Shown here: piece after piece, positions 1 to 64,000 of the stretch
Numbering within the stretch: the first letter of the stretch is position 1
Layout of the letters: every line of letters begins with the position of its first letter
Assembly: GCA_000004695.1 (NCBI GenBank)
Contig: CM000150.2
Coordinates: forward strand, 1,216,001 to 1,280,000
Length of the DNA: 64,000 nucleotides
From: Dictyostelium discoideum
Taxonomy: Eukaryota
Direction of reading: 5' to 3'
Position numbers and translations under genes: made by a program
The notes under the pieces: generated by a model
Databases searched by the model: none
What the model saw: the letters and a program-made list of their open reading frames with translations, nothing else
Told to the model about the DNA's origin: nothing

Positions 1-1095
1 TTCAATTAAATTTTTAAATTCTTTTTCTTCTTCTAAATTCTTTTTTCTTTGTTTTTCTAAATTTTCATTCAATAATTTTAATCCCTCCTCCTATAAAAAA
101 GATATCAATGTTAATAATACTTAATTTTAAAAATAAAATAAAATTATTATTTACTTTTTCTTTTAGTGCATTAGATAAATTTTGAATTTTTAATAAAAGT
201 TCTTTTTCTTTTTCTTTTTCTCTTTCTCTTTCTTTTTCATTTAATATTGAATTAACATTTGTTGTTGTTGTTGTTGTTGTTGGTATTGTTGGTGTTGGTG
301 GTGGATTACATTTAATACAAACTTTTTCAATACCACATTTAGTACAATCGATATTGTTATTTTGATTTGTGGTGGTATTTTCTAAATCAGTGACATAAGT
401 TGGACCTTTGTAAACGATTTGATCCCATTTTTTAGCTGGTTGAATATTTGTATTTGGTTTATAGCCAAATGTTGGACCTTTATAATTTTCAAGTGTATGA
501 GTAGCACGTGCTATTGCTAATAGATTTTGAATTACAGCATTAATATTTTTACGTAAATATAAATCTGATGAAACGAATAAATCTGATGATTGAATACCAA
601 CGATCCAACATGCTTTTAAATAAAGACCAATATTTTCCATATGATGTAATGCTGTATCTCTAGCTGTATTAATGTTTTTAATTGTACCCGGTATTAATGA
701 ATTCAATAATTTACATAATACAATACCACTACGTAATGATTCAATTAAGTCATCTGGAAATTTTAATTTCTCACCTATAACTTTTTCAATCCATTTTATT
801 AATTCAATTTCAGTTTGTGGGTCACGTTTTGCTTGTGCTTTTAATTCTAATTCAGCATCTTTATTTTATTTATTTTATTTTATTTTATTTTATTTTATTT
901 TATTTTATTTATTTATTTATTTTATTTTGAAAATAATTATTATTTTTTAATTATTTATTAATTAATATTAATAAAAAAAAAAAATAATAATTAATAATAG
1001 TAATTATGGTTTTTTCACTTACCCAAGCCATATAATCTAACTCCATCACCTCTAAAAACTGCATTTCCATAGGTACCCTGGGCAACTGATGCCAT
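1..1095 (-). CDS. Calponin-homology (CH) domain protein, calponin/transgelin-like. Partial: the 3' end runs off the window start. Exons (minus): 1023..1095, 155..858, <1..90.
   Basis: The ORF 65..706 translation contains a CH-domain core (…DPQTEIELIKWIEKVIGEKLKFPDDLIESLRSGIVLCKLLNSLIPGTIKNINTARDTALHHMENIGLYLKACWIVGI…). Exon 1 (MASVAQGTYGNAVFRGDGVRLYGLG, like the calponin/transgelin N-terminus) joins through a gtaagt…aaag intron. A 3' intron (gtaaat…tatag) leads into an in-frame K/E-rich coiled-coil exon that is open to position 1. Confidence 0.7.
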
Positions 1096-1195
1096 TTCTT
1101 TTTTTTTTTTAAAAATAATTATACAAATATATACAATAAACAAAAAATAAATAAATAATAATAAATAAATAATAAATAAATAAATAAATAAATAA

Positions 1196-1231
<36 letters not shown>

Positions 1232-1420
1232 AAAGACAAAGAAAAAAAAATTAATGGAATGATTAAACAATAAAATTACAAGATTACAAAAAAAAAAAGA
1301 AAAAAAAAAAAAACCAAATGTAAGGGTCAAAAAGCCTTTGTTTTTATTATAATCAAAAAATTAAATGAAAAAAATTAAAAAAATTAAAAAAAAAAAAGAT
1401 ATTTTCGGTTTAATAAAAAA

Positions 1421-1471
1421 CAATCAACTTTGAAAAACAATCAACTTTGAAAAACAATCAACTTTGAAAAA
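1421..1471. repeat. Perfect 17-bp tandem repeat x3 (caatcaactttgaaaaa).
   Basis: Read directly from the sequence, in the intergenic region between the CH-domain gene and aph1. Confidence 0.9.
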
Positions 1472-1588
1472 CATACTTTTTTTTTTTTTTGTTTAACTTT
1501 TAACAATAACACTAATAATTTTATTCCAATTAGTTTTTTATTTTTATAAATTTACCAATTATTAATTTTGATTAAAAATATGTTTGTC

Positions 1589-1624
<36 letters not shown>

Positions 1625-1962
1625 CAACAATTGTTTTTCCAAGTGTTTAAAACAAACTAAAAATCAACAACTATAAATAAATAAATAATACAATTTTTAT
1701 TTTTTATTTATTATATATATATTTTTTTTTTTTTTTTTTTTTTATTTTTGTTAATAAATTTTATTTATTTTGATATTGGCAATGGTCTTTGCATTTTAAT
1801 CCCAATGGATTTTGATAATGTTAAAATGAAGTACCATTGGATAAAATGGTTGAAATTGAGCTGATAATAGTTAAAATGAAGTGCCATTGAATAAAATGGT
1901 TAGAAAGTTGTGGGTGAATTATTATTACTTTTTTATTTTTGGAGGTAGTAAATTATGATTTT

Positions 1963-2151
1963 TTAATGAATTTTAGTAATTGAATCACTTTTTAATAATG
2001 AAAAGATACAAAAACCAACAGAAAACACTGTTATTATACCAATTGGTAAAATTGATCCCACACAAGAAGTTGTTTTAGTTGGTAAATTTAAAAGTGTCTA
2101 AAAAAAAAAAAAAAAATAGAAATAGTTTAAAGTTAGAATTAAATAATAATA

Positions 2152-2196
<45 letters not shown>

Positions 2197-3191
2197 TACT
2201 AAATAAGTTGTTACAAAATGAGTTATAATAACAAAAGCAACCAAATGATATTTTTTTGATCTATAACCTTGAAATGCTAAAACGTTATAAACTACATGTA
2301 ATAAAGTCATAAACAAAGTGATGATTGAAGATAACATAAATAAATTAACAGAAGGACAAGCTGGAGAGAATAAAGTACCAGGACCAGTACTCTCCCATAA
2401 AATTGAACCAAACATAATGAAACCATAAGCAACACCACTACCAACACCAATTGCAGCAGATGATAAAGTATGATTTGGTCTTGCTGATAAGGTTTCTAAT
2501 CTTGCATTAATTTCAATCTCTCTTTGTTTTTGTTTCTCAATTTTTCTTTTCTCTTTTTCTTCTTCTGTAATTTCTTTATTATCATCATCATTTATATTAT
2601 TATTATTATTATTATTATTGTTGGTGTTGTTGTTGGTGGTGTCAATAATTTCATTATTTATACTTTCAATTTCATTAGTTGGTGGTTGTTGTTTTTGTTG
2701 TTGAGCTTGTTTTCTTTTTCTCATTGAATCTAAAGCCATTTGATGTTGAGTTTCTTTAATTTGATTTAAAGATGGTCTATCATTGAAACCATATGAATAT
2801 AATCTAAAAAATATATATCTAAATATTTCTTGAAATAATACACTAAATGATATTATAAACCACCAATGTTCTCTCATTGGTGGTATAATGTACCACCATA
2901 TCGCTGCTATTAATATTGATACTAACCAAAAGAATGACCTAAATATATATTTTTTATATTTTTGTTTTTTTTTTTAAAAAAAAAAAATAAAAAAAAAAAA
3001 TAATGAATTAATATATATTTAGTAAGTATATATATATATGTATTGAATGACAAATAGATATTTAAAAATGTTTCTTACCCTCCAATTGTTAAAATAACTA
3101 ATTGACTATTCTTTGCAATCACCATAAAAAAGAATGCAAGAATTGGTGAAAAAGTAATAAAAAGACAACCATAAAATAAAACCTGTGTCAT
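1963..3191 (-). CDS. aph1: Gamma-secretase subunit APH-1 (anterior pharynx defective 1 homologue). CDS minus join(3069..3191, 2200..2938, 1963..2097).
   Basis: The translation aligns with the human APH-1 N-terminus: [26 protein letters not shown]… and …[15 protein letters not shown]… plus [13 protein letters not shown]. It is a 7-TM protein. The donors are gtaaga and gtatgt, and the acceptors are ag at 2939/2940 and 2098. The last exon encodes the final TM helix and ends …ITKIH then TAA. Confidence 0.85.
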
Positions 3192-3419
3192 TTTTATAAT
3201 GTATATCTTTTTTTTTTTTTTAATTTTATTTTATTTTTCTTTTTTTTTTTTTTTTTAATTTTTCTATATCTTACACAAAAAAAAAAAAAAAATAATAATA
3301 ATAATAATAAAATAACGCTTGAGTAAGCAATAAATAAATATACACTATATTATACAAACTATTTTTGATTGATACTAATAAAAAAGAAAATAAAAAAAAG
3401 TGGTGTTAATTAAAAATTT

Positions 3420-3464
<45 letters not shown>

Positions 3465-3470
3465 AAATTT

Positions 3471-3508
<38 letters not shown>

Positions 3509-4333
3509 CCTCACTCTGGAAACAAGATATATTTGGTAAAACGAAAATAAAAATAATAGAGTACTAAATTAACCAGTTTTGGTTAAAAAAAATAAATAAT
3601 AATAATAATAATAATAAAAAATCTTTAAAATACTTATAGTATCCACCCAAGTGGGAAAAAAAGAAAAAAATTAAAAAAAGAGAAATATTCGACCTGTCGT
3701 TTTAATTTTTGGTGATTTATTAAAGTGTTTTAATTTTCTAAACATTTTTTTATTTTTATTTTTTTTTTTTTTTTTTTTTTATTTTATTTTATCTTTAGTG
3801 ATATATTAAAATTGGTATTGATTAGGGTATAAAAAAATGATAATAAAGAAAGAAAAGAAAGAAAATAAAAAAAATAAAAGATATTAAAAAAAAAAAAAAA
3901 AATAAATTTATTTTACACATCATTAAAGATTTTTATTTTTTTTTGTTTTGCTTTGAAAAAAAAAAATTTAGGCAATCGTTTGAAAATATAATCAAATCGG
4001 AGTAATCGTATTCCAGATCTGAAAACCAGTTTTTTTTTTAATCTAACTTTTTTTTTTTTTTTCATTTTTTTTTCATTTTTTTTTTTTATTGTTTTTTTTA
4101 GCAAACTGTTTTTTTTTTTTTTTTTTATTTTTTTTTTTTTTATTTTTTTTTTTTTTTTTATTTTTATAAGAAAAACGAAAGGTACTATTTATAAATAACT
4201 ATAATTAATATACTTCTTTTATTATTATTATCATTATTATTTTTTTTTTTTATTATTATTACTATTATTTTTATTTTAATTTTTTATCATTTTTTTTTTT
4301 TTTTTTTTCAAATATTTGTGTTTTTAATGGTCC

Positions 4334-4364
<31 letters not shown>

Positions 4365-4491
4365 GAATTTTGATTTTTTTTATTTTTTTATTTTTTTTTT
4401 TTTCTTTTTTTTTGCTGCAACCCCAACACATTATTAATAAATTTTTTTTTTCTTTTTTTCTATTAATACAGGATAGGATCAACATCACTAT

Positions 4492-4531
<40 letters not shown>

Positions 4532-4850
4532 TTTTTTAGTAAAAAAAATAATTATAACAAAATATTTATTTAATATATTATAACTTTTTTTAATAATAAA
4601 AAAAAAAAAAAAAAAAAAAAATAGTACCTCTAAAATAGTAATATTAATTTGTAAATAAATAACTAACTAAATAAAGAAAAAAAAAAAGCAACCAACCACC
4701 AACCTAATATATAAATATAGTATAATAATAAATAGTATAATAATAAATTATAAATAATAATTCCGAAATTTTTTAAAAAAAAAAAAAAAAACAGAAATAA
4801 AAAAATAACAAATAAATAAATAAATATATATATAAATAATCCTTATATAA

Positions 4851-6354
4851 ATGGAGGAAAGTGGTCAACTTAGTGATTTTAAATTACCAGAAGGTATTAA
4901 AGATCCATCACTAGAGTTTGATTTAATAGAATGTTTAGGTAGAGGATCATTTGGATCAGTTTATAAGGCGACTTATAAAAAGACAGGTAACATTGTCGCT
5001 GTAAAATTAGTACCAATCAATGAAGATTTTCAAGAGATTTTAAAAGAAATTAATATTATGAAACAATGTAAATCAAAATATGTAGTTCAATATTATGGTA
5101 ATTATTTTAAAGATGAAACTTGTTGGGTAAGTTCTTTTTTTTTTTTTAATAAAATTTAATACATACATATATAGGTGTTTTTTTTTATTTTTTTATTTTT
5201 TGCATATGTACACACACCACCACACAAATATATATAAATATAAATAAACATTATTATTATTATTATTGTTTTTTTTTCTATAATTATAAATTTATTTAAT
5301 TTTTACATAATTACTAATTATTATAAAAAACCTATTATTTCTATTTCTATTTCTATTTCTATTTCTATTTCTATTATTTTTTTATTTATTTTTTATTTTT
5401 TTATTTTTTTAATTTTTATTTTTAATAGATTATTATGGAATATTGTGCATTTGGATCAGTTAGTGATATGATGAATATAACAAATAGAGTATTAAATGAA
5501 GAACAAATTGCATTAGTATGTTATAGTACATTGAAAGGATTATATTATTTACATAGAAATAGTAAGATTCATAGGGATATTAAACCAGGTAATATATTAG
5601 TATCAGAGGAAGGTGAATGTAAATTAGCAGATTTTGGAGTGAGTGGACAATTGAGTGAACGTACCAGAAAGAGAAATACGGTTATTGGTACACCATTCTT
5701 TTTAGCACCAGAGGTTATTCAAGAGGTTGGTTACGATAATAAAGCAGATATTTGGGCATTAGGTATCTCTGCTATTGAAATGGCAGAATTTCATCCACCA
5801 TATCATGATTTACACCCAATGAGAGTGTTATTCATGATTCCAACTTCAACATCACCAACTTTGAAAGAACCTCATAAATGGTCACCGGAATTCTCTGATT
5901 TCATCGCATTATGTTTAGCAAAAGAGCAAAGTCAAAGACCATCCGCTAAAGATCTCTTAAAACATTCCTTTTTTGAAAAGAAATTAAAAGGTAGTTATGT
6001 TATGAAATCGTTATCTGAAACTGCTCAAATGGTCATTGAAAGATGTGGTGGTAGAGAAGAAGCTGTTAAAGCTGCTGCTGAAAGAAAATCAAAACAATCT
6101 GGTGTTTCAGTTGTATGTTTTTTTTTAAAAAAAAAAATATAAATATAAAAATATAAATATATATTAATTTAATTTACTAACATATTTTATTAATTTTTTT
6201 AAAAAAAAAAATAAGGATTTTATTCATTGTGAAAGTGTTGATGAACCAGATAGTTCAGATGAAGAAGATTTATTAGAAAGAAATAATAAGAGATTAAGTA
6301 CTCAAATTCAACAAAAGAAAGAACAACAAGCTCAACAACAACAACAACAAGCTC

Positions 6355-6393
<39 letters not shown>

Positions 6394-8573
6394 ATCAACC
6401 ACCATCACCAAATAATAATAATAGAACAACAACAAAAAATAATGATATAAATGAATTAGATTCTTTATTAAATAATATGATGATGTCATCATCAGCATCA
6501 GCATCAACATCACCATCACCATCTTCTATATCATCAAATGGTAATAAGAGTGGTACTACTACTAATGATTATCATACTGGTAATGGTAGAACATCATCAT
6601 CATCACCACAATTTGGATTACAACATCAAAATTCAAGTAATAGTTTCCCATCATCACCAAATACAGTACCAAGTGTTGAGAGTAAACCAAGACAACCAGC
6701 ATCGGAATTGGATGATTTATTAGAGGAAATGATGAATCCATCATTTGGAAATAGAGCACGTAATAGTAGTGGTGGTGGCGGCGGTTTAACACCAATTGGA
6801 TCACCAATTACAAAAAGACCAACACCAACAATGCAATCATCAACAACAACAACAACATCATCTTCTTCATTACCATTACCAATGTCACCGTCAGTTTACT
6901 TATCACCAACTCGTGTAAGTGGCATTTGGTCAGGTGAGAGTGCAGGTGGTTGTGCTAATACAACATTATGGCGTAAAAATCCACAATATTTATTACAAAT
7001 TACAGCAACAACTACAATTCGTATAACATTACGTCAAACTGGTGATAAATTAGTTCATATTGGATTTTATTTCGCTCGTTCAAATACTGGTGCCAATGAT
7101 CAATTTAGACGTAGAATTACATTGACTAAAGAATATTTAGTACCAGGTCTTGATATCACCTTTTTAAAGAGTACTGAAGTTTCTGCGAAAATTACAATGG
7201 AACCAGGTTATTATGTTATCATTCCAGCAACATTTGAACCAAATCAAGAGGGTAGCTTTGAATTGGACGTCACCGCCACCTCTGATAATATCGGTGGTCA
7301 ATATAATAGTAATAACAACATCAAACTATCAGAGATAAAAGGTGATAGAGATTGGAGAATTATAAGTGACCGTTTCGAATGGAGAGGTTCAAGTGCAGGT
7401 GGCAGTTTTAGCGGCTCCTCTGCAACATGGAAAGATAATCCAAAATTCTTTTTCGAAACCACTCAAACTTCAAATACCACCATTGTGTTGGGCAAACTTT
7501 CAGATATTCCAAAGGAAACCTATATTGGGTTCTACATTTTCAAAGCGGATAAAAATTGTCCATTCATTTCACTTACAGCAAATAATCTCTACTCAAAGAC
7601 AAGCTTTGTCAATGGTATCGAGGTGGTTCACACTCAACAACAAATGCCACCCGGTTGTTATATCATTGTGCCTTGCACTTATGATTCACGTCAAGAGGGT
7701 AGTTTCACTTTGACTTGTTATTCAGATTGTCAACAAGGTTCAATCTATAAATTGGATCTTTCCGAACAGATTCTCACAGTACATGGTGAATGGAGAGGTG
7801 CAACAAGTGGTGGTTGTTTAAATCACACCACTTGGAGAAACAATGCTCAATATCTCATTCATAATACTTCCTCCTCACCAACAAAGGTAACGATAATGTT
7901 GGAACAATTGGAGAAGATGGATAATCAACAATTACCATTCGTTGGTTTCTATGTTGCAAAATCACCAACACCAAATTTAGATAAGAAACTTTTCTCTTTA
8001 ACTCCAAAAGATATCGTTGGAAATACAGAGTTTATCAATGATTATCAAGTTCATTTCACTTCAATTATGGAACCTAATACTTCCTACATCATTATACCCT
8101 CAACTTTTACACCAGGCATTGAGTATCCTTTCAATTTACGTGTTATTACCAATCAACATAATGTAATTCAAATATCACGTTTACCAGAATGGAGTACTCG
8201 TAAACTTTCTGGTGAATGGAGAGGTCAATCTTGTGGTGGTCGTTATTCAAATACTAGTTCAAGTTGGACACTAAATCCACGTTTTAGATTTAATTTACCA
8301 AGAGGTGGTCGTTTCACTATTATATTGGCTCAAGCTGAAAAACCATCCTATAATGGTATTGGTTTCTATTATTTTAAAACTTTACAAGATGGTACACTAA
8401 GAGAATTTGTTTGTAAAAGTGGTTTCATTTGTGGTAAAGAAATAGTTTTAGAAAGTTCAATCAATGAAGGTGTTACTGGTGTTGTAATTCCTTCAACTTT
8501 TGAACCAAATATTCAAGATTCTTTCAATTTAACAATTTATTCAGAATTTGATTTAGATTTTTATAATAATTAA
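4851..8573 (+). CDS. krsB: STE20-family Hippo/MST-like Ser/Thr kinase with a C-terminal low-complexity linker and four calpain domain-III-like repeats (KrsB-like). CDS join(4851..5126, 5429..6112, 6216..8573), about 1105 aa.
   Basis: The kinase domain is near-identical in its motifs to MST1/2: GRGSFGSVYKA, VAVK, HRDIKPGNIL, DFGVSGQL, GTPFFLAPEV. Intron 1 is GTAAGT…AATAG. Intron 2 is GTATGT…TACTAAC…AAG and its flanking exons are in phase 0. The downstream 698-aa ORF holds four repeats of roughly (E)WRG.SAGGC…W..NPQ(F/Y)…P.TFEPN.EG.F, the calpain-III fold. The domain architecture and length match what I recall of Dictyostelium KrsB, so the symbol is tentative. Confidence 0.8.
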
Positions 8574-8599
8574 TAATTAATTAATTAATTAATTATTAT

Positions 8600-8649
<50 letters not shown>

Positions 8650-8651
8650 AT

Positions 8652-8684
<33 letters not shown>

Positions 8685-9199
8685 ATATAAAATAATAATA
8701 ATAAAAATATTGTACTATGATAAAAAAAAAAAAACAAAAATTATTTAATATAAATAATTATTTTAATATAAATAAAAAAAAAAACCCTCACCAATAAACA
8801 AATAAATATATAGTAAAGAAGATTTTTCAAAAAAAAAAATAAAAAAAAAAAAAAAATTAATAAAATTAAATCATTGTTGTGAAAAAAAAAATGAAAAAAA
8901 TAAAAAAAATAAAATGGGATGAAGTAAAAAAAAAAAAAAATGAAAATATTTTTATTTTTATGTCAATCAATTTTCTTTTTTTCTTATTTTTACGTTACCA
9001 ACAAAACAAATAAATTTACACATAACACATATACATATATTATATTTTAATATTAATGCATTAATTATAGAAATAATTTTATATTTTAATAATAGGAATT
9101 AGGATTTTTAAAATAATCATTACTTTAATTGACTAATGTACCAAAGAGTGAGTATATATTAAAAAATACTTTTTTAATCTATTCTATTTGTATATTATT

Positions 9200-9200
<1 letters not shown>

Positions 9201-9272
<72 letters not shown>
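9201..9272. repeat. (CAA)24 microsatellite, intergenic/5' of the Dicer-like gene.
   Basis: Direct reading. Similar (CAA)n tracts are coding in krsB (6330-6400) and the Dicer-like gene (10130-10230). Confidence 0.9.
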
Positions 9273-9332
9273 CTAACAAATAATAATAATATTATTATTA
9301 ATATTATAGATAATAGATTTTCATAATAAATA

Positions 9333-9616
9333 ATGTCAAATAAATCTCATTTATCTGAAAAGGTTCAATTGAATGAATGGCTTCAAAAGAGGAAATTACC
9401 TCTATCCATTTATCATACTGAATATAAAGGATCTGAACATAACAAAGATTTTAAGGTATTAAGCAATAATGATAGTTAGTTATAATAATAATAATATTAA
9501 TAGCAAACACAATTAAATTATTAATACACCATTATATTTAATGTGACGCCATTACTATAATTTTATTATTATTGTAATTTAAATTATCATTATTATTATT
9601 TTTTTTTTACAAATAC

Positions 9617-9647
<31 letters not shown>

Positions 9648-9993
9648 GCATCTATATATTTTACTAATATACTGAAATCGATACACACCCTCTTTTTTTA
9701 TTTTTTTTATATTTTATTATTTTATTATTTTATTAAATAACTACGAATATTAAATAATAAAATAAACAAATAAAATAAAAAAAAAAAAAAAAAAAGTCAA
9801 TAGTTATAGTGAATGGAAAAGAAATTGAATCAGATTGGAAAAAAACTAAAAAAGAATCAGAAAAAGATTGTGCAAAGAGAATTTTAGAATTTTTAGTAAA
9901 GCTAGATGGTCACCCTGTTGAATTTACATTACCATCCAATAGAACAATAAACCAAAACCCCTGTTCTATTCTAAAAAATATAGACAATAACCG

Positions 9994-10074
<81 letters not shown>

Positions 10075-10125
10075 AATTATTATTATTAATGATAGTGATG
10101 ATGATGATAATAATAGTAACAATAT

Positions 10126-10215
<90 letters not shown>

Positions 10216-13200
10216 GCAACAGCAACAACTAATACAGTTCAATAGTGAAGATTTGGAATGTTTAAAAAAACCTATGCAAAATCCATTATCAAACACTCAA
10301 TTATTAAGTTCAAGTAGTGATGAAGAAGAAAACTCTAGTTCAGACCCAATAGATAGTTTTAGTTTCATTAGAAAAGATGATGTTTTGGCACCAACTTATG
10401 ACGGTCCATTAGTTTCAACTATTAAAGATAATAATCAAACATATAAATTACAATCAGTTGTAGATTTACTAAATAGTAAACTAGATATGATGGAGTCATC
10501 TTATCAAAATCAAATTAGTATCATGTTATATTCTCAACAAAAATTACAAAAAGAAGTAGCATCTTTTAAATCTTATATTGAGAGTTGTTCTCTAAAACCA
10601 TTTGGGACCCTTAAAATACCCGCCTCTGTAAATCAACCACAATTAAATACCACACCCAAACCAAACAATCAAATAATAGAAACAAATCAACAACCACCAC
10701 CACCACCACCACCACCACAAGATACCACTAAAAAGAAAAATTCATATGTAAATAAGAAATCCTTAAAAACCAATTCAGGAAAAACTGATGATTGTCATTC
10801 TTTTGAAACCTCTGATTCAGAAAATGATGGTATAGAGGAAAGCTCTACCACTAATCCTTTTTATTTTCAGAGTTACAACTCCTACACATCCACCTATCGT
10901 GATGATGATGACAATTATGACGATGACAATGACAATGACGACGATGACAATTATGACGATGATGACAGCACCACCACCACAACCACAAAAGCACTCAAAC
11001 GACGAGGTACAGATTCAAACTCAAATCTTACCGATTACGAAATTTATGATAAATCAAGTGATGATATCGACAATTATGATGACAGCTCAAAGGAATCTGA
11101 AATTGAAAAGAAAGCTAGAGGATTTTCTGATAGAGAAGTTATAAAAGACTCAATAAGAAAAAGAAGAAGAAAGAGATACCTCTACAAATCATCAGATGCT
11201 ACCACAGTGAATACCGTCAGATCCTCATATGAAGATTTAGCAACAACAAAAACAACAACAACAACAACAGAAATACCCTCTACAAATCAATTCTCCACAT
11301 ATTTCAATAATAGTCAAAACGGTCACAACAAATTTGTACAAACAAATTTTGATTTCAAAAAAATAGAACTTTCTGTCGTATCTGATGTGGTACCAGATTT
11401 CATTTCATTTTATGTTTATGATGTTGTCATTTCTCATCCATTTCATGTAAGTCATTGTTATTATTATTATTATTATTATTATATTTATTTATTAATATTA
11501 AATTTGAATATATTAATTTTTTTTTTTTTTATTTTTTTTTATTTTACAGGCACATACATATTCACATAGAGGTAAAAAATATTCATTTTCAAACTTTTTA
11601 TTATATTCAAGTGAACAACCATTACCAACAACAACGACAACACCACCAGTTATACATACTCTAAATTCAGTTGGTGATCATTTTGGTGTAGGATTAATTA
11701 AAAGAAGTTATTGTAGAATTAGTAAAAGTGATTTTCAAAAGATGATAACATTTCATAATTGTTTCTTTTCACAAATTCTAGGTCAAAAATATTTAGAGCA
11801 TTCTGATCACATTGATAGAATGTTTATGATACCAGAAGTAAAAAGTTTATCAAATCCAACTCTATCACTATTTGATACTTTGTTGGAGTTATTAGAATTT
11901 GATGGGTTACCAGATGATTATGATCTATTTCAAGGTGATGATTTAGATTTTCAAAAAATCATGGATAACCTTTTCACTGGAAAGGTAACAGTATCTAGAT
12001 CCAATCATTTTGCAATCTGTAGAAGTGTAGACTTTCAATCATTATCTGAAATTACAATGTCACAAAAACGTCAAGATATTCATAATTTAAATCATTTTAA
12101 AAATATGTTAAATAAATTAAATTTTTATAAAAATCAAAATGAAATTCAAGAAAATCAAGAAAATCAAGAAAATCAAGAAAATCAAGAAAATCAAGAAAAT
12201 GAATATGAATATGAAAATGATTATGAATATGAATATGAAAATGAAAATGAAAATGAAAATGAAAATGAAAATGAAAATGAAAATGAAAATGAAATTGAAA
12301 TTGAAAATGAAAATGTAAATGAATATGAAAATGAATATGAAAATGAATATGAAAATGAAAATGAAATTCAAATTGAAAATGAAAATGAATATGAATATGA
12401 AAACGAATATGAATATGAAAACGAAAATGAAGGTAAAGAAAAAGAAATACAAGATTTATTAATGATTGATTTAAAAAAAGAGAATATTGATAGTGATGAA
12501 AGTGAACATAGCTTTAATTATATTAGTGATCTTAATAATGATTATAGTGATAGTTATGATGATAATAATAATAATGAATTTGAAAATAATATAAAAATTA
12601 AAAATGTATCACTTCCACCATTAGTTTGTTCTCATGCATGTGCTAGAACTAATGAAGATTATTGGAGATTAAAATGTATTTTATTTTTTGATGAAAATGA
12701 TCAAGTCGAAAAACCTTTAGATTGGAAAGTTTATCAACAAAGTAACCCAAGTTTTAAAGAAATCAATTTAGTTACATTTTTAAAATATTATAAACATTTT
12801 CAAAAGGATCCATTAACTGTTAGAGTATTAGGTATAACGGATTTTATTCATTCATATGCAAAGGTTGCAATTTTACCCTTTTTTTCAGAAATGGAATGGT
12901 CTTTGAGAGTGGCACATTTCAATAGTAAAGTGACATGTTTAAAATCGGCAAAGATTTTAAGAGAGGTATTCACCCATCCCTCAACTAAAACCATTCCAAA
13001 GAGAACACTGACCCAATTGGGTATCTTTGGCAAATATCAGCCTTATTTGGGCGACAATCAAAGGTTGGAGTTTTTAGGCGACTCAGTTTTAAAGTTGGTC
13101 AGTACTATATACCTCTTTTTCAAGTATCCCAAAATGAGTGAAGGTTTCTTGTCACAAACTAGAAGTGATTTCACAAAGAATGATCATTTACTCGACGTTT

Positions 13201-13934
13201 CAAAACGTCTTGGATTAGAAGAAATCTTACGTTTCACAACAGAGGAAGAATTTAGGAAACCACAAGCCGATGTAATTGAAGCATTAATAGGTGCTGTCTA
13301 TATTGATCGTGGTTTCTTTGAAGCCTATAAACTAACAGTTTGTTGGATTTTTGATGAACCCGATGCCGAATATCCAATTTATAATACAAAATTTGAAGAA
13401 ACTTTGGCCCACCAAGAGATACGTGCTTTTTTAGATGGAATTGGTGTACATATTAGTCATTCATCATTGTTGGAGGAGGCACTCTGCTTTCCCTATTCGT
13501 TTCATTCTGCCTCAAAATCTTACCAACGTTTAGAGTATGTGGGTGATGCAGTTTTAGATTTCTTTGTATCGGATTTCCTTTATGCCACCTTTCCTTTGGC
13601 TCAAGAAGGTCAATTAACAGATTACCGTTCTCGTTTAGTTAGAAACTCCAATCTATCATCAATTAGTAGAAAACTTTGTTTACCTCCTACTGTATCAAAA
13701 GGAATTCGTGATACATTACCAATAAAAAAACTAGGTGATTATTTGGAATCTTTTATTGGTTGTTGTTTTGTTGATACCACTCAATCATTTGAATATACAA
13801 AATCTTTGGTTTATAAGTATTTGGATTTAAGAATTGATAATCCATTATTTGAATTTCCTTCACGTTCTGCCTACTTGTCTATTCATTTAAGATCAGATAG
13901 TGAAGATGATTTAAAATTCTCTGAAACTGATTAA
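9333..13934 (+). CDS. Dicer-like RNase III protein (DrnA/DrnB family): N-terminal dsRBD, long polyN/polyQ/acidic linker, two RNase III domains. CDS join(9333..9474, 9810..11446, 11550..13934), about 1388 aa.
   Basis: Exon 1 and the start of exon 2 form one dsRBD (…GSEHNKDFKVLSNND|MNGKEIESDWKKTKKESEKDCAKRILEFL). The phase-1 intron is gttagt…atag and the split codon is A|TG. RNase IIIa carries the signature ERLEFLGDSVLKL … DVIEALIGAVYID. RNase IIIb carries QRLEYVGDAVLDF … LESFIGCCFVD. Intron 2 is gtaagt…acag, phase 0. I cannot tell from sequence alone whether this is drnA or drnB. Confidence 0.85.
12118..12440 (+). repeat. Hexanucleotide coding repeat array (gaaaat / gaatat / gaaaatcaa)n encoding (EN)n, (EY)n and (ENQ)n inside Dicer-like exon 3.
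   Basis: It reads ENQENQENQENQENQENEYEYENDYEYEYENENENENENENENENEIEIENENVNEYENEYENEYENENEIQIENENEYEYENEYEYENENE. Confidence 0.9.
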
Positions 13935-14143
13935 CCTGTATTTTTTAATTTAAAATAAATAAATAAAAAAATAAAAATTACAAAAAAAATAAATAAATAA
14001 CCAAAATTAATTGATTTTATTTGAAATTTTCTATTTACAAAAAAGGGTTTTGATTTATTTTTTTTTTATTTTCTTAAAAATTGTACAATTTGTATATTTC
14101 TGTACAATTTTTAAAAATCTTTATATATTATATAGGTATTATT

Positions 14144-15512
14144 CTAATAAATTGGAAAACTATCATCTATAGATTCATTCCAACCTAATAATCCATCTTT
14201 AATATGTAAAAGTTTAAATTTATCTCTAAATTCTTTTAATTTTTCATCTAAAATCTTTACAGCATCTTGTGATTTATTTCCTCTTCTACAAACTAAATAA
14301 ACTGATAATTCATCACTGGCGTCTCTATTTTCGTTATTATTATTATTATTATTGTTATTTTCAACTTTTTCTTTAATTAATTTTTCAATAATTTCAATTG
14401 ATTCTTTTTTATCAATTTCTTCAATTGGAATATCTTTTTTTAAAAAAAAAATATATTAATAAACTTTTCTAAAAACTTTGTTTTTTTTTTTTTTTTTTTC
14501 CAAAAAAAAAATATTTAAACTTACTATTTGAATTTGGTAATGAACAAATATCAAATTGAATTTTTGGTCTAACATCAATTAATAAATGATTATTATTATT
14601 ATTTTTAATTGATTGATTAAATTGTTCAACAGTAATTATTAAAGTTTTATCAACTCTATCATCAACTTTACCAGCTGATTCAGAATAATTACTTTGACAA
14701 AATTGAGTGTAATCAATTAATTGAGTTACTGTTGGTTTATCACCACAAACATTACAACCAGATTGTTTACCTCTAATTCTAACAGTTCTAAATACAGCTG
14801 ACATACCATCATAAATTAATAAACGACCAGATAATACACCCTCTTTATTATTAGTGAGTATTTTAATGACTTCCAATGCTTGTAAACTACCAATTACGCC
14901 AACGATTGGACCTAGTACACCACCATCGGAGCATTTTGTAACGGTTTCGACTGGTGGTGGTGTTGGGAATATACAACGATAGCATGGTCCGTTATTGTAA
15001 TTGTAACAGGTTATTTGGCCCTCCCATTTCAATGCGCTGCCACTTACCAATGGTTTGCCAGTCAATACACATGCATCATTTACTAAATATCTAGTTGCGA
15101 CATTATCAGATGCGTCTACTACTATATCATAGTTTTTGATTATCTCCATCGCCGTTTCGGATGTGAATGTTGTTTCGTATGTATTTACTTTAATTAAACT
15201 ATTAAGTTCAGAAATTGTTTTCGATAATGAAACTGCTTTTGAAATACCTTTACTTGATTCACGATGTCCAATTTGTCTATGAAGATTTGAAATTTCAACT
15301 GTATCATAATCAACCAATCCTAATGTACCAATACCTGCTGATGATAAATATAATGCAACTGGACAACCTAATCCTCCTGCTCCAATAATCAATACTGATG
15401 AATTGCATAATGACATTTGACCACTAACTCCAATATCTGGTGTAATTAATTGTCTTCCATATCTTTCAATTTCATTTGGTTTTAATGTATGTTCTTTAAT
15501 ATATTTTTCCAT
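14144..15512 (-). CDS. mocs3: MOCS3/Uba4-type adenylyltransferase and sulfurtransferase (ThiF/MoeB domain + C-terminal rhodanese). CDS minus join(14525..15512, 14144..14433).
   Basis: The protein contains a ThiF fold (GRQLITPDIGVSGQ…IIGAGGLGCPVALYL), the zinc Cys pairs CYRC and CNVC, and a rhodanese domain (LIDVRP…ICSLPNS | NIPIEEI…VYLVCRRGNKSQDAV). The rhodanese domain is split by a phase-1 gtaagt…aaag intron. The ATG is the MEKY… methionine at 15512. Confidence 0.85.
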
Positions 15513-15734
15513 TTTTTTTTCTAAAATAAATAAATAAATAAACAAATAAATAAATAAATAAATAATTCGTTTTTTTTTTTTTTTTCAAGTTTTTTTTATA
15601 AAAAATAAAAAAAAAAAAAAAAAAAAAATTTAAAAATATCAAAAAAAAATTTTCAAAAAAAAAAAAAAAAAAAAAAAAAAAGGTTTTCTTTTCCTTTTTT
15701 AGTTAAATCCTCAATTTAAGTTTGACAAATTTTG

Positions 15735-15778
<44 letters not shown>

Positions 15779-16233
15779 GATTTAAAAGTAATAAAAAATG
15801 AAAACGTGTTTATTTTGTGTAAATAAAGAGGAGTGTGAGTATTATAAATAAATTAAATAAATAGTAATAATTTTTTCAATTTCATATTAATTTATTTATA
15901 TTATTTGACTATTTGTGCAAACAAAAAAGAAACACGTCTCCATAGTTTCATTTAAAATAAAAAATTTAAAAAAAAAAAATATAAAAAAAAAAAAAACTTT
16001 TTTTTGAAAATCAAAAACTTTTTTTTTTTTTAATTTTTTTTTTTTTTTTTTTTCATTTTAATTTTTAAAAATTTTTTTTTTTAATTTCATATATAGTCAT
16101 CACTTTACATCTCTCATTATTAATTCTACCTTATAATAAATATTAAATTATAGTAATAAAAGAGAATTAATAAATTGTGTATTTGTTTGTGGGTGTATAT
16201 GTGTAATTTTATATATTAAAAAAAAAAAAAAAA

Positions 16234-19200
16234 ATGTTATACAAATTCGAAACAAAAGCAAGTAGAGTAAAAGGATTAAGTTTTCATCCAACTCGTCCAT
16301 GGATTTTAGCAAGTTTACATTCTGGTTCAATTCATTTATATGATTATCGTATTAAAACATTATTAGAGAAATTTGATGAACATGAAGGTAAATTAAATTT
16401 TACAAATATATATATTTTGTATAATACTAACATTTTTAATTATTTATTATTTTTTTTTTTTTTTTTAATTATTATAGGTCCAGTTAGAGGTATTAATTTT
16501 CATATGACACAACCATTATTTGTATCAGGTGGTGATGATTATAAAATTAAAGTTTGGAATTATAAACAACGTAGATGTTTATTCACATTAAAAGGACATA
16601 AAGATTATATTAGAAGTGTTGAATTTCATAGAGAAGCACCATGGATAGTAAGTTCAAGTGATGATATGGTAATTCGTATTTGGAATTGGCAATCACGTAC
16701 ATGTATAGCAGAATTGAATGGTCATAATCATTATGTTATGAGTGCATTATTTCATCCAAAGGATGATTTAGTAGTTTCAGCATCATTGGATCAAACCATT
16801 CGTATTTGGGATATCTCTGGATTGAAAAAGAAAATGACCACCGTTAAACCATATAGAGAGAATGATCCAATGCGTTTACAAGATGAATTATTTGGAACTG
16901 ATATATCGGTTAGATTATCATTGGAAGGTCATGATCGTGGTGTAAATTGGGCAAGTTTCCATCCAACCCAACCATATATCGTATCGGCATCAGACGATCA
17001 TCAAGTTAAATTATGGCGTATGAATGACCCAATCGTAGATACATTCCGTGGTCATTACAATAATGTATCATGTGCACTCTTTCATCCTCGTCAAGATTTA
17101 ATCATTTCCAATAGTGAGGATAAGACCATTCGTGTTTGGGATATTATAAAGAAATCTACCGTTCATATGATTCGTCGTGATCATGACCGTTTCTGGACTT
17201 TGGCATCTCATCCAAATCAAAATTTATTCGCTGCTGGTCACGATAGTGGTATGATTGTTTTCAAGTTGGAGAGAGAACGTCCATTGTTTGTTCAAAATGG
17301 TGATAGTGGTGTTTTCTTTTTAAAGAAGAAAAATTTCAACTCTTTTGATTTCCAAGCTGGTCGTACTGTTTCATTATTCCATATCTCCAAATTACCATCA
17401 AACAATGGTACTCAAACCATGTCTTACAATCAAACTGAAAGAGCAATTCTCGTCTCATCAGATGCTGAAGGTGGTTCTTATCATCTTTACAAGATTCCAC
17501 CAAAAGATAGTAACACTGTAAACACAAAGAAAGGTACTGGTGTTGCTGCAATTTTCGTTGGTCGTGATCGTTTCGCCGTTTTAGATAAAGGTAACAATGT
17601 TGTCATTAGAGATTTAGAGAATGAAGAGATTAAACGTTGTCAAATTCCATTCACTATCGATTGGATTTATCCATCTGGTTCACCTGGTACCATTTTAATT
17701 CAATCTGAAGATAAAATCCATATGTTTGATATTCAACAAAAGAAGATGCTCTGTGAAATTCAAGTACATGGTGTAAGATATGTAATTTGGAGTAAGGATA
17801 GAAATTATGTTGCCTTTTTAACACGTGATTTCATCGTTTTAGCCAATAAGAAACTTGAACAAATTTGTATGATTCATGAAACTGTACTTCCAAAGAGTGG
17901 TGTTTGGGATGATAATGGTGTTTTCATCTATAGCACTTCAAATCATTTGAAATATCTCTTACAAAATGGTGACAATGGTACAATTAGAACTTTGGAATCA
18001 ACAATCTATATCACTGGTGTAAAGAATAATAAAGTATTTGCAATTGACCGTGAATTTAAAAATCGTATCATTGAAATCGATACCACAGAATATGTTCTCA
18101 AATTATCATTACTTCAACAAAATTATAATCAAGTTATGACAATCCTCAGAGAGAATCGTTTGGTTGGTAAAGCTATCATTGCTTATCTTCAAAAGAAAGG
18201 TTATCCAGATGTAGTTCACTTTGTTAAGGATGATCGTACTCGTTTCAATTTAGCATTGGATGCTGGTAATATCGATATTGCTCTCTCTAGTGCAAAGATT
18301 TTAGATGATAAAGATTGTTGGAATCGTTTAGGTGTAGAAGCCCTAAAACAAGGTAATTATCAAGTGGTTGAAATGGCCTACTCTCGTACAAGTGAATTTG
18401 ATCGTCTTAGTTTCCTCTATCTATTGGTTGGTAATTTAAGTACCCTCAAAAAGATGATTTCTTATGAATCTAGTGATATCATGAGCAGATTCCATTTCTC
18501 ATTATATTTAGGTGACGTAGAAGAAAGAATTAAAATTCTTCAAGAGGCAGGTCTTCATCAATTGGCTTATATTACAGCTTCTATTCATGGTTTAACTGAA
18601 AAGGCTGAGTCCATTGGTAATTTAATCACTTCCGATGGAAAATCTCAATTACCACAATTACCAAAACAATCTTATCTCTTGGTACCACCTTCACCAATCA
18701 ATTGTAATCCAAATGAATTAAATTGGCCATTACTTACAACTACAAAATCAGTTTCTGATGTTATGGGTGAAAATAGATTTGGTGTTGAACAATCAACTTC
18801 AACTCCAACAGGTGATTGGGAAAGTGATGAAGATATTTTCAGTGAAGGTAAATCACAACAACAATCATCACAACAACAACAACAACAACAACAAAAAGGT
18901 GATTGGGAAGAAGATATTTTAATTGGAGATGGTAATAATGGTGGTGGTGATGATGGTGGTTGGGAACGTGATGATTTGAAAGGTTTAGAAAAAATTGGTA
19001 CAGATGGATTTAATAATAAACAAAATGATCATGTTGCATTATTTGTACCACCACAACCAGGTCCATCATTCTCAATGATTTGGGCAAGAAATTCACAATT
19101 TGCAGTTGATCATATTGCAGCAGGTAGTTTTGAAAGTGCAATGAATATTTTAAATAGTCAAATTGGTGCAGTCAATTTCGATCCAATCAAATCAATGTTT

Positions 19201-19989
19201 ATGAATATCTTTATGGCTACTCGTTCATCATTAGGTTGTAATGCATCAACACCATCACTTTTAATGCCAATTCAAAGAAAGAGTGCAGCACCATACATTA
19301 CCTATGGACTTGGTCATCTCATTGAACGTTTAAAGACCAACGCCTATAAATCAACAACCGAAGGTAAATTCAATGACGCTCTTTCTCATTTCACTTATAT
19401 TCTTCATACAATCATCTTTTGTTCAGTTGATAATAAACAAGAAGTGAATGAACTTAAAGATTTAATTAACATTTGTCGTGAATATATCTTGGGTATTAAA
19501 ATTGAATTACAAAGAAAAGAACTCTCAATTGGTGCTCAAAAAGATTCAACACTTGGTAGACAAGCTGAATTGGCCGCTTATTTCACTCATTGTAATTTAG
19601 ATCCATCTCATTTAATTCTTAGTCTTCGTTCCGCTATGAATTGCGCTTACAAAGTTAAACACTTTAATTTGGCAGCTTCATTTGCACGTCGTCTCATCTC
19701 TCTTAATCCAAATCCTGATCTTGCCACTCAAGCTAAAAAAGTTTTCAACTTTGCTCAACAAACTCCAACCCCATCAGATATTCAACAATTAAACTATGAT
19801 GAACGTAATCCATTTGTAATTTGTGCTCACTCTTATGTACCAATCTATAAAGGTTCTCCATTAATTAAATGTCCATATTGTTCAAGTTGTTATTTACCAA
19901 CTCATAAAGGTAAAGTTTGTTCAGTTTGTCAAATCTCTGAAATTGGTAAAGATGTTCAAGGTTTACAAGTTATTACAATTCAAAAATAA
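16234..19989 (+). CDS. copA: Coatomer subunit alpha (COPI alpha-COP). CDS join(16234..16387, 16478..19989), about 1221 aa.
   Basis: N-terminal WD40 repeats are highly conserved (MLYKFETKASRVKGLSFHP…GINFHMTQPLFVSGGDDYKIKVWNYK…), with a coatomer WD-associated region and a C-terminal alpha-COP domain. A single phase-1, in-frame 90-nt intron (gtaaat…ttatag) follows EHEG. Confidence 0.93.
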   Translation: MLYKFETKASRVKGLSFHPTRPWILASLHSGSIHLYDYRIKTLLEKFDEHEGKLNFTNIYILYNTNIFNYLLFFFFFLIIIGPVRGINFHMTQPLFVSGGDDYKIKVWNYKQRRCLFTLKGHKDYIRSVEFHREAPWIVSSSDDMVIRIWNWQSRTCIAELNGHNHYVMSALFHPKDDLVVSASLDQTIRIWDISGLKKKMTTVKPYRENDPMRLQDELFGTDISVRLSLEGHDRGVNWASFHPTQPYIVSASDDHQVKLWRMNDPIVDTFRGHYNNVSCALFHPRQDLIISNSEDKTIRVWDIIKKSTVHMIRRDHDRFWTLASHPNQNLFAAGHDSGMIVFKLERERPLFVQNGDSGVFFLKKKNFNSFDFQAGRTVSLFHISKLPSNNGTQTMSYNQTERAILVSSDAEGGSYHLYKIPPKDSNTVNTKKGTGVAAIFVGRDRFAVLDKGNNVVIRDLENEEIKRCQIPFTIDWIYPSGSPGTILIQSEDKIHMFDIQQKKMLCEIQVHGVRYVIWSKDRNYVAFLTRDFIVLANKKLEQICMIHETVLPKSGVWDDNGVFIYSTSNHLKYLLQNGDNGTIRTLESTIYITGVKNNKVFAIDREFKNRIIEIDTTEYVLKLSLLQQNYNQVMTILRENRLVGKAIIAYLQKKGYPDVVHFVKDDRTRFNLALDAGNIDIALSSAKILDDKDCWNRLGVEALKQGNYQVVEMAYSRTSEFDRLSFLYLLVGNLSTLKKMISYESSDIMSRFHFSLYLGDVEERIKILQEAGLHQLAYITASIHGLTEKAESIGNLITSDGKSQLPQLPKQSYLLVPPSPINCNPNELNWPLLTTTKSVSDVMGENRFGVEQSTSTPTGDWESDEDIFSEGKSQQQSSQQQQQQQQKGDWEEDILIGDGNNGGGDDGGWERDDLKGLEKIGTDGFNNKQNDHVALFVPPQPGPSFSMIWARNSQFAVDHIAAGSFESAMNILNSQIGAVNFDPIKSMFMNIFMATRSSLGCNASTPSLLMPIQRKSAAPYITYGLGHLIERLKTNAYKSTTEGKFNDALSHFTYILHTIIFCSVDNKQEVNELKDLINICREYILGIKIELQRKELSIGAQKDSTLGRQAELAAYFTHCNLDPSHLILSLRSAMNCAYKVKHFNLAASFARRLISLNPNPDLATQAKKVFNFAQQTPTPSDIQQLNYDERNPFVICAHSYVPIYKGSPLIKCPYCSSCYLPTHKGKVCSVCQISEIGKDVQGLQVITIQK

Positions 19990-20114
19990 AATAATAAAAA
20001 AAAATAAAAATAAAAATATAAAATTATTATTAAAATTAAATATATAAAAATAAAAAATAAAAATATATAAAAATTAATAAATATGTTTATTTATTTTAAT
20101 TTTATTTATTTTAT

Positions 20115-21782
20115 TTATAAATATTTTTCAGTATTTTTAATTAAATGATAATAAAAATCAACCAATTGTTTATAATTTTTAATTGTTAATCTTTCATCGA
20201 TACCATGTAAACGTTGAAGATCACTATTTTCGAGTACCATTGGACAAAATCTAAATATATTTTCTGTTAAATTCCAATAATGACGAGTATCAGTATTTGC
20301 AATCATAATTGTTGGAGCTACAACAACATCAGGAAATTCTTGAAGAATAGTTGATTGAAGTAAATTGAAAGATTTTGAAGTTGTTGAAGATACAGGTGCA
20401 GGTTCAATAATATTTGAAATCTTTGAAATTTTAACACGATCATCATTGATAACACGATTGACATGATCAATGATATCATTTGTTGAATCACCAGGTACAA
20501 CTCTAAAATTTATAGTTGCATTTGCTTCCATTGGTATTACATTTGCTTTATTACCAGCATTGAAAATTGTTAAAGCTGTAGTTGTTCTTTGAAGTGCATC
20601 CAAAGTTGGTTTAGTTGATAATACTCTAGAGATGATTGGTTCGAATAACCAAAGATTTGAGAAAAGGAAACGATAAGGTAATGAACATTCTCTACCAACG
20701 AAATCAAATAGTAATCTAGTTTCACGTAGTTTTGGTGATGGTGGATTATTTTCAAGTTTTGAGACTGCTTGTGCCAAAACCCCAATTGCACTCTCACGAC
20801 GTGGCATAGATGAATGACCACCAACGATTGTAACTGATAATTTGATATCGATTGCACCCTTTTCAGTGATACCAACTGATGCGATTGGTTTTGATAAACC
20901 TGGGAATACTGGTGGTAAAAGAATTGGTAAACCTTCATCTAAAATGAATTCAAATGGTCCAATTTCATTTGTATCGAAATATTTGTTAATATTGAATGCA
21001 CCATTATTACCACCCAATTCTTCATCATGTCCAAATGCAAAATAGATTGAACGTTGTGGTTTAAATCCTTGACTTAATAAATCTTCAACACTCTCTAGTA
21101 TTGCCATGACTGATCCTTTATCATCCATTGTACCTCTACCCCAAATATAGGTATCATCGATATGACCTGAAAATGGTGGATGTGTCCATTTATCTAAAAA
21201 TAATGTTGGTACAACATCAATATGACCTGCTAATAGGATTGGTTTTAAACTTTCATCTAATCCTTTCCAATTATAAACTAAACTATAATTTGCAATAATA
21301 TTTAATTTTAAATATTTATGAACTTTTGGAAATGTTATTTTTAAAAATTCATGAAATTTTAAAAATTCTGGTTCATATTGATCGAATTCATCTGATTCTC
21401 CAAATGAAATTGTTTTAAATGTTGTTGCCTTTGAAATATAAAAAAAAAAAAAAAAAAAAATTAATCATTTAAAGAAATAAATAAAAATAAATAATAAAAA
21501 AATTAAATAAAATAAAATATGTTTTAATTTACTTACTTTTGCTAATCTTTGAGCTAATTCTATATCAGATAATGTTGTAAATGAATCTATATGATCTGGT
21601 GATAATATTTCAACTTTTGGTTGTTTTGATGTAAATCTAATTGTATTTAATACCAACATTAATAAAATACCAATTAATAAATTTCTAATAATGATTTTAA
21701 TTAAATTAAATTTGGTTGTTTTTGATCCATTTGTTGGTTTTGATTTACCATTATCATAATCTGATTGTTTTCTTTTATCCAT
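20115..21782 (-). CDS. Peptidase M20 family metallopeptidase (carboxypeptidase S / PM20D1-like) with an N-terminal signal-anchor. CDS minus join(21537..21782, 20115..21429).
   Basis: M20 motifs are present: LLAGHIDVVP, GRGTMDDKGSVMAIL, and the C-terminal dimerisation/catalytic region …HGIDERL…. Exon 1 encodes a TM anchor (LLIGILLMLVLNTI). The intron is gtaagt(aaattaaaac…)caaag, phase 0. Confidence 0.8.
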
Positions 21783-21869
21783 TTTTTCTATATGAATATA
21801 GGGGGAGGAAGGGTTTTTAAAACAATGTTTTTAATTTTATTTATTTTTTTTTTTTTTTTCAAATAATCC

Positions 21870-21903
<34 letters not shown>

Positions 21904-22362
21904 AATTTACATTTTGGTGATATGAATTTAATTTAAAAAAAAAAAAAAAAAAATTAAAAAAAAAATATATTTTTAATTTTTTTTTTTTTTTTTGATAAAG
22001 ATATATCACATATTGGGACAATTTTATTTTGTTTTTGAAAAAAAATGATTTTTTTTTTTTTTTTAAAAAAAAAAAACAAAACAAAAAAATGAAAAAAAAA
22101 AACAAAACTAATTTTATCTAAATGTTTTAATAATTTCCTTTTTAGTTTTTTTTTTTTTTTTCAAAAATTAATAAAATGATGTCTTTATGGAGTTTATAGA
22201 TCTTTTAAACAGTATCATTTACAAATTATTAATTGTTTAACAATAATTTTTTTTATTATTTTAATTCATTAATTTTTTTTTTATTTTTATTTATATAAAT
22301 AAAATATTTTTTTTATTTTTTATTTTTTTTTATAATTTTATATTAATAAAAAAAAAAAAAAA

Positions 22363-22539
22363 ATGATTCAAGATAAAGTAATTGAAAATTATTCAAATGG
22401 TATTGAAAGAATATCAAAAAAATCTTTTCCAGATTATATCGATTATAAAATTATAAAATCAATAATTGATTTTTTATTAATTCCAAGAAAAAGATTTTAT
22501 GATATTCAATATTTTTGTGAAAATGAAGTTGATAATAAA

Positions 22540-22574
<35 letters not shown>

Positions 22575-24237
22575 TAATTCTTTAAAATTGAAAAATAATT
22601 ATAATAATAATAATAATATTAATAATAATAGTAATATTATATTCGAAGAATATTTAGTAAATAATTATAAATTATTTATTGATGAAATTATTGATTATTC
22701 ATTAGTATCAAAGAAATGGAATAAATATATTTCAACATTAATTTCAAATTCAATTGTTGATAATAATTTAATAGAATATTGGTTTACACCAGAAAGGATA
22801 AAGAAATTATTTGTTACCAATAAACTTAATAAATCATTTTCATTAGAAATAAATAAAAAACATTCAATAATAAAAATAGAAAAGAAAATAGTAATTGATT
22901 ATTTTAATAAAAAAGTTTTAATGATTAATCAATGTGAATTCATTAAATTAAATAAAAGACAAATTGATGGAATTAAATTAAAATTTAATAAAATCGTAAT
23001 AGAATTATTTGGTAATGAAATTGTTTATAAATATATGAATCAAGCAAGTAATTTTGAAAATGGGAATAACGACTTCAAGATGGAATTAAATATAAATAAT
23101 TTCTCATTGGATGAAAATGAATTTATTGGATTTGGTGTTGATACTAAAATTGTGAATATAAATAAAATTCAATTATTTGGTGCAAATGAATTACAAATTC
23201 TAGATTTTATTAGATATTTACAACCAAAACATTTAACCTATGATCCAAATGGTTGCTACAGTCAAGATTCATATTACCATATGGACTATTCACCATTATT
23301 TAATCCAGAAATAATTGGTGACAGAATTGAGTCAATTAAAGTCATCGGCTACTCTGATCATGTTGAACCATACTGTTTGAAGACTATAAATAAATTAAGA
23401 AATTTACACACACTTTCTATACCAATCCTATGCCATGACCTTATTAAGCTCCTAAGTGATATAGATCTTGGTGAAAATGGGTGCGACTACCATTACGGCC
23501 CATTAGAGAAAACCAATAACTTGAAGGAAGACTGGGACCAAATGATAGATTCGGTTTTAACTTGTAAATCATTAAGAAATTTAACATTGTCAAACTTTTG
23601 TTCCGATGGTGAATTTTGCTTAAAATGCGATGATGAACATTCTGAAAAAATCATTAATTCAAAGAAACAATTATCAGATGGAATCAAGAAATTGTTAAAA
23701 AGCGACTACCTTTATTATTTAAAATTGGATGATATCGATTTCGTTGAAGAGTCTACATTTTCACCACTATTAGAGAACTTTTCATTAAAAGTTTTGGTTT
23801 TAAAATTTAGATGTATAAATCATACAATGCATGAAGAAACTTATCTAAATCATTGTAAAATCATTCAATTCATTCTATCAAATCAAATCAATATCAATCA
23901 TTTGAAAATTTCATTAATTGATGGTTTAGGCTCAAAGAATTCTCAATTTGATACAAAATTAATCTCTTTAATCTTTAACACTCTATTAAATCAACAAAAG
24001 AATAATATTAAAACAAATTTATATTCAATTGGTTTAGTAATTCAAAAAGAACAATTTGATCAAGTTTTCAATTATTTTAAATTATTTTCTGATTCAACTT
24101 TTAAAACAACACCAATTATTAAAGAATATTATCTATCATTCACTTATCCTGTTGATAATGAATATATTAATTCTTTAAAAGATAAAATTAAAAATATTGA
24201 TTGTAAAAAAGGAATAGTTATTAATATAAATAAATAA
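22363..24237 (+). CDS. Hypothetical protein, 624 aa, Asn-rich N-terminus, leucine-rich-repeat-like C-terminal half.
   Basis: A single long ORF with an ATG start sits just downstream of an AT-rich divergent promoter. It has LRR-like L..L.L.N segments. I recognise no confident family. Confidence 0.5.
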
Positions 24238-24355
24238 ATAAATAAATAAAATAAATATATATATATGTATAAAATATTATTATTATTATTATTATTTTTT
24301 TTTTTTTTTTTTTTTTTTTATATTTACAATTGTATGTTTATTTATTTATTTATAT

Positions 24356-24963
24356 TTATTTATTATTATATTTTTCTAATTGAATTAATCTTTTATTAAT
24401 ATATTCTAATTCTAATTGAAATGGTTTTAATAATTCTCTTCTTAAATTTAATGATTCAATTTCTTGATTGATTTCAATTTTTGATTTATTTACAGGTGAA
24501 ATTAAATTAAATTTTGTGAATTCATTAATATTATTTAATTTTGTTTTAATAGGTTGTTGTAATGTTGATGGTGATGGTGATGGTGATGGTGGCAATGATG
24601 ATGATGATGATGATGATGATGAAGATGATGAATTTTTATAATTTTTACTTGAAATAATGAGTTTTGCCCTATGTTGTGGTATACCATTTTGTTTTATATT
24701 TTCATCTTTATATTTATTATTATTATTTACATTAACCTTTTCATTTTCATTCATTGATTGTATTTTATCTTCACTTTCACTATCTTCATATTCTTCATCT
24801 TTAAAATTTTGCATTTGGTCACAATCACTATTATTATTATCATCATCATCACTATCACCATCACTATCACCATCACTATCAATATAGTCTGTCATATAAT
24901 AGGATTCATTTTTAATTATATTATTATTATCATTATTATCATTATTATTATTATCATCATTTA

Positions 24964-25018
<55 letters not shown>

Positions 25019-25453
25019 TAAAATTATTTGATTATTAAATCCTTGAATATTATAATATTTTGCAATTTTTAATATGAATTGATTATTTTCATCATATAAT
25101 CCATTAAGATTATCGAAAAGATCATGATAGAATATAGATGGTGCATTTGATTTATTTGGTAAAATAACTTTTGATTTTTCAAAAGTTTTATTTAAATGTA
25201 AAACTGATGAAGTTGAACTTTTAAAAATTATTAATTCTTGAGGCAAAAAATAATAAAAACCACCTTTTTGTAATTGATAAACTCTTAATTGAGTTGACCC
25301 ATCTATAAAACTATATCTATTATCTGGTTTTTTTGGAACTAATTTTGATTTTAATGTTGATTGATTTTGAAATATGTAAAAACAAATCTCTCTTTGAATT
25401 GGCCACGATAATCTAACAAAAAACTTTTTACTTTTATCTTTTAATAAATTCAA
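24356..25453 (-). CDS. Hypothetical Asn/Asp/Ser-rich protein; 5' end uncertain (the frame stays open upstream of 25453 without an ATG).
   Basis: The ORF (365 aa from a TTG pseudo-start) has a structured N-terminal ~150 aa, long polyN/polyD/polyS tracts and a C-terminal coiled-coil-like tail. The frame stays open to about 25520, where no in-frame ATG is found. The real start may lie in an upstream micro-exon. Confidence 0.4.
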
Positions 25454-38931: not shown

Positions 38932-41146
38932 TCATTTTGCTAAAGGTAATACACCAAATGTTGATTGGCAAATCTTTGAAAATGTAACAGGTATAATGTT
39001 ACAAGATTTAAAAATTATTACACCATTCCCACCATCAAATCCATTTAGTCCATTAGTTACATCATTTGATGTTAGTCAAAATCAAATTGCAGGTCAAGTT
39101 GATGAATCATGGTGCTCAGTTTTATTAACTTTAAATAAAAATTTATTCACTGGTGTGATTCCAAATTGTTTTTATTGTTACTTGAATATTCAATCAATTG
39201 GTAATAGCTTTGCTCAAAATAATTTTGATAATTATAATACCACAAATAACAAATGTGGTTATGGTAAGTAAAAAAAAACTTAAAATTGATTTCTATATAT
39301 ATATATGTATACTATATTAATTTTTTTTTATTTTTTTTTATATATATATTAATATATAGATATCATTGTACCATATGTTTATTATAATAAAACATCAACA
39401 TTATTGACACTTAGAGGTAAAAATTTAGGTTGGGTACAAACTAATTTTAAAACATCAACTTGTGTAATTATTTTCACTGATCGATTTACTGTAGTTGGAT
39501 GTACAGGAACATATATGAATGTAACATTTGTAAATCAAAATTTAAATTTTACATTATCATTAGATGGTACAGAACCAATAATTAGTAATGTTATTCAAAC
39601 AAATAATACATTTATAATTAGTGGATCCTATTTTGCATATGAACCATCAATTATCAATGTTACAATTGATGGAGAGTCACCATTAAATTGTGAATTTACA
39701 AATTCAAGTATAATTCCAACATTTTATAGTATTCAATGTGATATTGGATATCCAGTGGTTGAATATGGGTTAAAGAATTTAACAGTACAAGTAAATAGTT
39801 TAGTTTCAAAACCATATGAATTTAGTCTTGATTATACTAAAGTGCCATGTCCAATTTCAGATTGTAATGGTAATGGTATTTGTAATGATCATATTGGTGT
39901 TTGTGAATGTTTTAATGATTGGAAAACAATTGATGATGAAATTTGTACAGTTGCAATTCATTATTTATCAGCATATACTCAAACATCAGATATCGATGGT
40001 GGTATCATTAATTTATATGGTTTCTTTGGTGATATTCATAATGATTATAAAGTTTTAATTGATGGTATTCAATGTCCAATCGAAGTTGCACCAACATCAA
40101 CAGTTTTTACAATTTCAGTTGACTCTGGTACAATTGGTACAAATTCATCAATTGAAATCATTCAAAATGATTTATCATTCCATGGTACAATCTATCCATA
40201 TGAAAATTTAATTAAAGAATGTCCATCGAATTGTAATGGTATCAGCAATGGTAAATGTAATAGTACAACTGGTGAATGCACTTGTAATGAAGGTTTCATC
40301 GGTGTTGATTGTATCAAACTCACAAATTATACATTACCAACCATCACATCATCAATTTCAAATGTTGGTTTATTATTTAAAAGTGAACAAACTGTTTTTA
40401 TAGCTTCATTTTATTCATTTGTTGAAGTTGATTACACTGGTACCATTATTAAATCAGTTGTAATAAGTTCATGGGAACCTGAAAATATTAACCAAGGTAT
40501 TAAATACACTGGTTCATCGTCAAATAGTGATGGTGTTTTTGAAATTACATTTTTAAAAGTACCAACAAATCAACAATTTTCATTTGCAGGTAATGAATTC
40601 AACATTGGAGCAGGTGGTGCTAAAATGTCAATAACAGTTTCAAATTACACATATTCAAACCAATCAAATTATTTAGTCGCGGCTATGCAAGCTAAAGCTG
40701 AGTCAGATCCAAGATCACCAATTCAAAATAAGTGTAATAATGGTACAATCGTAATTACATCACAATCAAATAGTAATTTAACTTTAAATAATTATAATTA
40801 TTTTACAATTTCAAAAGATGCTAAAAGATTATCAATTAGATTACAAGATAGATTAATATCAGATGGTCAAGCAACTTTTATGGTAAATCAACTTAATATT
40901 CAACAACCTGATCATAGTTTATTATTTGGTATGTCACTCCCACATTGTGGTAAACAATGTTCAATCGATGGTCCTGATTTTATTGTTAACATTGAATCAA
41001 ATTATAAAGTTTTAAGTTCATGTTCACCACAACCAACATCAACACCAAAATCAAGCTCTGAAGAACCATCTTCTTCATTAAAACAACAATCTTTAATTTC
41101 TTTTATTTTAATAATATTTTTAATTTCATCAATTATTTTAAATTAA
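37447..41146 (+). CDS. Secreted/GPI-type surface protein with an N-terminal signal peptide, LRR-like repeats, IPT-like and two EGF-like modules, and a C-terminal hydrophobic tail. CDS join(37447..37534, 37674..37806, 37902..38048, 38157..38288, 38388..38809, 38931..39263, 39360..41146).
   Basis: The signal peptide is MKLNIFYLFVIVLTLSNINNVFG. The LRR-like exons are linked by phase-consistent GT..AG introns (gtaaat, gtaagt, gtaatg, gtaagt, gtaaat, gtaagt). EGF-like modules are CPISDCNGNGICNDHIGVCECFNDW and CPSNCNGISNGKCNSTTGECTCNEGFIGVDC. The protein ends …SSSLKQQSLISFILIIFLISSIILN*, a GPI-anchor-like signal with no cytoplasmic tail. It is a paralogue of the gene at 50897..55013. Confidence 0.65.
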
Positions 41147-41305
41147 ATTAAATTAAATAATTATTAAATTATTAAAAGTAAAAAATTAAATAATTATTTG
41201 TTTTTTATAAATTTTTTAAAAAAATATATTTTAATTATTATTATTATTATTAATTTTTTTTTTTTTATTAATTTATTAAAATTAATTAATTTAATTTAAT
41301 TTTTA

Positions 41306-43652
41306 TTAATTAATAATATTATAACCATTATATTGATTATTATTATAAAAAGTTTTACGAAAACCATTAATTGCCATTACTAAACCAGCAATTAATAAGA
41401 TACCACCAAAAATTGAAACTACAACTACTGGAGCAATTTTAACAGTTTGAATTTGTTTAAATTGTTGTTTTAATAAATTTATATCATTTGTTGAAGCGGT
41501 TGCAGTTTGACCAATTTTTAAACTTGGATAAAAAATACCAAAACTATTGCTATTGGTTGGACTAAAAATATTTGTCCAATTACCTAATGAAGAGAACCAT
41601 AAACTATTTGCATTTGAAGGAATTTGTAAATTAATTTGAAGTTTTAAATTATAATAGAGTGTATTACCAGTGATTGGTTCTAAATCCAATGGTATTTCAG
41701 CATTTTCATAGGTTTGATTTAATCCATTAATATAGAGTGAACTATATTCTATTGGTACACCATACATATCCCAAAGTGAAACATAAATTGGAACACCATT
41801 AAAAAGACCAGTTAAATTTGCAAAACCATTGATTGAATTATTAAAAACTGGATCAATTGGAAAACTTTGATTTGGTAAATAATATCTTTGAGTTGAAACA
41901 CCCATTACTGATGAAGATGAAGAATGTACCAATGAAAGTGGTCTTAAAATATTCTCTTCAAAAATGGTTAAACTTTGTGGTAGATTATCTTGAACCAATG
42001 GAGCCATTTGACCATTTTCAACGAAACCAGTTACATTTACAGTACCATTCCAAATGGTAAGTGTTGATTGTTCTTGAAATTGTTGATATTGATTAGTTAA
42101 TGATAAATCTTTCTTTCCTGTATAAACAGTTGATGGTTTAAAAATTGTATTATTTTGTTGAAATGAACATTGTTGATCAATACCTAAATAATCTAATAAA
42201 TCATCTTGACAATCCCATAACCATTCATTTGCAGTTCTTGTAACAATTAAACCAGATGTATTATAAAATGATTGAACAGATTTAATTGAATAACCAGTTG
42301 TATTTGGAATATAACTTAAAAAGTAACCAATCATTGTCATTGCATCATTATTTGTTAAATTCCATTTTGTAAAATTATTACTATTTGTTGACATTTGTTC
42401 AAGAAATAAACCTAAACCGTGAATTGTTAATAGGGAATCATCAATACTATCATTAAATAAATTGGATTGAGCTTCATTTGTTGAAATTGTTAAATTTGTA
42501 CCCATTGCAATTGGAATTTCAATTGGTTCTAACCAAGGTAAATTTGTTATATTAAATTGACTAATTGATTTATAACCTAATGGTATTGTTGTTATAAATT
42601 GACAAACACCTAATAGTTCAATTGATTCAATTTCACATTGCTTTAATAATTGGCTCATTGTATATTGATCATTAAATCCTTTTAACCACCAAATCATTAC
42701 CAATGTTAATTGTGCTTGATTAATACCTAATTCTTGTTCAAGTATTTGATATGAATTTGAATTTGGACCATTAAAAACTGCATTTATCCAATAACTAATA
42801 CCATTGGTACTATTTAATAATGAATATTGATTCATTGGATTTAAAATTTCCAATGCCGATTGTAAACTTATACCACTTGGTGAATCTAATCCATAAGATA
42901 TCAACATATTATCCCATAATGAACTATTACCATTGGTTGGAATAATAGTTGAATTTGACCATTGTTCTAAAAAATAAATGGTTGGAGTTGTTGTTAAATT
43001 ATTATTAATTGTTGATAATAATAATTGATATTGTTGATTAAAATATTTTGGACCATTATAAAAATATGCAATCATTGTAAAATTATCACTTGATAAATAT
43101 TCTAAAAATTGTTTAGTTTGTGGTGCTGATGCTAAAGTATATAATAAATCCTCTGCTGTCATACCTAATGTAATTGAATTTTTTGATAGTGTTGATAATA
43201 AACCTAAATAAGCTGGATTAAAATTGGTTGTACTAACTGTAAATGGATTTAATGAATCCTCACCTTCAATCCATTTATATGATTTACTTTGAATATAATT
43301 TATTAAATTGCCATCATCACTAAATGAAACTTTACTATTATTCCATTCATATTTATAATTAAATGGTCCAATCTTTTCAAAATTACAATTTTTACCATTT
43401 AATACTTCATTTGGATTTGTCTATATTTTTAAAATTTATTAATTATTTATTTATTTTTTTTTGAAAAAAAAAAAGTACTTACCAAATTCCAAAGATAATA
43501 ATATTGTTTAAAATAATTATCTACTGATTTTTGTCCTGCCCAATCATTATATCTTTGACTTTTCTAATTTTAATTTAAAAAAAAAAAAAAAAAAAATCAA
43601 ATTAAAAAAAAAGAAAAGAAAATTAGTTTTTTTTGATCTTTTTTGGGTTAAC

Positions 43653-43690
<38 letters not shown>

Positions 43691-43874
43691 AAAATAAATT
43701 TGAAAATAAAAAAAAACTTACAAAAGAATCAACAATTACAGCATCAACTATAGCATTATTTGTTGCAACATTTAAAACTGAAGGTAAAAGTGCAAGTGAT
43801 ATAACAAATAATGCTGCACCAATCACTGATAAAAGTAAACCAGCAATTAATAAACCTTTATTGTTTGCAACCAT
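41306..43874 (-). CDS. CD36/LIMP-2-family lysosomal integral membrane protein, paralogue B. Minus join(43722..43874, 43483..43563, 41306..43420), about 783 aa.
   Basis: It has the same architecture as the gene at 34161..36599: N-terminal TM MVANNKGLLIAGLLLSVIGAALFVISLALL, KSQRYNDWAGQKSVDNYFKQYYYLWNL, TNPNEVLNGKNCNFEKIGPFNYKYEW…, LDLEPITGNTLYYNLKLQINL, and a C-terminal TM. An extra intron (gtaagt…aattag) creates an 81-nt middle exon. Confidence 0.85.
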
Positions 43875-44112
43875 TATAATTATTATTATTTTTTTTTTTT
43901 TTTTTTAATTTTATTTTACTATTTTTTTTTTTTGTTATTATTATTTAATAATAATATAGATAAAAAATATTTATTTATAAAATAAATAAAAAATAAAAAA
44001 ATAAAAAAAAAAATAAAATAAAAATAAAAAAAAAAAAAAAGTTTGAAAAAAAAAAAAAAAAATAAAAAAAAAAAAAATAAATAAAAATCAATAGTTGATC
44101 TCTTAAACCAAA

Positions 44113-46650
44113 ATGGAGGATCTACTTAATCTTTTTAATAGAAAAATTAATTTTGAAACAACCTTAAATAGTAATAATAATAATTATAATAATAAAAGTA
44201 AAAAAAAAAATAACTCTAATCAACTTAAAAATCATTTCATTCAATTAATTGATAAAATTTCAAATTCGTTAAATAGTAATAATAATGATTTTAATAATAA
44301 TTTTAAGTCTTTACAAATTGTCGAATTATTTAATTTAGTTAAATTATTACCATTTAAAGAAGAAAAAAAATTAGAAAATAATAATAATAATAATAATAAT
44401 TATAATAATTATAATGATGATCAGGATTATGATGATGATGATTATTATGATAATTTAATATTATATAACACAATTAGAAAAGAAACAATCGAATTAATTT
44501 TTAGAATTTTACCAAATATTTTAAAAAGGCAATCATTTCAATATGATAGTTCATTAATGACAACAATTTTCTCAGTTTCCGATCAACCAATATCATTAAA
44601 ACTATTAATCGCAATTCATACAACTAATTTAATTAATGATTATATATTATTTGAAAATTCTCAATTCAATATATTTATACCATATATTCACGATATATTT
44701 CATTATATTATATTATCTTTAAAAGTAATTATTATTATTTATTATTTAAATAATAAAATTATAAACATATTAATATTAATATTTTTATTTATATAAAAAA
44801 AGGAAAATAATTTAAAAATTAAAATTGAAATTTTAAATTTATTAGAATTAATAATTAATAATTTAAAAAATAATAATAATAATAATAATAATAATTTAGA
44901 ATCATATTTAAATAATTTAATAAATTTATTAATTGAAAATATAATAATAAAAAATAATAATGATGATGATAATAATATAGAACTTTATAATCAAATTTTA
45001 GATAATAATAATGAATTTTATATAATTAGAGAAAAAAGTGGTTTAATTTTAAAATTATTATCAAAAAATTATTTTAATAAAATAATTGAAAATTTAAATT
45101 TAATTTCAAATAATAATAATAATAATAATAATATTTATATAAAAGAAGGAATTTTAGAATGTTTTAATAAAATTAATAAATTTGAAAATGAAGAATTATT
45201 AAAAATTTTATTTGAAATTTATTTTATTAATCAAAATAATAATTCAAAAATTGAATGGATTTATTTTTCAACTATAATTAATAATTTATCAATAATTTAT
45301 AATAATGAAAATAATCAAAATAATAATAATCAATATTTTGAAATTATTTATAAAAAATTAAATGAATTAATTTTAATTGATAATGAAATTATAAAAATTT
45401 CAATATTTAATTTAATAAAATCAAATTATAAATTATTATCAACCGATTTATTTATTAAATTAATTTCATTAACATTACCAAAATTAAATAATAAAATTCA
45501 ATTTAAATCATTTATAGAATTATCAAAATTAATAATACCAAATTTAAATTTTAAATCATTTAAAATAATAATTGAATTATTAACATTACAATTTAATTAT
45601 TCAAATAATAATAATAATAATAAATATTTATATTTAGAATTATTTTCAATTATTATAAAAAATTTGGATTCTGAAAATTTTAAAAATTTTTATAGTAAAT
45701 TACCATTTGAATTATTTGATTTAATTTTATTAAAATTGGATTCATTAATTAATTTATATCAAGATTTTTTAGAAATAAAATTTATTGAACCAATTATAGT
45801 ATCATTGGAATTTTTAAATGAATCATTAGAGAATTTAGTAATTATAAATAATATTGATTCAATTTATTATTATAATATTATTAATATTATAATAAAATGT
45901 TTAGAAATTATTAAACCAAATGAAATCATTTTAAAATCATTAATTTTATTATCAAACCTTTTTAATTTAAATTGGTCATCAATTTCAACAATGGTACCAA
46001 TCTTTGAATTAACACAATTGGATAAAATTTTAAAATTAATTTATAAATTTTTAATTTATGATAAAAGATTATTAATTATTAAAAATTCATTTATTGTTTT
46101 AAATAATTTATTAAATTCAAATTATTCAAAATTAGTTCAACCATATTTAAATGAATTAATTTTAGAAATTTCTTTAAATTGTTATTATTTAAATAATAAT
46201 TATAATAATAATAATAATCAAAATAATCAAAATTTTAAAAATTTACAATTAAAAGAAATTATTTCAATTACTTTTAGTAAACTTTTATTAAATATTGATC
46301 AATATACAATTGAAAATTTTAAATGTTTTTCAAATTTAATTGATAATTCTTGGTGTTCATTTATTTTAAATGATAATCAATCAATTTTATTAATTTTAGA
46401 TATAATTTGGAATGATCCATCATTAATATCATTTAATTCAAATCAAACTTTTAATTTAAAAACAACTTTATTAAAATCAATTAATAATAACCATAATAAT
46501 ATAAATTTAAATAATTTTAATAATAATAATAATAATAGTTTAATAATTTTATTAAAATTAAAATTAAAAGAAATTAAAACAAATTCTCCAATTATTTTGG
46601 AAAAATTAAAAAAATTTTTAAATTCTGATTTATTATTTTTATTTTCTTAA
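44113..46650 (+). CDS. Hypothetical Asn-rich protein with a long alpha-helical (ARM/HEAT-like) repeat body. CDS join(44113..44724, 44803..46650), about 820 aa.
   Basis: The two ORFs (44113..44796 and 45664..46650) are in the same frame. An in-frame 78-nt gtaatt…aaaaaag intron removes the only stop. The region between them reads as continuous coding, rich in I/L/N/K. I recognise no family. Confidence 0.55.
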
Positions 46651-46888
46651 AAAAATAGAAAAAAAAAAATGAAAAAATAAAAAAATAAAAAAAGCTTCTT
46701 AAACAAAAAAAAAAAAAAAAAAAAAATTTTATTATTATAGTTTGTTTATTTAATTTTTATTTAATTTTTTTTATTATTTTTTTTTTTTTTTTTCTAATTT
46801 AATTAATATTAATTGTGAAACTAATAAATTTATCAGAAACCATTTATATTTAATTTTTTTTATTTTAATTTTGTTTTTTTTTTTTTTT

Positions 46889-46929
<41 letters not shown>

Positions 46930-47018
46930 AAAACGAAAAAAGTTTTTTTTTTATTTTCATTTTTTTTAATTTTAAATATATAAATATTTTATTTAAAAAA
47001 AAACTTTTTTTTTAAGAA

Positions 47019-48188
47019 ATGGGTCCAAAAGGTAAAAAGAAAGGTCAATCATTTGATGATTCAGATGAAGAAATTAATAATAAAAAAGGTGGAAATAAAA
47101 AAGGACAACAATTAGAAGATGATATTCCTCAACCAGTTAAAAAGGGTGGAAATAAAAAAGGTCAAAGAGGTAAACAAGACTCTGATGATGAACCAGAAAA
47201 TATTCCTCAACCAGTAGCAAAGAAGAGTAATAATAAAAAAGGTCAAAGAGGTAAACAAGATTCAGATGATGAACAAGATGAAATTCCTCAACCACAAAAG
47301 AAAGGTGGTAAACCAGCTCCACAACCACAAAAGAAAGGTGGTAAACAACAAGATTCAGATGATGAACAAGATGAAATTCCTCAACCAGTTAAAAAAGGTG
47401 GTAAACCAGCTCCACAAAAGAAAGGTGGTAAACAACAACAACAACAAGATTCAGATGATGAACAAGAAGAAATTCCTCAACCAGTCAAGAAAGGTGGTAA
47501 ACCAGCTCCACAAAAGAAAGGTGGTAAACAACAAGATTCAGATGATGAAGAAGATGAAATTCCTCAACCAGTTAAGAAAGGTGGTAAACCAGCTCCACAA
47601 AAGAAAGGTGGAAAACAACAAGAATCTGAAGATGAAGATGAAGAAGATGAAGTTCAACAACCAGTAAAGAAAGGTGGTAAAAATGATAAAAAGAAAGGTG
47701 TTAAACATGTTGAAGAAGAGGAAGAAGAAGAGGAAGAAGAAGAAATTGAACAACCAGTTAAAAAAGGTGGTAAAGCTCCAAAACCAAAGAAAGGTGGTAA
47801 GGGTAGTAAACAAGAATCTGAAGATGAAGAAGATGATGTTCAACAACCAGTAAAGAAAGGTGGTAAAAAAGATAAAAAGAAAGGTAGTAAACATGTTGAA
47901 GAAGAGGAAGAAGAAGAAGAGGAAGAGGAAATTGAACAACCAGTTAAAAAAGGTTCAAATAAAAAAGATCAAAAGAAAGGTGGTAAAGGTAAACATGTTG
48001 AAGAAGAAGAGGAAGAAGAAGAAGAAGAGGAAATTGAACAACCAGTAAAAAAAGGTTCAAATAAAAAAGATCAAAAGAAAGGTGGTAAAGGTAAACAACA
48101 ACAAGAATCTGAAGATGAAGAAGAGGAAATTCAACAACCAGTAAAGAAAGGTGGTAAAAAAGATAAAAAGAAAGGTAGTAAACATGTT

Positions 48189-48220
<32 letters not shown>

Positions 48221-48424
48221 AGAAATTGAACAACCAGTTAAAAAAGGTGGTAAAAAAGATAAAAAATCAAGTTTGGAAGATAGTATGTCAGAACTTTCAA
48301 TTAAATCAAAGAAAGGTGGTAAGGGTAAACATGTTGAAGAAGAAGAAGAACAAGAACAAGAAGAAGAAGAGGAAAAACCAAAATCAAAATCAAATAAAAA
48401 AGATAAAAAGAAAGGTAAACATGT

Positions 48425-48457
<33 letters not shown>

Positions 48458-50447
48458 AGAAAAACCAAAATCAAAATCAAATAAAAAAGATAAAAAGAAA
48501 GGTAGTAAACATATTGAAGAAGAAGAAGAAGAAGAAGAAGAAGAAGAAGAAGAAGAAAAAGAAGAAGAAGAAGAAAAAAAAATGACATTAGCAGAAATTA
48601 GAGCAGCAAAAAAAGTTAAAAAAGTTGATAAAAAAGAGAAAAAGAAAGAAAAAGAGAAAAAGAAAAGAGATGAACAAGAAGAGGATGCATTCGAACTTGC
48701 AAAAAAGAAACAACAAGAAGAGATTGATTATGATAATATTGATATTGATGATGTACCAGGTAAAGATGCACCAACCTATGTTCATTTGAAATCATCAGAA
48801 GGTTTAAGAAGTAAAATTGGTAATGATATTAAATTTGATAATTTAATACTTTCAGTTCCAGGTAGAATTTTATTAAATAATGCATCACTTACACTTGCCT
48901 ATGGTCAAAAGTATGGTTTTGTTGGTAGAAATGGTATTGGTAAATCAACATTGGTTAAAAAGATTGCAATGCGTGATGAAATTACCATTGCACCACATCT
49001 TCGTGTATTGTATGTAGAACAAGAGGTAACTGGTGATGATACAACTCCATTGGATTGTGTATTGGCAGCTGATGAAGAAAGAAAATGGTTACTTGATGAA
49101 GAGAAAGTTTTAACAGAATTGGAAAAAGTTAACCCAAGTTGGCAATTTGATCCACGTCAAAAGAGAAATTACTCACTTCGTGATATTTATGATCGTCTTA
49201 AAGAGATTGATGCCGATAAAGCATCGATTAGAGCTGCAAACATTTTAATTGGTTTAGGTTTCACATTTGAAGAGATATCTGTAAAGAAATCTAGAGATTA
49301 TTCAGGTGGTTGGAGAATGAGAATTGCATTGGCAAGAGCACTCTTTTGTAAACCAGAAGTATTATTACTTGATGAACCTTCAAATCATTTAGATTTACAT
49401 GCTTGTGTTTGGTTAGAGAAATATTTAAATCAATGGGATCGTACATTATTGGTTGTATCTCATGAAGCTTCATTCCTTAATGAGGTTGTTGATAATATCA
49501 TTTACATTCATGATCAAAAGTTGGATCAATACAGAGGTAACTATGATGCATTTATGAAACAAAAATCTGTAAATCTTAGATCAAAAGAAAAGGAAAAAGA
49601 TAAACAAGATAGAAAATTAAAGAAAATGAATGAATTCATTACAAAGAATAAGAATAATACTCAAGCTAAACAAGCAGCATCTCGTGCAAAGAAAATGGAG
49701 AAAATTGAAACCATTGAACTTGAGCGAGAGGATGCTTCACTCGTTGTAGATTTCCCACAACCTGAACATTTAACACCACCATTATTGGTATTTAAAGATG
49801 TTTGCTTCGGTTATGAAGGTAGACCAACTATGTTTAAGAAATTGGATATTGGTATCGATATGGATTCAAAGATTGCTTTGGTTGGTATGAATGGTGTTGG
49901 TAAGTCAACTCTTATGAAACTAATGAATGGTGATCTTCATGAAACCACTGGTTACATTGAAAGAAGTAGAAAAATGCGTGTAGCTAGATTCTCTCAACAT
50001 TTTGTCGATCAATTGGATACCACTATGACACCAATCGAATATTTCCAATCGAAATTCAATAATCCACCAGTTCAACAAATTCGTAATCATTTAGGTAGAT
50101 TTGGTATTTGTAATTCCTTACCATTACATAAAATTACAACTTTATCTGGTGGTCAAAAGAGTAGAGTCATTTTAGCTGAATTAGCTTGGGCTGAACCTCA
50201 TATTCTCTTATTGGATGAACCAACAAATCATCTTGATATTGATGCTATCGAAGCTTTAGCTGAAGGTATTAATGCTTTCACTGGTGGTGTAGTTTTAATT
50301 TCTCATAATCAACATTTAATTAATTTAATTGCTGAACAAATTTGGGTTGTTAAAAAAGATGGTACAATTTATTTATATCCAGGTACTTTTATGGATTATA
50401 AAAATGAAATTTCAAGAGAAATTGATAATATGGTTATTAGAAGTTAA
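47019..50447 (+). CDS. ABC transporter F family (ABCF1/ABC50-like soluble tandem-ATPase) with a ~520-aa Lys/Glu-rich tandem-repeat N-terminal extension, 1142 aa, single exon.
   Basis: Two ABC cassettes are present. Cassette 1 has Walker A GRNGIGKST, signature LSGGWRMRIALARAL and Walker B LLLDEPSNHLD. Cassette 2 has GMNGVGKST, LSGGQKSRVILAEL and LLLDEPTNHLD. There are no TM domains. The N-terminus is an array of about 14 units of the type IPQPVKKGGKPAPQKKGGKQQDSDDEQDE or HVEEEEEEEEEEIEQPVKKGSNKKDQKKGGKGK. It is probably the abcF1 orthologue. Confidence 0.9.
47080..48590 (+). repeat. Coding tandem-repeat array (about 14 units of 60-100 nt) in the ABCF N-terminal extension.
   Basis: There are repeated ORF-internal units cctcaaccagt(t/a)aa(a/g)aaaggtgg(t/a)aaaccagctccacaaaagaaaggtgg(t/a)aaacaacaagattcagatgatgaa…. 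The many alternative-frame and antisense ORFs in the track (47137..47939, 47860..48426, 48301..48785) are by-products of this array. Confidence 0.85.
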
Positions 50448-50896
50448 ATAATAAATAATGAAATAAAAAAATAAAAAAAAAAAAAAATAAAAAAAAAAAT
50501 AAAATAAAATAAAATAAACTAATCACTTCTTATTCTAAAAATAAATTAAATAAAAATAAATAAAATTAAAAATAAAAAAATAAAAAATAAAAAATAAAAA
50601 ATAAAAAAAAAAAAAAAAAGAAAAAAAAGAATCTATTAACGCATTTTCATTTTGATTGTGCAAATGTTTTTTTGATTGGAAAATATCTTTTTTTTTTTTT
50701 TTCTTTAATTAACAAAAAAAAAAAAAAATCAAAATTAAAATTCTCAACCAATAATCTAAATATGTTTTAAAAGCCAATTGATTTTTTTTTTTTTTTTTAT
50801 TTTATTTTATTTTTTTTTATATATTTTCTTTTTTTTTCTATATATTTATATATTTTTTTTATTATTTATATTTTTTTTTTTAAAATTTATAATAAA

Positions 50897-51655
50897 ATGA
50901 AATTAATATTTATTATAATTTTATTTATAATTTTTAAAGTAAAACCATTTTTATCAAATAATTTATCAACTAGTGAATGTAAAATTACATTTGAAATAAT
51001 TAAAAATAAATAAAAAAATAAAAAAAAACTAAAAAAAAATAAATTTTAATAAATAAATAAAATAAAAAATAATTATAATAATTTTTAGATAGTTGTGCTA
51101 ATGATATTTCAGAATTTTTAATAGATACAACATTTATTTATAATGGTACATATGGATATGAATTTTGTGAGAATAAAAATTTCTTTTGTAATGGTGATAG
51201 TGTTGTTAGAATTAATTTTAATGGTTCAGATTCATTTGGAGTAACATATTTAAATTGTTTTAAACAACTTTCTTATTTGTATGGTATTATAAGTTTTTTT
51301 ATAATTTTTATTTTTTTTTAATTAATAAATTTTCCAAACTAATATTTAAAAAAAAAAAAAAAAAAAAAGAAAATTAGATCATTCAAAAATGCCATTACAT
51401 TTTTTTAGTACATATATAATTTCACCAATAAATGAAATGTAAGATTAATATATTTTTTTTTTTTATACTAATATTTTTAAAAAAAAAAAAATTATATATT
51501 AACCAAAATAAAAAATAGTTTTATAAATGAACCATCTAATGATATATCATTTTCAAATGTAATATTAAATCCTTCAATTAAAATATTGTAAGTTTTTTTG
51601 TTTTTTTTTTATTTTCATAATAAATTAAAATTTTAAAATAATAAAATTAATTCAA

Positions 51656-51709
<54 letters not shown>

Positions 51710-54700
51710 GTAATTTTATAGGAAAATCACCATCAACTATGAATTTTAATTTTTCTTCATTTAGTGATGTTCAAAATTTAACAATTAAATATATTGGTTC
51801 AGATCCAAATTGGACATATTATAATGATTTAACGTCAAGTAAAACAATGTCAAGTTGGACTATAGTATCTTCAAATGTCCCATCTTTTAATTTAATGAAA
51901 ATTAATTTTTTGTAAATATTTAAATTTATTTTTTTTTTTTCATATTTTTTATTTTTATATTTATTTATTTTTTTTTTTTTTATTTTTTTTTTTTTTTTTT
52001 ACTAATTTTTTTTATTTTTTTTATTTTTTTTATTTAGAAACATATTTTTAACAAAACAATATTCAGAAACAAGTAAAAATAATTATATAACATTTAAAGA
52101 TATTTCAATAGTTAAATTTGAATTATTTAATATTTCAAATTCATTTGAAATTCAATTCCCTGTTGAAATTTTTAATTTTGAAAGAAATTCTCAAGAAATG
52201 TAATTTTATTATTTTATTTTTACCATATAAATATGTATATATATTTAAAATTATTAATATTTTTAAAATTTTAGTGAATTTTCAATTCCATTTTCAAAAG
52301 TTCCAAATTTATTAGATTTTTCAACATTTACAAATAATAGTGGAATTAAAAAGTTAACATTATCAAATGCAGGTTTAAATTTTAATTTTAATTTAAAATT
52401 TCCATTTATAAATTTACAAAATTCATTTTCAAATATTAATCAATTGTAATTATAATTATTTATTATTATTTTTTTTATTATTTATTATTATTATTTATTT
52501 TTTAAATAATTTTATTAATTTTTTATTTTTAATAATTTACACAAAACAAAAAAGTTCATTTAATAATGGTAACTTTAATAATATACCAGATTTATCAATT
52601 TTTGGAATGTCAATTTCAATATTAGATTTATCAAATAATTTAATTAGTGATACACTTCCAGAATTTGAAAGAAGTAAAACAAATTTAAAACATATAAATT
52701 TAAGTAAAAATAATATTACTGGAATAATACCAAGTTCATGGTGTGAAATAGAAAATATTGATTTAACAAATAATAATTTAAATGGTGATTTACCATTATG
52801 TTTTTCTGTATGTATAATTTTTTTTTTTTTTTTTTTTATAATCATTTAAAAAAATGATAATTAACCACTACTTTTTTATTTTTGAAAATGAAAAACAGTG
52901 TTTTTATTCAATAAATTCAAATCAATTTATTAATAATCCAAATTTAATTGTACCAACAACAACAAATAAAATTAGTTATTGTAAAACTTCACCAAATTTG
53001 ATATTTAATAATAATGATAATTGTTTTTATTTTTTTGGATTAGATTTAGGTTCAAAAGTTTATTTTAAAACAAATCAAGATTTTATTTTTGCAAATGATT
53101 GGGAAATTATAATTCCAAATAAAAAATTTAAAAATTGTATTAATAATGAAACTGTATTAAATGACTTACCAACATTATTTGAATTTTATTATCCAAGTAA
53201 TGGTAATAATTTTACATTATCAACTGAAAGAAAGAATCCAATTATTACAGAAGTTCAAATTCCATCTAGTTCATTACCTGGAACTGTTATATTCATTGGT
53301 TCTTATTTTTCATACAATTCATCAATTATTAATATTTTAGTAAACGGGTATCAATGTTTAATAGAAGTTTCCAAATTTAATTATTTATTATGTAAAACTG
53401 ATATTGACGCAATAAATGAAAATAAATATATATTTTCAATTATAACAATTGAAACAATATCGTCAACACGGATTTCATTTATTCCAACTATTGAATCAAC
53501 TAAAATTATACAATGTAATGAATCATGTTTAGAAAATCAATTTTGTGCTAACGATATTGGGAAATGTAAATGTTTGGATGGCTATTTCGGTAGTACGTGT
53601 AATGGAATCGTACATTTTGTTTCAAGTGTTGATTCAGTTGATAGATTAGGTGGTATTGTTACATTGTATGGTGAATTTGGACCAGTTCATGATAATGCTT
53701 CTATTGAAATCGGTAATTTACTTTGTGAAATAATTGAAATTAATAATTATCAAGCTTTATGTAAATTAAATAGTTTTCCTGAAAATTCTTTAAAAATTCA
53801 ATTATTAAATTTCACACAAAATAATTTAATTTGGATATCAAATGAAATTTATCATATTCGTGAAACAATTTTAAATTGTCCAAATGATTGTAACCAATTT
53901 TCAGAATTAAAATCTGGTATATGTAATAAAACTATTGGTTTATGTAATTGTAATATTGGTTGGACAGGTTTTGATTGTAGTAGTAGTATTAATGTTAATT
54001 CAAATTCATCATCAATAAAACCAAATACAACAATAGATAATAATGGTACAACAACGATTTCTTTAGATTTTTTAAATTTTCAAATTTTAATTACAAAATT
54101 ATCTGAAATTAAATTTGATAATTCAATTTATAAAACTTTTAATCTTTTAAATAATTGGAATGTTTTAATTGATAATAATAATAATAATAATAATAATTTA
54201 TATAAATTTCAACAAATTATACCAGGTAATAGAGGTATTATTGAATTTACAATTGAAGAATCAACTAATGATAAAGAATATGAATTTATTGATACAAAAT
54301 ATAAACTTGAAAAAGGTTCAATTAAAATTTCAATTAATATTACAAATTACCAATTTAATAATCAATTAAATACATTACAATTGGAAATTGAAACAAAAAT
54401 AAATGATTATTATTATAATAATAATAGTAATTATAATAATTGTAATAGTAAAAAAGAATCATTAGAAACTTTTAATCAACAACAATTAAATTATATAATA
54501 ATTCAAAAAGATAAAAAACAATTATATGGTCGTTTTATTAATAGAATTTTATCAAATGGTAAACCAACTTTAATTGATACAAAATCAATTAAAAATTCTG
54601 ATAATACTTCAATTACTTTATTAATGTCAATACCACATTGTACAAAATCTTGTATTATTGATCCTGGTAAATATATTATTTTATTTTATTTTATTTTTTA

Positions 54701-55013
54701 ATTTATTATTATATTAATATTTTTTATTTTTTGAAAAAAAAAAAAATAAAAAAAAAAAAAATAAAAAAAAAAAAAAAAAAAAGATTTTTCAGCATTATTA
54801 TCAATTGATCATAAATCATCATGTAAAACTGATAGTGATGGAAATATTATAAATGAATCAGTTGATAAAGGAGTACCAAAAACAACAATAATTGCTGTTA
54901 TTATTTCAATTGTTGGCGTAGCAACCATATTTGGTATTGGTTTATTAATATATAGAAAGAAAAGAGTGGAAAATGAATTAGCTATAAAATTAAAAAATGC
55001 TCAAAAAAAATAA
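50897..55013 (+). CDS. Type-I membrane protein with a signal peptide, LRR repeats, IPT-like and EGF-like modules, a TM helix and a short cytoplasmic tail (paralogue of 37447..41146). CDS join(50897..50978, 51089..51278, 51370..51438, 51519..51587, 51711..51911, 52038..52199, 52275..52445, 52555..52807, 52899..54666, 54784..55013).
   Basis: The signal peptide is MKLIFIIILFIIFKVKPFLS. The first intron sits at the same site and phase as in the paralogue (…SE|C split T|GT, gtaaaa). The LRR exons are FSIPFSKVPNLLDFSTFTNNSGIKKLTLSNAGLNFN… and LDLSNNLISDTLPEF…LKHINLSKNNITGIIPSSW…IDLTNNNLNGDLPLCF. EGF-like modules are CNESCLENQFCANDIGKCKCLDGYFGSTC and CPNDCNQFSELKSGICNKTIGLCNCNIGWTGFDC. The last exon encodes TM IIAVIISIVGVATIFGIGLLIY plus the RKKRVENELAIKLKNAQKK tail. 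Junctions were derived by hand and several may be off by a few nt. Confidence 0.6.
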
Positions 55014-55526
55014 TTTTTTTTTTTTTTTTTTGTTGTTTTTTCAAAATATTATAATATAACCAAAATAATATAAAAAAGAATAATAAAAAATATCTTTCTA
55101 TAAAAAACAACAGGTTTTATTTTTATTTATATGGGGACACAAAAATAAACCACCCAAAAATACACAAAAAAAAAAAAAAAAGTTTTAAATCAAAAAAACA
55201 ATTACTTTTTTTTTTAAAATATTTTGACAGGATGTAAAAATTTAAGAATATTTTTATTTATTTTTTAAAATAGGACAATACCTAGCAGTTTTGTTTTTTT
55301 TTTTTTTTTTTTTAATATAAAAAAATTAAAAAAAAAAAAAAAAAAAAAAGTATAAATTTAAGGTTAAAAGTTAAACTTTTAAATTAAAAAAAAAAAAATA
55401 AGAGTTAAAACAAAAATAAAAAAATAAAATAAAAAAAAAAAATTAAAAAAAAAAATAAAATAAAATAAAATAAAATAAAATTAAAAATTATTTTATTAAT
55501 TTATAAGTTTTTATAATAAATTTAAA

Positions 55527-57446
55527 ATGAAATTAATATCAGTATTAATTACATTTTTATTAGCTACAGTGATTTATTCACAAAGTAAAAAAAATTTTAC
55601 AATTTGATTTTTATTAATTTTATAAACTAAATTTGAAACTAATTAGCCAAACAAATTTTTTTTTTTTTTTTTTTTTTTTTTATTTCTTTAATTTTTTTTT
55701 TAAAAAAATAAAATTAGCCAGTCCAGCAACTTTAAAATTTACTGTTCAAGTTTATGATCAATTCCCAGGTTTTAATAATAATTTTGAACCTGGATTAGGT
55801 AATGCTATTACCGGTTTAATTAAATCAACTTTAAATTCAACATCGCGTGTACCTGAATTGGTTTCAACAGAAGCTCGTATTGTTAAAAATATTAATGGTG
55901 GGATTATAAACCCATCATTATTCCCATACTTTTTCAGTCCACAACAAGATTCAAGTTTACCAGGTCAAAATTCACCATTAAGTCTTGATTTAATTTTCAC
56001 ATATGATACAACTAGAAAAATTTATGTTTATGATAATCAAAACTTTTTCCCAAGTAAGTAAATAAATTATAATAATTTTATTTTTTAAAAATTTTAATAT
56101 TGATTAAATTTTAATTTAATATTATAGTTGATAATCAAGGTTTTGATGTTGATCCAGCAAAAAGAATTTATTTAAATGAGAAAAAAACATATCATAATTA
56201 TCATTTTTGTATGAAAATGAATACTGTTTTTACTTATAAAGGTTATGAAGTATTTAATTTCCGAGGTGATGATGATGTTTGGTAAGTAATTATTTAAAAA
56301 AAAATATATTTTAAATAATTAATAATATTAACATGATTTTTATTTTATTTTTTATTATTTTAATTATTATTATTTTTTTTATTTTTTTTATTTTTAAAAA
56401 AAAAGGGTATTTATTAATAATAAATTAGTTATTGACCTTGGTGGTTTACATAGTCCAATTGGTACAAGTGTAGATACAATGACTTTAGGTTTAACAATTG
56501 GTAATTCTTATAATTTTGATCTATTCTTTTGTGAACGTCATACTGGTAAGTTTTATTATTTTTTATTTTTTTTTTAAAAAAAAGGTAATTTTATTTTATT
56601 TTATAAATATTTATAAAAATTATTTTTTTAGTTGGTAGCACAATTAAAATTGAAACCAATTTATTATTTTATTGTCCATTTAAAGATTATTGTGGAGTTT
56701 GTCAAGGTGATGGTAGTTCATGTTGTAATCCATTAACAACTTGTAATGATAATAATCAATGTACAATTGATTCATGTCCATCAGCAAATACAATTATTGG
56801 TCCAGGTTCAATCCCTAATTATTGTTTTCATACACCAAAAATTAATACAAATCCAATTGATATTTGTTTCAATTATCAATGTAATTCATCAACTGGTAAT
56901 TTCGATCCAATTCCAATTCCATGTCTTGATAGAAGTTCTGAATGTTTATCAACAATTGGTTGTAATTCTACTGTTGGTTGTCAATATGAAAGTATTTGTA
57001 ATTCAAATGTTTGTAATATTCAAAATCAATGCTCATCAAATGGTACTTGTGTTCCAAAATCATCAAATGACTGTGGAATTGAATTAGATGGTCAAGTTGA
57101 TAAATGTAAAATTTATTCATGTGATTCAAATGGAGGTGTTGGTTGTATTAAAGAAGATAAATGTAAACCAAGTAGTAATCCATGTATTTCAACTCAATGT
57201 AATGCTACTAACGGTCAATGTTATGAAACTCAAATTCCAGGTGATATTTGTGATTGTGGTTGTGGTATTCCAGAAAATAAATGTAAAGTATCATGGTGTA
57301 CACCAGAAGGTATTTGTCAACCAAAATTCAAATCTGAAATTGATGATAATAACTCTTGTACATTAGATTCATGCGATCCATGTACTGGTATTATCTCTCA
57401 TATGACCGCACCACAATGTTTAAGTTGTAATCAATGTTCAAATTAA
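55527..57446 (+). CDS. PA14-domain secreted protein with a C-terminal Cys-rich repeat region (PsiA-like family), copy 1. CDS join(55527..55584, 55718..56053, 56128..56281, 56406..56545, 56631..57446), about 500 aa.
   Basis: The signal peptide is [19 protein letters not shown]. The PA14 core spans three exons (…[29 protein letters not shown]|[20 protein letters not shown]…[21 protein letters not shown]|VGSTIKIE…). The last exon has about 40 Cys in CxxxC / CNxxNxC repeats (…[30 protein letters not shown]…CLSCNQCSN*). All donors are GTAAGT and all phases are consistent. The Cys-rich exon is absent from the ORF track because it contains no start codon. Confidence 0.7.
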
Positions 57447-57941
57447 TTTTTAAAAAATAAAATAAAAATGAGAAATAATTAAAATAATTAAAACAAATAA
57501 ACATTAAAATGATATTTAGGTTTTAAATTTAAATTCTAAAATCACTATTAATTCTAACAATTTTAATCATTTTTATTTTTTTAAATATTTTTAAAAATTA
57601 AAACCATAATTAATAATTATTTTTTTAATTAAATAATATTTAACAAGATGTGACAAGAATTGAAATTTTTGGCACAATTTGGTCAAGTCACTAATTAAAG
57701 TTACCCCATCATGATATTTTTTAGGTGAGATGTGGGGTGGGATTGAATTAAGGGTTGTAAGACAGTTTTTTTTTTTTTTTTAATTTGATGGTTTTTTTTT
57801 TTTTTAACTTAAACTTTTTTTTTTAAGTTGGGAAACCCATAAGTGGGAAAAAAAAAAATTAAGAAAAAAAATAAAAAAAAAAAAAAAAAATTGATAATAA
57901 TTAAATTATTTTAAATTGGTTTATTTAAAGCACAGTGATAG

Positions 57942-57974
<33 letters not shown>

Positions 57975-58008
57975 GATTATTTATATCAAACTAAATAATA
58001 TATATATA

Positions 58009-58884
58009 ATGAATAATAACTTATTATCAGTATTAATTACATTTTTATTATCTACAGTGATTTATTCACTAGGTATAATTTTACAATATTATTTTTTTAA
58101 AAAATTATTATTTTATAAACTATTTTTACTAATTTTTTTTTTTTTTTTTTTTTATTTTTTTTTTTTTTTTTTTTATAAAAAAAATTAGCTAATCCAGCAA
58201 CTATAACATATTCTGTTCAACTGTATGACCAATTCTCAGGCTATAACAATAATTTCCAAACTAATGTAACTGGGGCTAGAGTTACTGGTTTAGTTAAATC
58301 AACTTTAAATTCAACGACTCGTGTACCTGAATTAGTTTCAACATCAAATGGTGGTTTAAATGATGCAGGTCATATTTTGAATCCATCATTATTCCAATAC
58401 TTTTTCAGTCCACAAATAAATTCAAGTTTACCAGCTGAAAATAATCCTTATTCTTTTGATTTAGTTTTCACATATGATAAAAATAGAAATACATATGTTT
58501 ATAATAATGAAGATTTTTTCCCAAGTAAGTAAATAAATTTTAATTTTTAATAAAATACAAATTTAAAATATTAATAAAATAATATAGTTGATCGTAAAGG
58601 TTTTGATATTGACCCAGAAAAAAGAATTAATTTAAATGGTGCAACCTATCATAATTATCATTTTTGTATGAAAATTAATTCTGCTTTTACCTATCAAGGT
58701 TCAGAATATTTCAATTTCCAAACTGACCATGAAGTTTGGTAAGTAATTGTTTTAAAAAAAAAACTATAAAATTATAAAATCAATAATAAATAATATTTTA
58801 AGTGATAAATATTAATAATATAATTTTTTAATTATTTATTAATATTATAATTATAATTTTTATATTTTTATTTTTATTATTACT

Positions 58885-58929
<45 letters not shown>

Positions 58930-59386
58930 ATTTTAATAGGGCATTTATTAATAATAAATTAGTTATTGATCTTGGTGGTATACATGGTCCAATAGCTGAA
59001 AGAATTAATACAAAAACTTTAGGTTTAACTATTGGTCGTATATATAATTTTGATTTATTCTTTTGTAATCGTCAAACTGGTAAGTTATATTATTTAAAAA
59101 AAAAAATAAAAAAAAAAAAAAAAAATAATATAAAAAAAAATTTTTTTTGAATTGGATAAATAATGTAAAAAATAAATTAAACCATAATTTTTAATTTTTT
59201 TATTTGTATTTTTTTTAATTTTTACTATTTTTATAAAACTAATTTTACTATATAATTAATTTTTTTAAAAAAGTTGGTAGTAAACTTAAAATTGAAATAG
59301 ATATAACTTATTCATGTCCATTTAGAGATTTTTGTGGAGTTTGTTTAGGTGATGGTAGTTCTTGTGCAGGTGGAAGAATTAAATAA
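58009..59386 (+). CDS. PA14-domain protein, copy 2, truncated: it ends just after the PA14 domain and lacks the Cys-rich tail. CDS join(58009..58072, 58189..58524, 58588..58738, 58940..59079, 59274..59386), about 267 aa.
   Basis: The exon structure is the same as copy 1. The signal peptide is [22 protein letters not shown]. The last exon reads [37 protein letters not shown] and then diverges into unrelated, non-AT sequence. Sequence subtype B is shared with copy 4 ([29 protein letters not shown]). Confidence 0.6.
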
Positions 59387-59509
59387 AGTCTATTCCTGTA
59401 GATTCATAAAAGAAATTATTATCGGGGTTGGAAAGTTAGTAAAAATTTGAAAAAAAATTCTTTAAAGGGCTACGCCTTAGGAAATAGACCTAACAAGCCA
59501 CCAAAGATG

Positions 59510-59542
<33 letters not shown>

Positions 59543-59815
59543 AAATTTTTTAAAAAAATTGTGACAAGAATTGAACACTTGACTTTAATTTTATTGTAGG
59601 TTCGATTCTCAGATAAATGAAATCAATATCTATTTTAATTTTTTTTTTTTTTTTAAATAATAGCCCAATTGTTAGTTGCTTCTCCTTGAGATACTAGATC
59701 TCATTACAATATCCATTTTAATATTAATGATTAGTTTTTTTATTTAATTTTGTTTGAAACTTTAGTTTCAATAGAATTATTTTGTAGGTAATTTTAAAAA
59801 TAAAAAAAATATAAT

Positions 59816-59854
<39 letters not shown>

Positions 59855-60123
59855 TTTAAAAAATTAAATCAATTAGAAAATAATGGAATTTGAATTAAAA
59901 ATTAATAATGATAATTATAAAAATAATAAATAATGGACACTTTAAAAATTAAAAACATTATTTTTTGAAACCCAAAATTTTTTTTTTTTAATTTTAAAAA
60001 AAAAAAAAAAAAGATGGCAATGAAGTGTGATCACACCGTATTTCTCATTAAAAAAAAAGAATATTTTTAAAGTCGATAACAAATTATTTTTTTTTTTTTT
60101 TAATATACAAAATCTTAAATACC

Positions 60124-60221
60124 AAAAAAAAGGGCGATGTTTCATATAAAGTTTCCAGACGGTTTTTTTTTTATTAAAAAAAATCAAAAAAAATTAAATC
60201 ACGGCTTTTTTTAGATTTTTT

Positions 60222-60261
<40 letters not shown>

Positions 60262-60350
60262 TCGCCATGAATTATGATCAATATTGATGTTGGACGGTTT
60301 TTTTTTTTAAAAAAATCTAATACAAAATTAAATCACTTCTTTTTTTTTTT
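60124..60350. repeat. Two to three imperfect ~125-bp direct repeats containing gat(c/g)gc(c/a)atg … gacggttttttttt … aaattaaatcac(g/t)(g/t)ctttttt.
   Basis: Units lie at ~60124-60215 and ~60252-60350, with a weaker copy at ~60010-60090. They sit in the spacer between PA14 copy 2 and copy 3. Confidence 0.6.
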
Positions 60351-60790
60351 TTTTTTTTGTTTTTAATTTTTGTTTATTAAGTAATTTGAAAAAAAAAAAG
60401 AAATCGTTTTTTTTTTTTTAGTTTGAACATTGGGGTGTTTTAAAAAATAAGTGGAGATATTTAGAATTTGATAAAAAAAAATTAAAAATAACCAATGATT
60501 GTGAAAAAAAATAAAAAAAAAACTTTGTTTCCAAAGATAAAAAATTATTCTATTAAATTGATATATTATTTGAAAAAAAAAAAAGTAAAGGTTGAACATA
60601 CTGAAGATTTTTAAAAAAAAAAAAATTAAAATAAATAATTTTAAAGTTTTGATTGGTTAATTAAAATTAATTTTAATTATATTTTAAAAAAAAAAAAAAA
60701 ACTGTTAATTTAGTTTAGTATAAATAGTTTAGTAAAAAAAAAAAAAATTCAGTTTGTTTTAAAATAAAAAACTAAACAATAATATTTAAA

Positions 60791-61559
60791 ATGAAATTAT
60801 TATCAGTATTAATTACATTTTTATTAGCTACAGTGATTTATTCACAAAGTAAATAAAATAATATTGTTTTTTCAAATTATTTTTATAAAAACTAATATTA
60901 AAACTAATTTTTTATATTTTATTTTCTTTTTTTTTTCTTTTTTTTTAAAAATTAGCTAATCCAGCAACTTTAACATTTACTGTTCAAGTTTATGATCAAT
61001 TCCCAGGCTATAATAATAATTTCCAAACTAATGGTGCTGGTGCAAGAGTTACTGGTTTAATTAAATCAACTTTAAATTCAACAACTCGTGTACCTGAATT
61101 GGTTTCAACAGCTACTGGTGGTTTAAATGGAGTAGGTCTTATATTGAACCCATCATTATTCCCATACTTTTTCAGTCCACAACAAGATTCAAGTTTACCA
61201 GGTCAAAATTCACCATTAAGTCTTGATTTAGTTTTCACTTATGATACTACTAGAAATATTTATGTCTATAATAATCAAAACTTTTTCCCAAGTAAGTAAA
61301 TTAATAACAAATTTGTTTTTTTATAAAAAAAATAATATAAAATTTATATTAATATAAAATTACAATAAAATATAAAATTAAAATTAATAAAATAATATAG
61401 TTGATAATCAAGGTCTTGATGTTGATCCAGCAAAAAGAATTTATTTAAATGGTGCTACATATCATAATTATCATTTTTGTATGAAAATGAATACTGTTTT
61501 TACTTATAAAGGTTATGAAGTATTTAATTTCCAAGGTGATGATGATGTTTGGTAAGTAA

Positions 61560-61600
<41 letters not shown>

Positions 61601-62869
61601 AGTATTAATTTTTTATTTATTATTATAACTATTTTTAATTTTATTTTTTTATTTTAAAAGGGTATTTATTAATAACAAATTAGTTATTGATCTTGGTGGT
61701 GTACATGGTCCATTAGCTGCAAGTGTTGATGCAACAACATTAGGTTTAACAATTGGTAATTCTTATAATTTTGATTTATTCTTTTGTGAACGTCAAACTG
61801 GTAAGTTTTATTATTTTTTATTTTTTTTAAAAAAAAAAACCTATTAATTTATTTTATTAATTTTTTTATTTAATTTTTTTTTTTTTAAAAAAAAGTTGGT
61901 AGTACAATTAAAATTGAAACCAATTTATTATTTGTTTGTCCATTTGAAGATTATTGTGGAGTTTGTCAAGGTGATGGTAGTTCATGTTGTAATCCATTAA
62001 CAACTTGTAATGATAATAATCAATGTACAATTGATTCATGTCCACCAGCAAACACAACTATTGGTTCAGGTTCAATCTCTGATTATTGTATTCATACACC
62101 AAAAATTAATACAAATCCAATTGATATTTGTTTCAATTATCAATGTAATTCATCAACTGGTAATTTCGATCCAATTCCAATTCCATGTCTTGATAGAAGT
62201 TCTGAATGTTTATCAACAATTGGTTGTAATTCTACTGTTGGTTGTCAATATGAAAGTATTTGTAATTCAAATGTTTGTAATATTCAAAATCAATGTTCAT
62301 CAAATGGTACTTGTGTTCCAAAATCATCAAATGACTGTGGAATTGAATTAGATGGTCAAGTTGATAAATGTAAAATTTATTCATGTGATTCAAATGGAGG
62401 TGTTGGTTGTATTAAAGAAGATAAATGTAAACCAAGTGAAGATAAATGTCATGTCGTATCATGTGATTCATTAACTGGTTCATGTATTACAACTCCACTC
62501 GAAGATCCATTAGCTGGTTTACATTTATGTTCAATTGCACGTTGTAATTCATCAACTGGTGAATTTACATATGATCCAATTATTTGTACACCAAGTAGTA
62601 ATCCATGTATTTCAACTCAATGTAATGCTACTAACGGTCAATGTTATGAAACTCAAATTCCAGGTGATATTTGTGATTGTGGTTGTGGTATTCCAGAAAA
62701 TAAATGTAAAGTATCATGGTGTACACCAGAAGGTATTTGTCAACCAAAATTCAAATCTGAAATTGATGATAATAACTCTTGTACATTAGATTCATGCGAT
62801 CCATGTACTGGTATTATCTCTCATATGACCGCACCACAATGTTTAAGTTGTAATCAATGTTCAAATTAA
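60791..62869 (+). CDS. PA14-domain secreted protein with a Cys-rich tail, copy 3 (subtype A, like copy 1), about 550 aa. CDS join(60791..60848, 60955..61291, 61400..61551, 61661..61800, 61896..62869).
   Basis: It is about 90% identical to copy 1 at the nucleotide level across exons, introns and the 3' flank. It is about 50 aa longer, through an extra Cys-repeat block (…[53 protein letters not shown]…). Confidence 0.7.
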
Positions 62870-63367
62870 TATTTTAAAAAAAAATAAATAAAAATAAGAA
62901 ATTATTAAAATAATTAAAACAAATAAAAATTAAAATGATATTTGAATTTGAAATTTAATTTTTAATTTCATAATTTAATTTACTAATTATTTTTTACAAT
63001 TTTAATTATTTTTATTTTTTTAATAATTTTAAATATTTATTAATTAAAAAAAATTTAACAAGATGTGACAAGAATTGAAATTTTTGTTCACTTGGGACAA
63101 TTTGTTCAAGTCACTAATTAAAGTTACCTCATCATGACCTTTTTTGTGTGAGATGTGGGGAGGGGTTGAATTATGGGTTGTAAGATATTTATTTTTTTTT
63201 TTTTAACTTGATGTTTTTTTAAACTAAATTTTGGAAATCCATATGTAAGAAAAAAAAATAATAATTAAATTTATTTAGTATAGAAAAATTTTATTTTAAA
63301 TTGATTTATTTAAAGCAAAAAAAAAAAAAAAAAAAAAAAATTAAATTTATTTATATTAAACTAAATA

Positions 63368-64000
63368 ATATTTATAATGAAATTATCAGTATTATATTTT
63401 TATTATCTACAGTGATTTTTTCACAAGGTATAGTTTTACAATTTTATTTTTTAAAAATTATTTTTAAAATTATTACTGCTCTTTAACTAATTTTTTTTTT
63501 TGTTTTTTTTTTTTAGCTTATCAAGACATTTTAACATTTAATGTTGAACTTTATGATCAATTCCCAGGTTATAATAATAATTTCCAAACTAATGGAACTG
63601 GTGGTAGAGTTACTGGTTTAGTTAAATCAACTTTAAATTCAACAACTCGTGTACCTGAATTAGTTTCGACATCAATTGGTTCAAATGATGCAGGTCATAT
63701 TTTGAATCCGTCATTATTCCAATACTTTTTTACTCCACAATTTGATTCAAGTTTACTAGGTGACAATTATCCATATGATTTTGAATTAGTTTTAAAATAT
63801 GATAAAAATAGAAATACATATGTTTATAATAATGAAAACTTTTTCCCTAGTAAGGAAATAAATTTTAATTTTTAAAAAAATACAAATTCAAAATATTAAT
63901 AAAATAATATAGTTGATGGTCGAGGTTTTGATATTGACCAAAAAAAAAGAATTTTTTTTAATGGTACTATATATCATAATTATCATTTTTGTATGAAAAT
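63368..64000 (+). pseudogene. PA14-domain gene, copy 4 (subtype B), partial at the window end. The exon-1 reading frame is broken by a 4-nt deletion; downstream exons are intact.
   Basis: Exon 1, atgaaattatcagtattatatttttattatctacagtgattttttcacaag|gtatag, translates MKLSVLYFYYLQ* versus [21 protein letters not shown] in copy 2. Exon 2 (63517..~63850; …[50 protein letters not shown]…) and the start of exon 3 are open and conserved. Confidence 0.5.

Follow-up and report, generated by a model that had tools for sequence, protein, structure and literature searches.

The psiE–psiS–psiB cluster of Dictyostelium discoideum: a probably old tandem array of PA14-domain genes, partly homogenised by gene conversion

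The locus described here lies in a window of 64,000 nucleotides and is, with high probability, the annotated psiE–psiS–psiB cluster on chromosome 1 of Dictyostelium discoideum AX4, an old tandem duplication that has been partly homogenised by gene conversion. It contains three named genes for putatively secreted PA14-domain proteins, psiE, psiS and psiB, and a dead fourth copy. The array is an ordinary gene-family cluster that was already known and does not represent a new system. What is added here is small, as the genes are named already and their adjacency is visible in the AX4 annotation. Two points of the evolutionary history are corrected: the direction of change of a Cys block, which was lost and not gained, and the tail truncation, which is common to both B-type copies.

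Gene content and predicted products

All features lie on the forward strand. With GT..AG splicing inside the gene coordinates of the original prediction, copies 1, 2 and 3 have five exons each, and their products are residue for residue the AX4 proteins PsiE (Q55FQ6, 500 aa), PsiS (Q55FQ5, 267 aa) and PsiB (Q55FQ4, 552 aa). Because this match is exact, different exon joins in the reference annotation are excluded. The predicted series of four same-strand PA14 genes with this exon plan, and their assignment to the Psi family, are confirmed. The A-type gene psiE (copy 1) spans 55527–57446 with exons at 55527–55584, 55718–56053, 56128–56281, 56406–56545 and 56632–57446. It is followed by an intergenic flank (57447–58008) that is homologous to 62870–63376, and by the B-type gene psiS (copy 2) at 58009–59386, with exons at 58009–58072, 58189–58524, 58588–58738, 58940–59079 and 59274–59386 and without a Cys-rich tail. 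The A-type gene psiB (copy 3) occupies 60791–62869 (exons 60791–60848, 60956–61291, 61401–61551, 61661–61800 and 61896–62869). Behind the psiB–copy 4 flank (62870–63376), the paralogue of the first flank, starts the psiS-like copy 4, which is cut by the window end (63377–64000; frameshifted exon 1 at 63377–63427, exon 2 at 63517–63849, exon 3 from 63913). Past the window, an internally deleted psiB-like (A-type) relic follows 3' of copy 4 as a fifth copy, and then an HSP90 gene. The array is a tandem repeat of a two-gene unit, in which a long A-type gene that carries a Cys-rich tail is followed by a short, tailless B-type gene. In other assemblies, two faulty automatic gene models were flagged.

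The Pfam PA14 domain (PF07691, gathering threshold 24 bits) is found above cutoff in all three proteins, with 59.2 bits for psiE (E = 5e-16), 47.9 bits for psiS (E = 1.6e-12) and 51.9 bits for psiB. Likewise, the fibro-slime model Fibro_Slime TIGR02148 (cutoff 45) scores 128.6 bits in psiE, 128.2 in psiB and 112.3 in psiS. The Dicty_CTDC domain exceeds its cutoff of 27 bits in psiE (30.9) and psiB (29.1); psiS contains PA14 only and no Dicty_CTDC tail. The two predicted subtypes are real, and the B-type motifs of the prediction occur in copy 2 as well as in copy 4. Of the near-invariant motifs of the fibro-slime domain, psiE and psiB keep GDDDVWVF and CERH; psiS and copy 4 carry TDHEVWAF and CNRQ in their place. 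Exon 1 encodes a hydrophobic N-terminus, modelled as a helix at residues 3–19, and the intact genes would encode putatively signal-peptide-bearing, secreted proteins. The AlphaFold model of psiS has a pLDDT of 91.9, and Foldseek ranks only PA14 domains at the top for it (E = 6e-5 to 1e-3, probability 0.9–1.0). The best matches in the PDB are the PA14 sugar-binding domains of MpIBP, Epa9, Cea1, Flo5 and a yeast β-glucosidase, at low TM-scores of 0.29–0.33 and 7–16% sequence identity. The model shows a β-sandwich like that of solved PA14 lectin domains, at a TM-score of only ~0.3, and no solved structure related by sequence was found. Compared with their orthologues, psiB has a dN/dS of 0.15–0.25 and psiE of 0.31–0.65.

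Collinearity and age of the repeat

Self-comparison by BLASTN finds two collinear matches, offset by 5263 and 5423 bp. The first aligns 55515–57173 with 60778–62437 (85.7% over 1714 columns, E = 0), the second 57162–58675 with 62585–64000 (82.6% over 1525 columns, E = 0). The second match links the A-type tail to the B-type gene without a break across the DNA between them, so that the repeat units include intergenic DNA, and the collinearity of A–B units expected from the original prediction is borne out. The identity of about 90% claimed there for copies 1 and 3 holds for the exons, with 98.3, 88.5, 95.4, 89.3 and 98.5% for exons 1 to 5 of psiE against psiB. It is generous for the introns, which contain numerous indels and are 70–87.5% identical; for the 3' flank, the value is 86.2%. 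The flank between psiE and psiS holds a GC-richer conserved island at 57640–57770 and a second short one at ~57830–57850; in the paralogous flank after psiB, a conserved island lies at 63055–63193. No RNA-structure signal and no Rfam match were detected in the psiE–psiS flank. It is kept after psiE in isolate FIW and in the sibling lineage 'D. cf. discoideum' FIY. The spacer and psiB upstream region (59495–60790) has no counterpart in the first unit, and by self-BLASTN the similarity between psiE and psiB stops ~12 nt upstream of the genes. Its part 59931–60790 is 83% identical to FIW, and for 60242–60790 the identity to the sequence that precedes the FIY psiB orthologue is 69%.

The tandem repeat is old and predates the split from FIY. 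The duplication is not recent because both FIW and FIY contain one orthologue of psiE and another of psiB, with 97% bootstrap support for the psiE clade (AX4, FIW and FIY) and 100% for the psiB clade. In the segment free of conversion, pS between psiE and psiB is 0.29, compared with 0.10–0.18 between orthologues. The original prediction had seen a recent duplication of an A–B unit followed by divergence, in which psiB acquired a Cys block, the tail disappeared from psiS only and the start frame of copy 4 was lost. The collinear units, the 98.5% identity of exon 5 and the frameshift in copy 4 agree with such a history. Against it stand the separate orthologues, an exon 5 similarity that tracks the genome and not orthology, a Cys block present in every outgroup and a tail truncation that both B-type copies share. 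As its age, its direction of the Cys-block change and its account of the tail are all contradicted, we consider this history very improbable.

The branching order of the psiE, psiB and B-type clades has weak support: B-type joins psiB in 27% and psiE joins psiB in 23% of bootstraps. A single duplication of the unit is therefore consistent with the data, not proven. Successive duplications of single genes would be the alternative, with the likeness of A-type tail, flank and B-type head arising later, in the D. discoideum lineage, through gene conversion or through copying of a flank-plus-B segment downstream of psiB. Such a history would account for the failure of the tree to recover ((A1,A2),(B1,B2)) and for the finding of B-type genes in D. 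discoideum isolates only, and conversion is demonstrably active at the locus. It would also fit FIY, in which the psiE flank is kept together with a relic of B1 exon 1 (ATG to ACG) and an inverted exon 2 fragment, and nothing comparable, neither flank nor B2, was found after the psiB orthologue. To explain this absence, flank and B2 must have been lost in FIY, or else the flank-plus-B segment was copied later. However, the paired parts have diverged to a near-equal extent, as a single event predicts: 11.5–14% for exon 2 of A1/A2, 12.3% for exon 2 of B1/B2 and 13.8% for the flanks. In addition, the third, psiB-like relic after B2 is present in AX4 and FIW and fits a periodic A-B-A-B-A array. 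We regard successive single-gene duplications as an unlikely alternative to duplication of the unit.

Mosaic evolution of the coding exons

The near-identity of the Cys-rich exon 5 is due to concerted evolution by gene conversion. In the distance matrix, paralogues within one genome differ in exon 5 by 1.5, 2.1 and 2.3% and orthologues by 2.8–5.5%. The order is reversed in exon 2, with 10–14% between paralogues and 3–8% between orthologues. Mismatch lists and sliding windows delimit a recent conversion tract in psiE exon 5 at 56827–57447, with its partner at 62091–62870 in psiB. It contains one mismatch in ~620 aligned nt, a 159-bp deletion aside. Between psiE and psiB, dS is 0.014 in the tail and 0.17 in the PA14 part. 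In the protein tree of the tail, the paralogues of FIW, FIY and FIZ cluster by genome; AX4 psiE is placed next to FIZ_g1 because of a shared gap. The exon 5 identity of 98.5% thus stems from gene conversion and not from recent duplication. The array has evolved as a mosaic in which A-type exon 5 was homogenised again and again by interlocus gene conversion, the latest tract covering ~620 bp. The N-terminal PA14 part, especially aa 37–91 in exon 2, has escaped conversion and kept its gene-specific sequences. The locus thereby offers a clean case of a putatively secreted PA14 family in which concerted evolution is restricted to particular exons.

The 159-bp deletion within this tract reverses the proposal that copy 3 had gained an extra Cys block. 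In psiB, the block of 53 codons (62438–62596) is preceded by TGTAAACCAAGT (62426–62437) and ends in TGTACACCAAGT (62585–62596). At the deletion junction in psiE (57162–57173) there is a single copy of TGTAAACCAAGT; psiB has two, 159 bp apart. No outgroup lacks the 53-aa block; D. purpureum, D. firmibasis and D. dimigraforme have it, as do FIY and FIZ, and it occurs in the psiE orthologues of both FIW and FIY. Judged by this distribution, the block is ancestral and AX4 psiE has lost it between the 12-nt direct repeats, by recombination or slippage.

For the B-type genes, a tail loss had been assigned to copy 2, which does not hold as an event of that copy. The FIW orthologue of copy 4 stops at the same point as psiS and continues into the same ~108-bp sequence. 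In AX4, this sequence stands in place of the Cys-rich tail at 59387–59494, has the inverted termini GTCTATTCC...GGAAATAGAC and shows no fold signal. It also follows directly after both B-type genes of FIW (L001, 4112–4188 and 9242–9329). The short tail is therefore a trait common to both B-type copies and not a peculiarity of copy 2, and the Cys-rich tail was already missing from the B-type ancestor when B1 and B2 parted.

Copy 4 is an unannotated psiS-like pseudogene. Its ATG lies at 63377, not at 63368, and its exon 1 has lost 4 nt that the other copies retain, which gives MKLSVLYFYYLQ followed by a stop. The predicted loss of the start frame is thus correct, and the same lesion is present in L002, an independent AX4-like assembly. 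There, exon 4 of copy 4 ends early (..LGGIHEI*) and the remainder is deleted. No AX4 protein for copy 4 is contained in the database; the FIW orthologue has an intact start. Decay in AX4 involved the frameshift and a deletion of exons 4–5.

An alternative reading is that no B-type gene, not even psiS, belongs to a working second subtype, and that all of them are non-functional remnants heading for loss. Copy 4 is dead in AX4, and B1 is a relic in FIY. psiS has no tail, was not detected in a life-cycle proteome and carries changes from GDDD to TDHE and from CERH to CNRQ, at positions where conservation across the family reaches 90% or more; ligand binding may therefore be altered or lost. In contrast, AX4, FIW and FIR all preserve the psiS reading frame together with its splice sites and short C-terminus, the predicted fold is confident, and dN/dS is 0.34 at a dS of 0.137 between AX4 and its FIW orthologue. 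With both sides considered, we find the remnant reading of the B-type genes unlikely.

Comparison with known PA14 proteins

By analogy with PsiA and DicA1/PsiF, the likeliest role of the proteins is that of an extracellular lectin-like matrix or signal protein. PsiA, the prespore-cell-inducing factor (ψ factor), and DicA1/PsiF are secreted and serve as signals or as matrix proteins (PMC3325183, PMC4931340, PMC6830349). They belong to the same named family and have PA14 and a Dicty_CTDC Cys-rich region in common with the A-type proteins, whose hydrophobic N-terminus would correspond to their signal peptide. The PA14/fibro-slime β-sandwich most likely binds carbohydrate or another extracellular ligand, and the disulfide-rich Dicty_CTDC tail may act as a stalk or matrix-binding part, as in PsiA and DicA1/PsiF. 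The products of psiB, psiE and psiS are smaller, with 267–552 aa compared with about 700 aa, and psiS differs in addition by its missing Cys-rich tail. The three form their own subclade (100% bootstrap) with ~30–45% identity to other Psi family members. Within the family, cell-type-inducing or density-sensing activity is known for PsiA, PsiF and PsiN only (PMC3325183, PMC6830349, PMC4931340), and a quorum-sensing-type role of the present genes would be a family analogy only. We found no signalling activity, mutant or expression pattern for psiB, psiE or psiS. All three are absent from the supplements of the 2026 life-cycle proteome, in which ten other family members were detected.

The best structural matches of the psiS model belong to carbohydrate-binding PA14 domains, namely M. 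primoryensis MpIBP, C. glabrata Epa, S. cerevisiae Flo1/Flo5 and the K. marxianus β-glucosidase insert, at the low TM-scores and identities given above. By sequence, many fibro-slime proteins of Fibrobacter, myxobacteria and other bacteria are 40–55% identical to the locus proteins over the domain core. The bacterial proteins combine this core with other partner domains (PKD and others) and have no Dicty_CTDC tail; psiS departs from the fibro-slime domain by its replaced GDDD and CERH motifs.

The locus could be adapted to diversify a recognition surface: conversion could keep the Cys-rich stalk uniform while the 55-residue PA14 segment (aa 37–91), shielded from it, diverges between paralogues and lineages, leading to distinct ligand or partner specificity in a TraA-like or Flo-like social recognition. 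We hold this idea to be a long shot, together with the related one of mobility of the psi subfamily between distant dictyostelids. A resident gene of Heterostelium album is nested within the psiB/E/S clade of the D. discoideum complex, and its PA14 part is 73% identical, compared with 40–50% for other cross-group pairs. No recognition function or positive selection was found at the locus, with pN/pS at most ~1.2 over very few sites. If ligand specificity did depend on the variable PA14 segment, the cluster would lend itself as a natural experiment on the diversification of extracellular signals in social amoebae. Myxococcus TraA, which is used in kin recognition, has no full-length homology to the psi locus proteins. 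Its architecture is analogous, with a PA14-like variable domain and Cys-rich repeats, and the authors of the TraA work draw the parallel with PsiA and DicA1 (PMC3325183). In TraA as in the psi locus proteins, the PA14 region holds the variable part, next to a conserved Cys-rich part.

Gene identity and neighbourhood

Between 55500 and 64000, in a window with a G+C content of about 20%, four genes with GT..AG introns lie on one strand. The spliced open reading frames of copies 1, 2 and 3 comprise 500, 267 and 552 codons, and by exact-sequence look-up their products equal PsiE (Q55FQ6), PsiS (Q55FQ5) and PsiB (Q55FQ4) of D. discoideum AX4 at every residue. These are encoded on a contig of 4,923,596 bp, chromosome 1. 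The gene coordinates and the five-exon plan of the original prediction are therefore correct, and psiE, psiS and psiB are already known, named genes. Our literature searches on psiB, psiE and psiS found no paper dealing with them. Pfam PA14 and the NCBIfam fibro-slime domain model both match PsiE, PsiS and PsiB above their thresholds, and Dicty_CTDC is above threshold in the two long products, PsiE and PsiB. With tblastn, no more PA14 copies are found upstream within the window. The immediate upstream neighbour (52854-55012) is the 3' part of the gene for a 1023-aa LRR/TIG/EGF/ComC-supersandwich membrane protein. An old 1480-aa model, UPI00004E4BA5, shares a cluster with both psiE and this neighbour and is probably a fusion of the two; if so, it would explain why LRR proteins that look unrelated fall into the same 90% cluster as psiE.

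Age of the A-B repeat and conversion of exon 5

The array combines A-type genes, which are long and carry a Cys-rich tail in exon 5, with short B-type genes that have no such tail. The expected collinearity at the level of an A-B unit is borne out by two collinear self-BLASTN matches, 55515-57173 with 60778-62437 (85.7%) and 57162-58675 with 62585-64000 (82.6%), the second of which links the A-type tail with the B-type gene across the intergenic DNA. The A-B repeat is real and well above chance, and we read the array order as A1 (psiE), B1 (psiS), A2 (psiB), B2 (copy 4, a pseudogene) and A3 (a relic). Identity between psiE and psiB is 98.3% in exon 1, 88.5% in exon 2, 95.4% in exon 3, 89.3% in exon 4 and, leaving aside a 159-nt indel, 98.5% in exon 5; it is 70-87.5% in the introns and 86.2% in the 3' flank.

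Three related genomes served for comparison after splicing of their homologous genes: FIW, which is labelled D. discoideum, and FIY and FIZ, which carry the label D. cf. discoideum. Orthologues compared between genomes mismatch at 3-8% of exon 2 and 2.8-5.5% of exon 5. Paralogues within a genome mismatch at 10-14% of exon 2 and, in exon 5, at 1.5% (AX4), 2.1% (FIW) and 2.3% (FIY). Neighbour-joining of the PA14 part recovers a psiE clade (AX4, FIW and FIY) with 97% bootstrap and a psiB clade and a B-type clade with 100% each, without support for a branching order among the three. Given these separate orthologue clades and the mismatch pattern, the duplication is old and predates the AX4/FIY split. 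The proposal of a recent duplication does not hold, as the psiE and psiB clades each span AX4, FIW and FIY.

Exon 5 is homogenised by interlocus gene conversion, which has acted repeatedly and recently. In a tree of the protein tails, the paralogues of FIW, FIY and FIZ cluster by genome; AX4 psiE stands beside FIZ_g1 because of a gap common to both. The dS between AX4 psiE and psiB drops from 0.17 for the PA14 part to 0.014 for the tail. A single mismatch is found over 56827-57447 (psiB 62091-62870), and differences restart 1 base past the stop codon. For amino acids 37-91 the paralogue pS is 0.29, compared with 0.105 in the remaining PA14 part, which is probably also partly converted. The variable segment of exon 2 gives no significant sign of positive selection, with a pN/pS of 0.12-1.2 on 4-12 synonymous differences. 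In sum, the genes form an ordinary tandem cluster of one family, with exon-specific concerted evolution.

The 53-residue Cys block of PsiB (62438-62596) had been taken as a gain by copy 3. It is present in the outgroup homologues of D. purpureum, D. firmibasis and D. dimigraforme, in FIY g2 and g3, in FIZ g2-g4 and in the FIW psiE orthologue (557 aa), and among the homologues compared only AX4 psiE and FIZ g1 do not have it. The block was thus lost from psiE and not gained by psiB. In psiB it is flanked by TGTAAACCAAGT and TGTACACCAAGT, and psiE keeps a single copy at the junction 57162-57173. The two block-flanking repeats are identical in FIZ, which explains a possible recurrence of the same deletion. 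Since the psiE deletion lies within the near-identical conversion tract, it is very young.

B-type genes, copy 4 and intergenic DNA

PsiS, its FIW orthologue (…GDGSSCASGRIK*) and the protein of a third isolate (P0131) all terminate a few codons past GDGSSC, and the FIW copy-4 orthologue has its stop directly past this motif. In place of the Cys-rich tail, positions 59387-59494 hold a ~108-bp sequence whose termini are inverted (GTCTATTCC...GGAAATAGAC) and which may be an insertion or a deletion junction. It lies 3' of every B-type gene, also at L001 4112-4188 and 9242-9329 in FIW, and has no other occurrence in the window or the loci compared with it. A search for a tail remnant 3' of psiS (59387-60790) gave no match to any coding part. 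With a common truncation point and a common ~108-bp sequence in B1 and B2, the tail was lost before they separated; the loss originally assigned to copy 2 is therefore not an event of that copy, in line with the matching truncation of the FIW copy-4 orthologue.

B-type proteins were found in D. discoideum isolates only. In FIY, however, the psiE flank is retained together with a relic of B1 exon 1 (ATG to ACG) and an inverted exon-2 fragment, so that B1 is older than the FIY split. Downstream of the FIY psiB orthologue there is no comparable flank or B sequence, which leaves room for a flank-plus-B segment that was copied downstream of psiB later, instead of together with it as a unit. The exon 2 difference between B1 and B2 is 12.3%, comparable to the 11.5-14% between A1 and A2 in exon 2 and the 13.8% in the flanks. 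PsiS looks to be under constraint, with dN/dS of 0.34 at dS 0.137; even so, it has changed at positions with a conservation of at least 90% over 97 family members (GDDD to TDHE, CERH to CNRQ).

DNA past the window end is provided by L002, from an independently assembled AX4-like genome that matches 12 kb of the window at 99.56% identity. Here, exon 1 of copy 4 has the 4-nt deletion and the stop seen in the window, exons 2 and 3 are open, and exon 4 ends prematurely (..LGGIHEI*), the rest of the gene being deleted. The start of the FIW copy 4 orthologue is intact. Downstream of copy 4 in L002 follows a chimeric relic, in which ~50 nt of exon-2-like sequence (psiB 61020-61071) abut the final ~210 nt of a Cys-rich tail (psiB 62551-62764), and then an HSP90 gene on the opposite strand. 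The exon-2 piece is psiB-like (85.6% to psiB compared with 77.4% to psiE), and the relic has an identical junction in FIW (L001). Two automatic models in newer assemblies are artefacts because their splicing runs across dead remnants: a 769-aa model in GCA_054883475.1 (L002 10001-13775) fuses psiB with copy 4, and a 332-aa model of FIW gene 4 (L001 8003-9830) joins B2 to the downstream A-type relic.

Within the A-to-B flank, some 300 bp 5' of the B-type ATG, sits a GC-richer island (57640-57770 and 63055-63193) that is conserved in AX4, FIW and FIY (L001 2610-2733 and 7640-7731; L003 12295-12401). It may serve the B genes as regulatory DNA, either promoter or enhancer, or be old debris. No Rfam family matches 55000-64000 at E≤1, and fold z-scores of -1.3 to +0.3 on both strands speak against a structured RNA in the island or the inverted-terminus sequence; the alignment fold likewise lacks a covariation signal, its covariation term being positive with just one compensatory pair. 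A GGTTCGATTC-like motif near 59600 is ruled out as a tRNA, since ARAGORN finds zero tRNA in the window. A second short conserved motif of the flank, GGAAA(C/T)CCATA(A/T)GTGGGA, is located at 57830-57850 and about 63230-63250. In the psiE flank it reads ACCCATAA, a form that the other copies do not have and that is similar to the DUSE element, which lies 5' of small-RNA genes in Dictyostelium. The psiS-psiB spacer holds an 81% direct repeat (60158-60221 and 60293-60355), both copies of which end in GACGGTTTTTTTT with ...AAATTAAATCAC behind it; conservation of the repeat in FIW (L001 4704-4766) is partial.

Related genomes, fold and proposed function

FIW (GCA_054859355.1) differs from AX4 by ~3% even around HSP90 (L002 13972-17489) and by a dS of ~0.1 in the psi genes, a distance equal to that of the 'D. 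cf. discoideum' isolates. That the locus is hyper-polymorphic within the species is ruled out by the ~3% divergence of the HSP90 region; FIW is therefore simply a distant lineage, and may be a cryptic one. The FIZ array consists of four A-type genes and zero B-type genes and has a DDE_1 transposase gene inside (L004 4629-6254).

Heterostelium album, a group-2 dictyostelid, encodes an 818-aa protein (P0006; L005 8001-10838, GL290986.1) whose PA14 part has 72.9% identity to PsiB, compared with 40-50% for other cross-group pairs and for the D. purpureum homologues. It is nested within the psiB/E/S clade of the D. discoideum complex (clade bootstrap 100%), has seven extra Cys units of ~38 aa and does not contain the 53-aa block. 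The G+C of the gene, 0.40, equals that of its neighbours, and its DNA identity to psiB is only 65-71%, which argues against contamination and for a resident Heterostelium gene. These data suggest that the gene was laterally transferred long ago, or that its pattern of loss and conservation is unusual.

The AlphaFold model of PsiS, computed from an alignment of 97 family members, has a pLDDT of 91.9 and a pTM of 0.86 and shows a single β-rich domain (residues 26-240) built from exons 2 to 5. Sequence searches detect no solved relative. PsiB, PsiE and PsiS are absent from the text and supplements of a 2026 life-cycle proteome, in which ten family members are named. By homology, the proteins would be secreted through a putative signal peptide in exon 1, the PA14/fibro-slime domain would bind a ligand, probably a glycan, and the disulfide-rich tail could serve as a stalk or matrix anchor. 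The top Foldseek matches of the PsiS model in the PDB are all PA14 sugar-binding domains, namely MpIBP, the K. marxianus β-glucosidase insert, Epa9, Cea1 and Flo5, with probabilities of 0.9-1.0, yet TM-scores of ~0.3. The family itself is described as secreted matrix or signal proteins, with PsiA as prespore-inducing factor, DicA1/PsiF as density-sensing factor and PsiN given as a further signal (PMC3325183, PMC6830349, PMC4931340).

What the first reader, a model, noticed from the sequence alone, without database searches (positions are those of the whole stretch)
59340..59640. Copy 2 is truncated exactly at the PA14 / Cys-rich boundary by a block of non-AT, structured DNA
Copy 2 follows copy 1 through …CGVC(L/Q)GDGSSC, then reads AGGRIK* and enters sequence with unusual GC content. 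The block is bounded by an inverted repeat: gtctattcc (59389) … ggaaatagac (about 59480). About 100 nt downstream is a tRNA B-box-like GGTTCGATTCTC (59607) next to ttgtgacaagaattgaacacttgac. This looks like an insertion or rearrangement that removed the Cys-rich exon. Dictyostelium has tRNA-targeted retroelements (TRE/DGLT families), so the B-box-like motif near a breakpoint is suggestive. I could not fold a complete tRNA here.
Basis: partly seen in the sequence, partly recalled or inferred. Interest (0 to 1): 0.6.

Follow-up and report, generated by a model that had tools for sequence, protein, structure and literature searches.

The report
Truncated psiS gene with small insertion
Copy 2 is the already annotated Dictyostelium gene psiS, a short paralogue that lost its cysteine-rich tail through an old 0.9 kb deletion and carries a separate 104-base insertion just after its stop codon; no tRNA gene or tRNA-targeted retroelement is involved, so this is ordinary gene-family turnover.

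Summary
The window is Dictyostelium discoideum chromosome 1. Copy 2 (58009-59386) is exactly the annotated 267-aa protein psiS, and copy 3 is psiB.

- **Truncation.** Homology to the full-length copies stops after ...GDGSSC (59365), in the middle of the last exon. There is no separate "Cys-rich exon".
- **Deletion.** With bases 59387-59490 removed, the junction AATTAAATAA|TAACAAG matches the 3' flank of copy 1 (57627-57647), just upstream of a 16-mer shared by all three intergenic regions. So about 903 nt (Cys-rich coding sequence plus 180 nt of flank) were deleted. An 11-nt filler bridges the join, and the old flank supplies the last codons, the stop and an AATAAA.
- **The block.** The "non-AT block" is a separate 104-nt insertion with a 7-bp inverted repeat one base inside each end (about 0.2% by chance). 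It looks MITE-like, but its source is unknown.
- **Age.** Tail and block are shared by the copy-2 and copy-4 lineages in other strains, so the events are old.
- **Not supported.** No tRNA gene was found. The B-box-like motif is at chance frequency. The A-run is separated from the block by flank sequence. Folding is no better than shuffled sequence.
- **Decay.** psiS carries premature stops in one strain.

The parts
58009..59386 (+). psiS (copy 2). The coding sequence has 5 exons (58009-58072, 58189-58524, 58588-58738, 58940-59079, 59274-59386) and gives 267 aa: a signal-peptide-like N-terminus, a PA14/fibro-slime domain and a 6-residue tail.
   Evidence: The conceptual product is 100% identical over 100% of its length to 'Protein psiS' (XP_647478.1, UniRef100_Q55FQ5). 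PA14 covers residues 123-245 and Fibro_Slime covers 154-242.
59274..59365 (+). Part of the last exon that is still homologous to full-length copies 1 and 3. It ends at ...[11 protein letters not shown].
   Evidence: blastn matches 59315-59365 to 56673-56723 (90%) and 61937-61987 (88%). Also read directly from the sequence.
59366..59376 (+). 11-nt junction filler gcaggtggaag (codons A-G-G and part of R). Its source is unknown.
   Evidence: TGTGCAGGTGGAAGAATT has no other match in the window with up to 3 mismatches. It shows no similarity to the deleted interval.
59377..59386 (+). AATTAAATAA, former 3'-flank sequence of a full-length psi gene. It now supplies the last codons, the TAA stop (59384-59386) and an AATAAA (59382-59387).
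   Evidence: With the block removed, it aligns to 57627-57636 in the flank of copy 1. Only 8 of 2000 shuffles reach the score. Empty and filled sites are compared.
59387..59490 (+). 104-nt insertion (the 'block'), 30% GC. It has terminal inverted repeats GTCTATT (59388-59394) and AATAGAC (59483-59489), plus CC/GG across a 1-nt bulge. It has no ORF and no RNA-family match.
   Evidence: Absent from the homologous flank after copies 1 and 3 in AX4, after copy 1 in L002 and L003, and after the 554-aa copy in L004. Present after copy 2 and copy 4 in L002 and L003, partly deleted in two of these. A terminal inverted repeat of 7 bp or more occurs in 0.19% of shuffles. No other copy exists in the window or loci. 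Rfam finds nothing.
59491..59509 (+). Flank remnant TAACAAG-ccaccaaag-ATG. TAACAAG and ATG are colinear with TAACAAGATG at 57641-57650 after copy 1.
59510..59540 (+). A31 homopolymer. It is not contiguous with the block and is an ordinary intergenic A-run.
   Evidence: The window holds 54 A/T runs of 20 or more bases, and 19 of 30 or more. The run is interrupted in L003 and absent after L002 copy 4.
59560..59575 (+). 16-mer TGTGACAAGAATTGAA, part of the intergenic module shared by the 3' flanks of copies 1, 2 and 3. The other occurrences are at 57649-57664 and 63064-63079.
   Evidence: 3 exact matches against 0.23 expected. Variants with 1-3 mismatches occur in L002, L003 and L004.
59599..59610 (+). 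B-box-like GGTTCGATTCTC. This is a chance resemblance inside the diverged intergenic module.
   Evidence: 5 matches with up to 2 mismatches against 4.55 expected. It aligns to GGTGAGATGTGG after copies 1 and 3. No tRNA was found.
56724..57626 (+). The interval in copy 1 that corresponds to what copy 2 has lost: Cys-rich coding sequence 56724-57443, stop 57444-57446, and 180 nt of 3' flank.
   Evidence: tblastn of the Cys-rich region and the junction alignment.
57627..57664 (+). 'Empty site' after copy 1: AATTAAATAA-tatt-TAACAAGA-TGTGACAAGAATTGAA.
60791..62869 (+). psiB (copy 3), a full-length paralogue of 552 aa. It serves as the reference for the intact structure.
   Evidence: The product exactly equals 'Protein psiB' (XP_647479.1, Q55FQ4).

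Best explanation
psiS is a short member of a tandem array that alternates full-length (F) and short (S) psi genes: copy 1 (F), psiS (S), psiB (F), copy 4 (S), and a copy-5 F relic beyond the window.

An ancestral full-length gene suffered a deletion of about 903 nt. It ran from just after the ...GDGSSC codon to about 180 nt past the original stop codon. The ends were joined through 11 nt of filler, gcaggtggaag. Translation now runs into the former 3' flank, AATTAAATAA. That flank supplies ...IK, a TAA stop and an overlapping AATAAA.

The result is a secreted protein with the PA14/fibro-slime domain but without the Cys-rich stalk.

Immediately after that stop codon lies a separate 104-nt insertion (59387-59490). 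It has 7-10 bp inverted repeats at its ends and exon-like GC content. It is most simply read as a small non-autonomous DNA-transposon-like (MITE-like) element or another captured fragment.

Both changes predate the duplication of the F-S unit, because copy 2 and copy 4 share them. Since then the short copies have drifted. They evolved under partial constraint and have been knocked out independently in several strains.

What is shown and what is inferred:
- Shown: the gene identity, the breakpoints, the empty versus filled sites, the sharing among paralogues and strains, and the absence of tRNA genes.
- Inferred: that the block was inserted rather than lost from the F flanks, that it is transposon-like, and that the AATAAA is used.
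For: - **Identity.** The product is identical to annotated psiS, and copy 3 is identical to psiB.
- **Break inside the exon.** Homology ends at 59365, within the last exon.
- **No relic.** No Cys-rich coding relic lies downstream.
- **Junction.** With the block removed, AATTAAATAA|TAACAAG aligns to 57627-57647, directly upstream of the shared 16-mer. Only 8 of 2000 shuffles reach the score. The 16-mer has 3 exact copies against 0.23 expected.
- **Empty sites.** The block is absent after copies 1 and 3 in AX4, after copy 1 in L002 and L003, and after the 554-aa copy in L004.
- **Filled sites.** Tail and block are present after copy 2 in L003 (90% identity over 59274-59507). The left half is present after copy 2 in L002. 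Copy 4 of L002 has the whole block (81%), and copy 4 of L003 has its left part.
- **Age.** dS between the copy-2 and copy-4 lineages is 0.08-0.13.
- **Terminal inverted repeat.** It sits at the independently defined ends of the insertion. An inverted repeat of 7 bp or more occurs in 0.19% of composition-matched shuffles. L003 has G at the position 5' of GTCTATT, which extends the repeat to GGTCTATT/AATAGACC in the likely ancestor.
- **Constraint and decay.** dN/dS is 0.30-0.40 among copy-2 orthologues. The L003 orthologue has two TTA-to-TAA stops. Copy 4 is dead in AX4-like L001 through a 3' deletion and in L003 through two stops.
Against: - The source of the block is unidentified. There is no second copy in the 64 kb window or in about 78 kb of related loci, so its multi-copy nature is unproven.
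- No clear target-site duplication can be defined. TAA...TAA flanks it only if the terminal A/C mismatch is accepted.
- The insertion boundaries are uncertain by about 4 nt, because 'tatt' in the empty site could be matched to TATT inside the left arm.
- With only paralogous flanks as reference, loss of the block from the F lineage cannot be excluded.
- The 10+7 nt flank match rests on AT-rich sequence.
- The block evolves no more slowly than synonymous sites: about 90% identity in the left half and 64-79% in the right. Nothing argues for a function.
Confidence: 0.6

Rival explanations
1. A tRNA-gene-targeted retroelement (TRE5, TRE3, DGLT-A or Skipper-2) was guided by a nearby tRNA gene or B box, inserted here, and removed the Cys-rich part. 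The block plus A-run would be its 5'-truncated 3' end.
For: - An A31 run lies 19 nt after the block.
- The TRE5-A 3' C-module is 134-137 bp, similar in size to the foreign DNA. 5'-truncated TRE5-A insertions often come with target-site deletions (PMC3159450).
- There is a B-box-like 12-mer at 59599-59610.
Against: - TRE5 elements lie about 50 bp upstream of tRNA genes and TRE3 elements about 100 bp downstream. DGLT-A lies 13-33 bp upstream and Skipper-2 8-23 bp downstream (PMC5391098 and PMC5006619). No tRNA gene or pseudogene is found in the window or in four related loci.
- The B-box match is at chance level and aligns to a non-B-box paralogous sequence.
- The A-run is separated from the block by flank-derived TAACAAG...ATG. 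It is absent after L002 copy 4.
- Terminal inverted repeats are not a feature of non-LTR elements.
- The stop codon precedes the block.
Confidence: 0.03
2. A single repair event. One double-strand break was repaired by end joining, with a deletion of about 0.9 kb and capture of about 125 nt of unrelated filler DNA (tail and block together). The inverted repeat and the AATTAAATAA match would then be coincidences of AT-rich sequence.
For: - Tail and block always occur together in every short copy seen.
- No other copy of the block was found.
- When the boundaries are ignored, 7-bp inverted repeats anywhere in the 142-nt segment occur in 23% of shuffles.
Against: - The colinear AATTAAATAA / TAACAAG / ATG / 16-mer matches to the empty flank are reached by only 8 of 2000 shuffles.
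- An inverted repeat exactly at the ends has a chance of about 0.2%.
Confidence: 0.2
3. The block is ancestral to the intergenic module and was lost from the flanks of the full-length copies. It is not an insertion in the short-copy lineage.
For: Only paralogous flanks are available as the 'empty' reference. The cluster shows many deletions: the right half of the block in L002 copy 2, the 3' end of AX4 copy 4, and most of copy 2 in L004.
Against: - Every F flank examined lacks it cleanly at the same point: four strains or lineages, including D. cf. discoideum.
- Its GC content (30%) is unlike the 12% of surrounding noncoding DNA.
- The inverted repeat at its exact ends fits insertion better.
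Confidence: 0.1
4. The block is a functional structured RNA or DNA element, such as a 3'-UTR regulatory hairpin or a small non-coding RNA gene.
For: It is retained in two paralogue lineages and several strains. Its 5' and 3' ends can pair.
Against: - Fold energy equals that of shuffles.
- No pair covaries, and the closing stem is broken in L003.
- There is no Rfam match even at E up to 10.
- Divergence is neutral or faster, with a 14-nt indel and half-deletions in L002 copy 2 and L003 copy 4.
- The AATAAA at the stop codon suggests that much of the block may lie beyond the poly(A) site. This last point is an inference.
Confidence: 0.04

Closest known systems
Dictyostelium psi (PsiA-like) PA14 / fibro-slime protein family: psiS (Q55FQ5) and psiB (Q55FQ4)
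   Same: Copy 2 is psiS itself. It has the same signal-peptide-like N-terminus, PA14/fibro-slime domain and CGVCxGDGSSC motif as its full-length neighbours, and the same four intron positions.
   Different: It lacks the roughly 290-residue Cys-rich (Dicty_CTDC-type) C-terminal region. It ends in a 6-residue tail built from 11 nt of filler and former 3' flank. In length it resembles the bacterial fibro-slime proteins of about 250 aa that dominate the homology list.
MITEs: small non-autonomous DNA transposons with terminal inverted repeats
   Same: A discrete insertion of about 104 bp relative to paralogous empty sites. It has 7-10 bp inverted repeats at its ends, no coding capacity, and a base composition unlike the surrounding intergenic DNA.
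   Different: No second copy has been seen. The target-site duplication is ambiguous (TAA...TAA at best). No link to a known Dictyostelium DNA transposon could be tested. [quoted passage not shown]
tRNA-gene-targeted retroelements of D. discoideum (TRE5-A/B/C, TRE3-A-D, DGLT-A, Skipper-2)
   Same: Only superficial: a nearby A-run, a size similar to the 134-137 bp TRE5-A C-module, and a 12-mer resembling a B box.
   Different: There is no tRNA gene and no ORF. The A-run is not contiguous with the block. The block has inverted-repeat ends, and the B-box resemblance is at chance level.
Birth-and-death evolution of tandem gene arrays through deletion and unit duplication
   Same: An F-S two-gene unit of about 5.26 kb is duplicated (55448-58900 against 60734-64000). 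Truncated members are independently pseudogenised in different strains, and a copy-5 relic has an internal deletion at a microhomology.
   Different: Nothing unusual. This is the standard pattern.

Membership tests
TRE5 / TRE3 non-LTR retrotransposons | Located about 50 bp upstream (TRE5) or about 100 bp downstream (TRE3) of a tRNA gene, in a fixed orientation (PMC5391098, PMC5006619) | tested here: not met
   ARAGORN finds 0 tRNA genes in the 64 kb window and in L001-L004. Rfam finds none at gathering score, and none at E up to 10 in 58000-62000.
TRE5 / TRE3 non-LTR retrotransposons | A functional B box in the target | tested here: not met
   GGTTCGATTCT (59599-59609) has 2 mismatches to GGTTCGAATCC. 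The window holds 5 such matches against 4.55 expected. There is no T-arm context, and the motif aligns to GGTGAGATGTGG in the paralogous flanks.
TRE5 / TRE3 non-LTR retrotransposons | The 3' end of the element runs directly into its A-tail; ORF1/ORF2 or recognisable UTR modules are present | tested here: not met
   The A31 run starts 19 nt after the block, beyond flank-derived TAACAAG...ATG. No ORF is present. Sequence identity to the A, B and C modules could not be tested because no TRE sequence was available.
TRE5 / TRE3, DGLT-A, Skipper, DIRS-1, Tdd, DDT, thug (Dictyostelium repeat library) | Nucleotide similarity to the family consensus | not testable with these tools
   No Dictyostelium genome or repeat library can be searched. 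An attempt to reach DGLT-A loci through OCR'd RNase H and integrase fragments returned no Dictyostelium protein. A full-text search for six 14-16-mers from the region found nothing.
DGLT-A / Skipper-2 LTR retrotransposons | Located 13-33 bp upstream or 8-23 bp downstream of a tRNA gene; LTRs of a few hundred bp (PMC5006619) | tested here: not met
   No tRNA gene. The inserted DNA is only 104 nt and has no direct terminal repeats.
MITE / non-autonomous TIR DNA transposon | Terminal inverted repeats at the exact ends of a short insertion | tested here: met
   GTCTATT and AATAGAC each lie 1 nt inside the boundaries set by the empty-site alignment. A terminal inverted repeat of 7 bp or more occurs in 0.19% of shuffles.
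MITE / non-autonomous TIR DNA transposon | Target-site duplication flanking the element | tested here: inconclusive
   TAA|AGTC...GACC|TAA is possible, but the empty site already holds both TAAs separated by 'tatt', and the other copies differ at the junction.
MITE / non-autonomous TIR DNA transposon | Multiple dispersed copies in the genome | not testable with these tools
   There are no further copies in the window or in L001-L004, about 142 kb in total. The rest of the genome could not be searched. Hits to a 21-mer in the metagenome and prokaryote collections were chance matches with unrelated flanks.
Tdd-4 / Tdd-5 (Ginger2) DNA transposons | 5-bp target-site duplication and inverted repeats of 260-297 bp (PMC2836005) | tested here: not met
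   The inverted repeats are 7-10 bp. The flanking pentamers AATAA and TAACA are not a duplication.
psi / PA14 fibro-slime protein family | PA14 / Fibro_Slime domain | tested here: met
   PF07691 at E = 1.6e-12 over residues 123-245. TIGR02148 at E = 1.1e-32 over residues 154-242.
psi / PA14 fibro-slime protein family | C-terminal Cys-rich region with Dicty_CTDC repeats, as in psiB | tested here: not met
   Absent from psiS, and no relic lies downstream.
Structured non-coding RNA | Stability beyond shuffled sequence, covariation, or an Rfam match | tested here: not met

The most novel reading that the evidence does not exclude
The 104-bp block bounded by inverted repeats belongs to an undescribed low-copy MITE family of D. 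discoideum. Its insertion, together with an adjacent deletion that it may have provoked, created a new lineage-specific gene, psiS. This gene encodes a secreted PA14-only protein and was kept under purifying selection (dN/dS about 0.3-0.4) before decaying in some strains.
Probability: 0.2. Interest if true: 0.35.

Novelty: new member of a known kind. Interest (0 to 1): 0.15.

Why it matters
It matters little beyond annotation.

- It explains how the annotated short protein psiS arose from a full-length psi gene. Its stop codon and probable poly(A) signal are recycled 3'-flank sequence.
- It removes a false lead: no tRNA-targeted retroelement is involved.
- If the block proves to be a MITE, this would be a small example of transposon-associated gene remodelling in a compact, AT-rich genome.
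- The psi array would be a convenient case of birth-and-death evolution that is visible between D. discoideum strains.

Tried and rejected
- **tRNA or other RNA gene.** ARAGORN on the window and four loci, and Rfam at gathering score and at E up to 10, found nothing.
- **Stable structure.** RNA folds of both strands and a DNA fold had z-scores of about 0. The alignment fold showed no covariation.
- **Block derived from the locus itself.** Smith-Waterman alignment of 59366-59495 against the Cys-rich regions and flanks of copies 1 and 3, and against the copy 2-3 spacer, on both strands, scored no better than shuffles.
- **Other copies of the block.** None in the window or in L001-L004.
- **Collection scans.** A scan of metagenome contigs with the conserved 21-mer gave 5 hits, and a scan of prokaryote genomes gave 3 Chryseobacterium hits. 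All were chance matches with unrelated flanks.
- **Literature string search.** A full-text search for six 14-16-mers from the region found no paper.
- **Route to Dictyostelium retroelement DNA.** I searched with DGLT-A RNase H and integrase fragments taken from a paper supplement. Only animal and metagenome Ty3/gypsy proteins came back, so the route failed. The TRE reverse-transcriptase alignment in that supplement is an image.
- **Coding potential of the block.** At most about 27 codons are open in one frame, and indels of 6 and 14 nt in copy 4 break that frame (read from the sequence).
- **Splicing to a downstream Cys-rich exon.** No such exon exists.
- **Target-site duplications.** I looked for duplications around the block plus A-run and for a Helitron-like A|T insertion. 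Neither fits.
- **Literature on psiS.** Nothing relevant was found.
Full report
**What the locus is**

The window is AT-rich Dictyostelium DNA. Assembling the five exons of copy 2 (58009-58072, 58189-58524, 58588-58738, 58940-59079, 59274-59386) gives a 267-aa product. It is 100% identical over its full length to 'Protein psiS' of D. discoideum AX4 (XP_647478.1, Q55FQ5). Copy 3 (60791-62869) is exactly 'Protein psiB' of 552 aa.

psiS has a PA14 domain (residues 123-245) and a fibro-slime domain (154-242). psiB has in addition a Cys-rich region with a Dicty_CTDC repeat. So the truncated gene model is already the annotated one.

**Checking the observation**

- Copy 2 follows copies 1 and 3 through ...[11 protein letters not shown] and then reads AGGRIK*.
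- DNA homology stops at 59365.
- In copies 1 and 3 the Cys-rich part continues in the same exon. The break is therefore inside an exon and not at a 'Cys-rich exon'.
- No Cys-rich relic lies between 59366 and 60790 (tblastn best E = 5.2; controls 0 and 7e-129).
- The block has 30% GC. The cluster's introns and spacers have 12% and its exons 29%.
- The inverted repeat is real: GTCTATT at 59388-59394 and AATAGAC at 59483-59489.
- The segment folds no better than shuffled sequence, with z = 0.04 (+ strand RNA), -1.19 (- strand RNA) and 0.00 (DNA).
- The B-box-like GGTTCGATTCTC is at 59599-59610. Matches with up to 2 mismatches to GGTTCGAATCC number 5, against 4.55 expected.
- ARAGORN and Rfam find no tRNA or other RNA gene.

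**Comparative evidence**

The same locus was fetched from four other assemblies.

| Locus | Source | Short-copy state |
|---|---|---|
| L001 | AX4-like, 99.5% identical | copy 2 block identical to the window; copy 4 truncated by a 3' deletion |
| L002 | divergent D. discoideum strain | copy 2 intact (left half of block only); copy 4 intact with whole block |
| L003 | divergent D. discoideum strain | copy 2 and copy 4 each carry two stop codons |
| L004 | D. cf. discoideum | only a 5' relic of a short copy |

None of the four loci has a tRNA gene.

- **An F-S array.** The array alternates full-length and short genes: copy 1 (F), psiS (S), psiB (F), copy 4 (S), and a copy-5 F relic. The F-S unit is duplicated with a period of about 5.26 kb.
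- **The tail and block are shared.** The L002 orthologue of psiS (P0002, 265 aa) ends ...GDGSSCASGRIK. Tail and block are present after copy 2 in L003 (90% identity over 59274-59507) and, as the left half only, after copy 2 in L002. Copy 4 of L002 has the whole block (81%), and copy 4 of L003 has its left part.
- **The events are old.** They predate the copy-2/copy-4 split, for which dS is 0.08-0.13.
- **The block is not conserved beyond neutrality.** The left half is about 90% identical between copies and the right half 64-79%. It also carries indels and half-deletions.

**Anatomy of the junction**

The 3' flanks of copies 1, 2 and 3 share an exact 16-mer, TGTGACAAGAATTGAA, at 57649, 59560 and 63064. 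That is 3 matches against 0.23 expected.

When bases 59387-59490 are removed, the copy-2 sequence AATTAAATAA|TAACAAG aligns to AATTAAATAAtattTAACAAG at 57627-57647. This lies immediately upstream of the 16-mer after copy 1. Only 8 of 2000 shuffles reach the score.

The same 'empty' arrangement is seen after copy 3 in AX4, after copy 1 in L002 and L003, and after the 554-aa copy in L004.

Three conclusions follow:

1. The gene was truncated by a deletion of about 903 nt (equivalent to 56724-57626 in copy 1). The deletion removed the Cys-rich coding part, the stop codon and 180 nt of flank.
2. The join is bridged by 11 nt, gcaggtggaag, of unknown source.
3. The last codons, the TAA stop (59384-59386) and an overlapping AATAAA come from former 3'-flank sequence.

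The 'non-AT block' is therefore a separate 104-nt insertion that lies after the stop codon. It is not the agent of truncation.

The inverted repeat lies one base inside each end of this independently delimited insertion. A terminal inverted repeat of 7 bp or more, allowing an offset of 0-3 nt at each end, occurs in only 0.19% of composition-matched shuffles. In L003 the base 5' of GTCTATT is G, which extends the repeat to GGTCTATT/AATAGACC.

This is the signature of a small element with terminal inverted repeats (MITE-like). However, no target-site duplication can be fixed and no second copy was found in about 142 kb. The Dictyostelium genome and repeat libraries could not be searched with the tools available.

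**The retroelement hypothesis**

According to the literature, TRE5 elements lie about 47-50 bp upstream of tRNA genes and TRE3 elements about 100 bp downstream. DGLT-A lies 13-33 bp upstream and Skipper-2 lies 8-23 bp downstream (PMC5391098, PMC5006619). TRE5-A also needs an intact B box.

None of this is met here:

- There is no tRNA gene, and the B-box resemblance is at chance level.
- That 12-mer aligns to GGTGAGATGTGG in the paralogous intergenic module, followed in both cases by the same T-run.
- The A31 run is not contiguous with the block. Flank-derived TAACAAG...ATG lies between them.
- The A31 run is one of 54 A/T runs of 20 or more bases in the window.
- The run is absent after L002 copy 4.

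The size similarity to the 134-137 bp TRE5-A C-module (PMC3159450) is noted, but its sequence could not be compared.

**Is psiS functional?**

Among copy-2 orthologues dN/dS is 0.30-0.40, and between the copy-2 and copy-4 lineages it is 0.5-0.76. This suggests past but weak constraint.

The short copies are decaying in several places:

- The L003 orthologue carries two TTA-to-TAA stop codons, in exons 1 and 4.
- Copy 4 is dead in the AX4-like assembly. A deletion joins exon 4 to the copy-5 relic.
- Copy 4 is also dead in L003, through two stop codons.
- D. cf. discoideum retains only a 5' relic of a short copy.

This is ordinary birth-and-death turnover of a tandem family.

**Verdict**

The sequence-level observation is largely right. 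It is wrong about the mechanism (a tRNA-targeted retroelement), about the role of the block, and about the exon structure.

The case is an annotated gene with an explicable origin, so interest is low. The one open point is where the 104-nt insertion came from. A single BLASTN against the D. discoideum genome would settle it.

Noticed in passing
window 63378-64000; L001 15270-16510: Copy 4, the paralogue of psiS, is a pseudogene in the AX4-like assembly. After ...ggtggtatccatg in exon 4 (L001 about 16200) the sequence jumps into the copy-5 relic, so exon 5, the tail and the block are lost. The NCBI gene call in that assembly fuses psiB with copy 4 into a 769-aa product.
   Followed up: partly
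L002 9545-9830; L001 16250-16500: A fifth psi copy survives only as a relic. An N-terminal exon-2 fragment (...GVTGLIKST) is fused to the C-terminal Cys-rich end (...[26 protein letters not shown]...). The internal deletion appears to sit at the short repeat (a)atcaact. The L002 gene prediction P0003 (332 aa) splices copy 4 into it.
   Followed up: partly
L003 4566-5813 (copy 2) and 10145-11192 (copy 4): In strain GCA_054859385.1 the psiS orthologue carries two TTA-to-TAA nonsense changes, in exons 1 and 4. Copy 4 also carries two in-frame stop codons. Both short genes are therefore dead in that strain while the full-length copies stay intact.
   Followed up: yes
L003 11766-15114 and 17468-17712, against L001 16809-20195: The HSP90-family gene next to the psi array is inverted in L003 relative to AX4-like L001 and to L002. 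A segment of about 250 bp is present as an inverted duplicate at the far side. This is either a strain-specific inversion or an assembly difference.
   Followed up: partly
window 59996-60355: The region upstream of psiB contains a local direct duplication: 59996-60033 matches 60243-60280 (89%), and 60158-60221 matches 60293-60355 (81%). The repeated motifs are gatggcaatgaagtg... and cagacggttttttt...aaattaaatcac. The region is 91% conserved in L002. These may be promoter elements.
   Followed up: no
window 57690-57765 and 63105-63185: A GC-richer intergenic module, ...gtcactaattaaagttacc(c/t)catcatga...gtgagatgtgggg(t/a)ggg(a/g)ttgaatta(a/t)gggttgtaaga followed by a T-run, lies about 250-300 nt upstream of the start codons of both short copies. 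It is a candidate shared promoter element. Its diverged counterpart after psiS contains the B-box look-alike.
   Followed up: partly
L004 14353-14821: D. cf. discoideum keeps only a 5' relic of a psi copy (exon 1 and intron 1), followed by an inverted fragment of exon 2 (14712-14821), between two full-length copies. Its first copy (310 aa) has an internal deletion.
   Followed up: no
window 59452-59876, against L002 4175-4440: The spacer after psiS is rearranged between strains. L002 lacks the right half of the block, the A-run, the 16-mer and the B-box look-alike. It carries the remaining segments (aattgtt..cttgag..., ttgtgatttattcaagat...) in a different order.
   Followed up: partly
window 47019-50447: A single-exon ORF of 1142 aa. 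It looks like an ABC-F type ATPase by its Walker and signature motifs in the translation. Its N-terminal 500 residues are made of highly repetitive K/E/D-rich units (...IPQPVKKGGK...).
   Followed up: no

Follow-up and report, generated by a model that had tools for sequence, protein, structure and literature searches.

The window analyzed here is a stretch of 64,000 nucleotides from Dictyostelium discoideum, with about 20% G + C and short, AT-rich introns, and it belongs to an AX4 contig of 4,923,596 bp that is taken to be chromosome 1. Its last part holds a tandem array of psi genes. With the peptide encoded by exon 2 of the last copy as the query, tblastn returned four tandem copies, all on the forward strand. 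The spliced models of copies 1 to 3 are exact matches to the database proteins psiE, psiS, and psiB of D. discoideum AX4. Copy 4 closes the array between psiB, the intact long paralogue immediately upstream, and the Hsp90 gene hspD, and it extends past the end of the window. This position after psiB and adjoining hspD is the same in three further syntenic assemblies (L001, L002, and L008). Two RefSeq numbers between those of psiB (XP_647479) and hspD (XP_647482) are unaccounted for. A tRNA scan of the window found none. The intact genes and the upstream element of the array are as follows.

55527 to 57446, forward strand: copy 1, psiE, 500 aa in five exons, exact match to Q55FQ6 / XP_002649211.1
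58009 to 59386, forward strand: copy 2, psiS, 267 aa in five exons, exact match to Q55FQ5 / XP_647478.1
60791 to 62869, forward strand: copy 3, psiB, 552 aa in five exons, exact match to Q55FQ4 / XP_647479.1
63060 to 63187, forward strand: conserved, relatively G-rich block (..GTGAGATGTGGGGAGGGGTTGAATTATGGGTTGTAAG), also present upstream of psiS and, as regards its 3' part, in the copy-4 orthologues

Exon 2 of copy 4 shares 61 to 79% identity with psiE, psiS, and psiB, which places copy 4 in the psi family by homology. Its nearest paralogue is psiS (79% amino acid identity in exon 2), which is of the short type without a Cys-rich tail and has the same exon–intron layout and the same kind of signal-peptide sequence in exon 1. 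Moreover, positions 62871 to 63530 align with the upstream region and exon 1 of psiS (57446–58156) at 75% over 728 columns, an extent that indicates homology rather than chance similarity. Introns 1 and 2 are likewise homologous to those of psiS, as in a gene duplicated together with its introns and flanks. Both copy 4 and psiS are preceded, at a distance of ~200 to 300 nt, by the G-rich block, which reads ..GTGAGATGTGGGG(A/T)GGG(G/A)TTGAATTA(T/A)GGGTTGTAAG (63060–63187 and 57640–57775). It is a putative promoter element rather than a coding exon, and it may resemble the promoter elements (G-box/CA-rich) of developmental genes in Dictyostelium.

Copy 4 is also homologous over exons 1 to 4 to psiB, psiE, and the wider psi family, with the first two of which it shares the array. 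In a profile search, psiB and psiE carry PA14 and Dicty_CTDC domains. However, the long members have a Cys-rich tail of 250 to 320 aa, which gives the Dicty_CTDC match, whereas copy 4 has no tail of its own and only a relic fragment downstream. The tail is a feature of the long subtype only; psiS also lacks it, so it is not needed for the short subtype. In the 1.4 kb between the end of psiS and psiB (59386–60790), no trace of a Cys-rich tail was found, which means that the short type arose by truncation. Comparing the two long copies, psiE (56632–57446) lacks a 52-residue Cys-rich stretch that is present in psiB (61896–62869; KPS/EDKCHVV...ICTPS/SNP, slashes marking the junctions), and the tails are otherwise almost identical. 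This pattern points to a recent event, either a deletion or gene conversion between these two genes.

The psi family, which includes psiA, psiF/DicA1, and psiN, comprises secreted or exposed proteins, and we take the PA14 cysteine-rich quorum-sensing protein of the Dictyostelium literature to be psiF/DicA1. Psi proteins are described as matrix-type proteins, some of which (psiA, psiF, and psiN) act as signals (PMC4931340), and PMC6889452 cites a PA14 cysteine-rich quorum-sensing protein as its reference 37. Literature searches on psiB, psiE, and psiS and on a psi pseudogene returned nothing usable.

Lesions in copy 4

The features of copy 4 within the window are listed below, all on the forward strand.

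63377 to 63427, forward strand: exon 1 (signal-peptide exon), 51 nt, with the ancestral ATG at 63377–63379 aligned with that of the seven homologous exons
63383 to 63385, forward strand: in-frame loss of 3 nt, one TTA left of the TTATTA found in psiB, psiS, and the copy-4 orthologues
63391 to 63395, forward strand: frameshifting loss of 4 nt, one ATTA left where all homologues in the exon-1 alignment have ATTAATTA
63413 to 63415, forward strand: TGA that ends the ATG frame prematurely, 12 codons in (MKLSVLYFYYLQ)
63428 to 63516, forward strand: intron 1 (GTATAG...AG), retained, acceptor AG at 63515–63516, homologous to psiS intron 1
63517 to 63849, forward strand: exon 2, phase 1, open, one codon shorter than in the paralogues
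63850 to 63912, forward strand: intron 2 (GTAAGG...AG)
63913 to 64000, forward strand: start of exon 3, open, leaving the window and continued from assembly L002

Eight exon 1s were aligned: AX4 copy 4, psiE, psiS, and psiB and the psiS and copy-4 orthologues from two other assemblies. All seven exons other than that of copy 4 read ATGAAATTA-TTA-TCAGTATTA-ATTA-CATT, and their AX4 members are longer than the 51 nt of copy 4 (58 nt in psiE and psiB, and 64 nt in psiS at 58009–58072). The initial annotation had proposed a 4-nt loss in the signal-peptide exon with a frameshift to an early stop, and the alignment bears this out: one ATTA is missing, and the ATG frame runs into the TGA after MKLSVLYFYYLQ. 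Both exon-1 strings that it quoted occur in the window, that of copy 2 exactly at the psiS exon, and the intron 1 donor described as retained is found as GTATAG at 63428–63433. The interval given for the lesion, 63368 to 63420, pointed to the right exon but was a few bases off at both ends. Two further changes went unmentioned there, namely the in-frame TTA loss and a C>T substitution at 63395 directly after the remaining ATTA. At the site of the 3-nt loss, other homologues have TTAATA (psiE), TTATCA, or CTATTA.

As exon 2 is in phase 1, exon 1 must have a length of 3n + 1 nt, and the sole exon-1 frame that continues into exon 2 of copy 4 is frame 3 (..EIISIIFLLSTVIFSQ/A, the slash marking the splice junction). 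Copy 4 has no signal peptide in frame with both an AUG and the remainder of the protein. Programmed −1 frameshifting was considered as a rescue and rejected: inspection shows that the ATG frame lacks an X XXY YYZ heptamer around TAT TTT TAT, and such frameshifting would in any case leave the lesions at the 3' end.

The conserved NPAT motif of exon 2, which forms the mature N terminus in the other short copies and psiB and reads SPAT in psiE, is YQDI in copy 4. Since the window ends within exon 3, the 3' lesions were seen in the near-identical assembly L002 (GCA_054883475.1). There, exon 3 is open as far as ..TDHEVW, and exon 4 contributes 15 conserved residues and EI before a TGA stop (..GGIHEI). 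Comparison of L002 with the ACTFIW orthologue indicates that ~690 nt are absent just past the window end, comprising the remaining exon 4, intron 4, and exon 5. As to the reading frame, the statement that the gene stays open from exon 2 onwards is borne out within the window (63517–63849 and 63913–64000) and fails past its end, where the stop and the ~690-nt loss lie. The conceptual product of copy 4 scores 19.6 bits against Pfam PA14 (PF07691; gathering cut-off of 24 bits) over profile positions 8 to 89 of 147, compared with 47.9, 51.9, and 59.2 bits for the intact paralogues psiS, psiB, and psiE, respectively; a complete PA14 domain above the gathering score was not found in it.

Overall, copy 4 bears at least two independent disabling lesions and lacks two defining features of a functional psi member: its signal peptide is not in frame, and its PA14 domain is incomplete. 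In psiS, by contrast, the frame is open over 267 aa and the PA14 domain passes the Pfam threshold; what sets copy 4 apart is the frameshift in exon 1, the changed N terminus of the mature protein, and the loss of the 3' half.

A psi relic lies 3' of copy 4, at 13470 to 13770 of L002, about 470 to 770 nt past the window end. It consists of an exon-2-like piece (QTNGACGRVTG, then a stop) and a tail of ~57 residues that resembles psiB amino acids 462 to 518, in which the conserved Cys are replaced by Tyr or Phe. ACTFIW (L008) has this relic as well, in better condition; the relic is the remnant of yet another psi gene.

Orthologues and selective constraint

The short copies vary among the related assemblies as follows.

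ACTFIW (L008): copy-4 orthologue intact, with an intact exon 1 and open exons 2 to 5; ends like psiS
ACTFIR (L001): copy-4 orthologue interrupted by two stops, TAG in exon 2 and TGA in exon 3, although exon 1 is intact
D. cf. discoideum ACTFIY (L003): short type absent
D. citrinum (L010, L011): short type likewise absent

Like psiS, the copy-4 orthologues of ACTFIW and ACTFIR end without a Cys-rich tail. ACTFIR has disabled its copy-4 orthologue independently of AX4. Its psiS orthologue (L001 4496–5700, corresponding to window 58009–59386) is also dead, with TAA in exon 1 (GTA TAA ATT) and a further stop in exon 4 (between NFD and FFCNRQT), whereas psiS is intact in AX4. The short copies are a recent addition to the array that has been lost independently in different lineages. 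L001 and L008 (GCA_054859385.1 and GCA_054859355.1) are labelled D. discoideum, yet they are only about 85 to 92% identical to AX4 here (window 53646–64000), whereas GCA_054883475.1 is essentially identical to it; the species label seems to cover clearly diverged lineages.

Selective constraint on exons 2 and 3 was estimated from Nei–Gojobori counts between AX4 and the syntenic ACTFIR assembly. The ω values were 0.12 for psiB, 0.38 for psiS, 0.43 for psiE, and 0.65 for copy 4. Compared with the intact orthologue of ACTFIW, copy 4 shows 42 nonsynonymous and 14 synonymous changes (ω ~0.78), a ratio not different from neutrality (binomial p = 0.41), although the sample is small and the confidence interval wide; it does differ from the 5:11 of psiB (Fisher p = 0.002). 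The changes polarized to the AX4 copy-4 branch number 26:9. These values indicate that constraint on copy 4 is relaxed, as in a pseudogene. The 160 codons of exons 2 and 3 have stayed open, and the probability of seeing no stop after 35 neutral substitutions is ~0.13, which makes the open frame weak evidence for constraint. The initial annotation had called exon 2 onwards conserved and had offered a very young pseudogene as one option. Neither qualifier is supported, given the near-neutral counts and the deletion of ~690 nt of the 3' half.

Origin and status of copy 4

We conclude that copy 4 is very probably an unprocessed psi-family pseudogene, that is, a duplicated, intron-containing sister of the short paralogue psiS. 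A pseudogene was one of three explanations put forward for the exon-1 lesion, next to a sequencing or assembly error and a moved start, and it is the one supported by lesions in both exon 1 and the 3' end and by near-neutral substitution. If the error explanation were right, AX4 would truly have the 4 nt (ATTAATTACA at 63391) and an intact gene. Errors are indeed plausible in such AT-rich, low-complexity sequence, and the comparison is one of assemblies rather than raw reads. However, a second deposited assembly, L002 (labelled D. discoideum, locus tags ACTFIT, covering window 50727–64000), is identical to the window at 1131 of 1131 nt over 62870 to 64000, lesion included. Over the 13.3 kb compared, the two differ only in homopolymer lengths (L002 has one A run shortened by 23 nt), at a few places inside low-complexity A/T runs, and in two clean SNPs, as an independent determination would, implying that GCA_054883475.1 is a separate determination and no copy of the reference. 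If its source is a laboratory strain derived from AX4/NC4, it confirms the sequence and says nothing on natural populations. The deletion is real in the AX4-type lineage; two deposited assemblies share the frameshift, and the ~690-nt loss and the stop are present in L002. Regaining the 4 nt would, moreover, leave the 3-nt loss, the near-neutral substitutions, and the 3' deletion and stop unrepaired. We therefore give an error almost no credence.

A moved start, in which exon 2 is joined to a different 5' exon or AUG, or psiB is read through into copy 4, to give a functional protein, fares little better and is very improbable. The intron 1 acceptor and exons 2 and 3 are intact, and the sole upstream ATG with a stop-free route to a phase-1 GT donor, at 63173 (ATGG/GT or ATGGGTT/GTAAGA, slashes marking the donor), could in the second form (63173–63185) splice in phase to exon 2. 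However, it would encode just M or MG, without a signal peptide, and the open frame that feeds exon 2 (63265–63483, preceded by a stop) is devoid of ATG. What lies upstream is homologous to the psiS promoter rather than to any coding exon. Automated annotation of GCA_054883475.1 models copy 4 only as a fusion with psiB (P0011, ..APQCLS/SYQDILTF..), but this model omits the last six psiB residues, and its tail is truncated, relic-derived sequence; it is an artefact that shows that no usable start exists. Any product of a moved start would also lack the C-terminal part of PA14. Exact look-ups of the 57-aa exon-2 and 61-aa exon-1 ORFs in Logan assemblies, aimed at other strains, gave no match, a result that speaks neither for nor against a product.

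What argues against a wholly dead gene is that the promoter-proximal block and the splice sites of both introns have been kept, and the locus may still be transcribed. Copy 4 could then be a transcribed pseudogene with a residual role, either through a noncoding or NMD-targeted transcript from the retained promoter or as a gene-conversion donor for psiS. The latter finds a hint in lineage-specific residues shared by the psiS and copy-4 orthologues of ACTFIR (for example KETGG, against TS(N/I)G in AX4), which point to conversion between short copies. However, passive decay explains the pattern equally well, and the 12-codon ORF shows no conservation, having been created by the frameshift. We regard such a role as improbable.

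In the AX4 lineage, the signal-peptide exon has lost a repeat unit at two tandem duplets, TTA at TTATTA and ATTA at ATTAATTA. Replication slippage, which is expected to delete single units in this way, is the likely mutational mechanism of both losses. The ATTA loss shifts the frame, such that a ribosome starting at the ancestral AUG stops after 12 codons; the frame of exon 2 is without an AUG. A further deletion of ~690 nt has taken the remaining exon 4, intron 4, and exon 5, so that even a corrected reading ends at ..GGIHEI inside the PA14 domain. We infer both the order of these lesions and the absence of a functional protein.

Copy 4 is thus comparable to the unprocessed pseudogenes of tandem families that evolve by birth and death, with introns and promoter kept, several independent lesions, ω near 1, and a lineage-specific loss with an intact orthologue elsewhere. 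There is no notable difference from this textbook case; copy 4 is an ordinary decaying tandem duplicate and reflects birth-and-death turnover in a well-studied genome. It matters little beyond being a small, clean example of this process in a family that includes developmental signals. Neither a fifth exon set of psiB nor a mis-sequenced gene, this part of the AX4 reference should be read as a pseudogene. In addition, two automated fused models in newer assemblies are flagged as artefacts, namely P0011 (psiB and copy 4) and a 770-aa ACTFIR gene model that fuses psiE and psiS. If dictyBase already lists copy 4 as a pseudogene, nothing here is new.

A broader reading, which we hold to be rather unlikely, is that psiS and copy 4 are a recently born pair that is turning over rapidly and in a lineage-specific manner across cryptic lineages that all bear the label D. 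discoideum, and that this variation in presence and absence could contribute to lineage-specific developmental signalling if the pair act as signals like psiA, psiF, and psiN. The AX4 frameshift would then be one visible step of that turnover.

The neighboring hspD differs in orientation among the assemblies. It lies on the psi-gene strand in ACTFIR (L001 12623–14984, forward) and opposite to the psi genes in the AX4-type assembly (L002 14187–16588, reverse), ACTFIY (L003 18779–21192, reverse), and ACTFIW (L008 10001–12337). This difference is a local inversion, with a breakpoint near the 3' damage of copy 4.
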